This document shows positions 1 to 50,462 of a stretch of DNA of 50,462 nt, piece by piece. The notes below the pieces were generated by a model. That model searched no databases. It worked only from the letters and a program-made list of their open reading frames with translations, and had not been told where the DNA came from. The position numbers and the translations under genes are program-made. Location of the stretch: IMG/VR virus record IMGVR_UViG_3300035670_000309, positions 1 through 50,462 of that record; one strand, given 5' to 3'. Source of the DNA: a virus (lineage: Duplodnaviria > Caudoviricetes). Within the stretch, counting starts at the first letter, position 1; every line of letters starts with the position of its first letter.

Positions 1-127
1 AATCACGTCCCCAGAAGTCAAACGGGACTGGCTGAAGGCCGCCCGTAGCACCCGGAAGAACACTTCACGGCAGACAGAGCCGGTATCTACATAGTTGAGA
101 TATTTGAAGGAAACGTTCTCATTCCCC
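1..127. repeat. Terminal direct repeat, identical to 50336-50462; assembly overlap of a circular contig
   Basis: aatcacgtcccc...ttctcattcccc occurs at both ends. The tail sheath ORF reads in frame across the junction. Confidence 0.95.
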
Positions 128-1308
128 GCCGCGTCGGTCTTGTAGGTGGTGACAACCTGCCCCATCACCACATTCGTTTCTGATGGGGAGACACCATAGA
201 CCGTAAAGCCGGAGTCGATCAGGTCAAGCTGTTCGAGGTCCGCATAGCCATCCGTGATGTTGGAGAGCGGGGTGTCATCCAGAGGGGTGTTAAAATACGG
301 AAGCGAAGCGGTGTGACCGCCGCCAAAGGCATCCAGCGGGCCGGAGGTGGCAACGATGTAGTCAGCAATCGGCGCACCGGACGTCAGACGGCGGGCACGG
401 ATGCCCATAAATTCCGCAGCCACCCAATCAGCCGGACGCAGGCAGGCCGGGCCGGTCGCCACCTTGCCGGAACCCATCGCAACCAGAACCTGAGTATTCA
501 GCGCCGACGAATAAGAAAGAGCATTCGCATAGGTCAGAGACTTGCCGATGAAGGCCACGCCATCCTGAATGCTGTTCGCAGCGTTAAACCGCTCTTCCAG
601 CAGGTCAACAACCTCGTCTTTGGAAGCATCCCAGTATTCCGGCCACGAAATACCGGTGTAACGACGGGAGCCGATGGCGTCGAGAATGCCGGTAACGGTC
701 GGATCGGTCGCGCCGCCAGTGAACTGAGTGACGGCCACGGAGAGGCCAGCCACCGAACCCGAAACGCGGATGCCCCAGTAATTGCCGACCGTGCCAACGT
801 CGGCGGCGGTGATGGCGACCGTGCCGGTAGTGTTGACGGCGGTAAACACCTTATCCACCAGCGCATTGATAGCCGCCGCGACAAGGGCGCCCGCAGCGGT
901 CGCGGTTGCGCCGGAAGGAATGCTAACGGTCGCGGTGAAGATCTTGGAATCCACCAGCGAGATAGTCAGGCTACCGGCAGCGGTGGCGGTCCCGGTAATC
1001 GCAATCGAACCAGCAGCAGCGGTAGCGCCGCCAGCAGGGGAGACACCCAGCACATCAACCTTGCTGTAGCCACCGTTCGGGCCGAGGAACGCCAGCGCCC
1101 GCTGGTAAAGCTCGCCCTGCCCCAGCAGGGATTTCAGGGCGCTCTTGCTGTACTGCTTGATGTTGTCAAGAACCACGCCAGACGTGGCGGTGGCTGACGG
1201 CCCAAGCTGGCCCACCAGCAGATCGCGGCGCTCGTCAAGAGCCTGCACGATGTTGGCAGGCAGCAACTGAATAGTAACGCGAGGATTCGCGACGACAGAC
1301 CCGGCCAT
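1..1308 (-). CDS. Contractile tail sheath protein, N-terminal part (continues across the origin to 50072; about 523 aa in total)
   Basis: ATG at 1308 (MAGSVVANPRVTIQLL...). 1308+264 nt = 1572 nt in frame with ORF 50072-50398. Lies between a DUF2635-like gene and the tube gene, as in Mu. Confidence 0.85.
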   Translation of the reverse strand, partial: MAGSVVANPRVTIQLLPANIVQALDERRDLLVGQLGPSATATSGVVLDNIKQYSKSALKSLLGQGELYQRALAFLGPNGGYSKVDVLGVSPAGGATAAAGSIAITGTATAAGSLTISLVDSKIFTATVSIPSGATATAAGALVAAAINALVDKVFTAVNTTGTVAITAADVGTVGNYWGIRVSGSVAGLSVAVTQFTGGATDPTVTGILDAIGSRRYTGISWPEYWDASKDEVVDLLEERFNAANSIQDGVAFIGKSLTYANALSYSSALNTQVLVAMGSGKVATGPACLRPADWVAAEFMGIRARRLTSGAPIADYIVATSGPLDAFGGGHTASLPYFNTPLDDTPLSNITDGYADLEQLDLIDSGFTVYGVSPSETNVVMGQVVTTYKTDAAGNENVSFKYLNYVDTGSVCREVFFRVLRAAFSQSRLTSGDVI

Positions 1309-1313
1309 GTGGG

Positions 1314-1502
1314 TTAGCCCTCCTTAGCCTTGGTGGCCTCTTTGGCCGGTTGCACGATTTCAACGCAGCCATCAAGGGCCGCATCTTTCAGCCGACGACG
1401 CCAAAAAGCCTCGGTCGGAATACCGTTTTTGTCCTGAATTTCAGCCGTTGCGCCGGGTTCTACCCCACCAATCGGCACGTCCGCACAGTTTTTAATCAGC
1501 AT
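1314..1502 (-). CDS. DUF2635 / Mu gp38-like small tail protein
   Basis: 62 aa with an FWRRRLKD motif, immediately upstream of the sheath. Confidence 0.7.
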   Translation of the reverse strand: MLIKNCADVPIGGVEPGATAEIQDKNGIPTEAFWRRRLKDAALDGCVEIVQPAKEATKAKEG

Positions 1503-1555
1503 GATTTACCTCTTGCAAGATGGTGCGCCGATTATTGCACACAACGGCGGCGTTG

Positions 1556-2644
1556 TTAAGGCTCAGCATCCTGAGGGAGCTGGATGTCAAGCGAGAATCT
1601 CTCAGGCTCAAGCCCGAACGGAACCAGATCAAAATCAAGATTATGAGCGGCAACGTTTTCTTGCGGAATAAACCCTGAAGTCCAATCCTCATGGCGGCCT
1701 AGCTGGAACTCATAAATATGCGAATAAAACGACGAGTTATAGGAGCCGGAACCGTGCCCGACCATCGTAGCCTCAAAGCCGCCGCTGGCCTTGAACGCAC
1801 CGAAAAGTGAGGCCTGCATGGCATTATAAAGTGATCCGTAGGCCAGTTCCTGCGCCCGGTAGCCGGTTAGATCGTTCTGCGTCGGGATGAACACGACAAC
1901 CGAGAACGTATCAATCATCGTCAAACGCTTGGCGGTGCCTATCGCGGTCGCTGATTTCAGGTCGCTATCAGTGCGCCGGTCTTTGCTGGTTGACGTGTCC
2001 GTCATGATCACGAATGCGGCGGAAACGTTGGCCTTCTGGAACGTGCCATAAGCCGCTTCAGCCCGTCGGATGTCGGCAGCCCCGGCAATGCGCAGGCCCT
2101 TGCAGACCTTCAGGGCAATTACCGGATTTGCCGGATAGGCCAGCCCCCGCGTCTGATAGGTGAACGTCCCAGCGTCAATAACCGTAACCGGGAAGATCCC
2201 TTTCAGGCCTAGCGGCCTATCTTCGATCAGGTAGCCAGTGCCAGACGGAACGCCAGCTCCGGGCGGCTTGCTAACTTCAAATGTAGTAGACGATGGAACC
2301 GATACGATCTTGAACACGCCAGACCATGGCGCGGAAAACCCGGAAATGGTCAGGTTTTGTGCATCAAGGAACAGCCGTGGTGCCGTTAGATCGTGCGGTG
2401 CCTCAGTGGCGAACCTTACTGTGCCGTCTCCATTATCAACGTAACCCGTGATTTTGTTCCGAGCTACGCCAGCAACTACTGACACAAGAGCGCCACTCGT
2501 CAGACCGTGCGCCGGAGCGTTTACGGTGACTGTGTTCCCAGCTATGGACGCTGATGCAATCGTCAGAAGCTGCGAAAGCTCGTCCGTGTATCTCGGGAGA
2601 TACGTCTGAAGCTGTGCAATGATTGCAGACGGTGTAAGGCTCAT
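1556..2644 (-). CDS. Tail terminator/neck protein with inserted beta-rich repeats
   Basis: Position between the HK97 gp10-like gene and the sheath. Central TVTVNAPAHGLTSG and ATEAPHDLT...TFEVS repeats. Confidence 0.55.
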   Translation of the reverse strand: MSLTPSAIIAQLQTYLPRYTDELSQLLTIASASIAGNTVTVNAPAHGLTSGALVSVVAGVARNKITGYVDNGDGTVRFATEAPHDLTAPRLFLDAQNLTISGFSAPWSGVFKIVSVPSSTTFEVSKPPGAGVPSGTGYLIEDRPLGLKGIFPVTVIDAGTFTYQTRGLAYPANPVIALKVCKGLRIAGAADIRRAEAAYGTFQKANVSAAFVIMTDTSTSKDRRTDSDLKSATAIGTAKRLTMIDTFSVVVFIPTQNDLTGYRAQELAYGSLYNAMQASLFGAFKASGGFEATMVGHGSGSYNSSFYSHIYEFQLGRHEDWTSGFIPQENVAAHNLDFDLVPFGLEPERFSLDIQLPQDAEP

Positions 2645-3106
2645 TTACGGGGTTGCCTTCTTATTAATACGCCGCTTTGTACAGTCGTAAAGGATGTTTA
2701 CAGCGTCATTGGCCTTTTCGTTTGCAGTGACAAGAAGATGCGGCCTTGGCCTCATCCGTGATGTTCCGTCTTTATTTCGCGTACCAAATTCGAGATACTT
2801 ACCGTATTCGATAGTATCTCCGAATTCCATTTCCTCAGCCCCGTTAACTACGTAAGAAACAGACGCCGCGAGATCGCCACTTTGGTCCGCTGGAGCCTGA
2901 AATTCAGCGGACGACCTGTTCGGCAATCGCTTGTAATGGATTCCTGTTTTCTCTCCGGTCTTAATAATATATCTAGTGTAATCAACGCATAGCTTGCCGA
3001 GCGTATGCAGGGCCTCTTCAATTGCTCCTTCATGGGCCTCGCGTCTCTCGCCCACGTCAAGCATGACCTTTTGCTCATCTTTATTGACAAGGACACGAAT
3101 AGTCAT
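2645..3106 (-). CDS. HK97 gp10-family neck/tail completion protein
   Basis: PADQSGDL..S and EYGKYLEFGT...MRPRPHL motifs. Confidence 0.8.
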   Translation of the reverse strand: MTIRVLVNKDEQKVMLDVGERREAHEGAIEEALHTLGKLCVDYTRYIIKTGEKTGIHYKRLPNRSSAEFQAPADQSGDLAASVSYVVNGAEEMEFGDTIEYGKYLEFGTRNKDGTSRMRPRPHLLVTANEKANDAVNILYDCTKRRINKKATP

Positions 3107-3519
3107 GCCTGCGTTGCCTCAAAGTCGTCGGGTCCGCGCTCGGTCGTTTGCAACAGAGTAACGCCTCCCACCGCCTCGTTGATATAGTCGGACCGCAGTA
3201 GCCGGAAATAACGGCCATCGAGCGAGACCCAAGTTTCAGACGCATTGATGGGTTCAAGATCTGGATCGCGCCTGATGTAAAACAGATGTGTCGCCCCATC
3301 CTCAATGTTGATTCCCATCACGCGGGCAACGCCCTGACCAACGCCAGCGACGGTCTGCACCGCTGCCCAACGTTCAGAGATCGGGACGAAATTATAGACA
3401 GGCTCCCCTCCGCCAATAGGCGTATAGGTGTTATCGCGCCGCAAAAGGCTAATGCGCCGGTCCATCGTTCCGGCGCAAATCTTGGGGCGAGGGACGTTGA
3501 TCGTTTTGCAAGTGGTCAT
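3103..3519 (-). CDS. Head-tail adaptor / head closure protein
   Basis: AGTMDRRISL, RWAAV and ATHLFYIR motifs. Start at 3519 overlaps the upstream stop (ATGA). Confidence 0.75.
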   Translation of the reverse strand: MTTCKTINVPRPKICAGTMDRRISLLRRDNTYTPIGGGEPVYNFVPISERWAAVQTVAGVGQGVARVMGINIEDGATHLFYIRRDPDLEPINASETWVSLDGRYFRLLRSDYINEAVGGVTLLQTTERGPDDFEATQA

Positions 3520-4100
3520 GCAAAAGCCCTCATGATTCTTTCGCCTCCCAGCCAAGGCTTCAGGTCAAGCCCGCGTTCGTCCGCGCAATCGCCGCGATTG
3601 CCGTACATATTCAGGACCAGAGCCTTGATAGCGGTGCGGTAAACCTGCGGTACGTTCGCAACGCCAAAGCCTGCGGTAAACTCAACCTGAATTTCCCAGT
3701 CGGTGCGGCTGATCCAATCCACGTATTGAGACGACGAAAACAGCACACGGGCATAGCCGGGCCGCCGCTTGACCGTGGTATTTGTCACAGGCTGAAGCGC
3801 CGATCCGGTCCAGACGTTCACAGACTGCACAGACCGGAAAGGGCTGCGCTGAAGCTCAACGAAAGGCCAGTTTTCGCCGGTAATCCCGAGGCTGTCAAAA
3901 TGTCCCCTCGCCGTGATCGTGCGCAGGGTCCGGCCCGTGTAGTCCTCGACATGGCTCTCAGCGGTCGCCAGCAGATCGGCAATCAGCGCATCATCTGCGT
4001 TCGTGTCAATCCGTGCGTAGAGCTTGAAATCGGCAACACTCACAATGTCGCCAGCTTCAACCGTGAGGGTTTCATACCAAGAGGCCGGAACGTTTGCCAT
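3516..4100 (-). CDS. Head-tail connector (gp6-like)
   Basis: VSVADFKLYARID..DDALIADLL..AESHVEDYTGR and FTAGFG..VP...AI motifs. Confidence 0.85.
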   Translation of the reverse strand: MANVPASWYETLTVEAGDIVSVADFKLYARIDTNADDALIADLLATAESHVEDYTGRTLRTITARGHFDSLGITGENWPFVELQRSPFRSVQSVNVWTGSALQPVTNTTVKRRPGYARVLFSSSQYVDWISRTDWEIQVEFTAGFGVANVPQVYRTAIKALVLNMYGNRGDCADERGLDLKPWLGGERIMRAFA

Positions 4101-4400
4101 TTAGAAAGCCGCCTTGAAGTCTGCGAACATCTTTTCAACGCTCTTGCGCTTGTCCAGCTTTACGCCGAAGCCAGAGGCGTAGGAGTCCAGATCGTCCTTG
4201 CCAAGCTCAGACGCAAATTCGAAGTCTGGCGCATCCTCATGCCGTTCATTAGCCTCTGAAGCGACAGATTCAGCATCGCCAATCCATCCGCAGGCCTCAA
4301 GCTGGCTCAATTCAGCATCGGAAAGGCCGTCAATGCCCCGGATATCGACAATCCGCAGCCCGTTGAACGCGAAAAGACCATTTTTCAACAGCTTTTTCAT
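4101..4400 (-). CDS. Hypothetical protein in the head operon
   Basis: 99-aa ORF abutting the connector gene. Confidence 0.6.
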   Translation of the reverse strand: MKKLLKNGLFAFNGLRIVDIRGIDGLSDAELSQLEACGWIGDAESVASEANERHEDAPDFEFASELGKDDLDSYASGFGVKLDKRKSVEKMFADFKAAF

Positions 4401-4420
4401 ATCTTTTCCCCATAGAAAGA

Positions 4421-4439
4421 CGGGGGCCGAAGCCCCCGC
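4421..4439 (-). terminator. Rho-independent terminator-like hairpin after the Tad2-like gene
   Basis: On the minus strand: GCGGGGGC-TTCG-GCCCCCG followed by TCTTTCT. Confidence 0.65.
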
Positions 4440-4444
4440 CCGGA

Positions 4445-4975
4445 TCAGGAAACGATCTTCCAGTCTTCGGCCAGCATATCGGTCTGAGAGGCCAGCCAGC
4501 CCACAACCATAGAGCCGTCGGCCGCCTTCATGTCGATGTGACCGCTGATGATAAATGCGTCATCTGCCCCCATGCCCATTTCGTCAGCCATGGACTTGTA
4601 CGGGGTGTTGGGGCGCAAAACTCCAGCTTTCAAATTCGACCCCGGAACAAGAAAAATGAACATCCCCTTTCCGTTCCATCCTTCGCGGGCAACGCGGAAT
4701 CCCTTTTTGATAGCTTCTAGCGCAAGCCCGAAGGTCATCCCGGTCACAGGCCGATAGGCGGCTTCAAACTGTTCGGCAGGTGACCAAGAGATATAGCCAT
4801 CGAACCCCGGATGATTGGGCTTTCCTCCATCAAGATATTCGACGAGATATCCCGCGTCCGCACCGTCTTCGTCAGCCGGAAGGGACCATCCACGCAGGTC
4901 GTTATAGGCCTGCCGGGTAATCGGATAAGCCTTCACCTGCTTGGTTCCAATGTACGTTTTCGAGCCGTCAATCAT
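4445..4975 (-). CDS. DUF2829 / Tad2-family cyclic-nucleotide sponge with an extra N-terminal domain
   Basis: The C-terminal half MTFGLALEAIKKG.RVAREGWNGKGMF...WLASQTDMLAEDW matches the Tad2 pattern. N-terminal YIGTK...GYLVEY.DG...YISWSP.EQFE.AY domain. Confidence 0.8.
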   Translation of the reverse strand: MIDGSKTYIGTKQVKAYPITRQAYNDLRGWSLPADEDGADAGYLVEYLDGGKPNHPGFDGYISWSPAEQFEAAYRPVTGMTFGLALEAIKKGFRVAREGWNGKGMFIFLVPGSNLKAGVLRPNTPYKSMADEMGMGADDAFIISGHIDMKAADGSMVVGWLASQTDMLAEDWKIVS

Positions 4976-4999
4976 AGGTCATACCCTTTGGATTAGGGG

Positions 5000-5018
5000 C
5001 GGGGGCCGAAACCCCCGC
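5000..5018 (-). terminator. GC hairpin after the capsid-adjacent gene; near-copy of 4421-4439
   Basis: cgggggccgaaacccccgc versus cgggggccgaagcccccgc. Confidence 0.5.
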
Positions 5019-5028
5019 AGTTAGCACA

Positions 5029-5454
5029 TTACTGCGGCAGGCACTCGGAAGAACGCGCACACAGAACTGAAATGGTAGCGCCGGAAGTCACGCCGGTAGA
5101 AACGACAGACGCACGAATGTAACGCTTGTCGCCGCAAATCACGCCCACCTTCAGGAACTCGCCGCCTGATGCGGTGGCGGCAGTAATGCCGGTAGTCACC
5201 GGGTTAGCGCCGGTAGTGACCAGCAGGTTAGCAGCCGGAACAGCCACCGCATCGGACAGGGCCGAGTTATCGCCCCACTCCAAAAGCAGCTTATAGGTCC
5301 CGTCGGTACGCGCCGGGCACCCCATGAAATAGGTGATGCCCATTTCAAACTGCGCGGTGTCGAGGATCGCGCCCGCAGTGGTGGTGTTGGTGGTGATGGC
5401 ACCCGAAGACGACAAGGCCAGGCCGAGAAGGTCAACAGTCGAAACAATAGCCAT
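5029..5454 (-). CDS. Probable capsid decoration/cement protein
   Basis: 141 aa, T/A/G-rich beta protein directly after the major capsid gene, with a KRYIRASV motif near the C-terminus. Confidence 0.55.
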   Translation of the reverse strand: MAIVSTVDLLGLALSSSGAITTNTTTAGAILDTAQFEMGITYFMGCPARTDGTYKLLLEWGDNSALSDAVAVPAANLLVTTGANPVTTGITAATASGGEFLKVGVICGDKRYIRASVVSTGVTSGATISVLCARSSECLPQ

Positions 5455-5466
5455 TGTCTGCGCTCC

Positions 5467-6756
5467 TTACGCCTTGATCTTCAGGATTTTGCCAGCCGCA
5501 TAGTCCATCACCGCGCCGCCGGTGCGCTTTGTGGTGTAGAACTTAATGTACGGCTTAGAGGTGTACATGTCGCGAATCACGCGAATGTCGAACCGATCCA
5601 CGACGGTGTAGAACCGCTGGAAGTCGGCAACGACCATCGCCAGAGCGTTGGCAGCCACGGACGGGATGTCGGACATGAACACGACGCGGGAGCCCAGCAG
5701 GATCTTCTCGCCGCCTTCAGACAGGACGCGCGGGTTCAGCAGGTATTCGCCGTTCGTCGCCTTCAACTGCATCACCTTGGTGAAGGTCGAACGCTGCATA
5801 CCGAACGTGCTGTTGTATTGGTAGTCTTCCAGCAGGGTATTGTGCAGCGCAATCACGTCATCAGCGGTGAAATCGCCGGAGGTGGAAGAGGTGACCTGCT
5901 CCACAGCATCGCGCTGATAGACGCCCGGCGAAGACCACGCCGCATAGGACAGGAAGCCGCGCGGCTTGGCCGAACCGTCACCGACGACAAACGAGGTGTT
6001 TTCGGTGCGGCCAATCTTTTCAGCCACGCGACGAACCAGCCAGCCCTCAATATCGAAACCGGCATCATCGATCAGGCGCTGAGTAACCTGCGGCTGCGCG
6101 TAGATTTCATGAACCGGGATCTTGGTCAGGCCGATGTTCGGAGTGTCGGTGGTCGGGCGTGCCGAAATTTCACCAACCCAGCCACATTCTGCCTGCTGGT
6201 CATCAAGGACCATCTCGAAAACATCGCTGGTGGTGGTCTGCACATCGGCAACCAGACGGACCGGCGAGGTTTCGAAAATGCGGGTGATCATGCGGTTCGA
6301 ACGGTCAGCAGTGACCAGATAGCCCCCGTTCGGATTGGAGCCTTCCAGAAGATCCTTCTTCTGCATTTCCAGACGGGTCGGATCAGCGCCGAAGGTGTTT
6401 TTCTGCAAGAAAGCATCGATCTGGGAGCGCACAACCTCTTCCGGCATCGCGTCGCCCTTGCGCAGGTAGCGGGCGAAGTGCTGAGAAGCGTCGCGGTCAA
6501 AGCCTTTACCGGCCACGCCAGAACGCGCAAATTCCGCTTCCAGATCTTCCATGCGCTTCTGCATGGCGTCAACGGCTGCGGCCTTCTGCTTGATTTCCTG
6601 AGTGGCGGCCAGAGCGTCGGTCGCATCCTTGGCGGCCTTGTCGATCATGTCCTTATCGATGACGTCCAGCTTAGACTTCATCTCGGTAATGCGGCCCTGA
6701 ACGGCCTCGATACCCTTAACAGCAGTCTCAAGCTGCTGCGAAATGTTGTCGGTCAT
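5467..6756 (-). CDS. Major capsid protein, HK97 family
   Basis: Coiled-coil delta domain, GGYLV, WVGE..ARPTT, GDGSAKPRGFL and FYTTKRTGG motifs. Confidence 0.95.
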   Translation of the reverse strand: MTDNISQQLETAVKGIEAVQGRITEMKSKLDVIDKDMIDKAAKDATDALAATQEIKQKAAAVDAMQKRMEDLEAEFARSGVAGKGFDRDASQHFARYLRKGDAMPEEVVRSQIDAFLQKNTFGADPTRLEMQKKDLLEGSNPNGGYLVTADRSNRMITRIFETSPVRLVADVQTTTSDVFEMVLDDQQAECGWVGEISARPTTDTPNIGLTKIPVHEIYAQPQVTQRLIDDAGFDIEGWLVRRVAEKIGRTENTSFVVGDGSAKPRGFLSYAAWSSPGVYQRDAVEQVTSSTSGDFTADDVIALHNTLLEDYQYNSTFGMQRSTFTKVMQLKATNGEYLLNPRVLSEGGEKILLGSRVVFMSDIPSVAANALAMVVADFQRFYTVVDRFDIRVIRDMYTSKPYIKFYTTKRTGGAVMDYAAGKILKIKA

Positions 6757-6763
6757 GTGTTCC

Positions 6764-8242
6764 TCACATCATGGATTTAAGAGTTGTGTTAAGGCGCTGT
6801 AACGCCTCGGAGATTTCAGCTTCCCGCTGATCACTCCCCCCAACATCCCGTTGCGAGGATTTGAGCGCCGCCACTATTGCTTTCGCAGCGGACGCGGTAA
6901 AAGAGGCACCGTCCCGAAGCGCGGCCTCAAGCTGGCGTTCGGTCAGGACAGAAATTTCATCCACTCGAAACGACTTACCAAACGGGCTTTCGCGGTCCAT
7001 CTTGCGGTAATACCGTTCGATATTTGCGATGACCCCGGCCCGGTCAGAGTCTGGGATATCTACGCCACCCCGTGCGCCACGCATGGCGGCAGCGGCGGCA
7101 AAGACGGCACGGGGGACGGCCTTCAATTCGCCGTCGATCACGTCCGCGATGCCCAATTTGTAGGCACCGAAATTCTCGTCATTCTCGGAATCGTACCAGA
7201 GGAAGGCGTTGCGGTATTCGTCGCTCGGCTCCTCTTGGGAGTCAGACCATTCGCGCACACGGCGCTCGGCGGCTACACCGTCCCACGGGCGACTCTCATC
7301 GGCAAGCGGAAGATCCTGATACGGGACCACGGTCTTCATGCCAGTGATCTTTGCTGCGGTATTCATCGGGATCGTTACCAGCGAAATTTCATAGAGGGTC
7401 ACCGCTTTCAGCTTGCGCACCCCGTTTTCAAATTCGCTGTCATCGGGAACGTAACCGATGGACATTTCTGAAATAGACCCAACGCGCATTTGCGGAATAA
7501 CGCGCTTGGTAACGAAATCGTCAGCTTTCGGGAGGATCCCCTTGACGTAAAGGCCAATCGAATCCTCGCGCATTTCAACGAAAGATCCCACCGGCTCATG
7601 ATGCTTATGCTGCCAGAGGATCGGCAGTAGCTTCCGGTAATCGGTGCCCATGATCGGGGTTGCGTTCTGCGCAAGATTAAGCAAGGTGGCCTGATACGCG
7701 CCCTGTTCCACCACGTCGCCACCACGGTCCACGTTTCCGAAAGTGCTGGCATACCCTTCGAACACCCAGAATTCACGCTCCTCGGTCAGCGCCTTCAGTT
7801 CGAAAGAAAACGTGGTGAAATTCTTACGCATTCCGGCACCCTCTGAGCCACTTACCGAGATATTACCATCATCTTCTGTAATATCAATTGATTTTGCCTC
7901 GTCTATCTTGTCAAGCTCTTTTGTTTTTCTTTCGGCCCACGCTTTTCCGGGATCGCCACCCCAGAGAAGCCACGCTATCAGGCCGTTAGACGGATAGCCC
8001 GGCTCTCCTTCGCGGAAGCCATCTGCCTGCTTATCCACTTCATGCCGCGCAAAGAAAGAGCGCATCCTGCGCACGGTCGAGGCTGAAAGCTCCTGCCGAT
8101 TGACAAGCTGACGAGCGCGGGCAATCCCTACATCAGTCCCGCCACGCCCATGTTCGCGACGAAACTCAAGTCCGCGCTCTGCCGCCTTCTGCATTTCAGC
8201 GGTCGGCTTCAGGTCAATCTCTTGTCCGCGATAGGCAGCCAT
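6764..8242 (-). CDS. HK97-family prohead protease with extra N- and C-terminal domains
   Basis: FEGYASTFGNVDRGGDVV..GA, ILWQH, MSIGY and LYEISLVTIPMN motifs. Confidence 0.9.
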   Translation of the reverse strand: MAAYRGQEIDLKPTAEMQKAAERGLEFRREHGRGGTDVGIARARQLVNRQELSASTVRRMRSFFARHEVDKQADGFREGEPGYPSNGLIAWLLWGGDPGKAWAERKTKELDKIDEAKSIDITEDDGNISVSGSEGAGMRKNFTTFSFELKALTEEREFWVFEGYASTFGNVDRGGDVVEQGAYQATLLNLAQNATPIMGTDYRKLLPILWQHKHHEPVGSFVEMREDSIGLYVKGILPKADDFVTKRVIPQMRVGSISEMSIGYVPDDSEFENGVRKLKAVTLYEISLVTIPMNTAAKITGMKTVVPYQDLPLADESRPWDGVAAERRVREWSDSQEEPSDEYRNAFLWYDSENDENFGAYKLGIADVIDGELKAVPRAVFAAAAAMRGARGGVDIPDSDRAGVIANIERYYRKMDRESPFGKSFRVDEISVLTERQLEAALRDGASFTASAAKAIVAALKSSQRDVGGSDQREAEISEALQRLNTTLKSMM

Positions 8243-8296
8243 ATCACTTGCCCCGGATCAGTTTGCACAGAATGCAACGGCGGATGATTTTTCGGA

Positions 8297-9160
8297 TCAT
8301 GGAGACACCTCATAGACGGAAAGGCAGCGGCAGTTACAGATGATTGATGCCGGAGCGCCAAATAACCCATCGGCGGGGAATCGCAGACGGTACCCACCCA
8401 CGCTAAACTTTTCCTCATTCAGCACTTTTTGACGATTGGCCGCGACGTGCGACGGTCTAACGCGACGGTCCCCTTGCGTCACCCATGTTTTCGTCGTCTG
8501 ACGTTCAGGACCAACAGCACGATAAACGGGCGGAGCGCCTTCCAGTCTAGTGCGTCTACTGCTAAGGGCAGACGGAACCTTGCCGCTCATAGCTTCCGAG
8601 ACGATGTATTTTGTGGATTCCGCACCGACCTGCGTTTCAGTGGTCGAAATAGTCGGAACGCGGGCCATCATCTTTCGCAAAAGGTAGGTCGCAGCAAGGG
8701 CGGCAATCGATGCAAGGTCTTGGTCCTCGCTATCAATCCGCGCTTGCGCCAAAGCCTCGCGCATTTCCCGGTCTGTCGTGGCTGTGATGATATCAGCGTC
8801 TTCCTGCGACTTGTCCAGCGCCCACGCGCCTAACGCCTCATCGATCAGGTCGTTAAGCTCCCGCTCTTCGTCGGCGGTCAGATCGGCCTTTGTCGCCCAA
8901 CCCTGAAAAGACTTGGCCCCGGACGCAAGCGCGACGTCCTGCCGGAAAGCTTTCTGGCACCTGCGGAATTGCACCCTAAGCGCGGCTTCCCAGTCATCGC
9001 GGTAACTTTCGGCCCCCGGCGACGAACCAGACCGGGCCACAGCGCGCCGGTATTCGTCCGCCTGCGCTCGAAAAAGCTTGCGAATCTCAGGCGAAAAGAC
9101 GCGCTCTAGGCGCAGCTTCTTGCGCAGGTCATCCGCAGCGATTTGCGCAATGGTTGGCAT
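8297..9160 (-). CDS. Minor head protein (Mu gpF / SPP1 gp7-like)
   Basis: KTWVTQGDRRVRPSH...FPAD...CNCRC. Confidence 0.85.
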   Translation of the reverse strand: MPTIAQIAADDLRKKLRLERVFSPEIRKLFRAQADEYRRAVARSGSSPGAESYRDDWEAALRVQFRRCQKAFRQDVALASGAKSFQGWATKADLTADEERELNDLIDEALGAWALDKSQEDADIITATTDREMREALAQARIDSEDQDLASIAALAATYLLRKMMARVPTISTTETQVGAESTKYIVSEAMSGKVPSALSSRRTRLEGAPPVYRAVGPERQTTKTWVTQGDRRVRPSHVAANRQKVLNEEKFSVGGYRLRFPADGLFGAPASIICNCRCLSVYEVSP

Positions 9161-10491
9161 CAGGTCAGAGCCTCATTTTCAGGCAGAGCCGGGGCCGTCT
9201 GATAGTCTGCCTCGTCGTCTGTGTACAAATCTGTACCGACCGGTACAAGATTGGCCGGTTGATACAGAACGTTTCCACCTTGGATCGGCTCGCGGCCCGG
9301 CAGCAGGGAACGCATCTCGTTTACGGTTTCAATGCCAAGGGTCCGCCGCTTCTCCAGCTCATCCAGCATACGGGACCGAAGCGCGGTAATCTGTTCCGGG
9401 TCGTATGTCAATGACCATTGACGCGGATCCAACCCGAACCGGGGCAGGAGCGCCAGACCAAGCCCAGACATAAGCGCCTGATATACTGGGAGCGCGGCGT
9501 TATCGTAGAAATGATAGGTCGCTGTCTCCATGTTATTGAAAGTGCTGGCGTCTGTTGAGATCAGCGGCAGTGGAATCTTATATCGCTGATAGATGGCGCG
9601 CCCCGCAATGGCGTCTAGCTCCGCAAAATCCATGTCGCGGTTGTTCTGGCCGAACTCCTGAAACGTGACGTCAGTTCCAGAGACGCCAGTCACCCGACCA
9701 GCGTTTGACGCGCCGGAAACCTGCTCATTGAGGGCCCGGATGCGCTCGCGAAGCTCCTCCTGCGTTGGGTCGTCCCCAAAAGTGGCAACAAGTGTCAGCT
9801 TTCCGCCGTTTTGCAACAGAGAAAGGTTATGAACACGGGCCTGAATCTGCTGTTTCGCCTCCAAGAGCGCGGCCTGAAGGGGGCTGTCTGAATACCAGTT
9901 GTCCGCCCGAGACGAAAAAGAGCGAATGCGGAAAAACTCTTTCAGGCTGCCGTCGAGATATCGGGCCATCCGGTCACGAATGTCACGCCGGTAAGTGCCT
10001 GCGCCCTCGCCAATGGTGACCATATACATGGTCGGATAACGGCTGTAACCGTCGCCGGATGGCGTCACGTCAAACGGCTTGATCGCGTAAATCTCTGACG
10101 GTCTGGAGCGGATGTTGCCGATCATCGCTCCGTGGCTGTCGCCGGTCAGCAGGTAATGCGCTGCCAAGGATTTGATGAACTGCTCCCGCGTATCGAACGG
10201 GTTTGGGCGCTCTAAAAACGCGCAAGGCTCGGAACTTTCGACGAATTTACCATCCGGCCCCATCAGGACGGGCGGAATTGCTTTGACTGCGTCCGAGATC
10301 AGATCAACCGCGCTGGCAACGCTGGCGACGGTCGCATAAAACCGCATCGCGTCCGTGTATCCAAGATATCCGCCGTTGCCGCTCAGGATGTAGTCGAGAA
10401 ACGGAGAGCGCCCGGAAGGAATGCCAACTGGCACAATCTGTTTCAGCTGAACCGGCGCTTCAGTTTTGCGCCCAAACGGCCAAAGTTTCAT
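9160..10491 (-). CDS. Portal protein, HK97 family
   Basis: L.RPNPF.T, LLTGD, SPL.AA, DMDFAE, STFNN.E and TVNEMR motifs; follows the terminase. Confidence 0.95.
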   Translation of the reverse strand: MKLWPFGRKTEAPVQLKQIVPVGIPSGRSPFLDYILSGNGGYLGYTDAMRFYATVASVASAVDLISDAVKAIPPVLMGPDGKFVESSEPCAFLERPNPFDTREQFIKSLAAHYLLTGDSHGAMIGNIRSRPSEIYAIKPFDVTPSGDGYSRYPTMYMVTIGEGAGTYRRDIRDRMARYLDGSLKEFFRIRSFSSRADNWYSDSPLQAALLEAKQQIQARVHNLSLLQNGGKLTLVATFGDDPTQEELRERIRALNEQVSGASNAGRVTGVSGTDVTFQEFGQNNRDMDFAELDAIAGRAIYQRYKIPLPLISTDASTFNNMETATYHFYDNAALPVYQALMSGLGLALLPRFGLDPRQWSLTYDPEQITALRSRMLDELEKRRTLGIETVNEMRSLLPGREPIQGGNVLYQPANLVPVGTDLYTDDEADYQTAPALPENEALT

Positions 10492-10557
10492 TGCTGATAT
10501 CCTGATTTACGTCTAGGCGCTGTGTAATATCGCACGGAATTTTGATCTTGACAACGA

Positions 10558-12000
10558 TCAGGCCACGGCGAACGTTTTCTTGCCGGATGTAGATAGCATA
10601 TCATTAATGGCGTCGATCATTGGGTCGATCTGGTCGTCGTGTGCATGGCTATCGTCTGCTGAAAATGCCTCGCACTCAGCTACAAAATCAGACAGCCATG
10701 GCGCTGATTCAGGGATACATACGTAACCAGACTGGATGAATGGCGTCACATCCATAACGCGGGTCAACTTGTCAGTGTTCCTCTGCTGGGCCTTTATCGG
10801 AATCTTCGCTTCTCTCTTTATCTCCTGAATCAGCCCCGTACCGCTTGCCTTATCCTCGACGATCATTTGACGCAACCGGCCTGAGTGCGAAGCATTTATC
10901 GCAGAATGCTTCGCCCAAAAAGCCTTTGCGTTAACCTTCAGGTCTGGGGCTTCCCACTTTCCGCGCAGCAGGTCGAGAAGGTAAATCTTCCCATCCTCTC
11001 CAAGCCCCCAGCACTCGAAAACGCTGTAATCGTTGCGCTCTTTCGTTTTTTGGGCGGTATCTGCGAAAATCTTTCTGAATTTGATGACCGGCGGAATAGC
11101 GTATCTTCCGAACCACTGCCCTTTGATCAGGCCACCACCAAGCGCGGACGGTCGCTGTTGAAACTGCCCGGCCACCGCGTGAGAGCCCATGATTTTCTTG
11201 TCTCGGTCCACGACTTCTCGCGGAAATCTCTCCGGGAAAAGAAGCTCACCATCCTCCTTACGCGGATCTTCAAACCCGATAGACGTGACGCATTTACGCG
11301 ACGGTTCAAATTCCATCGGCAGGCAAAGATGCTCGTATCCAAAATCATCAGACAGGATCACGCCGGAAACGTCGCGCTCGGCAAGCCGCTGCATCACAAT
11401 CACGATTGCCGAATGCTCCGGCGAAACGAGTCGCGTGGTCAGCGTGTCGCGGAAAATGCGTTCTGCCTCACGCAATGCCGCCGGGCTGTATCCGTCCTCA
11501 ACCGATAGGGGGTCATCCCAGATGATCCGATCACCGCGGCGGCCCGTCATAGACCGCACCGCGCAAGCCTGCCGGAATCCGCTCGATGTGTTCTCGAAAT
11601 TCATCTTCTGGTTATTGTCGCCACGCAGTTCCAGAGGCCAATGCTTCTGATACCAATCGCTTTCGATGAGGCGGCGCATTTTCAAGCTATCGCGCACAGC
11701 AAGAGATTGCTCGTGCGATGCCCCAATAAAACGCTTCGTCGGATTGATCGTCCATTCCCACGCGGGCCAGTAAACCGAGACGGCGGACGACTTAGACGTT
11801 CCGGGAGGGATGTTAATCAGTAAGCGCTTGATTTCACCACGGGTAACGGCCTCAAGATGCTCAGCCAGCGCGTCCATGTGCCAACCATGCACATAAGGCA
11901 TCCCCGGATCAATCTGCGGCCACGCTTGACGCAAAAAATCGATCAGGTGCCGTTCGCAAAGCTCTTTTTCGCACGCATCAAAATCAGACTGTGTCAGCAT
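10558..12000 (-). CDS. terL: Terminase large subunit
   Basis: LLINIPPGTSKS (Walker A), IIWDDP, FADTA, IVEDKASG and HDDQID nuclease motifs. Confidence 0.95.
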   Translation of the reverse strand: MLTQSDFDACEKELCERHLIDFLRQAWPQIDPGMPYVHGWHMDALAEHLEAVTRGEIKRLLINIPPGTSKSSAVSVYWPAWEWTINPTKRFIGASHEQSLAVRDSLKMRRLIESDWYQKHWPLELRGDNNQKMNFENTSSGFRQACAVRSMTGRRGDRIIWDDPLSVEDGYSPAALREAERIFRDTLTTRLVSPEHSAIVIVMQRLAERDVSGVILSDDFGYEHLCLPMEFEPSRKCVTSIGFEDPRKEDGELLFPERFPREVVDRDKKIMGSHAVAGQFQQRPSALGGGLIKGQWFGRYAIPPVIKFRKIFADTAQKTKERNDYSVFECWGLGEDGKIYLLDLLRGKWEAPDLKVNAKAFWAKHSAINASHSGRLRQMIVEDKASGTGLIQEIKREAKIPIKAQQRNTDKLTRVMDVTPFIQSGYVCIPESAPWLSDFVAECEAFSADDSHAHDDQIDPMIDAINDMLSTSGKKTFAVA

Positions 12001-12397
12001 CGGACTTCGCCGCCATGATTTCGCGAAGGGCTTCAGACGATAGAGCCTTAGCGTCGATCACAGGAGCGGGCGACATGCTCTTATCGCTGCTGGTGTGGTC
12101 GATCTGGCGCTTATCGCTCCACTCGTCCGGGGCCGCGTTCTTCAGTGCGAAAATGCGGGCAGTGACCATAGGGCCCACCTCAGACCCGAGCAAGCCGCGC
12201 TCAAGGCATTCTGTCCTGCAACCCTGAGCAATCTTTACCGCGTCCGAAAATTCAGGGTGATTAGACATCCATTCGTTGATCGTTGACTTGGCAACGCGCA
12301 AATGACCGGCAAAAGCAGTCAGAGAAAGACCCTCAGACATGAACTCAATTACGGCCTCGCAATACTTAGGATCGTACTTAGTCGGCCTACCTGCCAT
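11984..12397 (-). CDS. terS: Terminase small subunit
   Basis: GRPTKY.P, helix-turn-helix, HPEFSDA and IFALKN...W.DK motifs; overlaps the terL start. Confidence 0.9.
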   Translation of the reverse strand: MAGRPTKYDPKYCEAVIEFMSEGLSLTAFAGHLRVAKSTINEWMSNHPEFSDAVKIAQGCRTECLERGLLGSEVGPMVTARIFALKNAAPDEWSDKRQIDHTSSDKSMSPAPVIDAKALSSEALREIMAAKSDADTV

Positions 12398-12477
12398 GTC
12401 AGCCTCCTTGCTGATACACACTTTCGTTAGTGTATAACATGACGCATCAACAGGACAGACGTTTATGCGCCCGCGCT

Positions 12478-12506
12478 TGATGAATTAGGTTTTCTGTGCC
12501 ATAAAA
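12478..12506 (+). promoter_or_regulatory. Sigma70-like promoter TTGATG-N17-CATAAA
   Basis: Directly upstream of the strong hairpin at 12512-12541. Confidence 0.5.
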
Positions 12507-12509
12507 GAG

Positions 12510-13060
12510 TTGGGGCCAGCCGCTGCAAACGGTCTGGCCCCGAGACTGCGGTTACTGGGAGAATTCCCGCAGTTGTGATGCTGAATATGTACCAGATGGT
12601 ACGGATCAAGTCAACATCATCTGATATTCCCCCCAACTGTTACCGGGTCAGCCCTCAAAACCGGATATCTCATCGGGAAGGACCCCCGCCCCTGTCTGGT
12701 TGCCCAATCGCGCCAGACGAGAATGCAGGCATATGAACGGCACGAAGTATAGTACCCACCTATCAGGGGATATTTGATAGAGCCGGGACGGCTGGCCCAC
12801 GTAACGGGTACCTGCTGGATAGGTGAGTGGAATAAGATTGGCCCTCAGCGCGTTGCAGGCCCTGTTATTGGGGATGCCGGGATACGCGGGGGTCTTCTAT
12901 TGTCTAATGGGATGTAGTGCGCCAATAGGTTGAAACAATTTGTAATTGCTCAATCAGACGATTAGCATTGATTGTATTTATCAGATTAATCAAATATGCC
13001 TCTGCGATGAATACGCAGTCGATCCCAAGCAAAAAGCCCCACCTTTCGGAAGGGCTTTCT
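12510..13060 (+). ncRNA. Candidate ~550-nt structured non-coding RNA
   Basis: No ORF of 60 aa or more on either strand. Series of hairpins, with a promoter at the 5' end and a terminator hairpin at the 3' end. Confidence 0.4.
13030..13060. terminator. Probably bidirectional intrinsic terminator
   Basis: aaaaagcccc-acctttcggaa-gggctttct; the T-run is longer on the minus strand. Confidence 0.7.
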
Positions 13061-13097
13061 GATCAACACGGAGAGAAGGAAAAGAGGAGGTGAGAAC

Positions 13098-13126
13098 ACT
13101 CTATTGATTTCTGTCTGGGGAGTCAA
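13098..13126 (-). promoter_or_regulatory. Sigma70-like promoter TTGACT-N17-TAGAGT
   Basis: -35 at 13126-13121 and -10 at 13103-13098, beginning 3 nt after the last CRISPR-like repeat. Confidence 0.6.
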
Positions 13127-13129
13127 CCT

Positions 13130-13297
13130 GTCTTTACCAAAAATCGCGAGTAACCGCATGTGGCGGCGTATGCAACACTACCTGTCGTTACCCTCCAAAT
13201 CGCCGGTAACCGCATGGGAACCATTGCAACCCGCTGATTTGCTTGGGTAATTCGTCGCTTTGATCTCACAATCTCGCGACGGGCCGGACATCGGCCC
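13130..13297 (-). CRISPR. CRISPR-like mini-array 2: structured leader, two repeats (33 and 31 nt) and a 23-nt spacer
   Basis: Repeats CATGCGGTTACCGGCGATTTGGAGGGTAACGAC (13216-13184) and CATGCGGTTACTCGCGATTTTTGGTAAAGAC (13160-13130). Spacer AGGTAGTGTTGCATACGCCGCCA. Leader hairpin GGGCCG-ATGTC-CGGCCC. Confidence 0.65.
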
Positions 13298-13326
13298 AAA
13301 TCAGAGAGATTTTACTTCAGGCCCGA

Positions 13327-13542
13327 CTACTTAGCGCCGGTGATAGGATCTTTTTTCGAGGCGCTTTCAGCCCGCGCAATTTCCAACGCCAGACCGTTAG
13401 CGGCAACAACACCCAGCCCGACATAGCCCAGCTTAGAGGCATCTTCCGGCGCAATATTACCATCAACAGAGGCATTCAGAACCCGGTGCAGGGTGTTCGC
13501 AACGTCGCGGGTCTGGTCGTGCATTTCCCTGAAATCGTTCAT
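13327..13542 (-). CDS. Small hypothetical protein translationally coupled to the TnpB-like gene
   Basis: 71 aa; its ATG overlaps the TnpB-like stop (ATGA). Confidence 0.7.
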   Translation of the reverse strand: MNDFREMHDQTRDVANTLHRVLNASVDGNIAPEDASKLGYVGLGVVAANGLALEIARAESASKKDPITGAK

Positions 13543-14819
13543 TTCGCCTTTTCCTTTCGCATCAGCTTCTTTGCCACTTTGGCTGTTTTGACAATCTCGT
13601 TGCCAAGTTCGACAACGTGAGCGGTCTTTTTCTCTGCCACGGTGCCGCCTGCCTCCGTGATTTTGTCTTTAATCAGCCCGACGAACATCGCGGGAGCCAT
13701 GCTCAAGACAAAACGGTTAAACCCTGCTTTCCACTTCACCTTTGCGCCGTGTTCTTTCCGATCACCGGCACCGGTCGCCGTCGCATCCTTGATGCTTTTC
13801 GGCTGGTAGATCGTCACTTCGCCAAACTCGCGGGCGATAGCTGCTGACAGATTATGCAGGCGGTTGGCCCGCTGGTTAGCCTGTCGCGCCTCAAGCCGCG
13901 CCTTCATGGTCCGCAGCTTTTTATAGCGGTTGCTGCCCCGCTTGCACCGCGCCATGGCCTGCTGGATTTGGCCCACGCAGTCAACTTCTTCTCTGGAATT
14001 CCGCAACTCACTGTCGTCACCCTGCGCTTCATGGGCTTCCGCAGGCATCCCGACCACAGCATAGACCACTACGTTCTTGTCGTCACCCCGCATTTCCTGG
14101 GCTTCCGTAGGAGCTTCCCCGTTAAAGCCCTGAAAGTTAAGGGTGATTCGTCCGTCAGAAGCGATAGAAACCGCAACCTCAGGACCGGCGAGACATTCGC
14201 CGTCAACGATCTTCGCAAGCTGCGTCATCAGGTCAAGCCCGATCACGCCCTTCCGAGTCCCAGCCACACGCCGGGATTCTGTTTCAACCGCGACGGAAAG
14301 AAACCACTCTCCGCCACGGTAAAGAATTTCACCGTTCTTGACCGTCCCACCATTCGGCAGGCATCCGCGCATTTTGATCCATCCCTCAATAGACTGGATC
14401 CGAACACGGCCTTTTTTCTCCCCAATTTCGCAGTCCCATCCAGCCTTTGGTTTTCCTAGCGGGAATCCTGAGTAGTACTCTGAACCTTGGTAGCGAGGAA
14501 ATCCAGACGACGCTCCATCTCCTTTTTTGGCGCGAGCAAAGAAAGCTTTATACGCTTCATCAAGGCGCTTCGCCGTCCCGTTCATCGACGCTGAACCTAG
14601 AGCTTTGTAATCATGGTCTACGGCACGAAGCTTAGTGTTGTTGGCAGTCTGATCGAAATACGTAAGGCTCTTTCCACACCGTTCGAAGGCATCAATCCGT
14701 TGCTCCAGAAGAGCATTATACAGGCGGCAATGCAGACTCCGCACCACATCAAGCCGGGCGGCTTGCGTCGCATTCGGATACAGCTTGAAGTTATAGCGAC
14801 GAATAATCATCGCGGCCAC
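13539..14819 (-). CDS. TnpB/Cas12-like RNA-guided protein, probably nuclease-dead, with an in-frame internal array insertion
   Basis: RRYNFKLYPNATQ..., CRLYNALLE, RLDEAYKAFF...GFPRY, RuvC-I VIGLD, KRGSNRY...LHNLS and KAGFNR motifs. RuvC-II reads VTIYQP instead of ..VEDL, and there is no C-terminal CxxC zinc finger or DRD. Confidence 0.85.
   Translation of the reverse strand: MAAMIIRRYNFKLYPNATQAARLDVVRSLHCRLYNALLEQRIDAFERCGKSLTYFDQTANNTKLRAVDHDYKALGSASMNGTAKRLDEAYKAFFARAKKGDGASSGFPRYQGSEYYSGFPLGKPKAGWDCEIGEKKGRVRIQSIEGWIKMRGCLPNGGTVKNGEILYRGGEWFLSVAVETESRRVAGTRKGVIGLDLMTQLAKIVDGECLAGPEVAVSIASDGRITLNFQGFNGEAPTEAQEMRGDDKNVVVYAVVGMPAEAHEAQGDDSELRNSREEVDCVGQIQQAMARCKRGSNRYKKLRTMKARLEARQANQRANRLHNLSAAIAREFGEVTIYQPKSIKDATATGAGDRKEHGAKVKWKAGFNRFVLSMAPAMFVGLIKDKITEAGGTVAEKKTAHVVELGNEIVKTAKVAKKLMRKEKAK
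14013..14201 (-). CRISPR. CRISPR-like mini-array 1 embedded in the TnpB-like coding sequence: leader, two 33-nt repeats and a 33-nt spacer
   Basis: Repeats CCTACGGAAGCCCAGGAAATGCGGGGTGACGAC (14111-14079) and CCTGCGGAAGCCCATGAAGCGCAGGGTGACGAC (14045-14013). Spacer AAGAACGTAGTGGTCTATGCTGTGGTCGGGATG. Leader hairpin GGCGA-ATGTC-TCGCC. Confidence 0.65.
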
Positions 14820-14822
14820 CGA

Positions 14823-15131
14823 TCACAGAGAAACAGAGAAGGAAGCAAAGCCTTCATCAGCAAACTTATTGCGACGAGCGGCAATCGCTGCATCAGACGC
14901 AACCGGCAGGTATCCGGTTCCATTCAGCGTGAAGAACCGGCCACCAGAGCAGAACTCATCAGCGCGAACGCAGATCATGCCGTCTTGAAACTCGTTAAAG
15001 TCGGAAGCCTTAGCAGACCCGGCAATCTCTTTCATCGCGACAACCTTACGACCACGACCCGGCTTTACCAGAAGAAACAGGTTATCGCAAACGATGTTGG
15101 AGATTTCGAAATCGTAGCTGATCTTTTCCAT
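14823..15131 (-). CDS. Hypothetical protein; first gene of the TnpB-like operon
   Basis: ATG at 15131 follows the shared promoter/leader cassette. The stop lies 3 nt before the TnpB-like start. Confidence 0.65.
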   Translation of the reverse strand: MEKISYDFEISNIVCDNLFLLVKPGRGRKVVAMKEIAGSAKASDFNEFQDGMICVRADEFCSGGRFFTLNGTGYLPVASDAAIAARRNKFADEGFASFSVSL

Positions 15132-15212
15132 GATGCGGCCCCTTGCCGTTTCTGCTGCGGCCCCTGCCGCTGCTGATGAAACTGTTATATCGGCTTTTGA
15201 TCGTCTCGTCAC
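15129..15212 (-). promoter_or_regulatory. Promoter GTGACG-N17-TATAAC with a repeated 5' leader (copy 1)
   Basis: Leader cagcagcggcaggggccgcagcagaaacggcaaggggccgcatcATG is nearly identical to 16594-16640. Confidence 0.7.
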
Positions 15213-15222
15213 ACGAAAAAAT

Positions 15223-15462
15223 CTAAGCCTTTATTTTTTTAGCTCCCTTGGTTTCCAGCCGGTTCCACTCAGACCGGACCATCATCACCGCCTGAATCTG
15301 GCTCAACCCGCGACTGGCTTCAGCCTCGTTTTCGCACTCGATCCTAATTTCAGGACCGTTGCCAGTCGTCAGGATCACAACATTTCCTGACACCTGTGCC
15401 AGACAGTCAGGCTTCATGGAGCAGAGCGGCAGCAGCGTATTTCCGATCTTGATGTGGGTCAT
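15223..15462 (-). CDS. Hypothetical protein
   Basis: ORF in the co-oriented early cluster. Confidence 0.5.
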   Translation of the reverse strand: MTHIKIGNTLLPLCSMKPDCLAQVSGNVVILTTGNGPEIRIECENEAEASRGLSQIQAVMMVRSEWNRLETKGAKKIKA

Positions 15463-15619
15463 TTCCGCCCCCGCGTCTGCCAAGCGTAAATAGCCAGCAC
15501 AAGCACGCTGTTTGCAATCAGCATGACGCCTAATCGCTGCCCCTCAAGCATTACCATCCATACAGTCATGAGAGAACCAATTAAAAGAGCCGCCAGAACG
15601 TTTCCTATCAACGTATAGA

Positions 15620-15835
15620 TCATTCTTGAAGCTCCCTGATCAGTTCCCGCGCCATGTCAACGTGCGCGGTCAGAAGGTTTAAAAGCTCCATCCGCAGCCA
15701 TTTCGGTACCTCAGAATCCCCGGCGTCGTAACGCTGCACGGTCCGCAACGATATGTCAAAGTCACGGGCTACAGGGTTTCGCCAATTGTCTCCATAGAGT
15801 ATCTGGCATGATCTCTCAAACTGGTCTGGCGTCAT
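15620..15835 (-). CDS. Small HTH DNA-binding protein
   Basis: LYGDNWRNPVARDFDISLRTVQRY..G..EVP pattern. Confidence 0.6.
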   Translation of the reverse strand: MTPDQFERSCQILYGDNWRNPVARDFDISLRTVQRYDAGDSEVPKWLRMELLNLLTAHVDMARELIRELQE

Positions 15836-16341
15836 TACTCGGCCTCCTCGATCAATTCCCGTAAGCGGCCAACCTGCCATTCGCGTTCGGCGTCAAAATC
15901 AAGTGAGGCGTCCGCAGCCAGCGATGCCGTGTGGAAGGCAAGGTATGCGGATAAGTATACATCGTCTGTTTCGGCACAGAAAGCGGCGTAATAGGCAGAT
16001 CTACAAGCGTTTCTAGCGCGGTCAGCGTAGGTTGCATCTTCAGAAGCGAGTCCCGCGCATTCATCCCCATTTCTATCAGCATTAATCACGATGGATTCCA
16101 AGATAGGAGACACACGCTTCACGCAGTTCGCAGCAAAAGTTGCGCACAACTTACGGCTCTTATCTCCGAAAATGTTCGCGACAATCCAGAGCGCATCTGA
16201 GATGCCTTTGAAGTCCAGAACAGCGGCTACCGGAAGAGGCTCGTTGTCCTCCTTAGTCTTGCCCAGATGTTTAAGAAAATTTTCCCAATCACTTCGATAG
16301 ATACCGGCAGCGCGGATTTCGTTAAGGGTCGTGGTCAGCAT
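15835..16341 (-). CDS. Phage hypothetical protein (TTLNEIR...LGKTK.D.EPL family), paralog of 23330-23947
   Basis: Shared N-terminal motif, A-rich C-terminus and EREWQ..RL ending. Confidence 0.7.
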   Translation of the reverse strand: MLTTTLNEIRAAGIYRSDWENFLKHLGKTKEDNEPLPVAAVLDFKGISDALWIVANIFGDKSRKLCATFAANCVKRVSPILESIVINADRNGDECAGLASEDATYADRARNACRSAYYAAFCAETDDVYLSAYLAFHTASLAADASLDFDAEREWQVGRLRELIEEAE

Positions 16342-16413
16342 TTACTGAATCCCCACCATCATGGAAGCGATGAACTTCTGTTCTTGTCCGTCAGCCCGGC
16401 GGATAATCATCCC

Positions 16414-16596
16414 TCACGCCTCCGCAAAGGTTTTTTGCGCAAGGCGGATCAGATCTTCAAACTGAGAGCAGATCTTTTCATTTTTCTCGGCAATCGCAAC
16501 CATGATCTCATGAAACGAAACTTCATGCTTTTCAGCCAGAAACTTCATGGTTTCGACGGCGACGGTTGCGGTGAAGTGAGCGATTTCTTTGTTCAT
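16414..16596 (-). CDS. Hypothetical protein
   Basis: Starts directly after the repeated promoter/leader cassette. Confidence 0.65.
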   Translation of the reverse strand: MNKEIAHFTATVAVETMKFLAEKHEVSFHEIMVAIAEKNEKICSQFEDLIRLAQKTFAEA

Positions 16597-16676
16597 GATG
16601 CGGTCCTTTACCGTTTCTGCTGCGGCCCTTGCCGCTGCTGTAAGACTGTTTTACCTAAAAAAGAGAAGCGCGGCAA
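16594..16676 (-). promoter_or_regulatory. Promoter TTGCCG-N17-TAAAAC with a repeated 5' leader (copy 2)
   Basis: Near-identical to 15129-15186. Confidence 0.7.
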
Positions 16677-17377
16677 ATGAGATTTTCTCACCCTGCCGCG
16701 CTAAAGGTCAGTCCTTTACGTTCCAGATCCACCGGGCCAGCTTGTCGATGCGATCCTGCCCGATATGAGAAACTGCCGTGCTTCGCGAATGCCGAGACGA
16801 AAATCCTACTCCGGGGATGATGTCCCCATCGCCGCTCACGACGTTCCACCCGTCATGGACCTTATCGCTCCGCTACCGCAGCTCCACTTGCGCGCGGATG
16901 GTGGCAGCGTGTTCTTCGGCGGCTTCGTAAGACGAGAACACACGACCTTCATCTAATCGTGAAGTATCAAAGCTATCGCCATCCCAAATGAAACAAATGA
17001 CACCCACGCCAGTCACAGGTACCCAATACACATCCCCCCCTTTGGCACCCACCTCTTGCGCGGCAACAGATCATCAATGCTGTGAGTGTTTTCCAGAGTC
17101 TTGTCCAGTGCCGGAAACAGGTCTTTTTGCGTCAGCCCTGCCGCCTCGATGACGGCTCTGGCTGCTGTGATTGCTGCGTTTCGGTCCATATTATTTCTCT
17201 CCTCCCCGAGTGATTAACCATAAAACACATTCGCCACCGACCGTCGCAGCCACCATACACAAAGATGCGATGACGGCTTGATTTAAACTCTGGCTTCCCG
17301 TCAGAAACAGAATAAATGAAACCGCCAACGGAAAAGCGACAAACCCCGTTATCTTCTTTATGTTTTTGAGGCCCATG

Positions 17378-17950
17378 TTATTCAGCCCTGATGATTTCAG
17401 CGTGCTTGGCCTCAGCCTCTTCGAAGGTGCGGAAGACGTTTCCGGATTCCAGCGCATTGCGGTCGAAATTGTCGTTATTCCATGTAATCAAAGAAATGTT
17501 TCCTGAGTTTCTACGCACGAAGTACCGTTCACCAAGTTTCGGAACCCACCGTTCCGGCTTTTGGGCTGGGGCTTCCTGCTTGGCAAGGCGGTAAGAGATG
17601 ATGTCTTTAGGACTTTTTTCCATCTTCCAATTCAGATACTTAGCCTTTTCAACCGCTTGAATCCCGTCGCGAGTCTGGATCTCAACCATAGTTTCGCCAT
17701 CGACCGGACAGTCTCCACCGAACCAAAGGAGAAAGAAATCATCAGTCATGTATTTTGATTGCGTCGTCAGGTCTTCAGCCTGAAGGATATCGCAAATCCG
17801 GCTGAAAGCCGCCTGCGCCCCCTCTGGCGAACCGCAATCAAATTCTGATCCCGTCAGAAGCACTGACTGCCCAGACACGCGGAAAACTTCGTGCTTAAAC
17901 AGTACATCACTGGAAACAACAGCGTTTCCGATCCGATAGTACTTCTTCAT
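17378..17950 (-). CDS. Hypothetical modular protein containing a W.GG.CPVDG domain
   Basis: Shares WxGGxCPVDG..VEI...DG...DI..YR with the neighbouring gene. Confidence 0.65.
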   Translation of the reverse strand: MKKYYRIGNAVVSSDVLFKHEVFRVSGQSVLLTGSEFDCGSPEGAQAAFSRICDILQAEDLTTQSKYMTDDFFLLWFGGDCPVDGETMVEIQTRDGIQAVEKAKYLNWKMEKSPKDIISYRLAKQEAPAQKPERWVPKLGERYFVRRNSGNISLITWNNDNFDRNALESGNVFRTFEEAEAKHAEIIRAE

Positions 17951-17954
17951 TTCC

Positions 17955-18425
17955 TCATTCCCCCACGACGCGGTAGGCGACGATGTCGTAAAGCTCTCCT
18001 GTCTCGTCCCACCTCAACAGACCTGCCATCTCAATTGCCTCTGTCCCGTCGCTCAACCTGATTTCAACGTCCACGTCCCCATCCACCGGGCACTCCCCGC
18101 CATGCCACTGGATCCATCCGTCAGCGTCAGTCTCCGGGGCCCGTCCCTCTTTCTCCTCGGATTTCCCCAGCGCCTCCCCGGCCAGCGCAGCGTATGCCGC
18201 GCAGTCAACAGCGCTGTCGGTCGGGTCGGCGGCGCTGCTCATCCGAACCAGCTTCAGGCAGGCCATAAACTGCCAACCCTGCGCCTCTGTCAGAGTGTGG
18301 CCGGTCAGAACGTTGAACGTTTCAACGATCCGGCCCATAGACCGCTCTCCTTCGGGCTGGTCGTAGTCTTTACCGCGCTGGTCCAGAGTAGCGGCAGCGG
18401 CTTTCAGAATGTCAGCGGCGTTCAT
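17955..18425 (-). CDS. DUF6378-like domain fused to a W.GG.CPVDG domain
   Basis: ILKAAA..L.QRGKDY...FM..LKL.R...DS.VD.AAYAAL.GE. Confidence 0.7.
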   Translation of the reverse strand: MNAADILKAAAATLDQRGKDYDQPEGERSMGRIVETFNVLTGHTLTEAQGWQFMACLKLVRMSSAADPTDSAVDCAAYAALAGEALGKSEEKEGRAPETDADGWIQWHGGECPVDGDVDVEIRLSDGTEAIEMAGLLRWDETGELYDIVAYRVVGE

Positions 18426-18745
18426 TTCTTATCTTCCTCTTCGTCTTCGACATCCACTCCAATTACTTCGAACATATGTGCAGCCATAAACAATGCTGCT
18501 CCGATAATTAACGTTCCAAGAATTGCTCCGACAATTGGACCTACTCCAGAACTGTCTCTAATTGCCGAGACCCAAATTGATAAGAGCCCGTGCAACGCTC
18601 CTAGGCAGCAAAATAAGAATGAAAACATTCCAAACATTTTTGTGTTTTTGGCATTTTCGCGCTCAATTTTTTCCGCCTCTTTTTTCCATTTTGTGTATCC
18701 GTCCCAAGGCTCGTTTATAAACGAATTGTTGTTTTTTGATTTCAT
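18422..18745 (-). CDS. Hypothetical membrane protein
   Basis: Two hydrophobic segments; overlaps both neighbouring genes. Confidence 0.6.
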   Translation of the reverse strand: MKSKNNNSFINEPWDGYTKWKKEAEKIERENAKNTKMFGMFSFLFCCLGALHGLLSIWVSAIRDSSGVGPIVGAILGTLIIGAALFMAAHMFEVIGVDVEDEEEDKK

Positions 18746-19050
18746 TCTTCACTCTCCAGTGCGTCGTTGATGCGGTCCAAAAGAGTATCTTTGGACGGAT
18801 ACAAAATTGCGTTCCCGGCGTGCGGGACGCTTCCTACAATTTTTCTTGCGGTGCGCAAAGTAGCCTCAAGTTTGTCAATGCGCTGCTTTGTTTCCAACGG
18901 GACAACCTGTTCGGCCAAAGCGCAAACCAAAAGCTGTTCTGTCAGACGATAAAGCTGGGTGCCCTGCTGGGCGGCTTTAGCTTTGAGCCTGTCTTTTAAT
19001 ACGCGCGGCACAAAGACCGGGACCAGATCAAGAGTTTCTTTCAGGGCCAT
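18742..19050 (-). CDS. Ribbon-helix-helix-like protein
   Basis: VPVFVPRVLKDRLKAKAAQQG..L..L.E.LL pattern. Confidence 0.5.
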   Translation of the reverse strand: MALKETLDLVPVFVPRVLKDRLKAKAAQQGTQLYRLTEQLLVCALAEQVVPLETKQRIDKLEATLRTARKIVGSVPHAGNAILYPSKDTLLDRINDALESEE

Positions 19051-19239
19051 CGCATCTCCTCCATGTGTTGACGCCCCGGTCTGATATGATCGGGGCATCT
19101 CGCCCACTAAAAACTTTAGTTTTTTAGGTGATTTTATCTAAGTCAAAAGATATCGGGCTGCCGCGCAGGACACGATGGAAACAACTGCGATTATGTGCAG
19201 AGCCACTAGAGCGGCAAAGATTTCCGCGATTGGCCCCAT

Positions 19240-20526
19240 TTAGATATCCACCGGACTATCAATGGTAAATCCCGGTTCCGTTACGCGGGAAAGTTGCACA
19301 GAGATGTTAATAATCGCGTTCCAGTTCGGCCCGCGCTCCACAAGGTCGGAAATCTCTGAAAGCTCCTCGACCTCATGTAGCACGTCTCGCAGTCCGGCGG
19401 TGGTGCGGTAGGTGATTGTTACGCTCCAGCGCTTCATCTTTCATTCTCCGTTTGCGGCCTATACAGTGGCCTTTGGTGTTTTCTGCGCCATCGCCCCGTC
19501 ATTTGGTGCAAAGGCCATCGGGCGGGGATTATATCGAGATTGCGGGCTATTCCCCGTCAGTTTTGCTCCTTACCTGATCTGCCGCGCTCCTCAGCGTTGC
19601 AGCCGACGCCCGTGGGCTTTGAGACAGATCATCGCGACCATTCAGCCACCCATGACAATAGGCGGGCGTCCTGTTTCCTGTCGGCTTCGGGCTGCACGGG
19701 TCAAGGCCGTCCCGATAGCCTTGCAAAATTTCATCATCTGCAAATGTCATCCCTCAGTCTCCATCAGGGTTTTCCGAGCCGCCATCTCAGCCGCCCGGAG
19801 TTGCGCATGAACGTGCGCGGGCTTTTGTCTCACATCTGGCTCGGTCAGCATCCGCAGCGCCGTTGTGGCCTGTTGCAGCGCCAGACGTAGCGCGGTGATC
19901 TTTTCGGCGTTGGTCATTTTTCGGCTTCCTTTCCACACGAAAGATGGCCGCTCCGCGCTAAGTCTAGGTCTTTTTGGAGAAGGGCGATTTCAATGCGTTT
20001 CTCCGCATCGCTAGATTCAACGCCTGCCCCAATCAAGTATCCGACGATTCCGCCGATAAAAAGAAACACGGCTAAAACCTCCATCACTCATCCCCCTCGT
20101 ATCGCAGCCAACGGGCCACCCATCCAGATTTGATGCGCCAGACGGCCCACACATGCTTGAGCCCGCCGACGGTCGTCGTAAAAATTATGCAACCCCGCTG
20201 CCCCATCGCCCGGTCTGGAAATTGTTGCCGCGCGTCCTGAGCCAGCCGCAGCCCGACCAACTCATACGCTTCGGGCGCTTCGATCTTTATCATCCCTCAT
20301 CCCCCGGCTTGTCCTGTTTCTTGAGGTCTTTTATCGCAACACACATCCTGTCTTGCAGAGCGTTGCCAAATGCAATCACAGCGTGAGGAAGATTGCATTT
20401 GCTCCCTCTAATCATGGAGACAACAACAGCAGAACGCCCCTCCGCGATCCAGCCACAAAAAGGCTGCACAAAATCTACGGCGCGGTATGCATGGACAGTA
20501 ACGTTGTCTCCGATGCGAATTTTCAT
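19240..20526 (-). CDS. Cluster of small hypothetical genes (19240-19437, 19547-19750, 19747-19917, 20084-20293, 20290-20526)
   Basis: Co-oriented ORFs, several with overlapping start and stop codons. Confidence 0.55.
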
Positions 20527-20891
20527 TTGTCACCCCTCGCTTCCGTCTTGGCTGGGGCGGCTGCGATAACAGCGGCGGCATACTGCCGCGCCAGCTGCAT
20601 GTCTTCCGCCGTGGGTTCCTGATCTGACAGCAGCCAAAGGCGCGTCAAGGGGCGGGCCATTTCATCGGTGGGGATTACCGGAACGGCCTTCCATGTTCCA
20701 GCCTTTAACGCGGATAGCGTTGCAGTGTGCAGCCCAAGAAAAGAAAGAGCCATAAAGTGCTGTTTCGTGAGATCTACCCAATACTCCCGTTCAGCTGGGC
20801 TAAGACGCATCCACAAACTACAAGCTGCGTCTCCCTCGATAACGGCTCGTAACTGTTGCGCAACGCGCATGATAAAGTCATCAACGGTCAT
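20523..20891 (-). CDS. Hypothetical protein, paralog of 28100-28471
   Basis: Shared ALKAGTWKAVPV.PTDEMA.PLTRL...AAAVIAAAPAK. Confidence 0.65.
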   Translation of the reverse strand: MTVDDFIMRVAQQLRAVIEGDAACSLWMRLSPAEREYWVDLTKQHFMALSFLGLHTATLSALKAGTWKAVPVIPTDEMARPLTRLWLLSDQEPTAEDMQLARQYAAAVIAAAPAKTEARGDK

Positions 20892-21040
20892 TTCCGCTCT
20901 CCTCGGATTTAAACATGGCGTCAACGGCAGCTTGAGCGATCTGCTTGGCGGCCTCAACGGTGTCTGAAACTGATAAGCTTGGGTCCGCGCACAGACCCGT
21001 CAATGCCGCCAAAAACGCGCGTTCGTAAAAATCTTTCCTG

Positions 21041-21454
21041 TTATCCATTCTCGCTCTCCTCGATCATCTGGGTTGATCCATCCTCTAAAACTCGGTGCGT
21101 CCGCCAATCGCAAATCGCAATGTATTCCGTATTTAGATTGGCTTGGTCCGCCCAGCCAACGATTGCCGCCCGTACGGCTCTTTGCAAATCATCTATATTT
21201 TCAACCGTTATGTTTGCCAGCCAGCTTTCCCCGAGTTCTCCTATTTCGGCACTGACTGCGATTTGCATTTTTTCGATTAGGTCGCGGGCGTCAGGGATAA
21301 CGTCTGCGATGGTCTTTCGGACCAGCCGCCCAGTGTCAAATGTGCTGCCCGGGAAAAGTACACACTCCTCTACGGCTACGGCTGCCGCATCTTCGCGGCA
21401 TTCTTCATCCCCGTAAAACACTTCGCCGTCTATTGAATATCCGTACTCATCCAT
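21041..21454 (-). CDS. Hypothetical acidic protein
   Basis: 137-aa ORF overlapping the upstream stop. Confidence 0.6.
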   Translation of the reverse strand: MDEYGYSIDGEVFYGDEECREDAAAVAVEECVLFPGSTFDTGRLVRKTIADVIPDARDLIEKMQIAVSAEIGELGESWLANITVENIDDLQRAVRAAIVGWADQANLNTEYIAICDWRTHRVLEDGSTQMIEESENG

Positions 21455-21935
21455 TCTCGCTCTCCTCGATCTGCCCCACGGGGCGGTGTTGTTCGTCTAT
21501 CATGCGGGCGCGGTCTTTCCGGCGTGCTTCTGCCTGCTCTCGCGTCTCGCGTCGCGAACCGGTCCTCGTCGCAACCATCAGGGCGGTTTCGATTTTGGCC
21601 CCATCAAGTGCCCGGCGCTCAAGGTCGCCTGCCACTGTGGCCCGGATCTCGGCGGGCAGCGGCATGCGGTATCCGTTTGACCATCCGGCCACAGTGCGCC
21701 GGATCGCCAACGCCAGAAGGTCGGCTGGCAAGCCGTCTAAACCCTCTCGGTAGGCCTGCGTCATCCATCCCCAGTCCTTGACTTCGATCCGCATGTTTTC
21801 GGAGAGGCGCTTAAGGGTACCAATGGCTACCGCCCACTGTTCCGCCGTTGGCGGCTCCATCAGGCTTTGCAGGGCTTCGCGGCCATCAGTCAGCGTCTGG
21901 CGCGTAATCCCAATCGGCAAAGGGTCCGCTATCAT
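21447..21935 (-). CDS. Replication-associated protein downstream of the initiator (helicase loader position); start uncertain
   Basis: Y.EGLDGLPADLL.LAI......W....MPLPAEIR motif and position next to the initiator. Confidence 0.55.
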   Translation of the reverse strand: MIADPLPIGITRQTLTDGREALQSLMEPPTAEQWAVAIGTLKRLSENMRIEVKDWGWMTQAYREGLDGLPADLLALAIRRTVAGWSNGYRMPLPAEIRATVAGDLERRALDGAKIETALMVATRTGSRRETREQAEARRKDRARMIDEQHRPVGQIEESENG

Positions 21936-22917
21936 CCACTCGCTTAGGCGCGAGGCCAAGAGCTTCAAGGATTTTGAGGTCGTCGTCATCTGACTTGCGT
22001 TGCTGCTCAGCGCGACGGCGCTCATCGTAGCTTTGGCTGTCATGGGTTGATCTCTCCTGTTTGGCTGGCTCGTCCTCCCAACCTTTGCCGTTGAGCCACG
22101 TTGCGGGATGGCGAGTGTATTGAGGGTCCTGCCCGGCTCTCTCGCTGGCATAACGCTGGGCGGCGGTCAGGATCGTTTCCGGGGAGGCCAGCTTGATAGC
22201 CTTGGCGTATGCCCTCTCGGCTTGCCCCTTCCCGACCTTCCGGGGGTAGGCCCTCCAGAAGGCTGCAAATCCATCATCCCCCTCTGGGGGACTATAGGGG
22301 GTAACACTATTATTCTTCTTTCCTCTCCTCTCCTCTCCTATAGCGTGACACTGCGTGACATCCGTCACATCTGATTTATCTAGCAAATTCAACTGGTTAT
22401 CTGCGTCCGCGTGACGGTCAATGTGACGACGTGACGTCACGCTTTCGTCACGAGTGACGCATGTGACGTCACATTTCGTCACATCTTCGTCACTCGTCAC
22501 TGATTTTTTTTTGCGTTCACGGAGCGCCCGCATTCTCTCCGCGCCAGTCATTGGACCGGCACTGCTTTCGCGACTGCGCTGGGCTTTTTTTCGATCCGCA
22601 GCCGTTTCGTCCTCGCGTTTCGGCTGGCGTTTTTCCCAAGCAACGATCAAATCCCCATCGCCCGACAGGACTTTACCCCGCATAGCATCCATGATGCGGT
22701 CGACAACGCCACGATCAATGTCAATCGCCTGCGACACGTCATCCGGGTCTATCCCAGAGATAGAGCCTCGTTCGTCAGATTGGCTAGCCTGCTCCAACAG
22801 AAATGCCCAGATCGCAATAACGGCGGTCAGATGGCATCCAGCTTTGCATGCAATTGTTCGGAATTTCGGGTCGGTGGTTGTCCCGTGATACCACCGAAGC
22901 CAATGGTTTACGGCCAT
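21886..22917 (-). CDS. Phage replication initiator (lambda O / replisome-organiser-like)
   Basis: WLRWYHGTTTDPKF N-terminus, WEKRQ, central VT-rich iteron-coded stretch, C-terminal FWRAYPRKVGK...HPATWLN..WEDE. Confidence 0.85.
   Translation of the reverse strand: MAVNHWLRWYHGTTTDPKFRTIACKAGCHLTAVIAIWAFLLEQASQSDERGSISGIDPDDVSQAIDIDRGVVDRIMDAMRGKVLSGDGDLIVAWEKRQPKREDETAADRKKAQRSRESSAGPMTGAERMRALRERKKKSVTSDEDVTKCDVTCVTRDESVTSRRHIDRHADADNQLNLLDKSDVTDVTQCHAIGEERRGKKNNSVTPYSPPEGDDGFAAFWRAYPRKVGKGQAERAYAKAIKLASPETILTAAQRYASERAGQDPQYTRHPATWLNGKGWEDEPAKQERSTHDSQSYDERRRAEQQRKSDDDDLKILEALGLAPKRVDDSGPFADWDYAPDAD
22344..22502. repeat. Iteron-like GTGAC/GTCAC cluster; candidate replication origin inside the initiator gene
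   Basis: More than a dozen GTGAC/GTCAC pentamers, including GTGACGTCAC palindromes, around an AT-richer stretch at 22370-22400. Confidence 0.7.
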
Positions 22918-23043
22918 TGTCGGTGCAGTCCTCAGCTATGCAGTCCGGGGAATAGGCGACGGCGTGGGACTGCGGCACGCAAGGCGGCTCATGACTTCCG
23001 CCCTTTTTTCGTCGCCCGCCGATTGTATCACGGCGTCCTGCAG

Positions 23044-23343
23044 TTATCCATGCCGAAAATCCTCCAATGCTGCTACCAATGTCGCGTGGCGAAGGCTGGC
23101 TTCCCCGTATCGAAACAACTCTTTTGTCGCTTTTCCCCCCGCGTCTTGGGCCGCCGACAGGACAATATGCGCACATCGCGCAGCATCTGCGGCTTCTTCG
23201 CAGTCGGCCCGCATCTGGGCCTCAATGGCCCGACGAACGTACTCGGACGGCGTCATGCCCATTGCGTGGGCCGCAGCCTGCCACGCGCTGCGCTGGGCAG
23301 CGGTGGCCCGGGCGGAAATCCTGACGTCCTCAGCCATTTTCAT
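23044..23343 (-). CDS. Ribbon-helix-helix-like protein
   Basis: ISARAT...R.AW..AA...GMT.SEYVRRAI. Confidence 0.55.
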   Translation of the reverse strand: MKMAEDVRISARATAAQRSAWQAAAHAMGMTPSEYVRRAIEAQMRADCEEAADAARCAHIVLSAAQDAGGKATKELFRYGEASLRHATLVAALEDFRHG

Positions 23344-23947
23344 TTTCTCCGATTAGCTCCCATAGCCTTGATCGTTGCCATTTTGCTTCATCCATGCTGC
23401 CCTTCTCCCCGCGTGCAGCGCAGGCAAAGTTAGAGGCTTTGCGTGCGTTTTCGGAAAGCTTTGTAATGTTTGCGGCATGGTCTATATGAGCCGCATGAGC
23501 TGCATGAGCTGCATGAGCTGCGGCTGAAGCTGCACAGCGTATTTCTCTTCCCCAATCTGTATAATTGCAGTGCATAAGATGATCACTAGCAGCGGCATGA
23601 GCCGCCTCAGCAGCCTTAAAAGCATTTATTCCAGTCATCGCGGATGAAATGGCAAAACGCGGTCTTTTGTCGTTGCCATGATGTTTTTCCCAGATAAATA
23701 AAACTCTTTTCGCACAATCTGCTGCCCAAACTGAACACAGCTTTCGCCCTGTTTCTCCACAAGACGCCGAGATATCAAAAAGAATTTCATCGTATTCACC
23801 AAGCATTAATATTGTTGACGGCAAAAGTGGGTCGTCGTCAGGCTTAGTTTTACCAAGGTATTCCAGCAAATTTTCCCAATATTTCGGCGTTGACCAGCCT
23901 ATAGACTTGCGATATTTTAGAATGTCGTTCAACGTTGTTATCAGCAT
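23330..23947 (-). CDS. Hypothetical protein, paralog of 15835-16341, with an Imm5-like segment
   Basis: ITTLNDI...LGKTKPDDDPL and WAADCA.RVL..WE....D.RPR.AI. Confidence 0.65.
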   Translation of the reverse strand: MLITTLNDILKYRKSIGWSTPKYWENLLEYLGKTKPDDDPLLPSTILMLGEYDEILFDISASCGETGRKLCSVWAADCAKRVLFIWEKHHGNDKRPRFAISSAMTGINAFKAAEAAHAAASDHLMHCNYTDWGREIRCAASAAAHAAHAAHAAHIDHAANITKLSENARKASNFACAARGEKGSMDEAKWQRSRLWELIGENENG

Positions 23948-23970
23948 TTTGTCTCTCCTGATTTGCTTCA

Positions 23971-24957
23971 TTACTTTCCTGCCTCGGAGCACAGAAGGCT
24001 CATGGCTGCGATGCTGGCCTCCACATCATACCGGCAATCGTGCGGGCTGCCTTCCGGCTTCCCGGCCCCCATAAAAGACGACAGATAACCATCCACGCTG
24101 TCGGCGGGGTGCCCCGCCATAAACAGTGCCGTGGCGATGTCATGAAGGGGGTAGGGACCATCAAAGTCCCCGATAAGCCCACGCTCGTGCATGGAGCGGA
24201 AGAGACCGCTTTCGACGGGTGAGCCCATGTGCGCCCATGCTGCCCCCTTATTTGCCAGCCACCACGCAGCGAACGCAGTGAGAAGATCCGGAACCTCCTT
24301 GATATCCGCATTGTGCGGGTAACAGTTCGCCTTCACCCACTCGTTTTCCGGCACATACCCGGCCTGCCGCCCCTCAAAGCGGGCAACTTCTGCGCCGTTT
24401 TCAATCCGGACGGCGCAGATCGCCCATGTGGGGCCGTACAACCCATCTGTCTCTGCGTCGAGGTAAACCCCATCCGGGGCTGACGTCTTTGCATCCTCGG
24501 ACTTCCAGCTATTCATCTGGTCAACGAAAACCTGGACAATCTTCTCGCGGTCGTCTTCATAGAGTGTAACGGGAAAGGCCAGCCGCCCCGAGACATCCGG
24601 GTGTGTTATTGTGGTGAGGGACCACTCTTCCCGTTTGTGGTCTGGGTTTAGTCGGACCCCCGACTTGGTCGCTGCGGTAAATTTTGGCGTCTTCACAGCC
24701 GCGAACATGGTTTCAAAGCCGCCAAAGCTTGCGATCTCTCCGGCTGCCACCCGCCCGAGAACGTCCCCGGACGACGTTGTAAGAATCAACGGACCGAACC
24801 GGTCAGGTTCGGTGACGATCAGCCGACCGCCAAAAAATTCCTTCCTCAAGAGAGGGCGGATCATGGCCGCTTCCATCTCTAATTTGGCCTTATCCCACGC
24901 GCTCAGTTCGCGCGGCGGTTCCGGGCGAGAAAAAATCTTGCGGATTGCGCTGAACAT
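23971..24957 (-). CDS. Unknown N-terminal domain fused to a DEDDh 3'-5' exonuclease-like domain
   Basis: VYLDAETDGLYG (ExoI) and HDCRYD (ExoIII) motifs in the C-terminal half. Confidence 0.65.
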   Translation of the reverse strand: MFSAIRKIFSRPEPPRELSAWDKAKLEMEAAMIRPLLRKEFFGGRLIVTEPDRFGPLILTTSSGDVLGRVAAGEIASFGGFETMFAAVKTPKFTAATKSGVRLNPDHKREEWSLTTITHPDVSGRLAFPVTLYEDDREKIVQVFVDQMNSWKSEDAKTSAPDGVYLDAETDGLYGPTWAICAVRIENGAEVARFEGRQAGYVPENEWVKANCYPHNADIKEVPDLLTAFAAWWLANKGAAWAHMGSPVESGLFRSMHERGLIGDFDGPYPLHDIATALFMAGHPADSVDGYLSSFMGAGKPEGSPHDCRYDVEASIAAMSLLCSEAGK

Positions 24958-25048
24958 TTGTCATCTCCTTGGCTTGATTGCCGCACTTGGTATACCGGTG
25001 ATGGTATACCAACGGGCCGGGCAGTCAACAGATTTTTGAAAAAATCAC

Positions 25049-25077
25049 AAAAAAAGACCCCGCCTTTCGACGGGGCA
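25049..25077 (-). terminator. Intrinsic terminator after ssb
   Basis: GCCCCGTCGAAAGGCGGGGT followed by CTTTTTTT on the minus strand. Confidence 0.75.
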
Positions 25078-25094
25078 GAAGTTGAGAGTTGCTA

Positions 25095-25574
25095 TCAAAA
25101 AGGAATTTCGTCATCAAGATCGGTCGGCGGAGCATCCCACCCCGACCCGGCACCACCACCGCTTCCGCCTCCAAAGCCGCCGCCTCCGGACCGGCCACCG
25201 CCCTGTTGCTGCCCGCCGTCGGATCGCCCGTCCAGAAGTACCAACGTCCCGTTAAACGCCTGCAACACGACCTCAGTAGAGTACTTTTCAGCCCCGTTTT
25301 GATCGGTCCACTTTCGGGTCTGAAGCTGCCCCTCAATGTAGACCTTCGAGCCCTTCCGCAGATAGCGTTCCGCCACTCCGGCCAGCCCGTCGTTAAAGAT
25401 AACTACGCGGTGCCACTCTGTGCGCTCCTTTTTCTCGCCGGTCTGTTTATCCTTCCAGCTTTCGGAGGTCGCCACCGACAGATTGACAATCTTGCCCCCA
25501 TTTTGGGTGGTGCGGACCTCCGGGTCTTTACCCACGTTGCCGACGAGGATCACTTTGTTAACGCTGCCTGCCAT
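25095..25574 (-). CDS. ssb: Single-stranded DNA-binding protein
   Basis: [13 protein letters not shown]...TEWHRVVIF...DDEIPF. Confidence 0.97.
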
Positions 25575-25834
25575 TATTCGTCACCTTCAACAACTCGGAA
25601 AGTCATCGCCTCTAGATTGGCAATCTGTTTTCTGAGGCTAGCGATACGCTTGTCTCTGGCGGCTTTGGCAGCGGAAACGGCGGCCTCTGGCGTTTCATAC
25701 GCGTCTTTTCCAAGCGTCATAAAGCCCCATCCGTTAATCATGAAGTATTTGTCGTCATTATTGGTTTTATCCACATTTGCGACCGCAATTTTTCCATTGC
25801 TGCCAAGTGAGTATTTCGTCACATAAACCTTCAT
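25574..25834 (-). CDS. Hypothetical protein
   Basis: YVTKYSL...[10 protein letters not shown] motif; coupled to ssb. Confidence 0.6.
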
Positions 25835-25845
25835 GATATGGCTCC

Positions 25846-26229
25846 TTACAGTGCTGCGGCGCGTTGTGCGCCTTTGATGGATCTGATTGGCCCGATGGGT
25901 GGATATTTGCGCCCTTTCTTGACGATCTCGCGATCTAAGAGGGCGGCGGGAATGTCCTCAAAGTAGATCCCCGGCGGCCAGCGGTCTTTAACCGTCACCG
26001 GCTCAATCGGGTGCGCGTCAAGATCTCTTGGTTTTTTTGCGGAATCGTATGTTGTCTTGTAAATGCGCCGATATCGTGCTGATGCGACATTTTGGCTTAC
26101 CCCCAATGCCTCTGCGGCCTCTCGGACATATAGCCCTTTTTCAGCAGCCTCTTTTAGCCAAGCGTCTGCCTCGGGGGTCCAATGCCATCCCCGTGTTTGT
26201 GGGCACTTTTTGAGCTTTTCGACCATCAT
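25846..26229 (-). CDS. GcrA-like HTH protein
   Basis: WT.E..A.L.....GL...E.A.ALGVS.N......RI resembles the GcrA N-terminal domain. Confidence 0.5.
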   Translation of the reverse strand: MMVEKLKKCPQTRGWHWTPEADAWLKEAAEKGLYVREAAEALGVSQNVASARYRRIYKTTYDSAKKPRDLDAHPIEPVTVKDRWPPGIYFEDIPAALLDREIVKKGRKYPPIGPIRSIKGAQRAAAL

Positions 26230-26624
26230 ACTCTCCCATCTAGTTTGACACTGAGGGGCAGGCCCCAGCCGGTCAGGATCGTTTGCACATCATCAACGGA
26301 TCGGGCCAGCGCCCAGAGCGCACCTGACGCTTGGGCATCATCGCGAAACGTTCCTTGCTCCGTCGAGAGCCGACCGGGCCGGGTTTTACGACCGTCGATT
26401 GCCCGTCCCCCTTTAGCTTTCAGTTCAATAAATGCGGCCCTCCCGTCCGGCAGTATGAAGGCCAGATCCGGCACACCGGCCCGTGCCCCCATTCGCTTGA
26501 GCTTGGCGGCCTCACGTTTATTTCTGCTCCCCCCGTTTGGCGTGTGCCACCAGACGATGCTTTCCGGCAATCCAAATCGCAGCAGCGTGGCCACCGCGAT
26601 TTGGAGCGCGTCTTCCTCGGTCAT
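26226..26624 (-). CDS. VRR-NUC (PD-D/ExK) nuclease / resolvase-like
   Basis: HTPNGG, G.RAGVPDL, FIELK and GRLSTEQ motifs. Confidence 0.9.
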   Translation of the reverse strand: MTEEDALQIAVATLLRFGLPESIVWWHTPNGGSRNKREAAKLKRMGARAGVPDLAFILPDGRAAFIELKAKGGRAIDGRKTRPGRLSTEQGTFRDDAQASGALWALARSVDDVQTILTGWGLPLSVKLDGRV

Positions 26625-27310
26625 GGCTTATCCACCATCTGATCAATGTTGCAGTGATGCGCGGAAAACGTGGTCGCTACCACCCACGGGTTAGCGTCCC
26701 ATGAGCCGGGTCCGTAGCAGGCATCCCAGAGGTTCGCAAAGCTGGCGATGTGGAGGTATTCGGACGTATTATTGGGGACCCCAAGCGGCGACGGCCCCTC
26801 CGCAATCGCATCCTCCGGGCTGATGTCCTGCAAGCGCTGCACGCGCACATCAGTGACGATCAGGGTGAGGCGGCTGGCCCACCGGGGCATATGGATAGAG
26901 GGACGCCAACGGTCTCCATCAACCTCGACCCCCTCAAAATCGAGCCCCGACATAAGGCGGATATTATCTTTAAACTCCGCGATGCTATCGAGTCCGTCAG
27001 CGCGATAGCCCGCCTTGCCATCTGATACCTCGGAAAACGCGCCTCCGTTACAATAGACGACAAAATTGATAGTTTGATACAGCGCCCATGTCTCGCGCAC
27101 CCACAGCCGGTCACCGATGGCGTGAGGGACGCGGAGCCGCTCCAATTCATTTCCCCACTCGTCGCCGGTGAACATCCCGGCGGCGTCCCGGCAAATGGTT
27201 GAAAACGGCACGGTCGGCGGCATTTTCAGCGGGCGGCGCGTCTGGGTTTTACGCCCTTCAAGGATGGCGCGGACCATCGGGCCTGAAAAAAGGATCGGGC
27301 GGTCAGTCAT
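26621..27310 (-). CDS. ASCH-like phage protein
   Basis: ILFSGPMVRAILEGRKTQTRR, GDRLWVRE, PSIHMPRWASR and W.ANPWV motifs. Confidence 0.8.
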   Translation of the reverse strand: MTDRPILFSGPMVRAILEGRKTQTRRPLKMPPTVPFSTICRDAAGMFTGDEWGNELERLRVPHAIGDRLWVRETWALYQTINFVVYCNGGAFSEVSDGKAGYRADGLDSIAEFKDNIRLMSGLDFEGVEVDGDRWRPSIHMPRWASRLTLIVTDVRVQRLQDISPEDAIAEGPSPLGVPNNTSEYLHIASFANLWDACYGPGSWDANPWVVATTFSAHHCNIDQMVDKP

Positions 27311-28471
27311 GGTTCATCATCCCACTGAATTTTAGCGATGGTCAGTTTGCTGCCTGCCTCCGAAAGAGCGTCTTTTCTCGATTTATAGATGGTTCCGTAT
27401 GGAGCTTCTGCCCACTGATTATGAGCGGAGACAAGAATCCATCCTTCGCGCTTAATCTTGACGTTGCGCAGGGTCAAGCCGTCCCCAGGTGGGGTTCCAT
27501 CCGGCTTAAAAGTAGTAACATATTCAGAGTTATCGCCACCCCATACAACTACAATAGAATACTCATCATTAACATCTGATGCGACGATGCGGGCCTTACA
27601 CACACTTCCTGAATCTGTGACAACCTCGACCGGCTTGTTGATGTCGATCATATGAAATACCCCTCATCCTGCATTGTTTTGATCAGGCGCACAGACAGAT
27701 CCTCTGCTGTCGGCACCATGCCCTCGTTGATAATTTCAATGTCATTAACGTGATCCAGCAACGCGTTTTTGATCGCGTCGTATGCACGGCCAAATGCGGA
27801 ACGCTCCCGGATCTTAATGCGCCCATCGTCAACCAGACGATTGACTGAAAAGGCCAGCGTCATAAACACAACCGGCATGGGCTGCCCCAGCAGCACGGGA
27901 GAACATGCGCGGTCGAGCGCGTGCAGCATCTTGAGTTTTGGCCCGAGGCGGTCAGTCGCTAGCGCCTCGGTTTCAGCGGCCCGGAGCGTCCGCAGGATCG
28001 TGACGTGTTCCGGCTTGTTGGCCTCTTTCGCTGCCACCATCCACCACGCCAAAAGGCGCGGGAAGATGGCAGCTTCAATGCGGGCCTTATGAGCTTTCAT
28101 CATTCCTCCCCTGGCTTGGCAGGAGCGGCTGCGATAACGGCTGCAGCAAAATGCCCGGCGTGCTGCATATCTTCCGCTGTGGGGTCCTGCTCTGGAAGCA
28201 GCCAATAAAGGCGCGTCAAAGGAAGGGCCATTTCATCGGTGGGGGCCACCGGCACGGCCTTCCACGTTCCAGCCTTCAGCGCGGCCAGCGTCTCAAGCGG
28301 GATGTCAAGGCTTTCCAGAACATCACGCGCAATTGTGCGCCACTTATATTGTGCGTCTTCATTCAATTGAGACCACTTAACGTAATCTTCTCCAGAAACC
28401 CACATCCTCCGATTTACTTTTTCGGAGAACGCTTCCTTAGCCGCTTCATCAATCATCTCTTCAACGGTCAT
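27307..28471 (-). CDS. Three hypothetical genes (27307-27651, 27648-28103, 28100-28471)
   Basis: Tightly coupled ORFs with ATGA overlaps. Confidence 0.6.
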
Positions 28472-28716
28472 TTGCCTACCCCCGCTGCGAGAGCATAAAG
28501 TTCGGTAAGCTGCTTCTGCTCTTCCAGATCCGATGGGTTCATAGCCCGCATGCGCACGATCAGGCGCATAATCTTTGGGTCGTACCCGGAGCTTTTAGCT
28601 TCGCCGTAAACGTCCTTGATATCAGCCTGAATGGCTTTTTTTTCCTCCGTCAGGCGCTCAATCCGCTCGATGTAAGAGCGCAGGCGCTCGGCTGTCGCGT
28701 TGTCCATGGTTTCCAT
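28468..28716 (-). CDS. gapR: GapR / DUF2312 nucleoid-associated protein
   Basis: LRSYIERIERL.EEKKAI.ADIKDVY.EAKS.GYD.KIMR.IVR.R. Confidence 0.9.
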   Translation of the reverse strand: METMDNATAERLRSYIERIERLTEEKKAIQADIKDVYGEAKSSGYDPKIMRLIVRMRAMNPSDLEEQKQLTELYALAAGVGK

Positions 28717-28728
28717 TTTTGTCTATCC

Positions 28729-29361
28729 TTATCGGTAAATTTTGCCGCCGATCTTGGCGGATGCTGGAATGTTCGTCACACTGGTGCCCCGGAGGTAGAG
28801 GGAGCCTCCGACGGTCAGACCGTCAGGCAGGGCGGTGACACCGGTGACCTCAAGGTCGAGGTAGCCTCCGACGGTCAGACCGTCAGGCAGGGCGGTGACA
28901 CCGGCGCCACGGAGGTCAAGGTAGCCGCCGACAGTCAGGCCATCGGGCAGGGCGGTGACACCGGTGCCCTCAAGGTCGAGGGAGCCTCCGACGGTCAGAC
29001 CGTCAGGCAGGGCGGTGACACCGGTGCCCCGGAGGTAGAGGGAGCCTCCGACAGTCAGGCCATCGGGCAGGGACGTGACACCGGTGCCCCGGAGGTCGAG
29101 GGAGCCTCCGACGGTCAGACCGTCAGGCAGGGCGGTGACACCGGCGCCACGGAGGTCAAGGTAGCCGCCGACAGTCAGACCGTCAGGCAGGGCGGTGACA
29201 CCGGTGCCCTCAAGGTCGAGGTCGCCGCCGACGGTCAGACCGTCAGGCAGGGCGGTGACACCGGTGCCCTCAAGGTCGAGGTCGCCGCCGACAACATAAC
29301 CAGCCGGGAGCGCCTCAAATTCGGAGGCAGTCATTCGGATTGTGATTTTAACGTTTTCCAC
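28729..29361 (-). CDS. Leucine-rich-repeat-like protein made of 20-aa tandem repeats
   Basis: About 9 copies of LPDGLTVGGxLxLxGTGVTA. Confidence 0.85.
   Translation of the reverse strand: MENVKITIRMTASEFEALPAGYVVGGDLDLEGTGVTALPDGLTVGGDLDLEGTGVTALPDGLTVGGYLDLRGAGVTALPDGLTVGGSLDLRGTGVTSLPDGLTVGGSLYLRGTGVTALPDGLTVGGSLDLEGTGVTALPDGLTVGGYLDLRGAGVTALPDGLTVGGYLDLEVTGVTALPDGLTVGGSLYLRGTSVTNIPASAKIGGKIYR
28775..29292. repeat. 60-bp tandem repeat, about 8.5 copies
   Basis: Consecutive 60-nt lines align almost perfectly (acggtcagaccgtcaggcagggcggtgacaccggtgccc...). Confidence 0.95.
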
Positions 29362-29393
29362 TTTTGCGTCTCCGCTGCGTTGTTGATGGGCTG

Positions 29394-29483
29394 ATTATGT
29401 CGAGGCGGTGGAGTGGCGTCAAGGGAAAAATGTTACCATCTGTAACTTTTTTTGTTGACCATGAATGCGCGCTGCGCGATGAT
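29394..29483. promoter_or_regulatory. Divergent promoters with a central GTTAC-N5-GTAAC operator
   Basis: Leftward TTGACG-N17-CATAAT (29422-29394). Rightward TTGACC-N17-GATGAT (29455-29483). Palindrome at 29432-29446. Confidence 0.75.
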
Positions 29484-29507
29484 GAGGCATCAGCTCAGGA
29501 GGATGAT

Positions 29508-29900
29508 ATGAGCCGTAGCTACGATACTGGAGCGCCGCAATCAGCGCCTCCACGGGGTCCAGATCCGAAGCCGGGGTATTTTCGCATGCGTCTTGTCAAG
29601 GGCGGGCCTTTTGTCCCGGCCCAGATTTGGCGAAGCTGCTGCTGCACCGTCAACGGAGGATACACCAATACCCAGCACCGCTGGCGCGACACCTGCGACC
29701 GATACCCGCCACTTCAGGGTGAGCTGAATGGCTGCCCGGAGGATCCACAACGGATCTGGGACAGCGGCTGGCCGATCACCAAGCCGGAATTTGATCACCT
29801 GACGGCGGTGCGGGACTGGGCAGAAACCCACGCCCCCGCCGCCCCCGAAGCCAACCCCCGCCGCCGCATCGACCTGCACACGATGCCGCCGCTTTTCTGA
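29508..29900 (+). CDS. Hypothetical protein
   Basis: AGGAGG RBS; PGYFRMRLVKGGPFVPA.IW motif. Confidence 0.7.
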   Translation: MSRSYDTGAPQSAPPRGPDPKPGYFRMRLVKGGPFVPAQIWRSCCCTVNGGYTNTQHRWRDTCDRYPPLQGELNGCPEDPQRIWDSGWPITKPEFDHLTAVRDWAETHAPAAPEANPRRRIDLHTMPPLF

Positions 29901-29918
29901 CCCAAAGGACGCACCCCG

Positions 29919-30710
29919 ATGTTTGATCAGACCATTACCCCCGCCGCCGTGATCGGTCACAACGCCGCCCCGCCGGATGCCAACCCGATCCGCGACCGGC
30001 TTGTGGTGCAGTATGCCGACCTGACCAACCGCCGCGATGCGCTGCTGGCTGCTGCCGACCGCGCCCCGGCGGTGATTGAGGATGATGAAACCGCCGGTCG
30101 TATCGGGGATTTCGTCAAACAGATCCAGGCCTGCGGCAAGACGGCGGACACCGCCCGGGTGAGCGAAAAGGCCCCCTATCTGGAAGGCGGCAAGACTGTT
30201 GACGGCTGGTTTAAAGGTATCACCGATCCGCTGGCTGCCACCAAGACCCAGATGGAACGCCGCCTGTCCGCATACCTGAGGCAGAAGGCCGATGCCGAAG
30301 CCCGCCGCCGTCAGGAAGAGGCCGCCCGCGCCGCCGCCGAACGGGAAAAGGCTGAGGAGGAAGCCCGCGCCGCCGCTGCCGCCATGCGCACGGATGCCGA
30401 CCTGTCCGCCGCCCTGTCGGCGGAGGAGGAAGCCCGCGCCAAGGCCGAGGCCGAGGCACTGGCCGCCAAAGCCACCGCAGCCAGCGCTGCCGACCTTAGC
30501 CGCACCCGAGGCGACTATGGCAGCACTACCAGCCTGCGGGCGGACTGGACCTTCCGCGACCTCGACCGCGCCACGCTGGATCTGGAAGCCCTGCGCCCGT
30601 ACCTGCCGATGGACGCGCTGGAAAAAGCCGTCCGTGCCTTCATCCGGGCCGGGGGCCGCAGACTGACCGGCGCGGTCATCGAGCAGGATTTCAAGGCGGC
30701 CGTCCGCTGA
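29919..30710 (+). CDS. Coiled-coil phage protein preceding RecT (Gam/gp157-like position)
   Basis: IGHN.PP, R..EK.PYL...K.VD.WF, Ala/Glu-rich helix. Confidence 0.6.
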   Translation: MFDQTITPAAVIGHNAAPPDANPIRDRLVVQYADLTNRRDALLAAADRAPAVIEDDETAGRIGDFVKQIQACGKTADTARVSEKAPYLEGGKTVDGWFKGITDPLAATKTQMERRLSAYLRQKADAEARRRQEEAARAAAEREKAEEEARAAAAAMRTDADLSAALSAEEEARAKAEAEALAAKATAASAADLSRTRGDYGSTTSLRADWTFRDLDRATLDLEALRPYLPMDALEKAVRAFIRAGGRRLTGAVIEQDFKAAVR

Positions 30711-30735
30711 CCGCCAGAACAGGAGAATTGAACAG

Positions 30736-31881
30736 ATGAATACCCAGACCAAACCCTCCACCGCCCTTCAGGTCCAGCCCCCGCCCCCCGGCCCGCTGGC
30801 GGTGGTAGGCAGCGGCTCCACCGCTGTTGCAGCCTTCGCCCCGACCTCGTTTGAAGGACTAATGCAGGTGGCAGACATGATGTCACGCAGCGGTCCGGCG
30901 GTGCCCAAACACCTGCGCAACAGCCCCGGCATGTGCTTGTCGGTGGCGATGGTGGCCTACCAGAACGGATTTAATCCGTGGCTGTTGGCAGCTGACAGCT
31001 ATGTGGTGAATGACATTCTGGCCTATGGGGCCAAAGCGCTGATCGCCATGATTAACAATTCTGCGCAGATGGACGGACGCCTGCATTATGACCTGACCGG
31101 GGCATGGCCGAACCGGGCCTGCACCGTCACCGGGCGGCTGCGCGGCGATGACCGCCCGAAGGAATTCACCGTTCAGGCCGCGACCATCACCACCCGCAAC
31201 AGCCCGTTGTGGAAGCAGCAGCCGGACCAGCAGCTGATTTACTTCTCCGCCCGTGCGTGGGCCCGGCTGTATATGCCGGAAGTCCTGCTTGGCCTGATGG
31301 ACACCGACGAGGCGGTGGACCGGGCCAGCCAGCAACTGTCCGATCACGGACACGGCGCGGCAGTGGCCCGCCCGACACGCGCCGCGCAGGGGCAGGCGGC
31401 GGAAGAGTCCCACATCATCGATGCCGAGGCCGAAACCGTGCCCGAACCCCTCGAATGGGTCTCCGCTGACGGTGACGTGACCGAGCTCAGCCCCACCGAC
31501 TGGGTGGACTGTTGGCTGTCGGCCATCGCCGACACCACCGACGGGGATATCCTCGTCGGCCTGTGGGACAGCAACAGCAGCCAGCTTCAGCGTCTGCGGG
31601 ATCTTGGCCTTGAGGCCCCGGCGGAGGAAATCGCCACCGCCCACACCGCCAAGGCCAACGCGTTGGCCGCCACCGAGCGCCAGAAGCGGGAGAAGCAGCA
31701 GGCCTACATCAATAACTGCCTGAAAGAAATCGAAGGCTGCCAATCGGTGGAGGCTCTGGACCGCTGGCAGGATGAGCGGGCCACCGCCCTGCGCAGGATG
31801 AGCGACCTTCAATATGCTCCCGTTGGGGCTGCGATCGAAAGCCGTATGGCATTCCTGCGGGAGCAGGCCGCCACCGAGTAA
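30736..31881 (+). CDS. RecT-like single-strand annealing protein
   Basis: VPKHLR..PG.C..V...A...GFNP, RNSPLWK.QPDQQL.Y..AR.WARLY.PEVLLG. Confidence 0.85.
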   Translation: MNTQTKPSTALQVQPPPPGPLAVVGSGSTAVAAFAPTSFEGLMQVADMMSRSGPAVPKHLRNSPGMCLSVAMVAYQNGFNPWLLAADSYVVNDILAYGAKALIAMINNSAQMDGRLHYDLTGAWPNRACTVTGRLRGDDRPKEFTVQAATITTRNSPLWKQQPDQQLIYFSARAWARLYMPEVLLGLMDTDEAVDRASQQLSDHGHGAAVARPTRAAQGQAAEESHIIDAEAETVPEPLEWVSADGDVTELSPTDWVDCWLSAIADTTDGDILVGLWDSNSSQLQRLRDLGLEAPAEEIATAHTAKANALAATERQKREKQQAYINNCLKEIEGCQSVEALDRWQDERATALRRMSDLQYAPVGAAIESRMAFLREQAATE

Positions 31882-31941
31882 CCAGTTAGGCGGCGCACGG
31901 AAAAGGGCTCGGAGCCGCCGCCAGTTTTTTTAGGAGCAATT

Positions 31942-32175
31942 ATGACCCCCAACCAAATCACGGGGAAGCTGATCAGAGAGGCGCGGAAACGGGCAGGGCT
32001 GCGACAGCATCAATTGGCGGCTGCCGTTGGAGTGTCGCGCCCGTCCATCGTGCAGTATGAGCGCGGCGGGCGGCCCGTCTCTGTCGATGTACTGGCCAAA
32101 ATAGCTAACGCTCTGGGTGTGCGCCCGGCGGCTCTCATGCCGACACATGGAGAAATAAAAAGTTACGGAGAGTAA
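31942..32175 (+). CDS. XRE-family HTH regulator
   Basis: IREARKRAGL.Q.QLA.AVGVSR.SI.QYERG...L.KIA.ALGV. Confidence 0.9.
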   Translation: MTPNQITGKLIREARKRAGLRQHQLAAAVGVSRPSIVQYERGGRPVSVDVLAKIANALGVRPAALMPTHGEIKSYGE

Positions 32176-32213
32176 CATTTTCTGTTGACGCCGCTCCGTC
32201 GCGGCAGTATAAC
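32162..32213 (+). promoter_or_regulatory. Operator GTTAC-N5-GTAAC and promoter TTGACG-N17-TATAAC
   Basis: Inverted homolog of the leftward promoter at 29394-29446. Confidence 0.8.
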
Positions 32214-32245
32214 AGGGCATCAACACGACGCAACGGAGAGACAAA

Positions 32246-34020
32246 ATGGCCACGATCAGCGAAGTCCTTAACCACCCGGCGGTTTACTCCTCGTCTGAGT
32301 GGCACGCCGGAAATGCCCATCGCATTTACATCAACCTCAAAGGCCGCAGCAAAAACCATCGTGGTGACAGCAATGTCAAGCTGTGGATCGACAAGACGGA
32401 AAAGACCATCCACTGGGAAAAGGGGAAAGGCGTCAAGGTCGAACTCGATGCCGATGCCGCTGCGAAATACTACAACTGAGGGGGTGTGAAAATGTGGATT
32501 GAATTTAGCAACGGGTCGGAAACTCTCTATGGCTGGACAGACCGCGACGATGTGACGCAGTCATGTCTTGACTGGCTCAACCGTCGCCAAGATGCAAAAA
32601 ACAACATGCAGGTCGGTTGCTCTGGGGCATTTTCCGTGTGGCGCTGCTATCAGCTGACGTACACTGAAGCCGAAGAAATTGGGTGCAACGCCCTTGACAC
32701 CCTGATCTGCGACGCTGACACGCGCCCTGAAGATTATGATGATGATGACGAATAAGCAAAGCCGTTACGCCGACTACCTTCGCGCCCGGCAGGACGAGGC
32801 GCGGGAGATCCTGAAGAAATACGATGCCCGCCCCAGCCTGAAGGCGCTGGCTGAGCGCGTTTTGAAGATCGGAGAGTGACATGAGCGAAGAAAAGCCAGC
32901 AAAAGGCACGCAGTGCTGCGTGCGCGTCCATTCAGGCGGTTACGTTCGCGGGCATCAGTGCGGAAATGCCGCAAAGGTCATGCGTAACGGGATCCCGTAC
33001 TGCGGTCGGCATGACCCGGTAGCGATCAGAGCGCGCAAGGATCGGCGCAATGCAAAATGGGAAGAGCGGTGGAATGCAGAAGCGGCGGCCCGCGAAAAAG
33101 TCAAAGCCGCCCGTGCCGAACGGGACCGCCGGGCCGACTGCTTTGATGGGCTGCTGGAGGCGCTGGAATACATGCTGAATTCCTGCCCGGCGATTGACCC
33201 CAATGGAGAAGAAGCCCGCCAAAAAGCCCAAGCCGCCATCACCAAAGCAAAGGGAGAATAACATGTCCGAAAAACACACGCAGGGACCGTGGTGGGCCTC
33301 AGAAGGATATTCATTTGTTCTTATGGTTAAAGCGCCGTCTCGGTCCGGGGCGTCCGTCGCCCACGTTCTGCCACACGTTGAAATACCAGACGAGGAAGCC
33401 AAAGCCAACTATCACCTGATCGCCGCCGCGCCGGAGTTGCTTGAGGCGCTGGAAGAGTTGCTTTCGCGAGAATGGCAAGACGACGACGGAGCGCCTACGC
33501 TTGAGGTGGCACGCTCTAATGCAAGGGCCGCCATCGCCAAAGCGCGGGGTGAATGATGGCATACAACGAATATAGGCATTTTGCCTTCGGCCATGCCAGC
33601 CCGCTCGGATCTCGCGATGCGCACGGAAACCTGATCAAAAGTTCTCCGGCCCGCACGGTCGAAGAACAGGCCGCGATTGATGAGTACATTCGCAGTCGCG
33701 GAGTGACAAAGGTTGAGCCGCGCATGTCAGGATTGCCAGAGGAGGAGGACGCTCCGAAGGTCCGAGACAACAGCAAAATCAATGTCGGCAACGCGCTGCG
33801 GTATCATCTTGAGCGGCAAGCCAAGGTAAAATTGATCCTTGGAGTTCTGTCCGCACATGGTAAGCAGGCTGCTACGGCATTGGCGGCGCTGGTTGGATAC
33901 AACGACCACGGCAGTATATATCGACTGCTAGGACGGCCCGAATACTCACGGCTCGTTCATCGGTCAGCAAAAAACGAGTTCAGCCTGACCGACGAGGGAC
34001 GAAAGGAGCTTAAAAAATGA
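32246..34020 (+). CDS. Cluster of small hypothetical early genes (32246-32479, 32486-32755, 32881-33261, 33263-33556, 33553-34020)
   Basis: Co-oriented ORFs with RBSs after a strong promoter. Two share the C-terminal motif LLEALE...AI.KA.GE. Confidence 0.6.
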
Positions 34021-34472
34021 TCCTTTCAGCCCAATCCATTCGCGCCCGGTCTGGCATGATTGAGCCGTTCTGCAAGCGCGGAGTTATCAGAGGGATGAGC
34101 TACGGACTTTCCGCCTGCGGGTATGACGTCCGCATTGCAGAGCATGTCAGGCTGGATCGCGGGGCATTCGCGCTGGCGTCAACCATTGAGCATTTCGACT
34201 TGCCAGCTGATGTGGTCGGTATGCTCTGCGACAAGTCCACTTGGGCACGTCGTGGTCTGTCAATTTTCAATACGGTATCAGAACCGGGCTGGCGTGGCCA
34301 TTTGACGCTAGAGCTTGTCAATCACGGTCCTGAAACATTGATCCTTTGGCCGGGCGACCCCATTGGACAGATGGTGTTCCACCGCCTCGACCAGCCTACC
34401 GACCTGCCGTATTCCGGAAAGTATCAAAATCAAGACAAAGGTCCGCAATCAGCGCGAGAGGAGCAATCATGA
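34017..34472 (+). CDS. dcd: dCTP deaminase / dUTPase family
   Basis: SYGLS..GYDVR, DKSTWAR.GL, EPGW.G.LTLEL and YSGKYQ.Q motifs. Confidence 0.9.
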   Translation: MILSAQSIRARSGMIEPFCKRGVIRGMSYGLSACGYDVRIAEHVRLDRGAFALASTIEHFDLPADVVGMLCDKSTWARRGLSIFNTVSEPGWRGHLTLELVNHGPETLILWPGDPIGQMVFHRLDQPTDLPYSGKYQNQDKGPQSAREEQS

Positions 34473-34750
34473 TCCAGATCCACCACAGCCTGACGGTCCG
34501 CAACGACGGTCAGGAGGTCGATACGTTTGACCTGACAGTTGACGTGTCGTTTTCCGGGCACACAGTGTATTACGAAGCGGTGCGCGCGCAGGACGCGGAA
34601 AAACCTTATCCAGAGCCGCTCAAAGGTGCCCTTGTTGCGCTCCTCAAAAATGACGACGGCTGGCACGGTAAAGTAGTTATAGCCCGCACTAGATGGCTGC
34701 GCGGCCAGTACATCAACCAGATGTGCGATGCGAAGGGAGGTGAAGCATGA
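34469..34750 (+). CDS. Hypothetical protein
   Basis: Coupled between dcd and the nuclease gene. Confidence 0.55.
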   Translation: MIQIHHSLTVRNDGQEVDTFDLTVDVSFSGHTVYYEAVRAQDAEKPYPEPLKGALVALLKNDDGWHGKVVIARTRWLRGQYINQMCDAKGGEA

Positions 34751-35202
34751 AACGCCTCATTCTCGCCGCCCTGCTGCTATGCGCTCCGGCGCACGCAGCG
34801 GAGATCCGGGGGCCTGCCACGGTCCATGACGGGGACACCATCAAAATAGGAGGCGAAAACATCCGCCTCTATGGGATTGATGCTCCGGAACTGCGCCAGA
34901 CCTGTCGGTATATGGGCGGCGAAGTCCCCTGCGGACAGATGGCGCGCGATGCTCTGGTCCGCCTAATCGAAGAACGGCCCGTCACCTGCACCTACAAGGA
35001 GCGCGACAAATACCGGCGCATCGTCGGAAAGTGCTATGCGGAAGACGAAAATCTTTCCCTGCTGATGGTCATGCAGGGCTGGGCGCTGTCCTATTACGTC
35101 AAGGACTACAAGGGCGTGGAAGACTGGGCCGTCAAGAACCGAGAAGGGATGCACGAGTACGAATATCTCGCGCCGTGCCGGTATCGGGGCACGTGCAAAT
35201 GA
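34747..35202 (+). CDS. SNase-like (thermonuclease) protein with a signal peptide
   Basis: DGDTI, IRLYGIDAPEL.Q.C and DKYRR.VG motifs; N-terminal signal MKRLILAALLLCAPAHA. Confidence 0.9.
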   Translation: MKRLILAALLLCAPAHAAEIRGPATVHDGDTIKIGGENIRLYGIDAPELRQTCRYMGGEVPCGQMARDALVRLIEERPVTCTYKERDKYRRIVGKCYAEDENLSLLMVMQGWALSYYVKDYKGVEDWAVKNREGMHEYEYLAPCRYRGTCK

Positions 35203-35495
35203 TGAAACTGAGGTATGACGGATGCATCTGGCTTGAAGAAAACAATCCAGTTATTTGCGATTGCAAATTTAAAATGCTGTTTAATAAGTGCACGCAAGAA
35301 AAAATAGAAAACGGTGTAAAAATGGAATTGTTCGAAGGTGACCGTGTTTTTTCATCCGCTGAAACCGTGGCTTCAATTATGGTTTTTATGAAAGAAAACG
35401 GAATCATCTTTGATGATGAGTATAAAACCGTTGAAGTGATTGGTGATGTTGTTTGCATCACCGCTTATGGTGAAGCCTTAAAAAAACTCAGTTGA
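35199..35495 (+). CDS. Hypothetical protein, AT-rich
   Basis: ATG overlaps the nuclease stop. Confidence 0.5.
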   Translation: MMKLRYDGCIWLEENNPVICDCKFKMLFNKCTQEKIENGVKMELFEGDRVFSSAETVASIMVFMKENGIIFDDEYKTVEVIGDVVCITAYGEALKKLS

Positions 35496-35527
35496 AACGT
35501 TGCCGGTCGTGCGGTAGCGTTAGGAAT

Positions 35528-35651
35528 ACTCGGCGGCGTGGAAAGCAGACACGCTTTGAACAGGGGTGACAGAACCTTTGGGGCATGGAGTGCGCGCAGG
35601 CGCGGCATACGGGTCTCATAAAAAGCCGGAGTAGCTCCCGGCCCGAGTACA
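35528..35651 (+). ncRNA. tRNA-like structured element
   Basis: Acceptor-like TACTCGG/CCGAGTA, D-like GGCGTGGAAAGCAGACACG and T-like GCCGG..CCGGC. Upstream promoter TTGAAA-N17-TAGCGT. Confidence 0.45.
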
Positions 35652-35889
35652 AGTTTTGGGTTGCTGCTACTTTCGCCCTCCGGTGCCTGCCGCATGGGTA
35701 AAAATTGTCTCTGATGCTGCTGCGTAGGCCCCAAAACTGCATAGCCTGCGCATTGATGTGTTAATCCTTGGCAGCGTAATTTAGTGGGGAAATCAGAGAA
35801 AAGGGCGCGGTGACGGCGTGACGGTCTGATGTTCCGGCACGCCAATGCCGGAATACAACCCGGTGAAAGGCCGGTACCACATTAGAAAT

Positions 35890-35966
35890 GCTCCCTTAGC
35901 TCAATTGGATAGAGCATCGGGATTCTACCCCGACGGTTTGCGGTTCGAGTCCGTGAGGGAGCGCCA
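35890..35966 (+). tRNA. tRNA-Arg (anticodon TCT)
   Basis: Cloverleaf GCTCCCT...AGGGAGC-G-CCA, D arm TAGCTCAATTGGATAGAGC, anticodon arm TCGGG-ATTCTAC-CCCGA, GGTTCGAGTCC. Confidence 0.92.
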
Positions 35967-35981
35967 CTAACCCCTAAACTT

Positions 35982-36020
35982 GACCCCCGTTGAGCGCCTC
36001 CGCTCCGGGGGTTCTTTTTT
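35982..36020 (+). terminator. Intrinsic terminator after the tRNA
   Basis: ACCCCCG...CGGGGGT followed by TCTTTTTT. Confidence 0.7.
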
Positions 36021-36459
36021 AGACCAAAGCGCACCCGCCAATGATGGCCGCTCCCATCGGGAGCCGGTAGTAGGCTTCCGGCCCGTCTAAAAGCCACCAG
36101 CGCGGCAGCCCGATGCGCTTATCCAGCCAGACGAGCGGCATATAGCTGACGGCGGCGGCCAAGACAAGACCGACATACAGCAGGCCGTCAGTCCACATCG
36201 GGGCCGCTCCGATCAGCGCCGGGACACCAAATCGAAGCGCCTGATAGCCCGGATCCTCCCACCGCGTCTGCCCCCAGACAATAGACGTTGCGGCCCATCC
36301 GCCGATCCAGAGCGCCCACCATCCAGCCCCAGCATAGGCCGCGCCACCAATCGCCAGCGCGTAAAACAACGCCACCCGGACGCCATTAGGGACGCCCGTA
36401 TTAGCCCCGTCAACCAGACGGACCAGAGCGCCAGCCAGAAGGAAAGCTGCCTCTATCAT
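36019..36459 (-). CDS. Hypothetical multi-pass membrane protein
   Basis: Highly hydrophobic 146-aa ORF. Confidence 0.6.
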   Translation of the reverse strand: MIEAAFLLAGALVRLVDGANTGVPNGVRVALFYALAIGGAAYAGAGWWALWIGGWAATSIVWGQTRWEDPGYQALRFGVPALIGAAPMWTDGLLYVGLVLAAAVSYMPLVWLDKRIGLPRWWLLDGPEAYYRLPMGAAIIGGCALV

Positions 36460-36612
36460 TGCTGCGCATCCCCAATCGTGATAAAAGAATGGGGCGGCAC
36501 CTCTGGAAAGGTCCGCCCCTTGGTCCTCGCAAAACTCACAGCCAACGCGACGACAACCGGATAATAACTCTATCCGCTCAAAGGGTCAATCCCCGGCTGA
36601 CAGGATACAGTT

Positions 36613-37311
36613 ATGTCTAACATCATTCCCTTTTCCTTTGAAGAAACCGCCGTTCGCGTGATCGATGGCGAAGGCGGCCCGTGGTTTGTACTGGCGGATG
36701 TGTGCGCGGTATTGGATATCTCCAAATATCGTGACGCTGCGGCCCGACTTGATGACGACGAAAGGGGGTCGGCAGTAGTGGACACCCTTGGGGGGCCGCA
36801 AAAAACTATCACCATCAACGAATCCGGCCTTTACAATCTGATCTTTTCCAGCCGGAAAGAGTCTGCGCAACGATTCCGCAAGTGGGTGACCGCTGAAGTC
36901 CTGCCGACCATCCGCAAGACAGGTCAGTACAAAGTCGTTGAAGCTCCGGCACCGCAGAACACCGCCGCGCTTGCCGACTTTGGCCGGTTCATCATCGAAT
37001 ACGCGGACCGAAACCTTCCGAATCTTGGCGAAAAGTCCCGTCAGGTCTTGGCCGCTCGCGTCGCGAACAGCGTTTACGGTGAAGGAACCTTGCCGCTTCC
37101 TCGAATTGAGGAGAAGTTTTACACGACAACCGAGATTGCCAAGGAAGCGGGCATCACTCCGGCCCGCGCTGGTCGGCTAGCGAACGTGAACGGGCTGAAG
37201 GTTCCCGAAAACGGGGAGGTGCGGCTTGGCAAAGCTTCCCACTCGGAAAAGCACGTTGAGCAGTGGTATTGGAACGAGCGCGGTAAGATGGCGCTCCTGA
37301 GCGTGGCGTAA
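36613..37311 (+). CDS. BRO-N domain antirepressor-like protein
   Basis: F.FE...VRV....G.PWFV..DVC.VL, INESGLY.LIF.SRK..A.RF.KWVT.EVLPTIRKTG.Y. Confidence 0.92.
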   Translation: MSNIIPFSFEETAVRVIDGEGGPWFVLADVCAVLDISKYRDAAARLDDDERGSAVVDTLGGPQKTITINESGLYNLIFSSRKESAQRFRKWVTAEVLPTIRKTGQYKVVEAPAPQNTAALADFGRFIIEYADRNLPNLGEKSRQVLAARVANSVYGEGTLPLPRIEEKFYTTTEIAKEAGITPARAGRLANVNGLKVPENGEVRLGKASHSEKHVEQWYWNERGKMALLSVA

Positions 37312-37314
37312 GAG

Positions 37315-37344
37315 AAAAGCCCCGGCTCATCGCCGGGGCTTTCT
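37315..37344. terminator. Bidirectional terminator between the BRO gene and the holin
   Basis: aaaagccccgg-ctcatcg-ccggggctttct. Confidence 0.8.
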
Positions 37345-37746
37345 TCATTTCGAGACGCCCTTGAGCTTCTCGACGGTACGCAGGCCACCAAAGCCCAGCA
37401 TTCCGAATATCAACTCCCACAACATTCCATCAAGCGACGGCGGAGGCGGAACGGAAAGCCCTGCAATCTGGCAACCCCAGAGCGCAAGCGGGGCCACGAT
37501 GAACTGATAGGCCAGCGCGGCCCCACAGACCCATCCGATAAACGGACGCCAGCCACCGACGAACACAGACCCGCTGGCGGCCTCGGCCTTATTTACCTCG
37601 ACCTGCGCAAGCGCGGCCTGATTGGCGCTTTCGATCAGGCGCATTTCCATTTCCGCCTTGGCCTTCGCGGCTTCGGCGGTATCGGGAATAACCCGGTCCA
37701 GAACGCTGGAAATGACCGGCAACAGCGCGGTGATGATCGGTAACAT
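37345..37746 (-). CDS. Holin (3TM / GTA-holin family)
   Basis: EVNKAEA...FV.GWRPFIGWVCG...GMLG.GGLRT.EK.KGV. Confidence 0.85.
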   Translation of the reverse strand: MLPIITALLPVISSVLDRVIPDTAEAAKAKAEMEMRLIESANQAALAQVEVNKAEAASGSVFVGGWRPFIGWVCGAALAYQFIVAPLALWGCQIAGLSVPPPPSLDGMLWELIFGMLGFGGLRTVEKLKGVSK

Positions 37747-38138
37747 CACGGGTAATCCTTGCGCGGAAGCTGGAAATGCGGGCCGTCCTTCAGGGTCCGC
37801 CAGTCGCCGCCCCATTCAAGCGGGATAGCCAGACGGGCCGCCTCGGCTTTAACGACCGCCCCCAGCCGGTCGAACAGCGGCCAATCCCACCGGGCCTTGC
37901 CATCAATCGCGATGTATAGATCCACCGCATGGCCTGTCAGGTGGCGACTGTTCTGCGTCTGGCTGGCCCCGGCCTTGACAAGCTGCGCCTGCCGCTCCGG
38001 TGTGCGCAGGCCCTCGGACACCTCAACGTTGCAGTCAGGGTACAGGCGCTCATACGCATCTGAGGCCGCCGTCACGACAGCGACAAGATCCGGGTGGACG
38101 CCCTCAAGGCGATGCTGTGAAGTGATTGAAAGAGCCAT
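37746..38138 (-). CDS. Endolysin, M15 family peptidase
   Basis: LEGVHPDL, EGLRT.ERQ.QL, SRHLTGHAVD and WGGDW...DGPHFQ motifs. Confidence 0.93.
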   Translation of the reverse strand: MALSITSQHRLEGVHPDLVAVVTAASDAYERLYPDCNVEVSEGLRTPERQAQLVKAGASQTQNSRHLTGHAVDLYIAIDGKARWDWPLFDRLGAVVKAEAARLAIPLEWGGDWRTLKDGPHFQLPRKDYP

Positions 38139-38957
38139 TTAGACCTCCGTTGATAGCGGCCCCTCATACCACGTCAAGCCGTACCAGACGGACGCGGCGG
38201 CAGTGGTAGAGCGGTTGGTGATGCGAGCAAGGTAGGGCGTCGCAAAGGCAAGGCGGCGCTCAATGCCCGATGTTTGCGTAAACCCTGACACCCGGTTTCC
38301 GGCACTGACGCTGCCGTAGATGGGCTGGCTATCAATCAGGAGGCCGGGATTTGTGACGGTCGGGCCGGACAACATAGAAACAGTCGTCGCCGCCGGAGTG
38401 ACCTCGTTGTAATTGTGGATCGGAACAGCGGTTCCACCCGAAAATGATGTGCCCCGGTAGACCTGATACAGCACGTTATCCCCGTTGGTGCGAATTTCGC
38501 GGCCTTTGACGAGAACCGGTGTCATGTCGGGGACAAACAGAACGTCAACTGACGCACCTTGCGCAATCGTCAAAAACTCAATTCCAGCATAAAACTGTGT
38601 ACCATTTTTGACGTTCGCTTCTGAAAACGGCTGCGTGGTGATGGCTCTAAACCGGCCATCATAGACGCGCTGGTCGAGTGCCGGGAGCAACGAGCCATCC
38701 GTATAGGTGTAGGTCAGCGACGCGCCACCGGAGCGGCTGCGAACGTACAGAGTGTTTCCGGCCTCTAGCGGCAGCGTGTATTGTTTTCCGGGAAAGATCG
38801 CATGACCGACTACGGAAGCTCCGGGGGGCTCATTCGCTACCGCAAAATAACAGTCTGTCGCTGTGCTTTCGAAGATCAGGATGCCAGCCACGGGGCCAGC
38901 CACAATTGATTGCCACGTTGCGCCAACAGGGATTTGAGTTGTGTTCTGAGCGGTCAT
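38139..38957 (-). CDS. Hypothetical virion-associated beta-rich protein
   Basis: Late-strand ORF directly before the endolysin. Confidence 0.6.
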   Translation of the reverse strand: MTAQNTTQIPVGATWQSIVAGPVAGILIFESTATDCYFAVANEPPGASVVGHAIFPGKQYTLPLEAGNTLYVRSRSGGASLTYTYTDGSLLPALDQRVYDGRFRAITTQPFSEANVKNGTQFYAGIEFLTIAQGASVDVLFVPDMTPVLVKGREIRTNGDNVLYQVYRGTSFSGGTAVPIHNYNEVTPAATTVSMLSGPTVTNPGLLIDSQPIYGSVSAGNRVSGFTQTSGIERRLAFATPYLARITNRSTTAAASVWYGLTWYEGPLSTEV

Positions 38958-39089
38958 TTTATCGCCTCGCCCTGCCGGGTTAGCCTGCACTGTGGCCTCC
39001 GGGGTTGGGCCGGGCAGGTCAGCCCGTCCACACCGCTAGCTGTGCGGCCCCGGAGGTTGGCGCAATTCTCGCATTGTCAGTTGTAAAAC

Positions 39090-39455
39090 TCAATCCTTGC
39101 GGTCTGAATCAACTTCAATTTGACATTTAATGTCACTAAATCCGAATCTCTTGGCAATAACCTTAATGGTGAAGTCAATTGTCTTGACACCAAAGTATCC
39201 ACAGATAGACGCAACAGCCCCGGCGACGGGGAAACTTTCAATTCCAAGCGACGCAATAAGGCCCGCAGAAATGGAGCCAAGCGACGCAACCATGATAGTT
39301 TCAGCAAGAGCCTCTTTGATCGTAGGCAGTCGTTTCTTCCGCTCCGACCAGTGCAATGCGCGCCCCAATGCAACAAATGCAATGCTTGCCGCCATTAGCG
39401 TTAACTCCGCAGGTTTTACGGCTTGAAAAGCCGCGATAAAATCGTTCCTGTCCAT
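39090..39455 (-). CDS. Small membrane protein, possibly holin-like
   Basis: Two to three transmembrane segments; ICGYFG motif. Confidence 0.55.
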   Translation of the reverse strand: MDRNDFIAAFQAVKPAELTLMAASIAFVALGRALHWSERKKRLPTIKEALAETIMVASLGSISAGLIASLGIESFPVAGAVASICGYFGVKTIDFTIKVIAKRFGFSDIKCQIEVDSDRKD

Positions 39456-40105
39456 ACAATACCCCTGCGGAAAAGGACTGTCTCTAGTCTGGAATTACTA
39501 CGAAGTTGTGCGCAATCGTATACTAACGGAATGCACTGTGAACCTACAATACTATCAAGCCGTGAAGTTGTAGAGACATTCAACGCCTCGTTACTGTTGA
39601 TTAGCGTATATCCGCGAATATCCACCAGAGACAGGCGAAGTTTTTTAAAAACCCCTTTGTGAACGCAATAAATATAATCCCCAGCGATTACGGCGCGTCC
39701 GCCAAAAACAGCCAGCGCGGTAGGGCGCAAGATGTTTACCACGCCACCCGGCCCTGAGATTGGAGACAGGGCATACATGTAGCGAGTCCGGTCTAGCGGC
39801 TCAGGCTTCAGGCGGCGCAAGAGCGATGTCTTGATCGCCCAAAAAACGAACAGCGCGACGATGGGAGCGTAAAGCGGTAGATCATCAGCCAGCGTCACGC
39901 CAGCGACAGCTAAGAACGCATCGCAGAAAAACCAGACGCACAGGATCAACCAAAGCCCCGAACGGATGGGGCTGCGCATAGCCTCCCCATCCGCCAGTTT
40001 TGCAGCCATGACGAACATTGCCAACGTTAAAGCGGCCACAGACGTAGAATCGTCTGGGAGAGCAACGTATGCGCATACAAGGGCCAAGACTGTCAGAGGA
40101 ATCAT
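39416..40105 (-). CDS. Hypothetical membrane protein
   Basis: N-terminal transmembrane helices followed by a soluble domain. Confidence 0.55.
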   Translation of the reverse strand: MIPLTVLALVCAYVALPDDSTSVAALTLAMFVMAAKLADGEAMRSPIRSGLWLILCVWFFCDAFLAVAGVTLADDLPLYAPIVALFVFWAIKTSLLRRLKPEPLDRTRYMYALSPISGPGGVVNILRPTALAVFGGRAVIAGDYIYCVHKGVFKKLRLSLVDIRGYTLINSNEALNVSTTSRLDSIVGSQCIPLVYDCAQLRSNSRLETVLFRRGIVWTGTILSRLFKP

Positions 40106-40274
40106 TACTTTTTCGGCTTCCCGAGGGCCTCACGCATCGCACCGCGCAATGCATCACGCATGGGGCTGCTGGTGGGCTTATTCCCGCGCGGAATGACCTT
40201 CTCTCCAGCCATCCGACGCATAGGCGCAACGGTACCGCAGTCAGATTTACCGGGCTTTTTCATGGGTTTGTCCA

Positions 40275-40862
40275 TCAGAATTTTTCCTCGAGGTTAACTG
40301 TTGGAGGGTTAATAGATGTGTCAAAGGCCTGCAGGTCTGCAAGCGTAGCCGTCCCTGTATCGACCTGATCACGCAGAGACTCTAGTGCTATAATCTTAGC
40401 TTTGACCTGTCCAAGTATGTTTCCAGCCGCAGTCTTCCACTCGGCAGCATTCGCGAGGATCGCAGCAGACAGGCCGGAAAGAGTCCAGCCGCCGTTAGAC
40501 GCTGCGACCATTGAATGGAGCATCACCGGCACATAAGTAGGATTTTCTGACCACTCTTCCGCTTCGTGGTACTGGCACCACCACGTTTGAGCTTCTTCGG
40601 CACTGTAGGGAACCTTTACTGCGCGTGCCGTATCTTCACCGGAGCGTCTGATGTCATTGATTTTTTGATTGTAAATTTCTTCAGCCGTTGGCGCTGGAGG
40701 GTCAACCAAAATGGGGCGTCCGTCAGCATCTGTCGCAATTATCTTTCCGGCAGCCTGACCCGCCAATAATTCGGCATGCCGCTCCGGAGTAACTGGTACT
40801 GCTCCATCAGGAATAATATGGACAGAATCAACATAAAATCCACCATTAAACCAATAAAACAT
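40275..40862 (-). CDS. Tail fibre assembly protein
   Basis: GFY.......P..AV.VT.E.HAELL.GQA.GK.I..DADG.P.L.DPP.PT. Confidence 0.8.
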   Translation of the reverse strand: MFYWFNGGFYVDSVHIIPDGAVPVTPERHAELLAGQAAGKIIATDADGRPILVDPPAPTAEEIYNQKINDIRRSGEDTARAVKVPYSAEEAQTWWCQYHEAEEWSENPTYVPVMLHSMVAASNGGWTLSGLSAAILANAAEWKTAAGNILGQVKAKIIALESLRDQVDTGTATLADLQAFDTSINPPTVNLEEKF

Positions 40863-40874
40863 AATTTCACCCCT

Positions 40875-41759
40875 TTAATACCCGGTTGAAATCCAATGGT
40901 TATAATTTCCACCACCCCAAACAACAGCGGAAGAATTACTTACGCTGCTTACGCCAGAGGCAGCGCTGGAAGTATTAAAAGCCGCACCATTTGTTGTTGC
41001 CTCCATTACAAAGCTAAAACACCCATTGGGATATGTAATCGGGAACGTCACTGTTGCCGGGTTCGTTGTTATGAACGCGCGGCCCCATTGGAGGATCAGG
41101 CCACCGGGAAAAATCTGATAGCCAGAAATAGCAAGGGATTGATTGGAGCCCTGAAGCGCCTGCTTGAGCTTAAGAGGACTAATAAACGTCGAGTCATTAG
41201 CCTGAGCCTGCGCCTGCGCAGTGGACGAGACACTAACCGCAGTAATCGATGACCAAGGCAGCAACCTGAAGTTTGTGCCGTCGTATTGTATTTCTACCGG
41301 CTTTGCCGCCGTCAACTCTCCACCTGTCAGGGGTGCCCCTGAGTAAGATAAAAGAGACTTTACTCCCAAAAGGGTCGCCGCCGTTTGGCCGATATTTACC
41401 GTTACCGCACCAGTATTGGATGCGGCTGGAGAGAAAGCAATCCTCATCCCGGACAGGAGCGTGTAATCAGGGGGCAGAAGGACGCCAGACGCTCCTGAAA
41501 CAGGAGTCAACTCAATCGCATTTGCAGATCCTCCCGCTTGAAACGCGGTTGCCTTGGTCGAGTGGATAAAAAGTGACTTGGCAAGCTGGGTTGTATCCGA
41601 ATCTGCAGAGCCATCATCGGAAGAAAGCGTCTGCCCAGAACGAGAAACCGATGCCTCAAGCTCCGACAGAAAATTATTGATGTTGATAGCGCCCAAGTAA
41701 TCAGTCGCTGAAGGATCGTTCCCTACCGGCGTATTATTGAACGTTCGGAAATTTCTCAT
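40875..41759 (-). CDS. Short tail fibre protein (gp53-like C-terminal domain)
   Basis: NTGAVTVNI, ISPLKL and GYQIFPGGLILQWG...VTFPI.YP...W.STGY motifs. Confidence 0.85.
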   Translation of the reverse strand: MRNFRTFNNTPVGNDPSATDYLGAININNFLSELEASVSRSGQTLSSDDGSADSDTTQLAKSLFIHSTKATAFQAGGSANAIELTPVSGASGVLLPPDYTLLSGMRIAFSPAASNTGAVTVNIGQTAATLLGVKSLLSYSGAPLTGGELTAAKPVEIQYDGTNFRLLPWSSITAVSVSSTAQAQAQANDSTFISPLKLKQALQGSNQSLAISGYQIFPGGLILQWGRAFITTNPATVTFPITYPNGCFSFVMEATTNGAAFNTSSAASGVSSVSNSSAVVWGGGNYNHWISTGY

Positions 41760-42376
41760 GATCTAACCTCGATTTGAACGTAGACATTTGCCGGAACGAT
41801 TCTAGCCATGATGCACTCTATTTTGCTGGTGTCGATGCCGCGAATCAACTGTTGCGGCAATTGATATGGCAACTTTGCGCCGCCGCGCTCCACTTCAACA
41901 ACGATGATAAACCGCTTTCCGGGAGCGGAAATTAGGTGCTGCGGCAACCGATAAGGCAGCGTGTAATAAGGTTGGCCCGGATACAGCGTGATCGCCTGCC
42001 CGTCGAGTTGCGAATTAACGAAATCCTGCATTTCTTGGAGCGTAACAATTGGGGATTTTCGCAACCGCGAAATAACAGCCGCCCGACGCTGCGCCAGATC
42101 CGGCAAAACTCCGATGCAATTATCCGGCAGCCCGACAGATGTTTCCCACTCAGTAATCAGATCTGACGTTGTGTTCGCGTTGAACTCACGCGCTGCGTAT
42201 TCGATTTCCTGCTCTAGAGCGTTAAACGGAACGGCCATCCCGGCCAGAAGGCCCCGAATATTCGATCCCTCGCTGTACTTACGCATCCACGCGACACCAT
42301 CAGGCGCATGAGCTGCAAGCTCATCCGTTGATTGCTCCAGCGTTCCCGCGTCAAATAGGGTTAGGCGAACGGTCAT
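41756..42376 (-). CDS. Baseplate wedge protein (DUF2313 / Mu gp48-like)
   Basis: P.G.AW, L.EWE.SVGLPD.C, QRR.AV and EC.M..I.PA motifs. Confidence 0.85.
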   Translation of the reverse strand: MTVRLTLFDAGTLEQSTDELAAHAPDGVAWMRKYSEGSNIRGLLAGMAVPFNALEQEIEYAAREFNANTTSDLITEWETSVGLPDNCIGVLPDLAQRRAAVISRLRKSPIVTLQEMQDFVNSQLDGQAITLYPGQPYYTLPYRLPQHLISAPGKRFIIVVEVERGGAKLPYQLPQQLIRGIDTSKIECIMARIVPANVYVQIEVRS

Positions 42377-43719
42377 GGGTAAGTCGCACCCCCGAACACT
42401 GCAATCTGCCCCGCGCTCACGGTCACGTCAGCGGTCGGAGACGAAAGCGAAAAGGAAACCAAGGCCGCGCCCGTCGTCGTGTCCACCGTGTTCTGGATCG
42501 CTCCAAGATAAGCGGCCTCCCGCAAAGTCTCTTCGAAATCAACCGTATCCTCAAAAAACGCCTGAAGCTGCGCCGTAATCGCGCTGCGCATGGTCGTGGT
42601 GTCGGGGACGATTGACGAAAAAACGAACGGAACTGACACGGGCACGGGAGCGAAAACGAAAACATCCCCCTCCCATGTGTTGGCCGGAAGCCGACCGTTC
42701 GCAAGAATCGCGGCTTTCGTGTTGCTCAGGACCGTTTGCGTCGGGATCGGGTTTGCGTCATTATCCCGCAGGATGTAAACGACCGTTTGCCCAGGAACCG
42801 GAATCATGCCCGGACCCGGAGATCCGCACACAGAAAGCGACGGCGTGACCACAAAGGCCCGTGTGTTCCCCGCTACGCCAAGCGCCGCCAGTTTGACCTG
42901 ATCGGACGTAAACACGCCTTCCTGAATCGACCGAGACAGCAGGATCCGCGCCCGGTAATCCTCATCGCTCTCAACGGCAGCCCCCCCGGAGATTCCATCG
43001 ATCCCAGCCGTTGCCGACGAATTGACCCCAGCCGGTGCAGCGGTGAACGCAAAAACACCTCCTGCCGGTGCGTTCGCGGCCTGCCCTGTCGAAGTGCTTT
43101 CAATTTGCACAGGGGCATAGGTCGCTGAATAGCCGATGGTTCCCGTTGCCGGGCTGACCGGAGAGCCTGAAACCGTGTATTGAAACTGGTTACGGGCTGT
43201 CACGACAATTTCAAACGTACCGTTATACTCGGTCTGCGTCGCGCCGGAGATGGTGACAGACAGCCCAGACGAAAGCGAATGATCGGATGGCGTGGTCGCA
43301 ATGGCGGTTGTGCCGGTGCGTGTCAACGAGCTAATGGACTGAGACACAACAGAAATAACCGCGACGGCGGTGGTCTGGTAGATCACGCCCGAGCGTGAAA
43401 GCTGCGTCCCTGACGGAATAACGCTCCCGTTCGTTCCGGTCGCTGCCACAACTCCGATAGCAGGTGACGCGGCCTTGCGCGGCAGGGTTTCGTAGCCGCC
43501 CCAAAGGTCGAGAAATTCGCCCTCCGCGGTCTGCGGGAAATACTGCTTCGCCAGATCGCGAATAATCAGAAGGCCGGTCTGTGTCTGAAGTGCCGTTGTA
43601 TCAAGCAGCGCCTTAGCAAAAGACCCCTGAATAGTCGGGTCAACAGACGGCAATTGCCGCCGCAACTCAGCCTGAGCCTGCGCTGACAGATCGTTAAGCG
43701 TCGGAAATGTCAGCGGCAT
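42373..43719 (-). CDS. Baseplate J / Mu gp47-like protein with an inserted domain
   Basis: FPQTAEGEFLD.WG, RKAA and GGA..ESDE.YRARIL motifs. Confidence 0.92.
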   Translation of the reverse strand: MPLTFPTLNDLSAQAQAELRRQLPSVDPTIQGSFAKALLDTTALQTQTGLLIIRDLAKQYFPQTAEGEFLDLWGGYETLPRKAASPAIGVVAATGTNGSVIPSGTQLSRSGVIYQTTAVAVISVVSQSISSLTRTGTTAIATTPSDHSLSSGLSVTISGATQTEYNGTFEIVVTARNQFQYTVSGSPVSPATGTIGYSATYAPVQIESTSTGQAANAPAGGVFAFTAAPAGVNSSATAGIDGISGGAAVESDEDYRARILLSRSIQEGVFTSDQVKLAALGVAGNTRAFVVTPSLSVCGSPGPGMIPVPGQTVVYILRDNDANPIPTQTVLSNTKAAILANGRLPANTWEGDVFVFAPVPVSVPFVFSSIVPDTTTMRSAITAQLQAFFEDTVDFEETLREAAYLGAIQNTVDTTTGAALVSFSLSSPTADVTVSAGQIAVFGGATYP

Positions 43720-44152
43720 TGGTCAGGCTCCAAAGTCTGGCGAACTGCTGAATATTACCATTGTTCTGTGTAATTTGAACGGTAATTTGAATTGTCTTGG
43801 AATTGTACTGTACGGCGGTCGCCTCAACAGAACGAGCCGCGCCGCTTTCGATCATCCAAGACAAGGCTGCTTCGGCGTCAAGCTCAATGCGTCGGCGGAT
43901 TTCATCGGTAATTCTGGCCTGCGCATAGGTCCAAAGCAGACTATCAGCCACGGCCTGCGGGTTAATGACGTTGCCCGGCCAGCCGCGCCGCCGCTGCGGG
44001 ATCGGGTTGCGTGACGCTGGGGCGCGGCCATCCGTGAACAGGCTTTTGGTCACGGCGGTTTCGAACCCATCCACAACCCCGAACTGGTCGCCGTCGATCA
44101 CCAGATCATAGCCGCCGCCAGCGTCCAGCGTAAGCGCAAGATCCTGAGCCAT
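43694..44152 (-). CDS. Mu gp46-like baseplate protein
   Basis: TAV..SLFTD.RA...RRGW.G...SLLW...A..AL.W.I. Confidence 0.88.
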   Translation of the reverse strand: MAQDLALTLDAGGGYDLVIDGDQFGVVDGFETAVTKSLFTDGRAPASRNPIPQRRRGWPGNVINPQAVADSLLWTYAQARITDEIRRRIELDAEAALSWMIESGAARSVEATAVQYNSKTIQITVQITQNNGNIQQFARLWSLTNAADISDA

Positions 44153-44736
44153 CAAACCGGGCCTCCCGTGTTTCCGCCGCCCGGAGTGACGCCGGAATGC
44201 AAGTGCGAATTAAGGCTGATGCCGGACGCAACAACATCCGCAGGCGTTGTAACGTTCCCGGTGGTCGTGATGTCGCCGGAGAACGAAGCCGCGCCGCCGC
44301 CTGTTTGCGTGAGAGTCCCGGCAATCGTCACGTTTCCATTAAACGTGATCGATGGACAGTTAACCGTGGTCGTCGCGCTGGCATTGACCGTGACGTTAGT
44401 TGCCTTGGTGATGATCACATCGTTTTCAGATGAAACCTCAATCGTTCCATCATCGCGCCAAAGAACCCACGACCGGGTTTTGTAGTTTCCAATCGCAACC
44501 TCCCACGTTTTCAGCGCCGTTAGCGGTCTGCTCTTCGGATCGTCGGCAATGCCGATCAGGTTACTGTCAAGGCCCATCTGCTGATATACGGGCACAAACG
44601 AACCAACCGGCGGGTTGTGCATCAGACCGTAAGGCGCATGCAGCACGGTTTTAGCATCGGTTCGGCCCTGCATTTTGACCACGCCGCGCCGCATTCCGCC
44701 ACTGTCGTCCGATGATGTAAGTGTGCCTACCTTCAT
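44152..44736 (-). CDS. Baseplate spike (Mu gp45 / gpV-like)
   Basis: PYG..H.PP; C-terminal GISL.SHLHSGV.PGG..TG.P. Confidence 0.9.
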   Translation of the reverse strand: MKVGTLTSSDDSGGMRRGVVKMQGRTDAKTVLHAPYGLMHNPPVGSFVPVYQQMGLDSNLIGIADDPKSRPLTALKTWEVAIGNYKTRSWVLWRDDGTIEVSSENDVIITKATNVTVNASATTTVNCPSITFNGNVTIAGTLTQTGGGAASFSGDITTTGNVTTPADVVASGISLNSHLHSGVTPGGGNTGGPV

Positions 44737-44742
44737 TTCACA

Positions 44743-45855
44743 TCATCCCGAAGTAAATTCCGTTCCAATCATAGCCCGCATACGTGTTTTTGTCGAGGCC
44801 ACGCCCTGCACATTGTAGGCGTCAGGCGGGCAGAGCGTGAGTTTGCAAGACGTTCCGCCGCTGTTGTCCTGCGACACGTTTACGGACCGGATCAGCAGCG
44901 TTCCGGCCACGCCTGCGAACTCATCAGACACGCGCACAAGCTGCCCGATGTCCCAAAGGCTGCCGTTGCGCTGCATCACGTCAGGGATCGTTACGCAATA
45001 TTCAGTGGATCGCGCACGGCGCAAGTTGGCTTCTTCATTGGCCTGCCCGCCGCACTGTCCGTCATCGCTACTCTCTTTGGCCTGCACCTCAAGATAGCGG
45101 CTCGTCCTGATCTCTGGATCGGTCAGCGTTCCGCTGCGGTCGGTGCCTTCGCCGTAATCGTCTGAGTCGTCGGAAAAATTATCCTGCGATGTGACTTTGT
45201 ACGTGTGAAAACGGTCCTGCCATGATTGAGAGATAGACCAATTCGTGACGTTGTTGTTGCGACCGTTCCGCATGTTTTGAATGGGATCGTGCGCCCGGTC
45301 AGATCCGGGCCGGTAAATCACGAGCTTCCCATCGCCGGACGGGATCAAATAAACCTGAGCCTTTCGCGCAAAACTATTCAGCAACTCCATGCACTTACGG
45401 CCAGAATTTGAACCAGCGCGCCCAGTCTTATCCTCGGCAGGGTTTTTCGCTGATGCGCCTCCTGACTTATCAACCACAGGAATTGACGCACCGAGCGCCG
45501 AAATCACGCGCTGGCATAGGCTGGCTAGGCTCACGTCTCCGTCGATGTCCTTGACGCTATCAGGAACGCTGCTGTCGATCAGGTCACAGATATTGTCACG
45601 GCCACGAACCTGCACCGATGATCCGCCATTGTCACCTGATGCGCTGATTTCATCCACGTATCCGAAGACTTTAGAGACGCCATTCACCAGCACTTGAACC
45701 GCGTCGCCAGCCTTGACAGGATACGCTTGCGGGAGCGTGTTCGTCGTTGAAAACGTAAAATCACCCGCGTTCGTGTCAATGGAGCGCGTGTAAGACAGAT
45801 TCTTCCACAGCGTATAGGGAAGGCCGTTAACTCGAAGCTCTATTTTCGTCGGCAT
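44743..45855 (-). CDS. Baseplate hub (Mu gp44 / P-like)
   Basis: GYVD, V.GRD...DLIDSS and W.IGQLV.V.DE motifs. Confidence 0.9.
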   Translation of the reverse strand: MPTKIELRVNGLPYTLWKNLSYTRSIDTNAGDFTFSTTNTLPQAYPVKAGDAVQVLVNGVSKVFGYVDEISASGDNGGSSVQVRGRDNICDLIDSSVPDSVKDIDGDVSLASLCQRVISALGASIPVVDKSGGASAKNPAEDKTGRAGSNSGRKCMELLNSFARKAQVYLIPSGDGKLVIYRPGSDRAHDPIQNMRNGRNNNVTNWSISQSWQDRFHTYKVTSQDNFSDDSDDYGEGTDRSGTLTDPEIRTSRYLEVQAKESSDDGQCGGQANEEANLRRARSTEYCVTIPDVMQRNGSLWDIGQLVRVSDEFAGVAGTLLIRSVNVSQDNSGGTSCKLTLCPPDAYNVQGVASTKTRMRAMIGTEFTSG

Positions 45856-45858
45856 CGT

Positions 45859-47193
45859 TTACCCCCGCGTGAAAACAGATACGGTTCCGCTCAGGCCGTT
45901 CGACGGCAGCGCAGGGTTCAGGCCACGCACGCCTTCCGCCGCTTGCACCATGTCCGATGCGGTCCTGAACTGTTCCGCGTACAGACTATAGCTGGTCAGC
46001 AGGCTAGGAGTTGGCCGGTTAATCCCAATGGAATCAACACGATAAACGCTTGATCGCTTGCCATCCATCACGGCCAACGCGGCAAGGCGCACATCCTCAA
46101 CCGCCTGACGCACGACAGGATCGGCCTGCAAAACATCGGGGTTGCTAACGTCAATTCGCATGATTTGCTCATGTGCGTTCTCAAGTTGCGCTCGTGCTTG
46201 GATTAGCTCGTCCTCGGTCGCATAAGTGCGGGCTGCCCCGACTTCATAGGCCGAAACTAGCGCGGCGGTCCGGTTGGCGCGAACAACAGCCAGCCGGTTA
46301 AGGTTGCGCTGGTCGCGTTCGTAAGTGGTCGCAGGCCACAGCGGGACTGTGTAAGACTGCCCGATTGTCGGAGACGACGACCGCGATGCGCGCGCAATGT
46401 CCGAAAGCTGAAGGATAAGTCCCGCTCCAAACGCGGTTAGCCCGATCAGCCGCGAAAAGGCCGGGGCAAGCTGAACGCCAGCATTGCCGACCCAAAGCCC
46501 TTCGGCTAGAGCGGTCCAGACGCCGGTTTCACCGAGGATCGAAAGGGCGAACGCTCCCGGATCACGAATCAGCGCATTGACGTTTCGGTAAACGTTTTGC
46601 GCGGCAGTCGTAACCGCCACAATTTGAGATACCGGGATGGAGTCAACCAGCCCGTTCACAGCCTCGGCCACACCTGCCAGACCGTCAAAACTGAAAACGT
46701 TAGCGTTGGCTGCCGTCTGAGGCGCCATCGAATAGGCGGAAAAACGATCCGCCAAAGCCTCGCGGGCGGTAAAGCCACGATCATAGACCGTTTGTTCATC
46801 GATTTCCGCAAGCGAAGGCCCGGCCAGAGTGCGGCCACGAGTGAACCGCAGCGAATAGGTGACTTCACCGAGGCCGGTCTGCGCCACGGACCTGCTGTAC
46901 TGCATCGCGTAAACTTCGACGCGGCCCACAGACGGAAGGAAAAGCTCACCCGGCCCTTCTTCATTAAGGACCGCCTCGAATCCACGGCTGTTCTGATACC
47001 AGTTTTCGCCAAAGATAAAGCCGTCAACCTCAAATTCAGAGGGTATTGACCCCAGATCTTCGGCGTAGCGCTCCCCCGAGTTGACGAAATCGTGCAGGAC
47101 GACGCGCCGCCCCAGAGATGGAACATTTTCCGAGCGAACCCAAAACGGATAGCCCTTGAAGGATGCCGGAACAACTTTGTCAAGGATCGCCAT
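45859..47193 (-). CDS. Mu N-like DNA circularisation / tail protein
   Basis: ASFKG.PF.V......GRR...H.F......EDLG...GPGEL..P..G. Confidence 0.9.
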   Translation of the reverse strand: MAILDKVVPASFKGYPFWVRSENVPSLGRRVVLHDFVNSGERYAEDLGSIPSEFEVDGFIFGENWYQNSRGFEAVLNEEGPGELFLPSVGRVEVYAMQYSRSVAQTGLGEVTYSLRFTRGRTLAGPSLAEIDEQTVYDRGFTAREALADRFSAYSMAPQTAANANVFSFDGLAGVAEAVNGLVDSIPVSQIVAVTTAAQNVYRNVNALIRDPGAFALSILGETGVWTALAEGLWVGNAGVQLAPAFSRLIGLTAFGAGLILQLSDIARASRSSSPTIGQSYTVPLWPATTYERDQRNLNRLAVVRANRTAALVSAYEVGAARTYATEDELIQARAQLENAHEQIMRIDVSNPDVLQADPVVRQAVEDVRLAALAVMDGKRSSVYRVDSIGINRPTPSLLTSYSLYAEQFRTASDMVQAAEGVRGLNPALPSNGLSGTVSVFTRG

Positions 47194-47196
47194 ATC

Positions 47197-48987
47197 TTAC
47201 CGCCCAGTGGGAGCGTTTGCCCCCGTCGCCAGAGGGGCCGCAGCAGGAGCAGACGAGACCTCAGCCGTAACCGTCGCAGACTCCATTCCCGCCTTGACCG
47301 CACCTTCAAGCCGTGCAAATTGCGCGTCGTCCAGCTTTGCAACGGCGGTTGCCTGCGCTTGCTTGGTCGCCACGTCAATAGTGGTCGGAGCAACAGCACC
47401 CATTGGAGCAGTCACGGCAGCCCAGGCCGATTGCGCATCCTCAACGGCGGCGAAAAATTGACTTTTGATCGCATCGGCTGCCCCGGAGAAGTCACCACTT
47501 GAGACGGCCTGAGCAGCGCCAATGACTGCGCGGAAACCGTCGAGAAGCACCTGCAACGGCAGCAAAGCCGCGACAAAGCCGCGCCCGATAGCATCGACCC
47601 AGTCAAAGTTGGCACCATCCGAGACGCCAAAAAGCTCAAGGATCTTTACCGTCAGCTTCCCGACTTCTTCCCAAGCAAGCTGAAGCTTGGCCCATAGCGC
47701 CTGCAAGTGCGCAACGACCGGGTGCCCGGCGGCCTCCCACTGAGGATAGAGTGCAATTGCGGTTGCGATGGCGGCGGCTAGAGCAATGATCGGCAGCGAG
47801 ATAGAGCCAACCACGACCGCCAGTACCCCGCCTACAACACCGACAACGGCCAGCAGAGCCATAAACGCCACAGATGCTTTAACGATCACCGGGTTGGCCT
47901 GCATGAATGCTCTGACAGACTGCATAACGCTTACTGTCAGCGGCCCGAAATCAGCGATGACCATTTTAATAGAGTCGCCAATAGTCACCATCATATCTTC
48001 AAAACCGGCTTTGACTCGCTCGATCACGTTTGATGCGCGGCCCAGCCGGTTCTGAAACTCTTTGTCGAGAGACGCAAGGGCATCAGAAGATGCTGATTTT
48101 TCGATCATCTTGTTAAGCTGGTCAGACTGTTCAACGGCCTTCAGAACGAATCGCCCGGCTTCAGACCCATAATCCTTAAAGATGGAGGCGGCTCGCTTCA
48201 CAGCGTCCATCTTCTTGTATTTTTCAAGCTCTGCCGCGATTGTCTTTTGCGGGTTTGCCAGTAGACCCGCCATCGTCTTCTTGTTCTGCATCATCTTCCC
48301 GAACATCATGTTCAGGCCAGATGCGGCCAATTCGGGCGATGTTTCGAGGGTATCAGCAAATGATGCAAGCCCGGCAACAAGGGTGTCCGGCATTTTAAGT
48401 GTAGCCATAGTACCTGACGTGCGCTGAATGATTTCAATCATACGTGCGCCATCAGATGTGAAGTTGTCGGCCAAAAAATTGACGCGTGCCATGAGCGTTG
48501 TTACTTGGTCAACTGAAATACCGAGTTTCGCATTGATTGACCCGATAGCCTCGCCTGCGGCCTGATCGCTCATCTCAAACGCTGTTGAGACTTTGGCGAC
48601 AGTCGTCGTAAACTTTTCAAGGTCGGCCCCGGCAAGGCCCATCTTGGAGCCTTCATAGGCGATTTGAGCAAGGCCGACAGCGGACTTACCCATCTCGATA
48701 GACATATCACGAAATTTTTGCTTGAATCCGTCGATAGTCTCGGCTGGAACGTTTTTAGCTAAGTCCTGCATGGCGTCATCAAGCGCAAGAGACTTTTTGG
48801 TAGCCTCTACCAGAAACGCGCCGACACCGAGGCCAGCGATACCGTTCATGGCGGTTTGCATCCGGTCCATGAGCGGAGGGATGGGCTGCGCCGCAGACCT
48901 AAAGCGGTCCGTTGCCGCCGCAATCTTTTGCAACGGCCCCGTATATTTATTGATGACCTGATAAATATACGAGACCGTGAAAGCCAT
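47197..48987 (-). CDS. Tape measure protein
   Basis: 596-aa Ala-rich helical protein after the chaperones; N.LADN and ELAASGL motifs. Confidence 0.9.
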   Translation of the reverse strand: MAFTVSYIYQVINKYTGPLQKIAAATDRFRSAAQPIPPLMDRMQTAMNGIAGLGVGAFLVEATKKSLALDDAMQDLAKNVPAETIDGFKQKFRDMSIEMGKSAVGLAQIAYEGSKMGLAGADLEKFTTTVAKVSTAFEMSDQAAGEAIGSINAKLGISVDQVTTLMARVNFLADNFTSDGARMIEIIQRTSGTMATLKMPDTLVAGLASFADTLETSPELAASGLNMMFGKMMQNKKTMAGLLANPQKTIAAELEKYKKMDAVKRAASIFKDYGSEAGRFVLKAVEQSDQLNKMIEKSASSDALASLDKEFQNRLGRASNVIERVKAGFEDMMVTIGDSIKMVIADFGPLTVSVMQSVRAFMQANPVIVKASVAFMALLAVVGVVGGVLAVVVGSISLPIIALAAAIATAIALYPQWEAAGHPVVAHLQALWAKLQLAWEEVGKLTVKILELFGVSDGANFDWVDAIGRGFVAALLPLQVLLDGFRAVIGAAQAVSSGDFSGAADAIKSQFFAAVEDAQSAWAAVTAPMGAVAPTTIDVATKQAQATAVAKLDDAQFARLEGAVKAGMESATVTAEVSSAPAAAPLATGANAPTGR

Positions 48988-48989
48988 TT

Positions 48990-49172
48990 TTACCTCTTCT
49001 TCACAGCGCGGTTTCGCTCTTCAGCAATCCGCTGCAACTCGTCAATTGTCAGGGAAAGCTCCCACGTTGACATAGATTTTACCTCTGTCAGTGAGAGCGC
49101 CCCTTCGGAGAGCATCACGACCCTTAGGCGCTGCCGGTGCCACTCTTCCGGACTTGCGATCGCTCCTGCATA
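48990..49172 (-). CDS. -1 frame extension of the tail assembly chaperone (gpT-like)
   Basis: The -1 frame is open from the A AAT TTT slippery site (49178-49172) to TAA at 48990. Confidence 0.7.
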   Translation of the reverse strand, partial: YAGAIASPEEWHRQRLRVVMLSEGALSLTEVKSMSTWELSLTIDELQRIAEERNRAVKKR

Positions 49173-49639
49173 AAATTTACATAGGCGGCAGCCATGTTGA
49201 GGTGATCTTCAGGGCTGATTTCATCAAGGATAGATGCAGTAAAGACTTGCTCGTTATTGATCTTCGCCGCTACATGCTTGTGAGTTGTGGTGACGAGCTT
49301 ATCAAAAGCAGCGATAAAGCCGTCTGTGTCAAAGCTATCAATCATCAGCAGCATTTCGCCAAGGTCAGACGAAACATCCGTCTCGGTCGCTTCATGAGGC
49401 TTTTTCAGCGTCGAATCAGCGATAGCGGCTTTAGCCCCGCCCATCTGATCGGCAAGCGCCATCAGTTTTGGGAAGGCCGCCATATAGATGTTTTTGAGCC
49501 GTAAAGCAGGCCCGACATGGGACCCCTGCGGCTCAAAAAACGTCACAAAAGTACCCGTCCGGGGCTGCCCCCCGAACGCATACTGGACCGGCCTCGTCAG
49601 TTGAAAATCAAACGTGCCGTCAATCAAGTTGGTGTTCAT
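49124..49639 (-). CDS. Tail assembly chaperone (gpG-like)
   Basis: Lies between the tube and tape measure genes. Confidence 0.75.
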   Translation of the reverse strand: MNTNLIDGTFDFQLTRPVQYAFGGQPRTGTFVTFFEPQGSHVGPALRLKNIYMAAFPKLMALADQMGGAKAAIADSTLKKPHEATETDVSSDLGEMLLMIDSFDTDGFIAAFDKLVTTTHKHVAAKINNEQVFTASILDEISPEDHLNMAAAYVNFMQERSQVRKSGTGSA

Positions 49640-49660
49640 CAGTCCTGCCTTTCTGATGTG

Positions 49661-50059
49661 TTACGCGCCGGTCATCGGATCGCCTGACCACTCCAGCGAC
49701 ACGGTACCATCTGCCGAAATGGTGCGTTCAACGGCGTTCATCAGCGACATGCCCGGGAAGTTCCGAGTCACCGGAGAGCCGTTCACGGTCGCGACGAAGG
49801 AAATAAAGTTTCCGCCGACAGACTGCTTCCACTCGGCAATCTGGCCGTCAAGCTCTGTGGTGTTGTAAAGCTCGAAAGACACTTTCGAAATGCGGGTTTC
49901 AGCATTGATCGTGTGCACAGAAACAGCGCGGTTCCCGGCCATCGCAGACCGAACATTAACCTCTCCCTCCCCTGCGTCGTAGGTCAGAGAGTTGGGAACG
50001 ATAGCCAGCGCTACGTTGTTAATCGTAACCGAGGCAACCGAAAGAGCGATTGAAGCCAT
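49661..50059 (-). CDS. Tail tube protein
   Basis: 132 aa directly after the sheath; DGTVSLEWSG C-terminus. Confidence 0.8.
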   Translation of the reverse strand: MASIALSVASVTINNVALAIVPNSLTYDAGEGEVNVRSAMAGNRAVSVHTINAETRISKVSFELYNTTELDGQIAEWKQSVGGNFISFVATVNGSPVTRNFPGMSLMNAVERTISADGTVSLEWSGDPMTGA

Positions 50060-50071
50060 ATCCGGCCCTCC

Positions 50072-50335
50072 TTACAGATTGATTTGCGTCCCGGTCTGGC
50101 CGACCGAGAAGGAGAACTGAAGAGAATAGTTGATGGTGCGAAGCTGCGTCACGATGTACAGCGGCCCGCTGATGGTGGCGGTGCCGGTGGAAAGGTTAAC
50201 GGTGACGGTGGTGTTGTCGCTGAACGCGGCTTCAGCAGCCTGCCCTGCCTGCACCAGACCAGCATTGGCGAGAGTGCGGTAAATGTCGGCGCACACCGAC
50301 TTGATGGTTCCAGCGTTAGCCATGTTGAGGCCCGG
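50072..50335 (-). CDS. Tail sheath protein, C-terminal part
   Basis: ORF 50072-50398 (...RAAFSQSRLT...GPLYIVTQLRTI) is the in-frame continuation of 1-1308 and sits directly upstream of the tube gene. Confidence 0.85.
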   Translation of the reverse strand, partial: PGLNMANAGTIKSVCADIYRTLANAGLVQAGQAAEAAFSDNTTVTVNLSTGTATISGPLYIVTQLRTINYSLQFSFSVGQTGTQINL

Positions 50336-50462
50336 AATCACGTCCCCAGAAGTCAAACGGGACTGGCTGAAGGCCGCCCGTAGCACCCGGAAGAACACTT
50401 CACGGCAGACAGAGCCGGTATCTACATAGTTGAGATATTTGAAGGAAACGTTCTCATTCCCC
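50336..50462. repeat. Terminal direct repeat, copy of 1-127
   Basis: Exact 127-bp duplicate of the window start. Confidence 0.95.

Follow-up and report, generated by a model that had tools for sequence, protein, structure and literature searches.

The TnpB and Cas12 family of proteins is defined by the use of scaffolded RNAs as guides. For TnpB of the IS200/IS605 group this RNA, the omegaRNA or reRNA, overlaps the 3' end of the tnpB gene. Self-processing of the mRNA is reported for active TnpB (PMC10278001). TldRs are TnpB-like nuclease-dead repressors (Wiegand et al., bioRxiv 10.1101/2023.11.30.569447; PMC13622181), and passages of the preprint describe them as working mainly with a single downstream gRNA. 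Non-mobile and inactivated TnpB clades are listed in the supplementary tables of PMC10691335. No published account of a TnpB-like ORF that contains an array was found; those clade tables lay outside the search and may mention such a clade.

The locus described here lies in a window of 50,462 nucleotides, that is, the whole stretch of phage DNA that was analysed. It contains the dTnpB gene (13539..14819, minus strand), a 426-aa ORF that is TnpB-derived, TldR-like and predicted to be nuclease-dead, together with two cassettes consisting of a leader and repeats. Cassette 1 (14213-14012, minus strand) lies wholly inside the dTnpB ORF and in frame with it. Cassette 2 (13311-13129, minus strand) is non-coding. 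It comes after the gene and after a coupled 71-aa ORF (13327..13542, minus strand) that starts with an ATG overlapping the stop codon of dTnpB (ATGA). The leaders of the two cassettes are copies of a single module, predicted to be a structured RNA. Judged from sequence, this module would serve the phage's TnpB homologue, itself predicted to be nuclease-dead, as its guide-RNA scaffold, a reading to which we give a probability of roughly 0.6. We regard the system as a variant of the TnpB, TldR and type V systems.

By sequence and fold, the product of the 426-aa ORF is a TnpB homologue of the TnpB / IS605 OrfB superfamily. It matches the Pfam families HTH_OrfB_IS605 and OrfB_IS605, both weakly, and the NCBIfam family guided_TnpB with 111.3 bits, where the cut-off is 100. 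A PDB profile search gives a match to ISDra2 TnpB (8h1j, E 3.8e-23), Foldseek gives a match to 8exa (E 2.9e-17, TMt 0.54), and LaTranC is among the matches of both kinds. In an alignment with true TnpBs (A1), the dTnpB family retains the RuvC-I Asp of GLDL and has no acidic residue at the position of the RuvC-II motif (for example, VFEEL in TnpBs). The family proteins stop before the CxxC...DRD segment; the Zn finger and RuvC-III are missing, and Pfam PF07282 was not found in proteins P0001-P0010. An intact RuvC D-E-D triad with a Zn-finger (TNB) domain is not present in dTnpB, and the protein is predicted to be nuclease-dead, its catalytic parts having been lost.

Signs of TnpB-type mobility (several copies per genome, tnpA or transposon ends) were not seen for dTnpB. 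The gene is single-copy in the 50-kb phage, and neither the ORF list nor Pfam shows a tnpA-like ORF near it. Like TldRs, dTnpB is encoded by a temperate phage outside a transposon and has a candidate gRNA-type module, cassette 2, downstream of the gene. The combination of an inactivated RuvC and a C-terminal truncation in a non-transposon phage context is found in dTnpB as well. Unlike the TldRs described, its ORF holds a second scaffold and a multi-unit repeat/spacer array in frame, and fliC, oppF or csrA neighbours are not seen at the locus. TldR guides are directed at the promoter or 5' region of a regulated gene. For the dTnpB family no promoter target was identified; the one spacer match found falls inside a portal ORF. 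The likeness to TldR is one of gene and locus features.

Other features are shared with the TnpB omegaRNA of IS200/IS605 (8exa, 8h1j). The protein fold matches, the dTnpB scaffold is about 130 nt long with a putative guide directly 3' of it, and the scaffold overlaps coding sequence. Unlike the omegaRNA with its place at the 3' end, it is found mid-ORF, within a loop that follows the RuvC-I strands, and its 3' part is tandemly repeated together with the guide. Unlike IS200/IS605 TnpB, dTnpB has no transposon ends and no TnpA, and its nuclease is predicted dead.

A sequence-only reading had proposed that both leaders have the same order of elements on the minus strand, the strand on which all features below are given, and each of those elements is present. 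In cassette 1, hairpin 1 (14202-14186) has the form GGCGA-ATGTC-TCGCC at 14201-14187, with ATGTC as its loop. It is followed by composite stem-loop 2 (14185-14150), with GTCCTGAGGTTGCG at 14184-14171, and by GACGAATCACCC (14152-14141), 29 nt before repeat 1. The two halves of the anti-repeat, at 14146-14140 and 14135-14124, are predicted to pair with repeat 1 at 14089-14083 and 14105-14094, respectively. Leader and repeat 1 together make up the in-ORF scaffold (14080..14213), which is supported by a covariance model, by folding energy (MFE) and by covariation. It runs into an in-frame mini-array (14012..14111) with a unit of 66 nt, or 22 codons: repeat 1 (14111-14078), spacer 1 (14077-14046) and repeat 2 (14045-14012), the last being 85% alike to repeat 1 at a spacing of 66.

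In cassette 2, the corresponding hairpin (GGGCCG-ATGTC-CGGCCC, 13297-13281) has the identical loop on a different stem, as the sequence-only reading had said. Its leader contains GTCGCGAGATTGTG (13280-13267) and GACGAATTACCC (13256-13245), the latter 28 nt before repeat 1'; GACGAATCACCC and GACGAATTACCC are the two forms of the noted motif GACGAAT(C/T)ACCC. The non-coding scaffold, leader plus repeat 1' (13182..13311), has a shortened stem-loop 2. Repeat 1' (13216-13183) is 65% identical to the reference repeat and is followed by putative guide 1' (13182-13161) and a degenerate repeat 2' (13160-13129). A pair of 20-nt repeats (13216-13197 and 13160-13141) is 90% alike at a spacing of 56.

The complementarity that had first been noticed holds in both cassettes. 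TCACCC in the leader of cassette 1 is the complement of GGGTGA, which both repeats of that cassette contain, and TTACCC (13250-13245), a segment of the cassette 2 anti-repeat, is complementary to GGGTAA of repeat 1'. The anti-repeat is longer than these 6 nt: it comprises about 25 nt and is predicted to pair over almost the full length of the first repeat.

A common fold describes both cassettes and the homologous loci, consisting of a hairpin, a composite stem-loop and a leader 3' part paired to repeat 1. Support for the structure comes from six copies in four genomes or metagenomes, namely cassettes 1 and 2 of the window, one copy each in L003 and L083, and two in L165. The scaffold of cassette 1 has a minimum free energy of -53.1 kcal/mol (z -3.98) and that of cassette 2 one of -49.0 kcal/mol (z -3.85); the L083 scaffold folds no better than shuffles (z +0.6). 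RNAalifold predicts 34 pairs, with compensatory change in 18. In alignment A3, 86.6% of cells pair, where slid controls give 33-49%; changes on both sides are seen in 19 pairs, compared with 1-7 in the controls. In the alignment of all six sequences (A5), from which the structure it was scored on was itself derived, 87.1% of cells pair (34-51% in slid controls), both sides are changed in 23 of the 34 pairs, and none of 500 shuffles reaches any of these measures.

The leader-repeat helix of 6 nt for which the sequence-only reading had predicted covariation is helix 4 of alignment A5. It is kept in L003, L083 and both copies of L165. In A5, 91.7% of its cells are paired, both sides are changed in three of six pairs, and G-U wobbles are present. 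Both stem-loops upstream of it are kept in the homologous loci as well, as is a further helix between leader and repeat. Changes in the stems alter the encoded residues (GECLA, GGCPT, GGCPS) while the base pairs are kept, and G-U pairs are seen solely when the sense strand is read. The earlier idea of a tracrRNA- or omegaRNA-like scaffold that would pair with the repeat is supported by covariation in homologues and by the adjoining TnpB homologue, as far as sequence comparison can speak to it.

The sequence-only reading was silent on cassette 1 being coding sequence. The first two leader motifs are partly codons for the conserved residues G-x-C and DGRI. Codons for DGRI give GACGAATC and those for G-D give GGNGAY; in the in-ORF copies, conserved residues thereby account for four of the six pairs of the noted helix. 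Conservation of leader and repeat is partly forced by coding.

The decisive test of the kinship between the cassettes is a structure-aware one. A covariance model (R2) was trained on four in-ORF cassettes (cassette 1 of the window, L003, L165 and L083), without cassette 2. Its match to cassette 2, at 13182-13311(-), scores 41.1 bits with a rough E-value of 1.3e-10, the next best unrelated match in 68 kb scoring 11.9 bits. R2 also recovers the non-coding copy of L165 with 37 bits, and another model, R1, recovered the copy at L165 1111-1243(-), on which it had not been trained, with 40 bits and an E-value, again rough, of 3e-9. Both non-coding copies are equally placed, behind a small ORF following the gene. 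The cassette 1 scaffold scores 134.2 and 142.9 bits with the covariance models, being itself in the training set of R2.

Plain pairwise alignment of cassettes 1 and 2 gives a score of 172, which is within the genome background. None of 1000 shuffles reaches it, but of the ten best among 1212 genome windows, seven are unrelated and score 173-190. When the scoring was made stricter, the score of cassette 1 against cassette 2 was reached by 36 of 1000 shuffles. A search of Rfam gave no relevant family, either at the gathering threshold or with E <= 10.

The boundary between scaffold and guide is sharp among related phages. Relatives about 90% identical to the window diverge or carry a deletion exactly from 14077 on, at the 3' end of repeat 1. 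For instance, one relative (run X7) skips 13994-14077, and another (X5) has 70 letters in place of 13993-14077. In cassette 2, run X7 shows 229 other letters in place of 13127-13179. A 151-nt contig (run X6) matches only 13181-13297, with five differences, and diverges on both sides; the ends of its conserved block are those of the predicted RNA, 13181 and 13297. The number of repeats differs as well, the window having two and its relatives one (alignment A6).

Internal in-frame repeats occur in 63 of 155 proteins of the family. Of these, 56 have a period of 22 aa (66 nt) and four a period of 24 aa, while periods of 12, 18 and 20 aa are found in one protein each. Successive units have an identity of 0.68-0.90 at 12 repeat positions and of 0.05-0.17 at 10 spacer positions. 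An example is L003, whose three 38-nt repeats are identical at every codon position and are separated by unrelated spacers. Near-identical direct repeats with unique spacers of similar length, as in a CRISPR array, are found. The accompanying expectation that such an array is non-coding holds for cassette 2 and the second copy of L165, and does not hold for cassette 1 or for the arrays of the 63 proteins. The repeat peptide, approximately P-x-[DE]-[AS]-x4-G-[DE]-x-[GR], is similar in distant members and may have a role at the peptide level. Residues 218-273 of dTnpB have a pLDDT below 50 (AlphaFold2), and the array residues are predicted to be disordered.

Family members are rare and occur singly per genome in the genomes searched. 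About 150 or more are known as proteins only (P0002-P0010, P0064-P0208). Scans of GTDB and JGI, swamped by ordinary TnpBs, gave as family members only L003 and L083, both cut by contig ends inside the array; L011, L018, L019, L021, L025, L030 and L166 were set aside on reading as ordinary TnpBs. No family member turned up in IMG/VR, either with two protein patterns or with a degenerate DNA pattern, the match L167 being due to chance, and in GenBank phages blastn found nothing and tblastn ordinary TnpBs alone. Profile searches of whole genomes gave one of 17 genomes in the order of G001, three of 401 in the class at E <= 1e-40 (G001, G205 and G255, the last carrying an ordinary TnpB), one of 301 in the order of G205, and one of 401 in the phylum, the centre genome itself.

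In the preferred reading, the module of about 130 nt would begin with hairpin 1, whose 5-nt loop is usually AUGUC, and continue with composite stem-loop 2. The 3' segment of the leader would be an anti-repeat paired, through two helices, to almost all of the first repeat, and the sequence directly 3' of each repeat would be the guide. Since further repeat and guide units follow, the anti-repeat could pair with any repeat in the manner of a tracrRNA. Copy 1 appears to be written in frame in the effector ORF, where it would encode a disordered surface loop, and the effector mRNA would therefore double as guide precursor. Copy 2 would be a non-coding module after the dTnpB gene and the small coupled ORF. 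By analogy with TldR and dCas12, the ribonucleoprotein may bind complementary DNA without cutting it, and its likely purpose would be the silencing of genes of competing phages or the host. Transcription, processing, protein binding, guide length, TAM and repression are inferred only. As RuvC is predicted dead in dTnpB, the mRNA self-processing of TnpB could not apply unchanged.

An extended form of this reading, which we regard as tentative, is that of a true guide array in frame. Here the dead-TnpB mRNA would be both messenger and pre-crRNA, and the anti-repeat with the first repeat would form an omegaRNA-like scaffold. Repeat and guide units would come and go without Cas1-Cas2, keeping to a frame-preserving rule of 66 nt, and the guides would be directed against structural genes of rival phages or satellites. 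There are parallels in type V systems with a tracrRNA (Cas12f, V-U), which likewise have direct repeats (34-38 nt in dTnpB), unique spacers (22-32 nt) and an anti-repeat, predicted in the dTnpB cassettes to pair with the repeat. As in many V-F and V-U loci, which lack Cas1/Cas2, Cas1 (PF01867) had no match in the whole phage; control genomes did match. Unlike type V arrays, the dTnpB array is translated, its unit is locked to multiples of three (66 nt in 56/63), it lies inside the effector gene and not downstream of it, and the effector is predicted inactive. The dTnpB arrays also have the look of a serially duplicated omegaRNA segment, as in the "omegaRNA arrays" (PMC10691335) and the TranC intermediates.

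If this is true, the locus would stand as a living intermediate midway from an omegaRNA with one guide to a CRISPR array. It would also be an extreme example of a sequence that is at once protein-coding and a functional RNA. A one-guide omegaRNA could become a multi-guide array through duplication of the scaffold 3' half and the guide, without adaptation genes. Such an array could hide in a coding gene, overlooked by CRISPR finders and gene callers alike. It would add a phage-versus-phage use of RNA-guided DNA binding, would offer compact (~400 aa), naturally multiplexed programmable repressors, and makes testable how TnpB-type systems acquire new guides.

One candidate target was found among the spacers. 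Spacer 2 of an Elstera MAG has a 22-nt exact, repeat-proximal match (27/30, E 2.4e-4) to a lambda-family portal gene, inside an ORF of another element, on another contig of the same MAG; it is the one spacer with a match out of about six. For the window's spacers, the longest match in their own genome is 11 nt. Comparison of array regions with GenBank phages gave only matches with E >= 0.4, exact 18-21-mers had no match in IMG/VR, and nothing significant was found for the L165 arrays in G205. An 18-nt match of L165 in G205 (E 0.044) falls in the repeat, not the spacer, and a 24-nt match of the L164 trailer (E 0.009) is not repeat-proximal and was taken as chance.

The structure might instead act purely in cis on the mRNA, either in autoregulation of dTnpB (translation or stability) or in attenuation or termination before the late genes, with no trans guides and with spacers that are an unconstrained linker. 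Copy 1 is part of the mRNA itself, cassette 2 has a terminator-like hairpin at its end with a promoter-like site behind it, and the window's spacers are without any target found. A structure of this kind does not need tandem units at a fixed 66-nt period, nor a sharp border at the end of the repeat between scaffold and variable sequence. It leaves the portal-gene match unexplained and overlooks that the family to which dTnpB is homologous is defined by using such RNAs as guides. We consider this cis reading unlikely.

About equally unlikely is an element acting at the DNA level, such as ssDNA hairpins or iteron-like binding repeats of an origin, packaging or recombination site. Elements of this sort can lie in a gene, as the lambda origin does within gene O. 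The terminase genes are some 0.7 kb downstream of the locus, 66 nt is 3 x 22 bp as in iteron-like phasing, and ssDNA hairpins also tolerate G-T wobbles. The wobbles are strand-specific, however, and equal A-C mismatches on the opposite strand. The module accompanies a TnpB-like gene across contexts, adjoining a CI-like repressor in L169 and lying in the NinB/exonuclease region in L165, its spacers vary freely among close relatives, unlike those of iteron arrays, and no tnpA is nearby.

The least probable explanation, that the repeats are short linear peptide motifs in a disordered loop, cassette 2 a decaying fragment of a gene duplicate and the leader similarity due to ancestry or chance, fits repeats that are always in frame with a similar peptide motif in distant members, a cassette 2 that is open in the frame of cassette 1 (58-aa ORF 13123-13299) and the plain alignment score, but fails on the equally placed non-coding copies of two phages that a model trained on coding copies recognises, on the X6 block that stops at the predicted RNA ends, on stem pairs that covary while residues change, on the differences between the window's two cassette-1 repeats, all five of which are non-synonymous, and on the L003 repeats with their identity at every codon position and unrelated spacers.

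The gene is followed at the same position by a small ORF of 74 aa in L164 and by one of 86 aa, counted from an overlapping ATG, in L165. Together with the window's 71-aa ORF, which has no Pfam, PHROG or NCBIfam match, they are weakly alike, with 13-25% identity. The repeats of cassette 2 were also considered as a mere promoter-upstream or terminator motif common to L003 (CATGCGGTTA); this was rejected, repeat 1' belonging to the scaffold. Repeat 2' is nonetheless terminator-like, scoring as a weak intrinsic terminator (13158-13145 and a T run).

The 426-aa ORF (13539-14819, minus strand) encodes a TnpB homologue, a member of the TnpB superfamily. Its Pfam matches, HTH_OrfB_IS605 and OrfB_IS605, are both weak; PHROG gives 'transposase' (E 1.6e-36), NCBIfam guided_TnpB (111.3 bits, cut-off 100), and a PDB profile search ISDra2 TnpB (E 3.8e-23). 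When an AlphaFold2 model of the protein (mean pLDDT 69.6) is searched with Foldseek, TnpB is the best match (8exa, E 2.9e-17) and Cas12f the next. An alignment with true TnpBs shows that the family retains the RuvC-I Asp, lacks an acidic residue at the RuvC-II position, and stops short of the zinc finger and RuvC-III. Two attributes of TnpBs, an intact nuclease and mobility, are lacking in this predicted nuclease-dead homologue (dead TnpB). Its gene is single-copy in the phage, where Cas1 was not found.

Each leader and repeat element described in the sequence-only reading is in place on the minus strand. The repeats of cassette 1 lie at 14111-14078 and 14045-14012 (spacing 66), and that of cassette 2 at 13216-13183, where a 20-nt repeat pair also occurs (13216-13197 and 13160-13141, spacing 56). 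That reading did not mention that cassette 1, leader and both repeats, falls wholly within the 426-aa ORF.

Arrays within the reading frame recur across the family. Among the closest relatives (P0002-P0010, 35-82% identity), the most variable part is an insertion that follows the RuvC-I strands and contains 0-4 copies of a repeated 12-13-aa peptide. Searching 1.84 billion representatives with a profile gave 428 proteins at E <= 1e-30. Internal repeats are present in 63 of 155 family proteins examined. Of these, 56 have a period of 22 aa and four a period of 24 aa; the remaining three have periods of 12, 18 and 20 aa. Within a unit, one block of 12 aa is near-identical from copy to copy, and the other, of about 10 aa, is unrelated. 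Across 56 proteins, successive units share 0.68-0.90 identity at the 12 repeat positions vs 0.05-0.17 at the 10 spacer positions, a contrast somewhat inflated by anchoring the phase for maximal contrast. In the model, the array segment of the window protein (residues 218-273) is predicted to be a disordered loop, with pLDDT values of 24-38. Two CRISPR features, a non-coding array and adaptation genes, are absent.

DNA was available for only a few homologous loci. L003, from an Elstera MAG, ends within its array, with the rest of the gene on another contig of that MAG (L164); the JGI metagenome locus L083 likewise ends within its array. A full-length family member lies in L165, which belongs to a prophage region of genome G205. 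In L003, three 38-nt repeats, identical at every position and separated by unrelated 28-nt spacers, are followed by two diverged repeats, and the unit lengths (66, 66, 60 and 54 nt) are all multiples of three. The two 34-nt repeats of the window differ at five positions, all five amino-acid-changing. Identical repeat DNA with free spacers in one locus, and only non-synonymous differences in the other, argue for selection on the nucleotides of the array and not on its peptide.

The sequence-only reading held that both leaders share one structured scaffold. In a plain alignment the cassettes score 172, which 0 of 1000 shuffles reach; all seven unrelated windows in the top 10 of 1212 genome windows score higher (173-190), and under stricter scoring 36 of 1000 shuffles reach or exceed the cassette score. 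The alignment is thus within background, and similarity alone would not carry the claim. The claim holds in a test independent of cassette 2: a covariance model trained on the four in-ORF copies only (R2) finds cassette 2 at 13182-13311(-) with 41.1 bits (E 1.3e-10) and a non-coding L165 copy at 1108-1243(-) with 37 bits (E 2.2e-9), the next best match across 68 kb having 11.9 bits. A model built from five copies (R1) finds this sixth copy, absent from its training, at 1111-1243(-) (40 bits, E 3e-9). The second L165 copy lies just past the small ORF that trails the gene, the position of cassette 2 in the window, and 35-nt repeats spaced 66 nt apart come after it. Downstream of it, at 845-1032, further repeats recur in tandem every 81-86 nt.

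Folded singly, leader plus first repeat shows a common architecture in window cassette 1 (-53.1 kcal/mol, z -3.98), window cassette 2 (-49.0 kcal/mol, z -3.85) and L003 (-57.9 kcal/mol, z -2.97). The L165 fold has z -2.82 even with a truncated range, and the L083 fold is no better than shuffles (z +0.6). The scaffold begins with hairpin 1, a stem of 5-6 bp whose loop is AUGUC, except for ACACG in L083 and AUGCG in the second copy of L165. Next come a composite stem-loop 2 and a leader 3' segment of about 25 nt that forms two helices with nearly the entire repeat. The 6-nt anti-repeat pairing TCACCC/GGGTGA, proposed from the sequence alone, reappears as the outer helix of this longer predicted pairing.

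For five copies RNAalifold predicts 34 pairs, 18 of them with a compensatory change. In the five-copy alignment (A3), 86.6% of cells pair vs 33-49% in slid controls, and 19 pairs change on both sides vs 1-7; with six copies (A5) the values are 87.1% vs 34-51% and 23 pairs vs 4-7. No shuffle of 500 reaches any measure in either alignment, in a small sample where the structure was derived from the same sequences as were scored. An example is hairpin 1, whose stems GGCGA/TCGCC, GGTGG/CCACC and GGGGG/CCTCC encode GECLA, GGCPT and GGCPS: the residues vary and the pairs stay. G-U wobbles are frequent, in the sense strand only. In coding copies, codons for conserved Ile-[Thr/Ser] and Gly-Asp residues already dictate four of the six outer-helix pairs. 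Informative changes are leader ATC to ATT with GAC to AAC in both L165 repeats, and the same pair change in non-coding cassette 2.

Contigs of close relatives from four runs were compared with window 12900-14900. In relatives of about 90-95% identity, leader and repeat 1 are retained and the match breaks off exactly at the 3' end of the repeat. In run X7, 13994-14077 is missing; in X5, 13993-14077 is exchanged for 70 other letters; and in an X6 contig the match gives way at 14028 to sequence with another repeat-end copy. At the protein level, close relatives have one repeat vs two in the window. In cassette 2, the X7 relative has 13127-13179 (spacer 1' and repeat 2') exchanged for 229 letters. 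A 151-nt X6 contig matches 13181-13297 only, with five differences and both flanks diverged, and these limits coincide with the predicted scaffold ends. In omegaRNAs, a sharp conserved/variable 3' border of this kind separates scaffold from guide (PMC10691335).

Searches with the window, Elstera and L165 arrays gave a single match to a candidate target. The Elstera array region has one match above noise in its own MAG (27/30 nt, E 2.4e-4), with an exact 22-nt core in which the repeat's last base is joined to the first 21 nt of spacer 2. The remaining spacer searches were negative. The site lies on a different contig, in a lambda-family portal gene (Pfam E 1.5e-80) adjoining capsid/protease and D5-type primase genes, and the guide sense is antisense to the portal mRNA. 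This portal has no homologue in the window.

In the proposed mechanism, leader and repeat 1 would fold into a scaffold of about 130 nt that resembles an omegaRNA and has the guide on its 3' side, and later repeat-plus-guide units would pair with the same anti-repeat in crRNA/tracrRNA fashion. Dead TnpB would take up these RNAs and be guided to complementary DNA, blocking it without cutting. Through copy 1, the effector mRNA would also serve as the guide precursor. Copy 2 would be a separate short gene, and its second 'repeat' also resembles a weak terminator. We infer transcription, processing, binding, guide length, TAM and repression.

Alternatively, the structure could act on the mRNA purely in cis, the element could be a site working at the DNA level, or the array could be peptide repeats accompanied by a relic gene fragment. 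Each of these leaves at least one of four features unexplained: the existence of non-coding copies, the constant length of the unit, the sharp border with variable sequence, and wobbles that are specific to one strand.

The proposed RNA-guided system would operate in the manner of a TldR, or of a type V system that depends on a tracrRNA. TldRs are described as nuclease-dead TnpB descendants that are RNA-guided repressors, some of them phage-encoded (10.1101/2023.11.30.569447), and dead TnpB resembles them functionally. A guide array within a TnpB-like reading frame was not found described in the full-text literature searched, and is therefore classed as an apparently undescribed variation on the TnpB/TldR/type V theme.

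The contig with the Elstera gene carries phage early genes. On L169, of the Elstera MAG, a CI-like repressor (HTH_3 and Peptidase_S24) lies at 8215-9243 (+), with the dead-TnpB gene downstream at about 10178 on the same strand and C5 and N6 DNA methylase genes farther upstream. Placement behind this repressor would fit expression in a lysogen. Just ahead of the gene's promoter-like region, L003 2912-2945 holds a hairpin and T run (ATGCGG-N8-CCGCAT-TTTTT), probably a terminator, which has CATGCGGTTA in common with the window's cassette-2 repeats.

A small ORF always lies 3' of the dead-TnpB gene: window 13327-13542 (71 aa, minus strand), L164 568-792 (74 aa) and L165 1245-1505 (86 aa). Its start codon overlaps the dead-TnpB stop codon in the window, as an ATG, and in L165. 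The window ORF has no match in Pfam, PHROG or NCBIfam; in Pfam scans the L164 ORF has none and the L165 ORF a sub-threshold one (16.9 bits, cut-off 27). Mutual identity is only 13-25%. The ORF may encode a partner protein of dead TnpB.

The window record is complete (50,462 bp) with direct terminal repeats. In minus-strand order, small ORFs precede the 426-aa ORF, and the 71-aa ORF is followed by cassette 2, promoter-like and terminator-like sites, about 600 nt of non-coding DNA, and the small and large terminase genes (12421-10558). Within 13126-13030 (minus strand), the promoter-like site, TTGACT-17-TAGAGT, lies immediately past cassette 2; 3' of it come a stretch of about 60 nt with the motif CACCTCCTC and a hairpin with a T run. 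The layout is reminiscent of lambdoid phages, where a late promoter precedes a short leader that ends at a terminator; alternatively, it could be a small RNA. A 52-nt direct repeat (88% identical, 15124-15175 and 16589-16640) contains GGGGCCGCA twice per copy. Each copy runs up to the start codon (ATG) of a small ORF on the minus strand, and the repeat looks like a 5' leader or operator common to two early genes. The phage also carries a tRNA-Arg(TCT) gene at 35890-35966.

Follow-up and report, generated by a model that had tools for sequence, protein, structure and literature searches.

Putative CRISPR-type guide locus in frame inside the phage gene of its own predicted nuclease-dead effector

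Known guide-RNA loci lie beside their effector genes or overlap the 3' ends of these genes. Can such a locus also reside in the middle of an effector gene, where it is read through as protein? This question is raised by the window, the whole stretch of 50,462 nucleotides analysed here, which represents the complete genome of a 50-kb phage. In a preliminary description of this DNA, a CRISPR-like mini-array was claimed to be inserted in frame inside the coding sequence of a TnpB effector. The presence of a CRISPR-like array with its leader, in frame inside the effector gene, is strongly supported by the sequence comparisons described below. With moderate confidence, we consider the segment 14010-14226 (minus strand) to be a CRISPR-type guide locus within the gene of its own nuclease-dead effector, the guide function being a prediction.

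The gene that carries the array is as follows.

13539-14819, minus strand: effector gene, 426-aa TnpB/Cas12-like ORF, predicted to be nuclease-dead

Both fold and sequence profile place the product of this gene in the TnpB/Cas12 (RuvC) superfamily. The score against the NCBIfam model guided_TnpB was 111 bits (cut-off 100), the best PADLOC matches were the Cas12u4 and Cas12f models (E 1e-20), and profile search of PDB detected ISDra2 TnpB (E 7e-24). Foldseek search with the predicted structure detected 8exa (E 2.4e-17), and the model also resembles the dCas12f structures 9n9c and 9n9m. Two matches to Pfam were each just under the gathering score. In alignment A1, the RuvC-I Asp (D196) is retained, while the column of RuvC-II Glu is occupied by Q in the window protein and by K, A or R in three relatives (P0003-P0005). 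The effector and its relatives stop short of the RuvC-III and CxxC motifs and have no zinc ribbon; the zinc-ribbon family PF07282 of Pfam was not found in P0002-P0010. The full RuvC triad and the zinc ribbon of an active nuclease are, altogether, not present in the effector. The earlier identification as TnpB holds for the fold and profile and fails for the nuclease, of which the RuvC-II Glu, RuvC-III and zinc ribbon are gone; the protein is more aptly called a nuclease-dead DNA binder of Cas12/TnpB-like type, as predicted from its sequence, than a TnpB nuclease. TnpB uses RuvC residues for 5' processing of omegaRNA. Since RuvC residues are missing in the effector, self-processing of the TnpB type is unlikely, and another RNase would be needed. 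The effector gene is located about 1.1 kb upstream of the terminase small-subunit gene.

Within this gene, the following elements were identified.

14186-14202, minus strand: leader hairpin, 6-bp stem and 5-nt loop, helix 1 of alignment A5
14112-14226, minus strand: leader, about 114 nt of coding sequence before the array, matching a conserved structured element
14076-14111, minus strand: in-ORF repeat 1, 36 nt, encoding ..PTEAQEMRGDD..
14046-14075, minus strand: in-ORF spacer, 30 nt, with no detectable target
14010-14045, minus strand: in-ORF repeat 2, 36 nt, encoding ..PAEAHEAQGDD..

The array at 14010-14111 (minus strand; 36+30+36 nt, with a period of 66 nt) lies in frame within the ORF 13539-14819, and its two repeats are identical at 29 of 36 positions. 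These boundaries were set from relatives; in the window sequence by itself, the direct repeat covers 14012-14045 and 14078-14111, with 34 nt at 85% identity and 66-nt spacing. The direct repeat of 66-nt period within the ORF confirms the claim of a mini-array in frame inside the effector coding sequence, and the two peptides named in that claim are present in the translation. The order of repeat, spacer and repeat likewise stands, and the proposed sizes of 33+33+33 nt are better replaced by 36+30+36 nt. As in CRISPR loci, at least two near-identical direct repeats within the range of 23-55 nt are found at regular spacing. The array was not reported by Tandem Repeats Finder, as expected because the spacers are unlike. 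In-ORF repeat 1 is identical to the repeat of a relative (L184) at 24 of 36 positions. By genome-wide search on both strands, a second place with 23/35 identity was found at 13216 on the same strand, and no others; 23 matches were reached somewhere in 7 of 100 shuffled genomes. Folding of the window repeats is weak (z -1.4 and -0.6). As the window array is minimal and degenerate, its activity may be weak.

The array stretch corresponds to a loop between the RuvC-I strands and the next helix. Structure prediction gave pLDDT of 22-47 and no secondary structure for residues 207-276, and the disordered loop anticipated in the preliminary description is seen in the predicted structure, with pLDDT below 50 all across these residues. 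An insertion relative to ordinary TnpB is present as claimed, its size being about 70 aa (residues ~207-276, from alignment and pLDDT) instead of about 60 aa, and the leader is also translated within this disordered insert. The period of 66 nt does equal 22 codons with the frame kept; as 36+30 nt makes 22 codons, gain or loss of complete units leaves the frame intact. The length of in-ORF units was a multiple of 3 in 19 of 19 cases, against 24 of 57 outside genes. For 21 unique in-ORF spacers, no stop was found among 220 codons of the coding frame, as compared with 31 among 1054 codons in the other five frames, the chance of zero stops in the coding frame being about 0.0014. Frame and stop counts cover 11 arrays with DNA, leaving out L277. 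These counts show that the in-ORF arrays are under selection for an open frame.

The same arrangement was found in relatives of the effector. Periodic repeats inside the ORF were detected in 57 of the 150 best family representatives, with a period of 22 aa in 51, 24 aa in 4, 20 aa in 1 and 18 aa in 1; applied to 150 shuffled controls and to 53 canonical TnpB-like proteins, the same detector gave no positives. Units of 22 aa are aligned in P0004-P0008 (alignment A1), and the DNA of L001, L002 and L004 carries 36-nt repeats and 30-nt spacers at the same site. The copies inside ORFs of relatives number 2-5 in DNA, at 91-100% identity (100% in L104, L184, L008 and L101), and about 7 in some proteins. 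Within arrays, the mean identity was 95% for repeats (39 pairs) and 34% for spacers (16 pairs), the figures of spacer divergence coming from relatives, as the window holds one spacer. The spacers are, as in CRISPR arrays, similar in length (30 nt in the 66-nt arrays) and unrelated in sequence. The comparison of homologs thereby bears out two expectations of the preliminary description: conservation is at the nucleotide level rather than the amino-acid level, and the loop varies in multiples of 3 nt with conserved repeats and variable spacers.

Arrays of this family are not confined to reading frames. In L004, the repeat recurs with 100% identity downstream of the gene, together with some 100 nt of the leader, non-coding and in another frame. 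In members lacking repeats in the ORF, ordinary arrays are found after the gene (16 repeats in L103, 6 in L007 and 9 in L091), with repeats of the same length (36-37 nt) and, by eye, the same 3' end. Association with a Cas effector, as expected for CRISPR, is found in that the array is inside the gene and the arrays of orthologues adjoin the gene. The number of units also varies: one repeat plus spacer distinguishes the two ends of the circular L002 contig, one 22-aa unit distinguishes P0002 from the window, and several contigs break within the array. In the tree, from which L008, L198 (frameshift or stop), L209 and L187 were left out, members with the array in the ORF are basal and those with the array downstream are nested, the rooting being weak. 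Phages carry these genes, with Alphaproteobacteria as the apparent hosts.

These data bear on an alternative in which the repeats function in the protein. The 22-residue units would then represent a short linear motif (P-E-x-G-x-D) displayed on variable linkers in a disordered loop, the nucleotide identity would be due to unequal crossing-over or gene conversion, and the RNA would have no function. Repeat peptides family-wide do share the pattern P-E/Q-x-G-x-D and may themselves have a role; many clusters show a similar motif in the peptide, the frame is open in every case, and the loop is predicted to be disordered. However, the repeat and leader are also found outside any conserved frame, both in L004 and in the window, the spacers are mutually unrelated, and one spacer is a stretch of another gene in another frame. 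The ordinary non-coding arrays of relatives, alike in repeat length and, by eye, in 3' end, also speak against a protein motif, and the peptide pattern may simply be a translated hairpin, as judged from Pro and Gly codons being complementary to each other. We regard the protein-motif alternative as improbable.

The leader provides evidence for a conserved RNA element. Model R2, which was built without window sequences, matches 14112-14219 with 76 bits (E 7e-17), and model R1 likewise matches the window leader. In alignment A5, which leaves out L101, L105 and L151, 95.4% of cells are paired over the whole structure and 12 of 13 pairs change on both sides; for helix 1, the leader hairpin, 98% of cells are paired and two-sided changes are observed in 5 of 6 pairs. 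None of 500 shuffles equalled the real value of pairing, and slid controls gave 32-45% paired. Both models also locate the leader element before more arrays, that is, those of L105, L151 (both arrays) and L101.

Downstream of the effector gene, the window carries additional elements.

13327-13542, minus strand: 71-aa ORF, overlapping the effector stop
13228-13297, minus strand: second leader-like element, non-coding; R2 27 bits, E 2e-4, model positions 24-102
13126-13216, minus strand: downstream mini-array of repeat A, spacer and degenerate repeat B
13180-13216, minus strand: downstream repeat A, 23/35 identical to in-ORF repeat 2, with a fold (z -2.1)
13161-13179, minus strand: downstream spacer, 19 nt
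13126-13160, minus strand: downstream repeat B, degenerate, with no fold

An ORF of similar size follows the effector gene in most relatives, and no Pfam or PHROG family was found for the 71-aa ORF of the window. Plain alignment between the in-gene leader and the downstream region was not significant, since scores as high were reached by 49 of 500 shuffles and by 36 of 168 control windows; the downstream leader is claimed from model R2 instead. A terminator-like site is located at 13158-13145 within repeat B. A T-rich hairpin near 13031-13060 was noticed by eye and was not called by the scan. The promoter scan was uninformative, with 1 site against 2.2 expected.

This downstream set of elements suggests another alternative, in which the stretch inside the window gene is a decayed array that makes no guides and is tolerated as a disordered loop, guides being supplied from 13126-13297 or from nowhere. 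In agreement with decay, the window repeats match at 29/36 as against 100% in L104, L184, L008 and L101, their hairpins are weak, the lone spacer is without target, and only one repeat is left in P0002, the closest relative. Downstream repeat A, with its better fold (z -2.1), also precedes a 19-nt spacer and the terminator-like site. The in-ORF leader is, on the other hand, the best-preserved copy in the window, with 76 bits as against 27 bits downstream, and downstream repeat B is degenerate too. In the relative of run X5, which differs from the window at 84 of 1137 aligned letters, 13993-14077 of the window is replaced by 70 other letters; the difference being exactly at this place suggests turnover over simple decay. 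We judge decay to be rather unlikely, with a chance that is still appreciable.

Possible targets were searched for the spacers. Protospacer matches were found for 2 of 21 in-ORF spacers examined, both in relatives and both inside phage genes. Spacer 1 in the ORF of L004 matches at 30/30 within the replication-initiator gene of the same phage, in a different frame. For spacer 2 in the ORF of L104, the match is 27/30, unbroken over the first 22 positions, and falls in a portal gene of the lambda family within the same MAG. When 74 unique spacers were compared with 2.04 Mb of DNA, one convincing non-self match was obtained (L004), the remainder being of 15-21 nt, at the level of chance. For the in-ORF spacer of the window, no match was found in its own genome or in GenBank phages: matches of window spacers to GenBank phages were no better than E 0.1-0.3, and nothing above chance was found in the own genome. 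The spacers of the L103 array gave no match. The last degenerate unit of L151 has a 27-nt match 8 kb away on the same contig.

Repeated DNA inside a phage gene may also serve as protein-binding sites, either as the iterons of an in-gene origin of the lambda O type or as a pac site in the neighbourhood of the terminase genes. Such sites would fit the position of the gene about 1.1 kb upstream of that for the terminase small subunit, the palindromic form of most repeats and the breaks of several contigs in the array. Iterons of the lambda O type, inside a gene, are short, recur about every 20 bp next to an AT-rich region and are recognised by the initiator that the gene encodes. The array here differs from iterons in having a period of 66 nt and unrelated 30-nt spacers, which are typical of guide-RNA loci, and in being carried by a gene for a TnpB-like protein, not an initiator. 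Spacer matches to phage genes, long ordinary arrays and a leader with compensatory changes are also properties of guide-RNA loci, and the contig breaks are accounted for by unit polymorphism. DNA-binding sites are hence a very improbable explanation.

Further features of CRISPR systems were examined. Most repeats are palindromic, and RNAalifold on 12 family repeats gave no common structure; the hairpin potential is claimed for single repeats only, as a prediction by folding. In Rfam, no CRISPR-DR or other relevant family was found in the window region or the loci of five relatives. An anti-repeat of tracr type was rejected, as the best candidate, an 11-nt complement in the L004 leader, was too weak. 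Inversion of the central hairpin between the window repeat and that of L184 or L004 was also discarded, since identity rose merely from 24 to 27 of 36 after 64 cuts. Cas1 (PF01867), taken as the sign of CRISPR adaptation genes, was found in none of 7 virus records, and many type V-U loci are reported to be without an adaptation module (excerpts of PMC10691335). The Elstera MAG, the sole host-like MAG with Cas1, also has arrays; adaptation in trans by this host was rejected because its repeat is unrelated.

For the guide locus that we favour, the following mode of action is proposed. The effector transcript, or an internal transcript on the same strand, would double as the guide precursor, and the dead effector loaded with a guide would bind matching DNA of phage genes and block transcription. 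The targets in relatives would be the replication initiator and the portal gene, and the purpose could be self-regulation of the phage or exclusion of related phages. Excision of guides from the mRNA would lower effector synthesis. An extended form of this proposal, in which the effector mRNA is pre-crRNA and the array evolves under two codes, is tentative when all its parts are taken together. The array of 36+30 nt with its leader inside the ORF might then be ancestral in the family, each transcript would be either translated or cut into guides, with feedback built in, and new spacers would have to pass a filter of translatability, being 30 nt long and free of stop codons. The dead effector, conceivably aimed at its own replication initiator or at essential genes of related phages, could serve as a developmental or exclusion switch.

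What is new here is that the array and leader lie inside an ORF, are read through as protein and are kept in at least 57 diverged clusters. No published description of an array inside an ORF was found in the literature; the supplement of PMC10691335 (V-U6 to V-U45) may include the family. With an active array, the same transcript would become either effector or guide, as a simple feedback design, translation would constrain the content of spacers, and the family would provide an RNA-guided DNA binder that is very compact (about 400-500 aa), self-contained and equipped with its own guides. The family is relevant to the origin of type V arrays from TnpB-like genes, given a tree with weak rooting. 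Such loci are likely to be mis-annotated by both gene callers and CRISPR finders.

Among known systems, as described in the excerpted texts of the papers cited, the omegaRNA of TnpB, which is processed out of the tnpB mRNA, overlaps the gene at its 3' end (PMC10278001). The fold family is the same in both cases, and a single transcript with coding sequence and guide scaffold, as in TnpB, is proposed here. In contrast to one scaffold and one guide of TnpB, the locus here has a mid-ORF leader and a repeat-spacer array that is read through as protein, and RuvC residues are missing. TldR proteins are prophage-encoded, with a single guide RNA beside the gene. They are TnpB-like nuclease-dead repressors (bioRxiv 10.1101/2023.11.30.569447; PMC13472631) and resemble the present effector in the inactivated or truncated RuvC and in RNA-guided DNA binding and repression, which are predicted here. 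Neither an array nor an in-ORF guide locus is described for TldR in the excerpts of PMC13472631. The dCas12f proteins are nuclease-dead Cas12f homologues with C-terminal truncations, some of which adjoin CRISPR arrays; they are alike in the truncated RuvC, nearby CRISPR arrays, predicted regulatory targeting and scaffold-like repeats, and differ in that their arrays or guides are intergenic (PMC13472631). The rpoE-linked dCas12f are from Bacteroidetes (PMC13472631), unlike the apparent Alphaproteobacteria hosts and phage carriers here. With respect to TldR and dCas12f, what we observed is the dead RuvC and two spacer matches inside genes.

Cas12m is about 600 aa in size. Type V-M (Cas12m) and V-U variants share with the present system a cleavage-inactive type V effector on a mobile element and the lack of adaptation genes in the locus, as far as the excerpts go, and they act by transcription block, which is only proposed here (PMC11656645, PMC10691335). 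The PDB chains of Cas12m among the structure matches are 516-604 residues, as compared with 426 aa here; the best PADLOC matches are Cas12u4 and Cas12f instead, and the Cas12m arrays in the described loci are intergenic. Virus-borne mini-arrays rely on host Cas proteins. They are short arrays on virus genomes with spacers matching related viruses, and the arrays of the present family are alike in being short and virus-borne, with matches to phage genes for two spacers of relatives (PMC11656645). The mini-arrays in the excerpted account stand alone, whereas the array described here is inside the gene of its own effector (PMC11656645).

The window record represents a complete virus of 50,462 bp, with a terminal repeat of 127 bp and a G+C content of 56%. 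Within an effector gene of the minus strand, repeat finding detected two 34-nt copies (14012-14045 and 14078-14111), which share 85% identity at a spacing of 66 nt. With the boundaries taken from relatives, the array consists of 36 + 30 + 36 nt, and its two repeats agree at 29 of 36 positions.

13539-14819, minus strand: effector ORF, 426 aa (ORF call)
14076-14111, minus strand: in-ORF repeat, 36 nt (boundaries from relatives)
14046-14075, minus strand: in-ORF spacer, 30 nt (boundaries from relatives)
14010-14045, minus strand: in-ORF repeat, 36 nt (boundaries from relatives)

One period of 66 nt corresponds to 22 codons, and the reading frame passes uninterrupted through the array. The anatomy proposed in the preliminary description, a CRISPR-like mini-array in frame inside the effector's own coding sequence, was right. 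Elsewhere in the whole window genome, only one sequence came close to the in-ORF repeat, that at 13216 of this strand (23/35, a score reached somewhere in 7 of 100 shuffled genomes). Targets of the window spacers were found neither in its own genome nor in GenBank phages, and no relevant Rfam family matched the window region or the loci of five relatives. This small and degenerate copy of the array may be a relic.

When sequences of relatives are compared, the two-copy curiosity of the window is a family trait. The homologous proteins P0002-P0008 (35-87% identity) carry at the same position a variable insert built of one to five 22-aa units, in each of which some 11-12 residues are conserved and the next 10 or so are unrelated. 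At the DNA level, loci from IMG/VR, metagenomes and GTDB showed repeats of 36 nt and spacers of 30 nt for L001, L002 (seen as L084, L082 and L086), L004, L008, L104 and L184. The period of L198 is also 66 nt, but its delimited repeat is shorter; the units of L101 are 72 nt, and L151 carries a second array, with 60-nt units, at another protein site. When 1.84 billion representatives were searched by HMM, 478 proteins scored at E values of up to 1e-30, and among the best 150 of these, 57 contained in-ORF periodic repeats, with a period of 22 aa in 51, 24 in four, 20 in one and 18 in one. Applied to 150 shuffled controls and to 53 canonical TnpB-like proteins, this detector gave no positives.

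The two arrays of L151 (Rhodoblastus MAG contig; 541 aa) lie at 1699-1905 and 2114-2400, the 60-nt units being in the N-terminal half of the protein; a leader-like element precedes each (18-20 and 44-45 bits by R1/R2, two models of the structured leader), and in the first array the final unit, a degenerate one, shares 27 nt with a site 8 kb distant on this contig. Two in-ORF array members, L008 (5950-7300; frameshift or deletion) and L198 (300-1466; in-frame stop), are interrupted in the N-terminal half; either gene decay or faulty assembly may be the cause. The contigs of L002, L104 and L184 end inside the in-ORF array, and the L002 record is classed as linear by IMG/VR, yet its ends overlap save one extra unit. 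Database entries for loci with in-ORF arrays probably suffer from under-assembly and wrong annotation.

Two questions had been put beforehand, whether unit lengths vary in multiples of 3 nt and whether conservation is at the nucleotide or amino-acid level. On the first, all 19 in-ORF units measured were multiples of 3 (60, 66 or 72 nt), as against 24 of 57 units outside genes. Across the arrays no stop was observed in 659 codons of the coding frame, while the other two sense frames contained 11/652 and 33/653; for the 21 unique spacers alone, the values were 0/220 in the coding frame and 31/1054 in the other five (P(0) ~0.0014). Since the fixed 36 + 30 geometry itself preserves the frame, the real evidence for selection is the absence of stops together with the other unit lengths.

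On the second question, conservation was found at the nucleotide level: within arrays, 39 repeat pairs showed a mean identity of 95% (100% in several arrays) against 34% for 16 spacer pairs, and both repeat and leader recur outside the gene. In L004 the in-ORF repeat is present twice more downstream of the gene, 100% identical, preceded by about 100 nt that near-perfectly duplicate the sequence before the in-ORF array; the leader copies differ by a 2-nt indel, and the frame is thereby changed. The leader, about 114 nt before the arrays, is a conserved structure in nine sequences, with 95.4% of cells paired (slid controls, 32-45%; none of 500 shuffles as good) and 12 of 13 pairs changed on both sides, although these scores are favoured because the structure was derived from the alignment on which it was scored. 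R2, built without window sequences, detected the window in-ORF leader (76 bits, E 7e-17) and the leader element before the arrays of L105, L151 (both) and, weakly, L101. It also detected a second copy in the window, beside related repeats; plain alignment of the two window leaders gave no significant score.

13228-13297, minus strand: second leader-like copy, non-coding (R2, 27 bits, E 2e-4)
13126-13216, minus strand: downstream pair of related repeats

The segment 13126-13297 (minus strand), in the order leader-like element, repeat A, 19-nt spacer and degenerate repeat B, resembles a gene for a single-guide RNA whose guide is 3'-terminal. Repeat B includes a terminator-like hairpin and T run (13158-13145), and a 58-aa ORF (13123-13299), which may be genuine, overlaps the locus. 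An extra leader-like match lies upstream of the gene start in L198 (137-248; R1, 24.7 bits, E 8.5e-5), and L004 9104-9198 (plus strand) gave a sub-threshold Rfam suhB/mmgR sRNA match (35 bits; gathering score, 41).

Judged from relatives, the in-ORF element is a CRISPR-type array. In family members without in-ORF repeats, ordinary arrays lie downstream: L103 contains 36-nt repeats in 16 copies, separated by spacers of mostly 36-39 nt, six downstream copies were found in L007 and nine in L091, and L003, L087, L207 and L209 carry further arrays. Compared by eye in an alignment, ordinary and in-ORF repeats have length and 3' end in common. Most repeats can form a central hairpin (z reaches -3.9 in L004 and -3.6 in L084), and those of the window fold weakly (z -1.4 and -0.6). 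In-ORF spacer 1 of L004 recurs without mismatch over 30-31 nt in the replication-initiator gene (phrog_1032) of the same phage, in a different frame, and in-ORF spacer 2 of L104 agrees at 27/30 positions, with an unbroken run over the first 22, with a lambda-family portal gene found in the same MAG on a different contig. Units also differ between close sequences: the ends of the circular L002 contig share array sequence, but one repeat plus spacer is present at only one of them; P0002 and the window are one unit apart; and in a relative from sequencing run X5 (84 of 1137 aligned letters different) 70 other letters replace window 13993-14077. Cas1 was detected in none of seven virus records and in one MAG only, where the repeat differs from the in-ORF repeat.

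That Cas1 (L283; G005 contig C245, the Elstera MAG holding L104) is part of an open frame of 658 aa, with arrays of ~37-nt repeats on either side; these repeats are unrelated to the in-ORF repeat. Irregular arrays flank the gene in L095 (1644-2129 and 3970-4256) and L098 (1385-2133 and 3349-4580); their spacers of 16-59 nt are unlike those of a ruler-based CRISPR array, and an open frame upstream of the gene start passes through the upstream repeats.

The window effector passed NCBIfam guided_TnpB (111 bits; cut-off, 100) and matched phrog_506 'transposase' (E 1.6e-36), the Cas12u4 and Cas12f models of PADLOC (E 1e-20 to 1e-17) and, both sub-threshold, HTH_OrfB_IS605 and OrfB_IS605 of Pfam; the family profile matched ISDra2 TnpB structures (E 7e-24). 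Its AlphaFold model (mean pLDDT 66) resembles TnpB, Cas12f and dCas12f structures, the best match being 8exa (E 2.4e-17). A disordered loop, as foreseen in the preliminary description, is predicted by this model: residues 207-276, the translated leader and array, score pLDDT 22-47 and lack secondary structure. Aligned to canonical TnpBs, the proteins of the window family retain the RuvC-I Asp, show Q, K, A or R in the RuvC-II Glu column, and stop short of RuvC-III and the zinc ribbon. Because of this replacement and truncation, we read the effector as a predicted nuclease-dead RNA-guided DNA binder.

An ORF of 68-121 aa lies at the effector stop in 14 of 16 loci examined, including window 13327-13542 (minus strand), L004 6170-6409, L086 687-920 and L103 3326-3565, at or overlapping the stop. 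It matched no Pfam or PHROG family; about 10, compared by eye, have a common helical A-x-N...D-h-x-x-R-h-A-x-P-K pattern, and the ORF may encode a partner protein conserved in the family.

On a 31-row tree, the members with in-ORF arrays branch basally or paraphyletically and those with downstream arrays make up one nested clade, with L004 having both; the root, on three canonical TnpBs, has only moderate support (87/91). Array position requires two changes on this tree, and none of 500 shuffles required as few.

Most likely, the in-ORF array would supply guides to a dead effector, which would repress phage genes. In full-text literature searches, supplements (which might list the family) apart, no naturally occurring array came to light within the ORF of an effector. 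TnpB is reported to make omegaRNA from its own mRNA (PMC10278001). By analogy with TnpB, TldR, dCas12f and Cas12m, we infer that the effector's own transcript would be the guide precursor and that feedback might follow.
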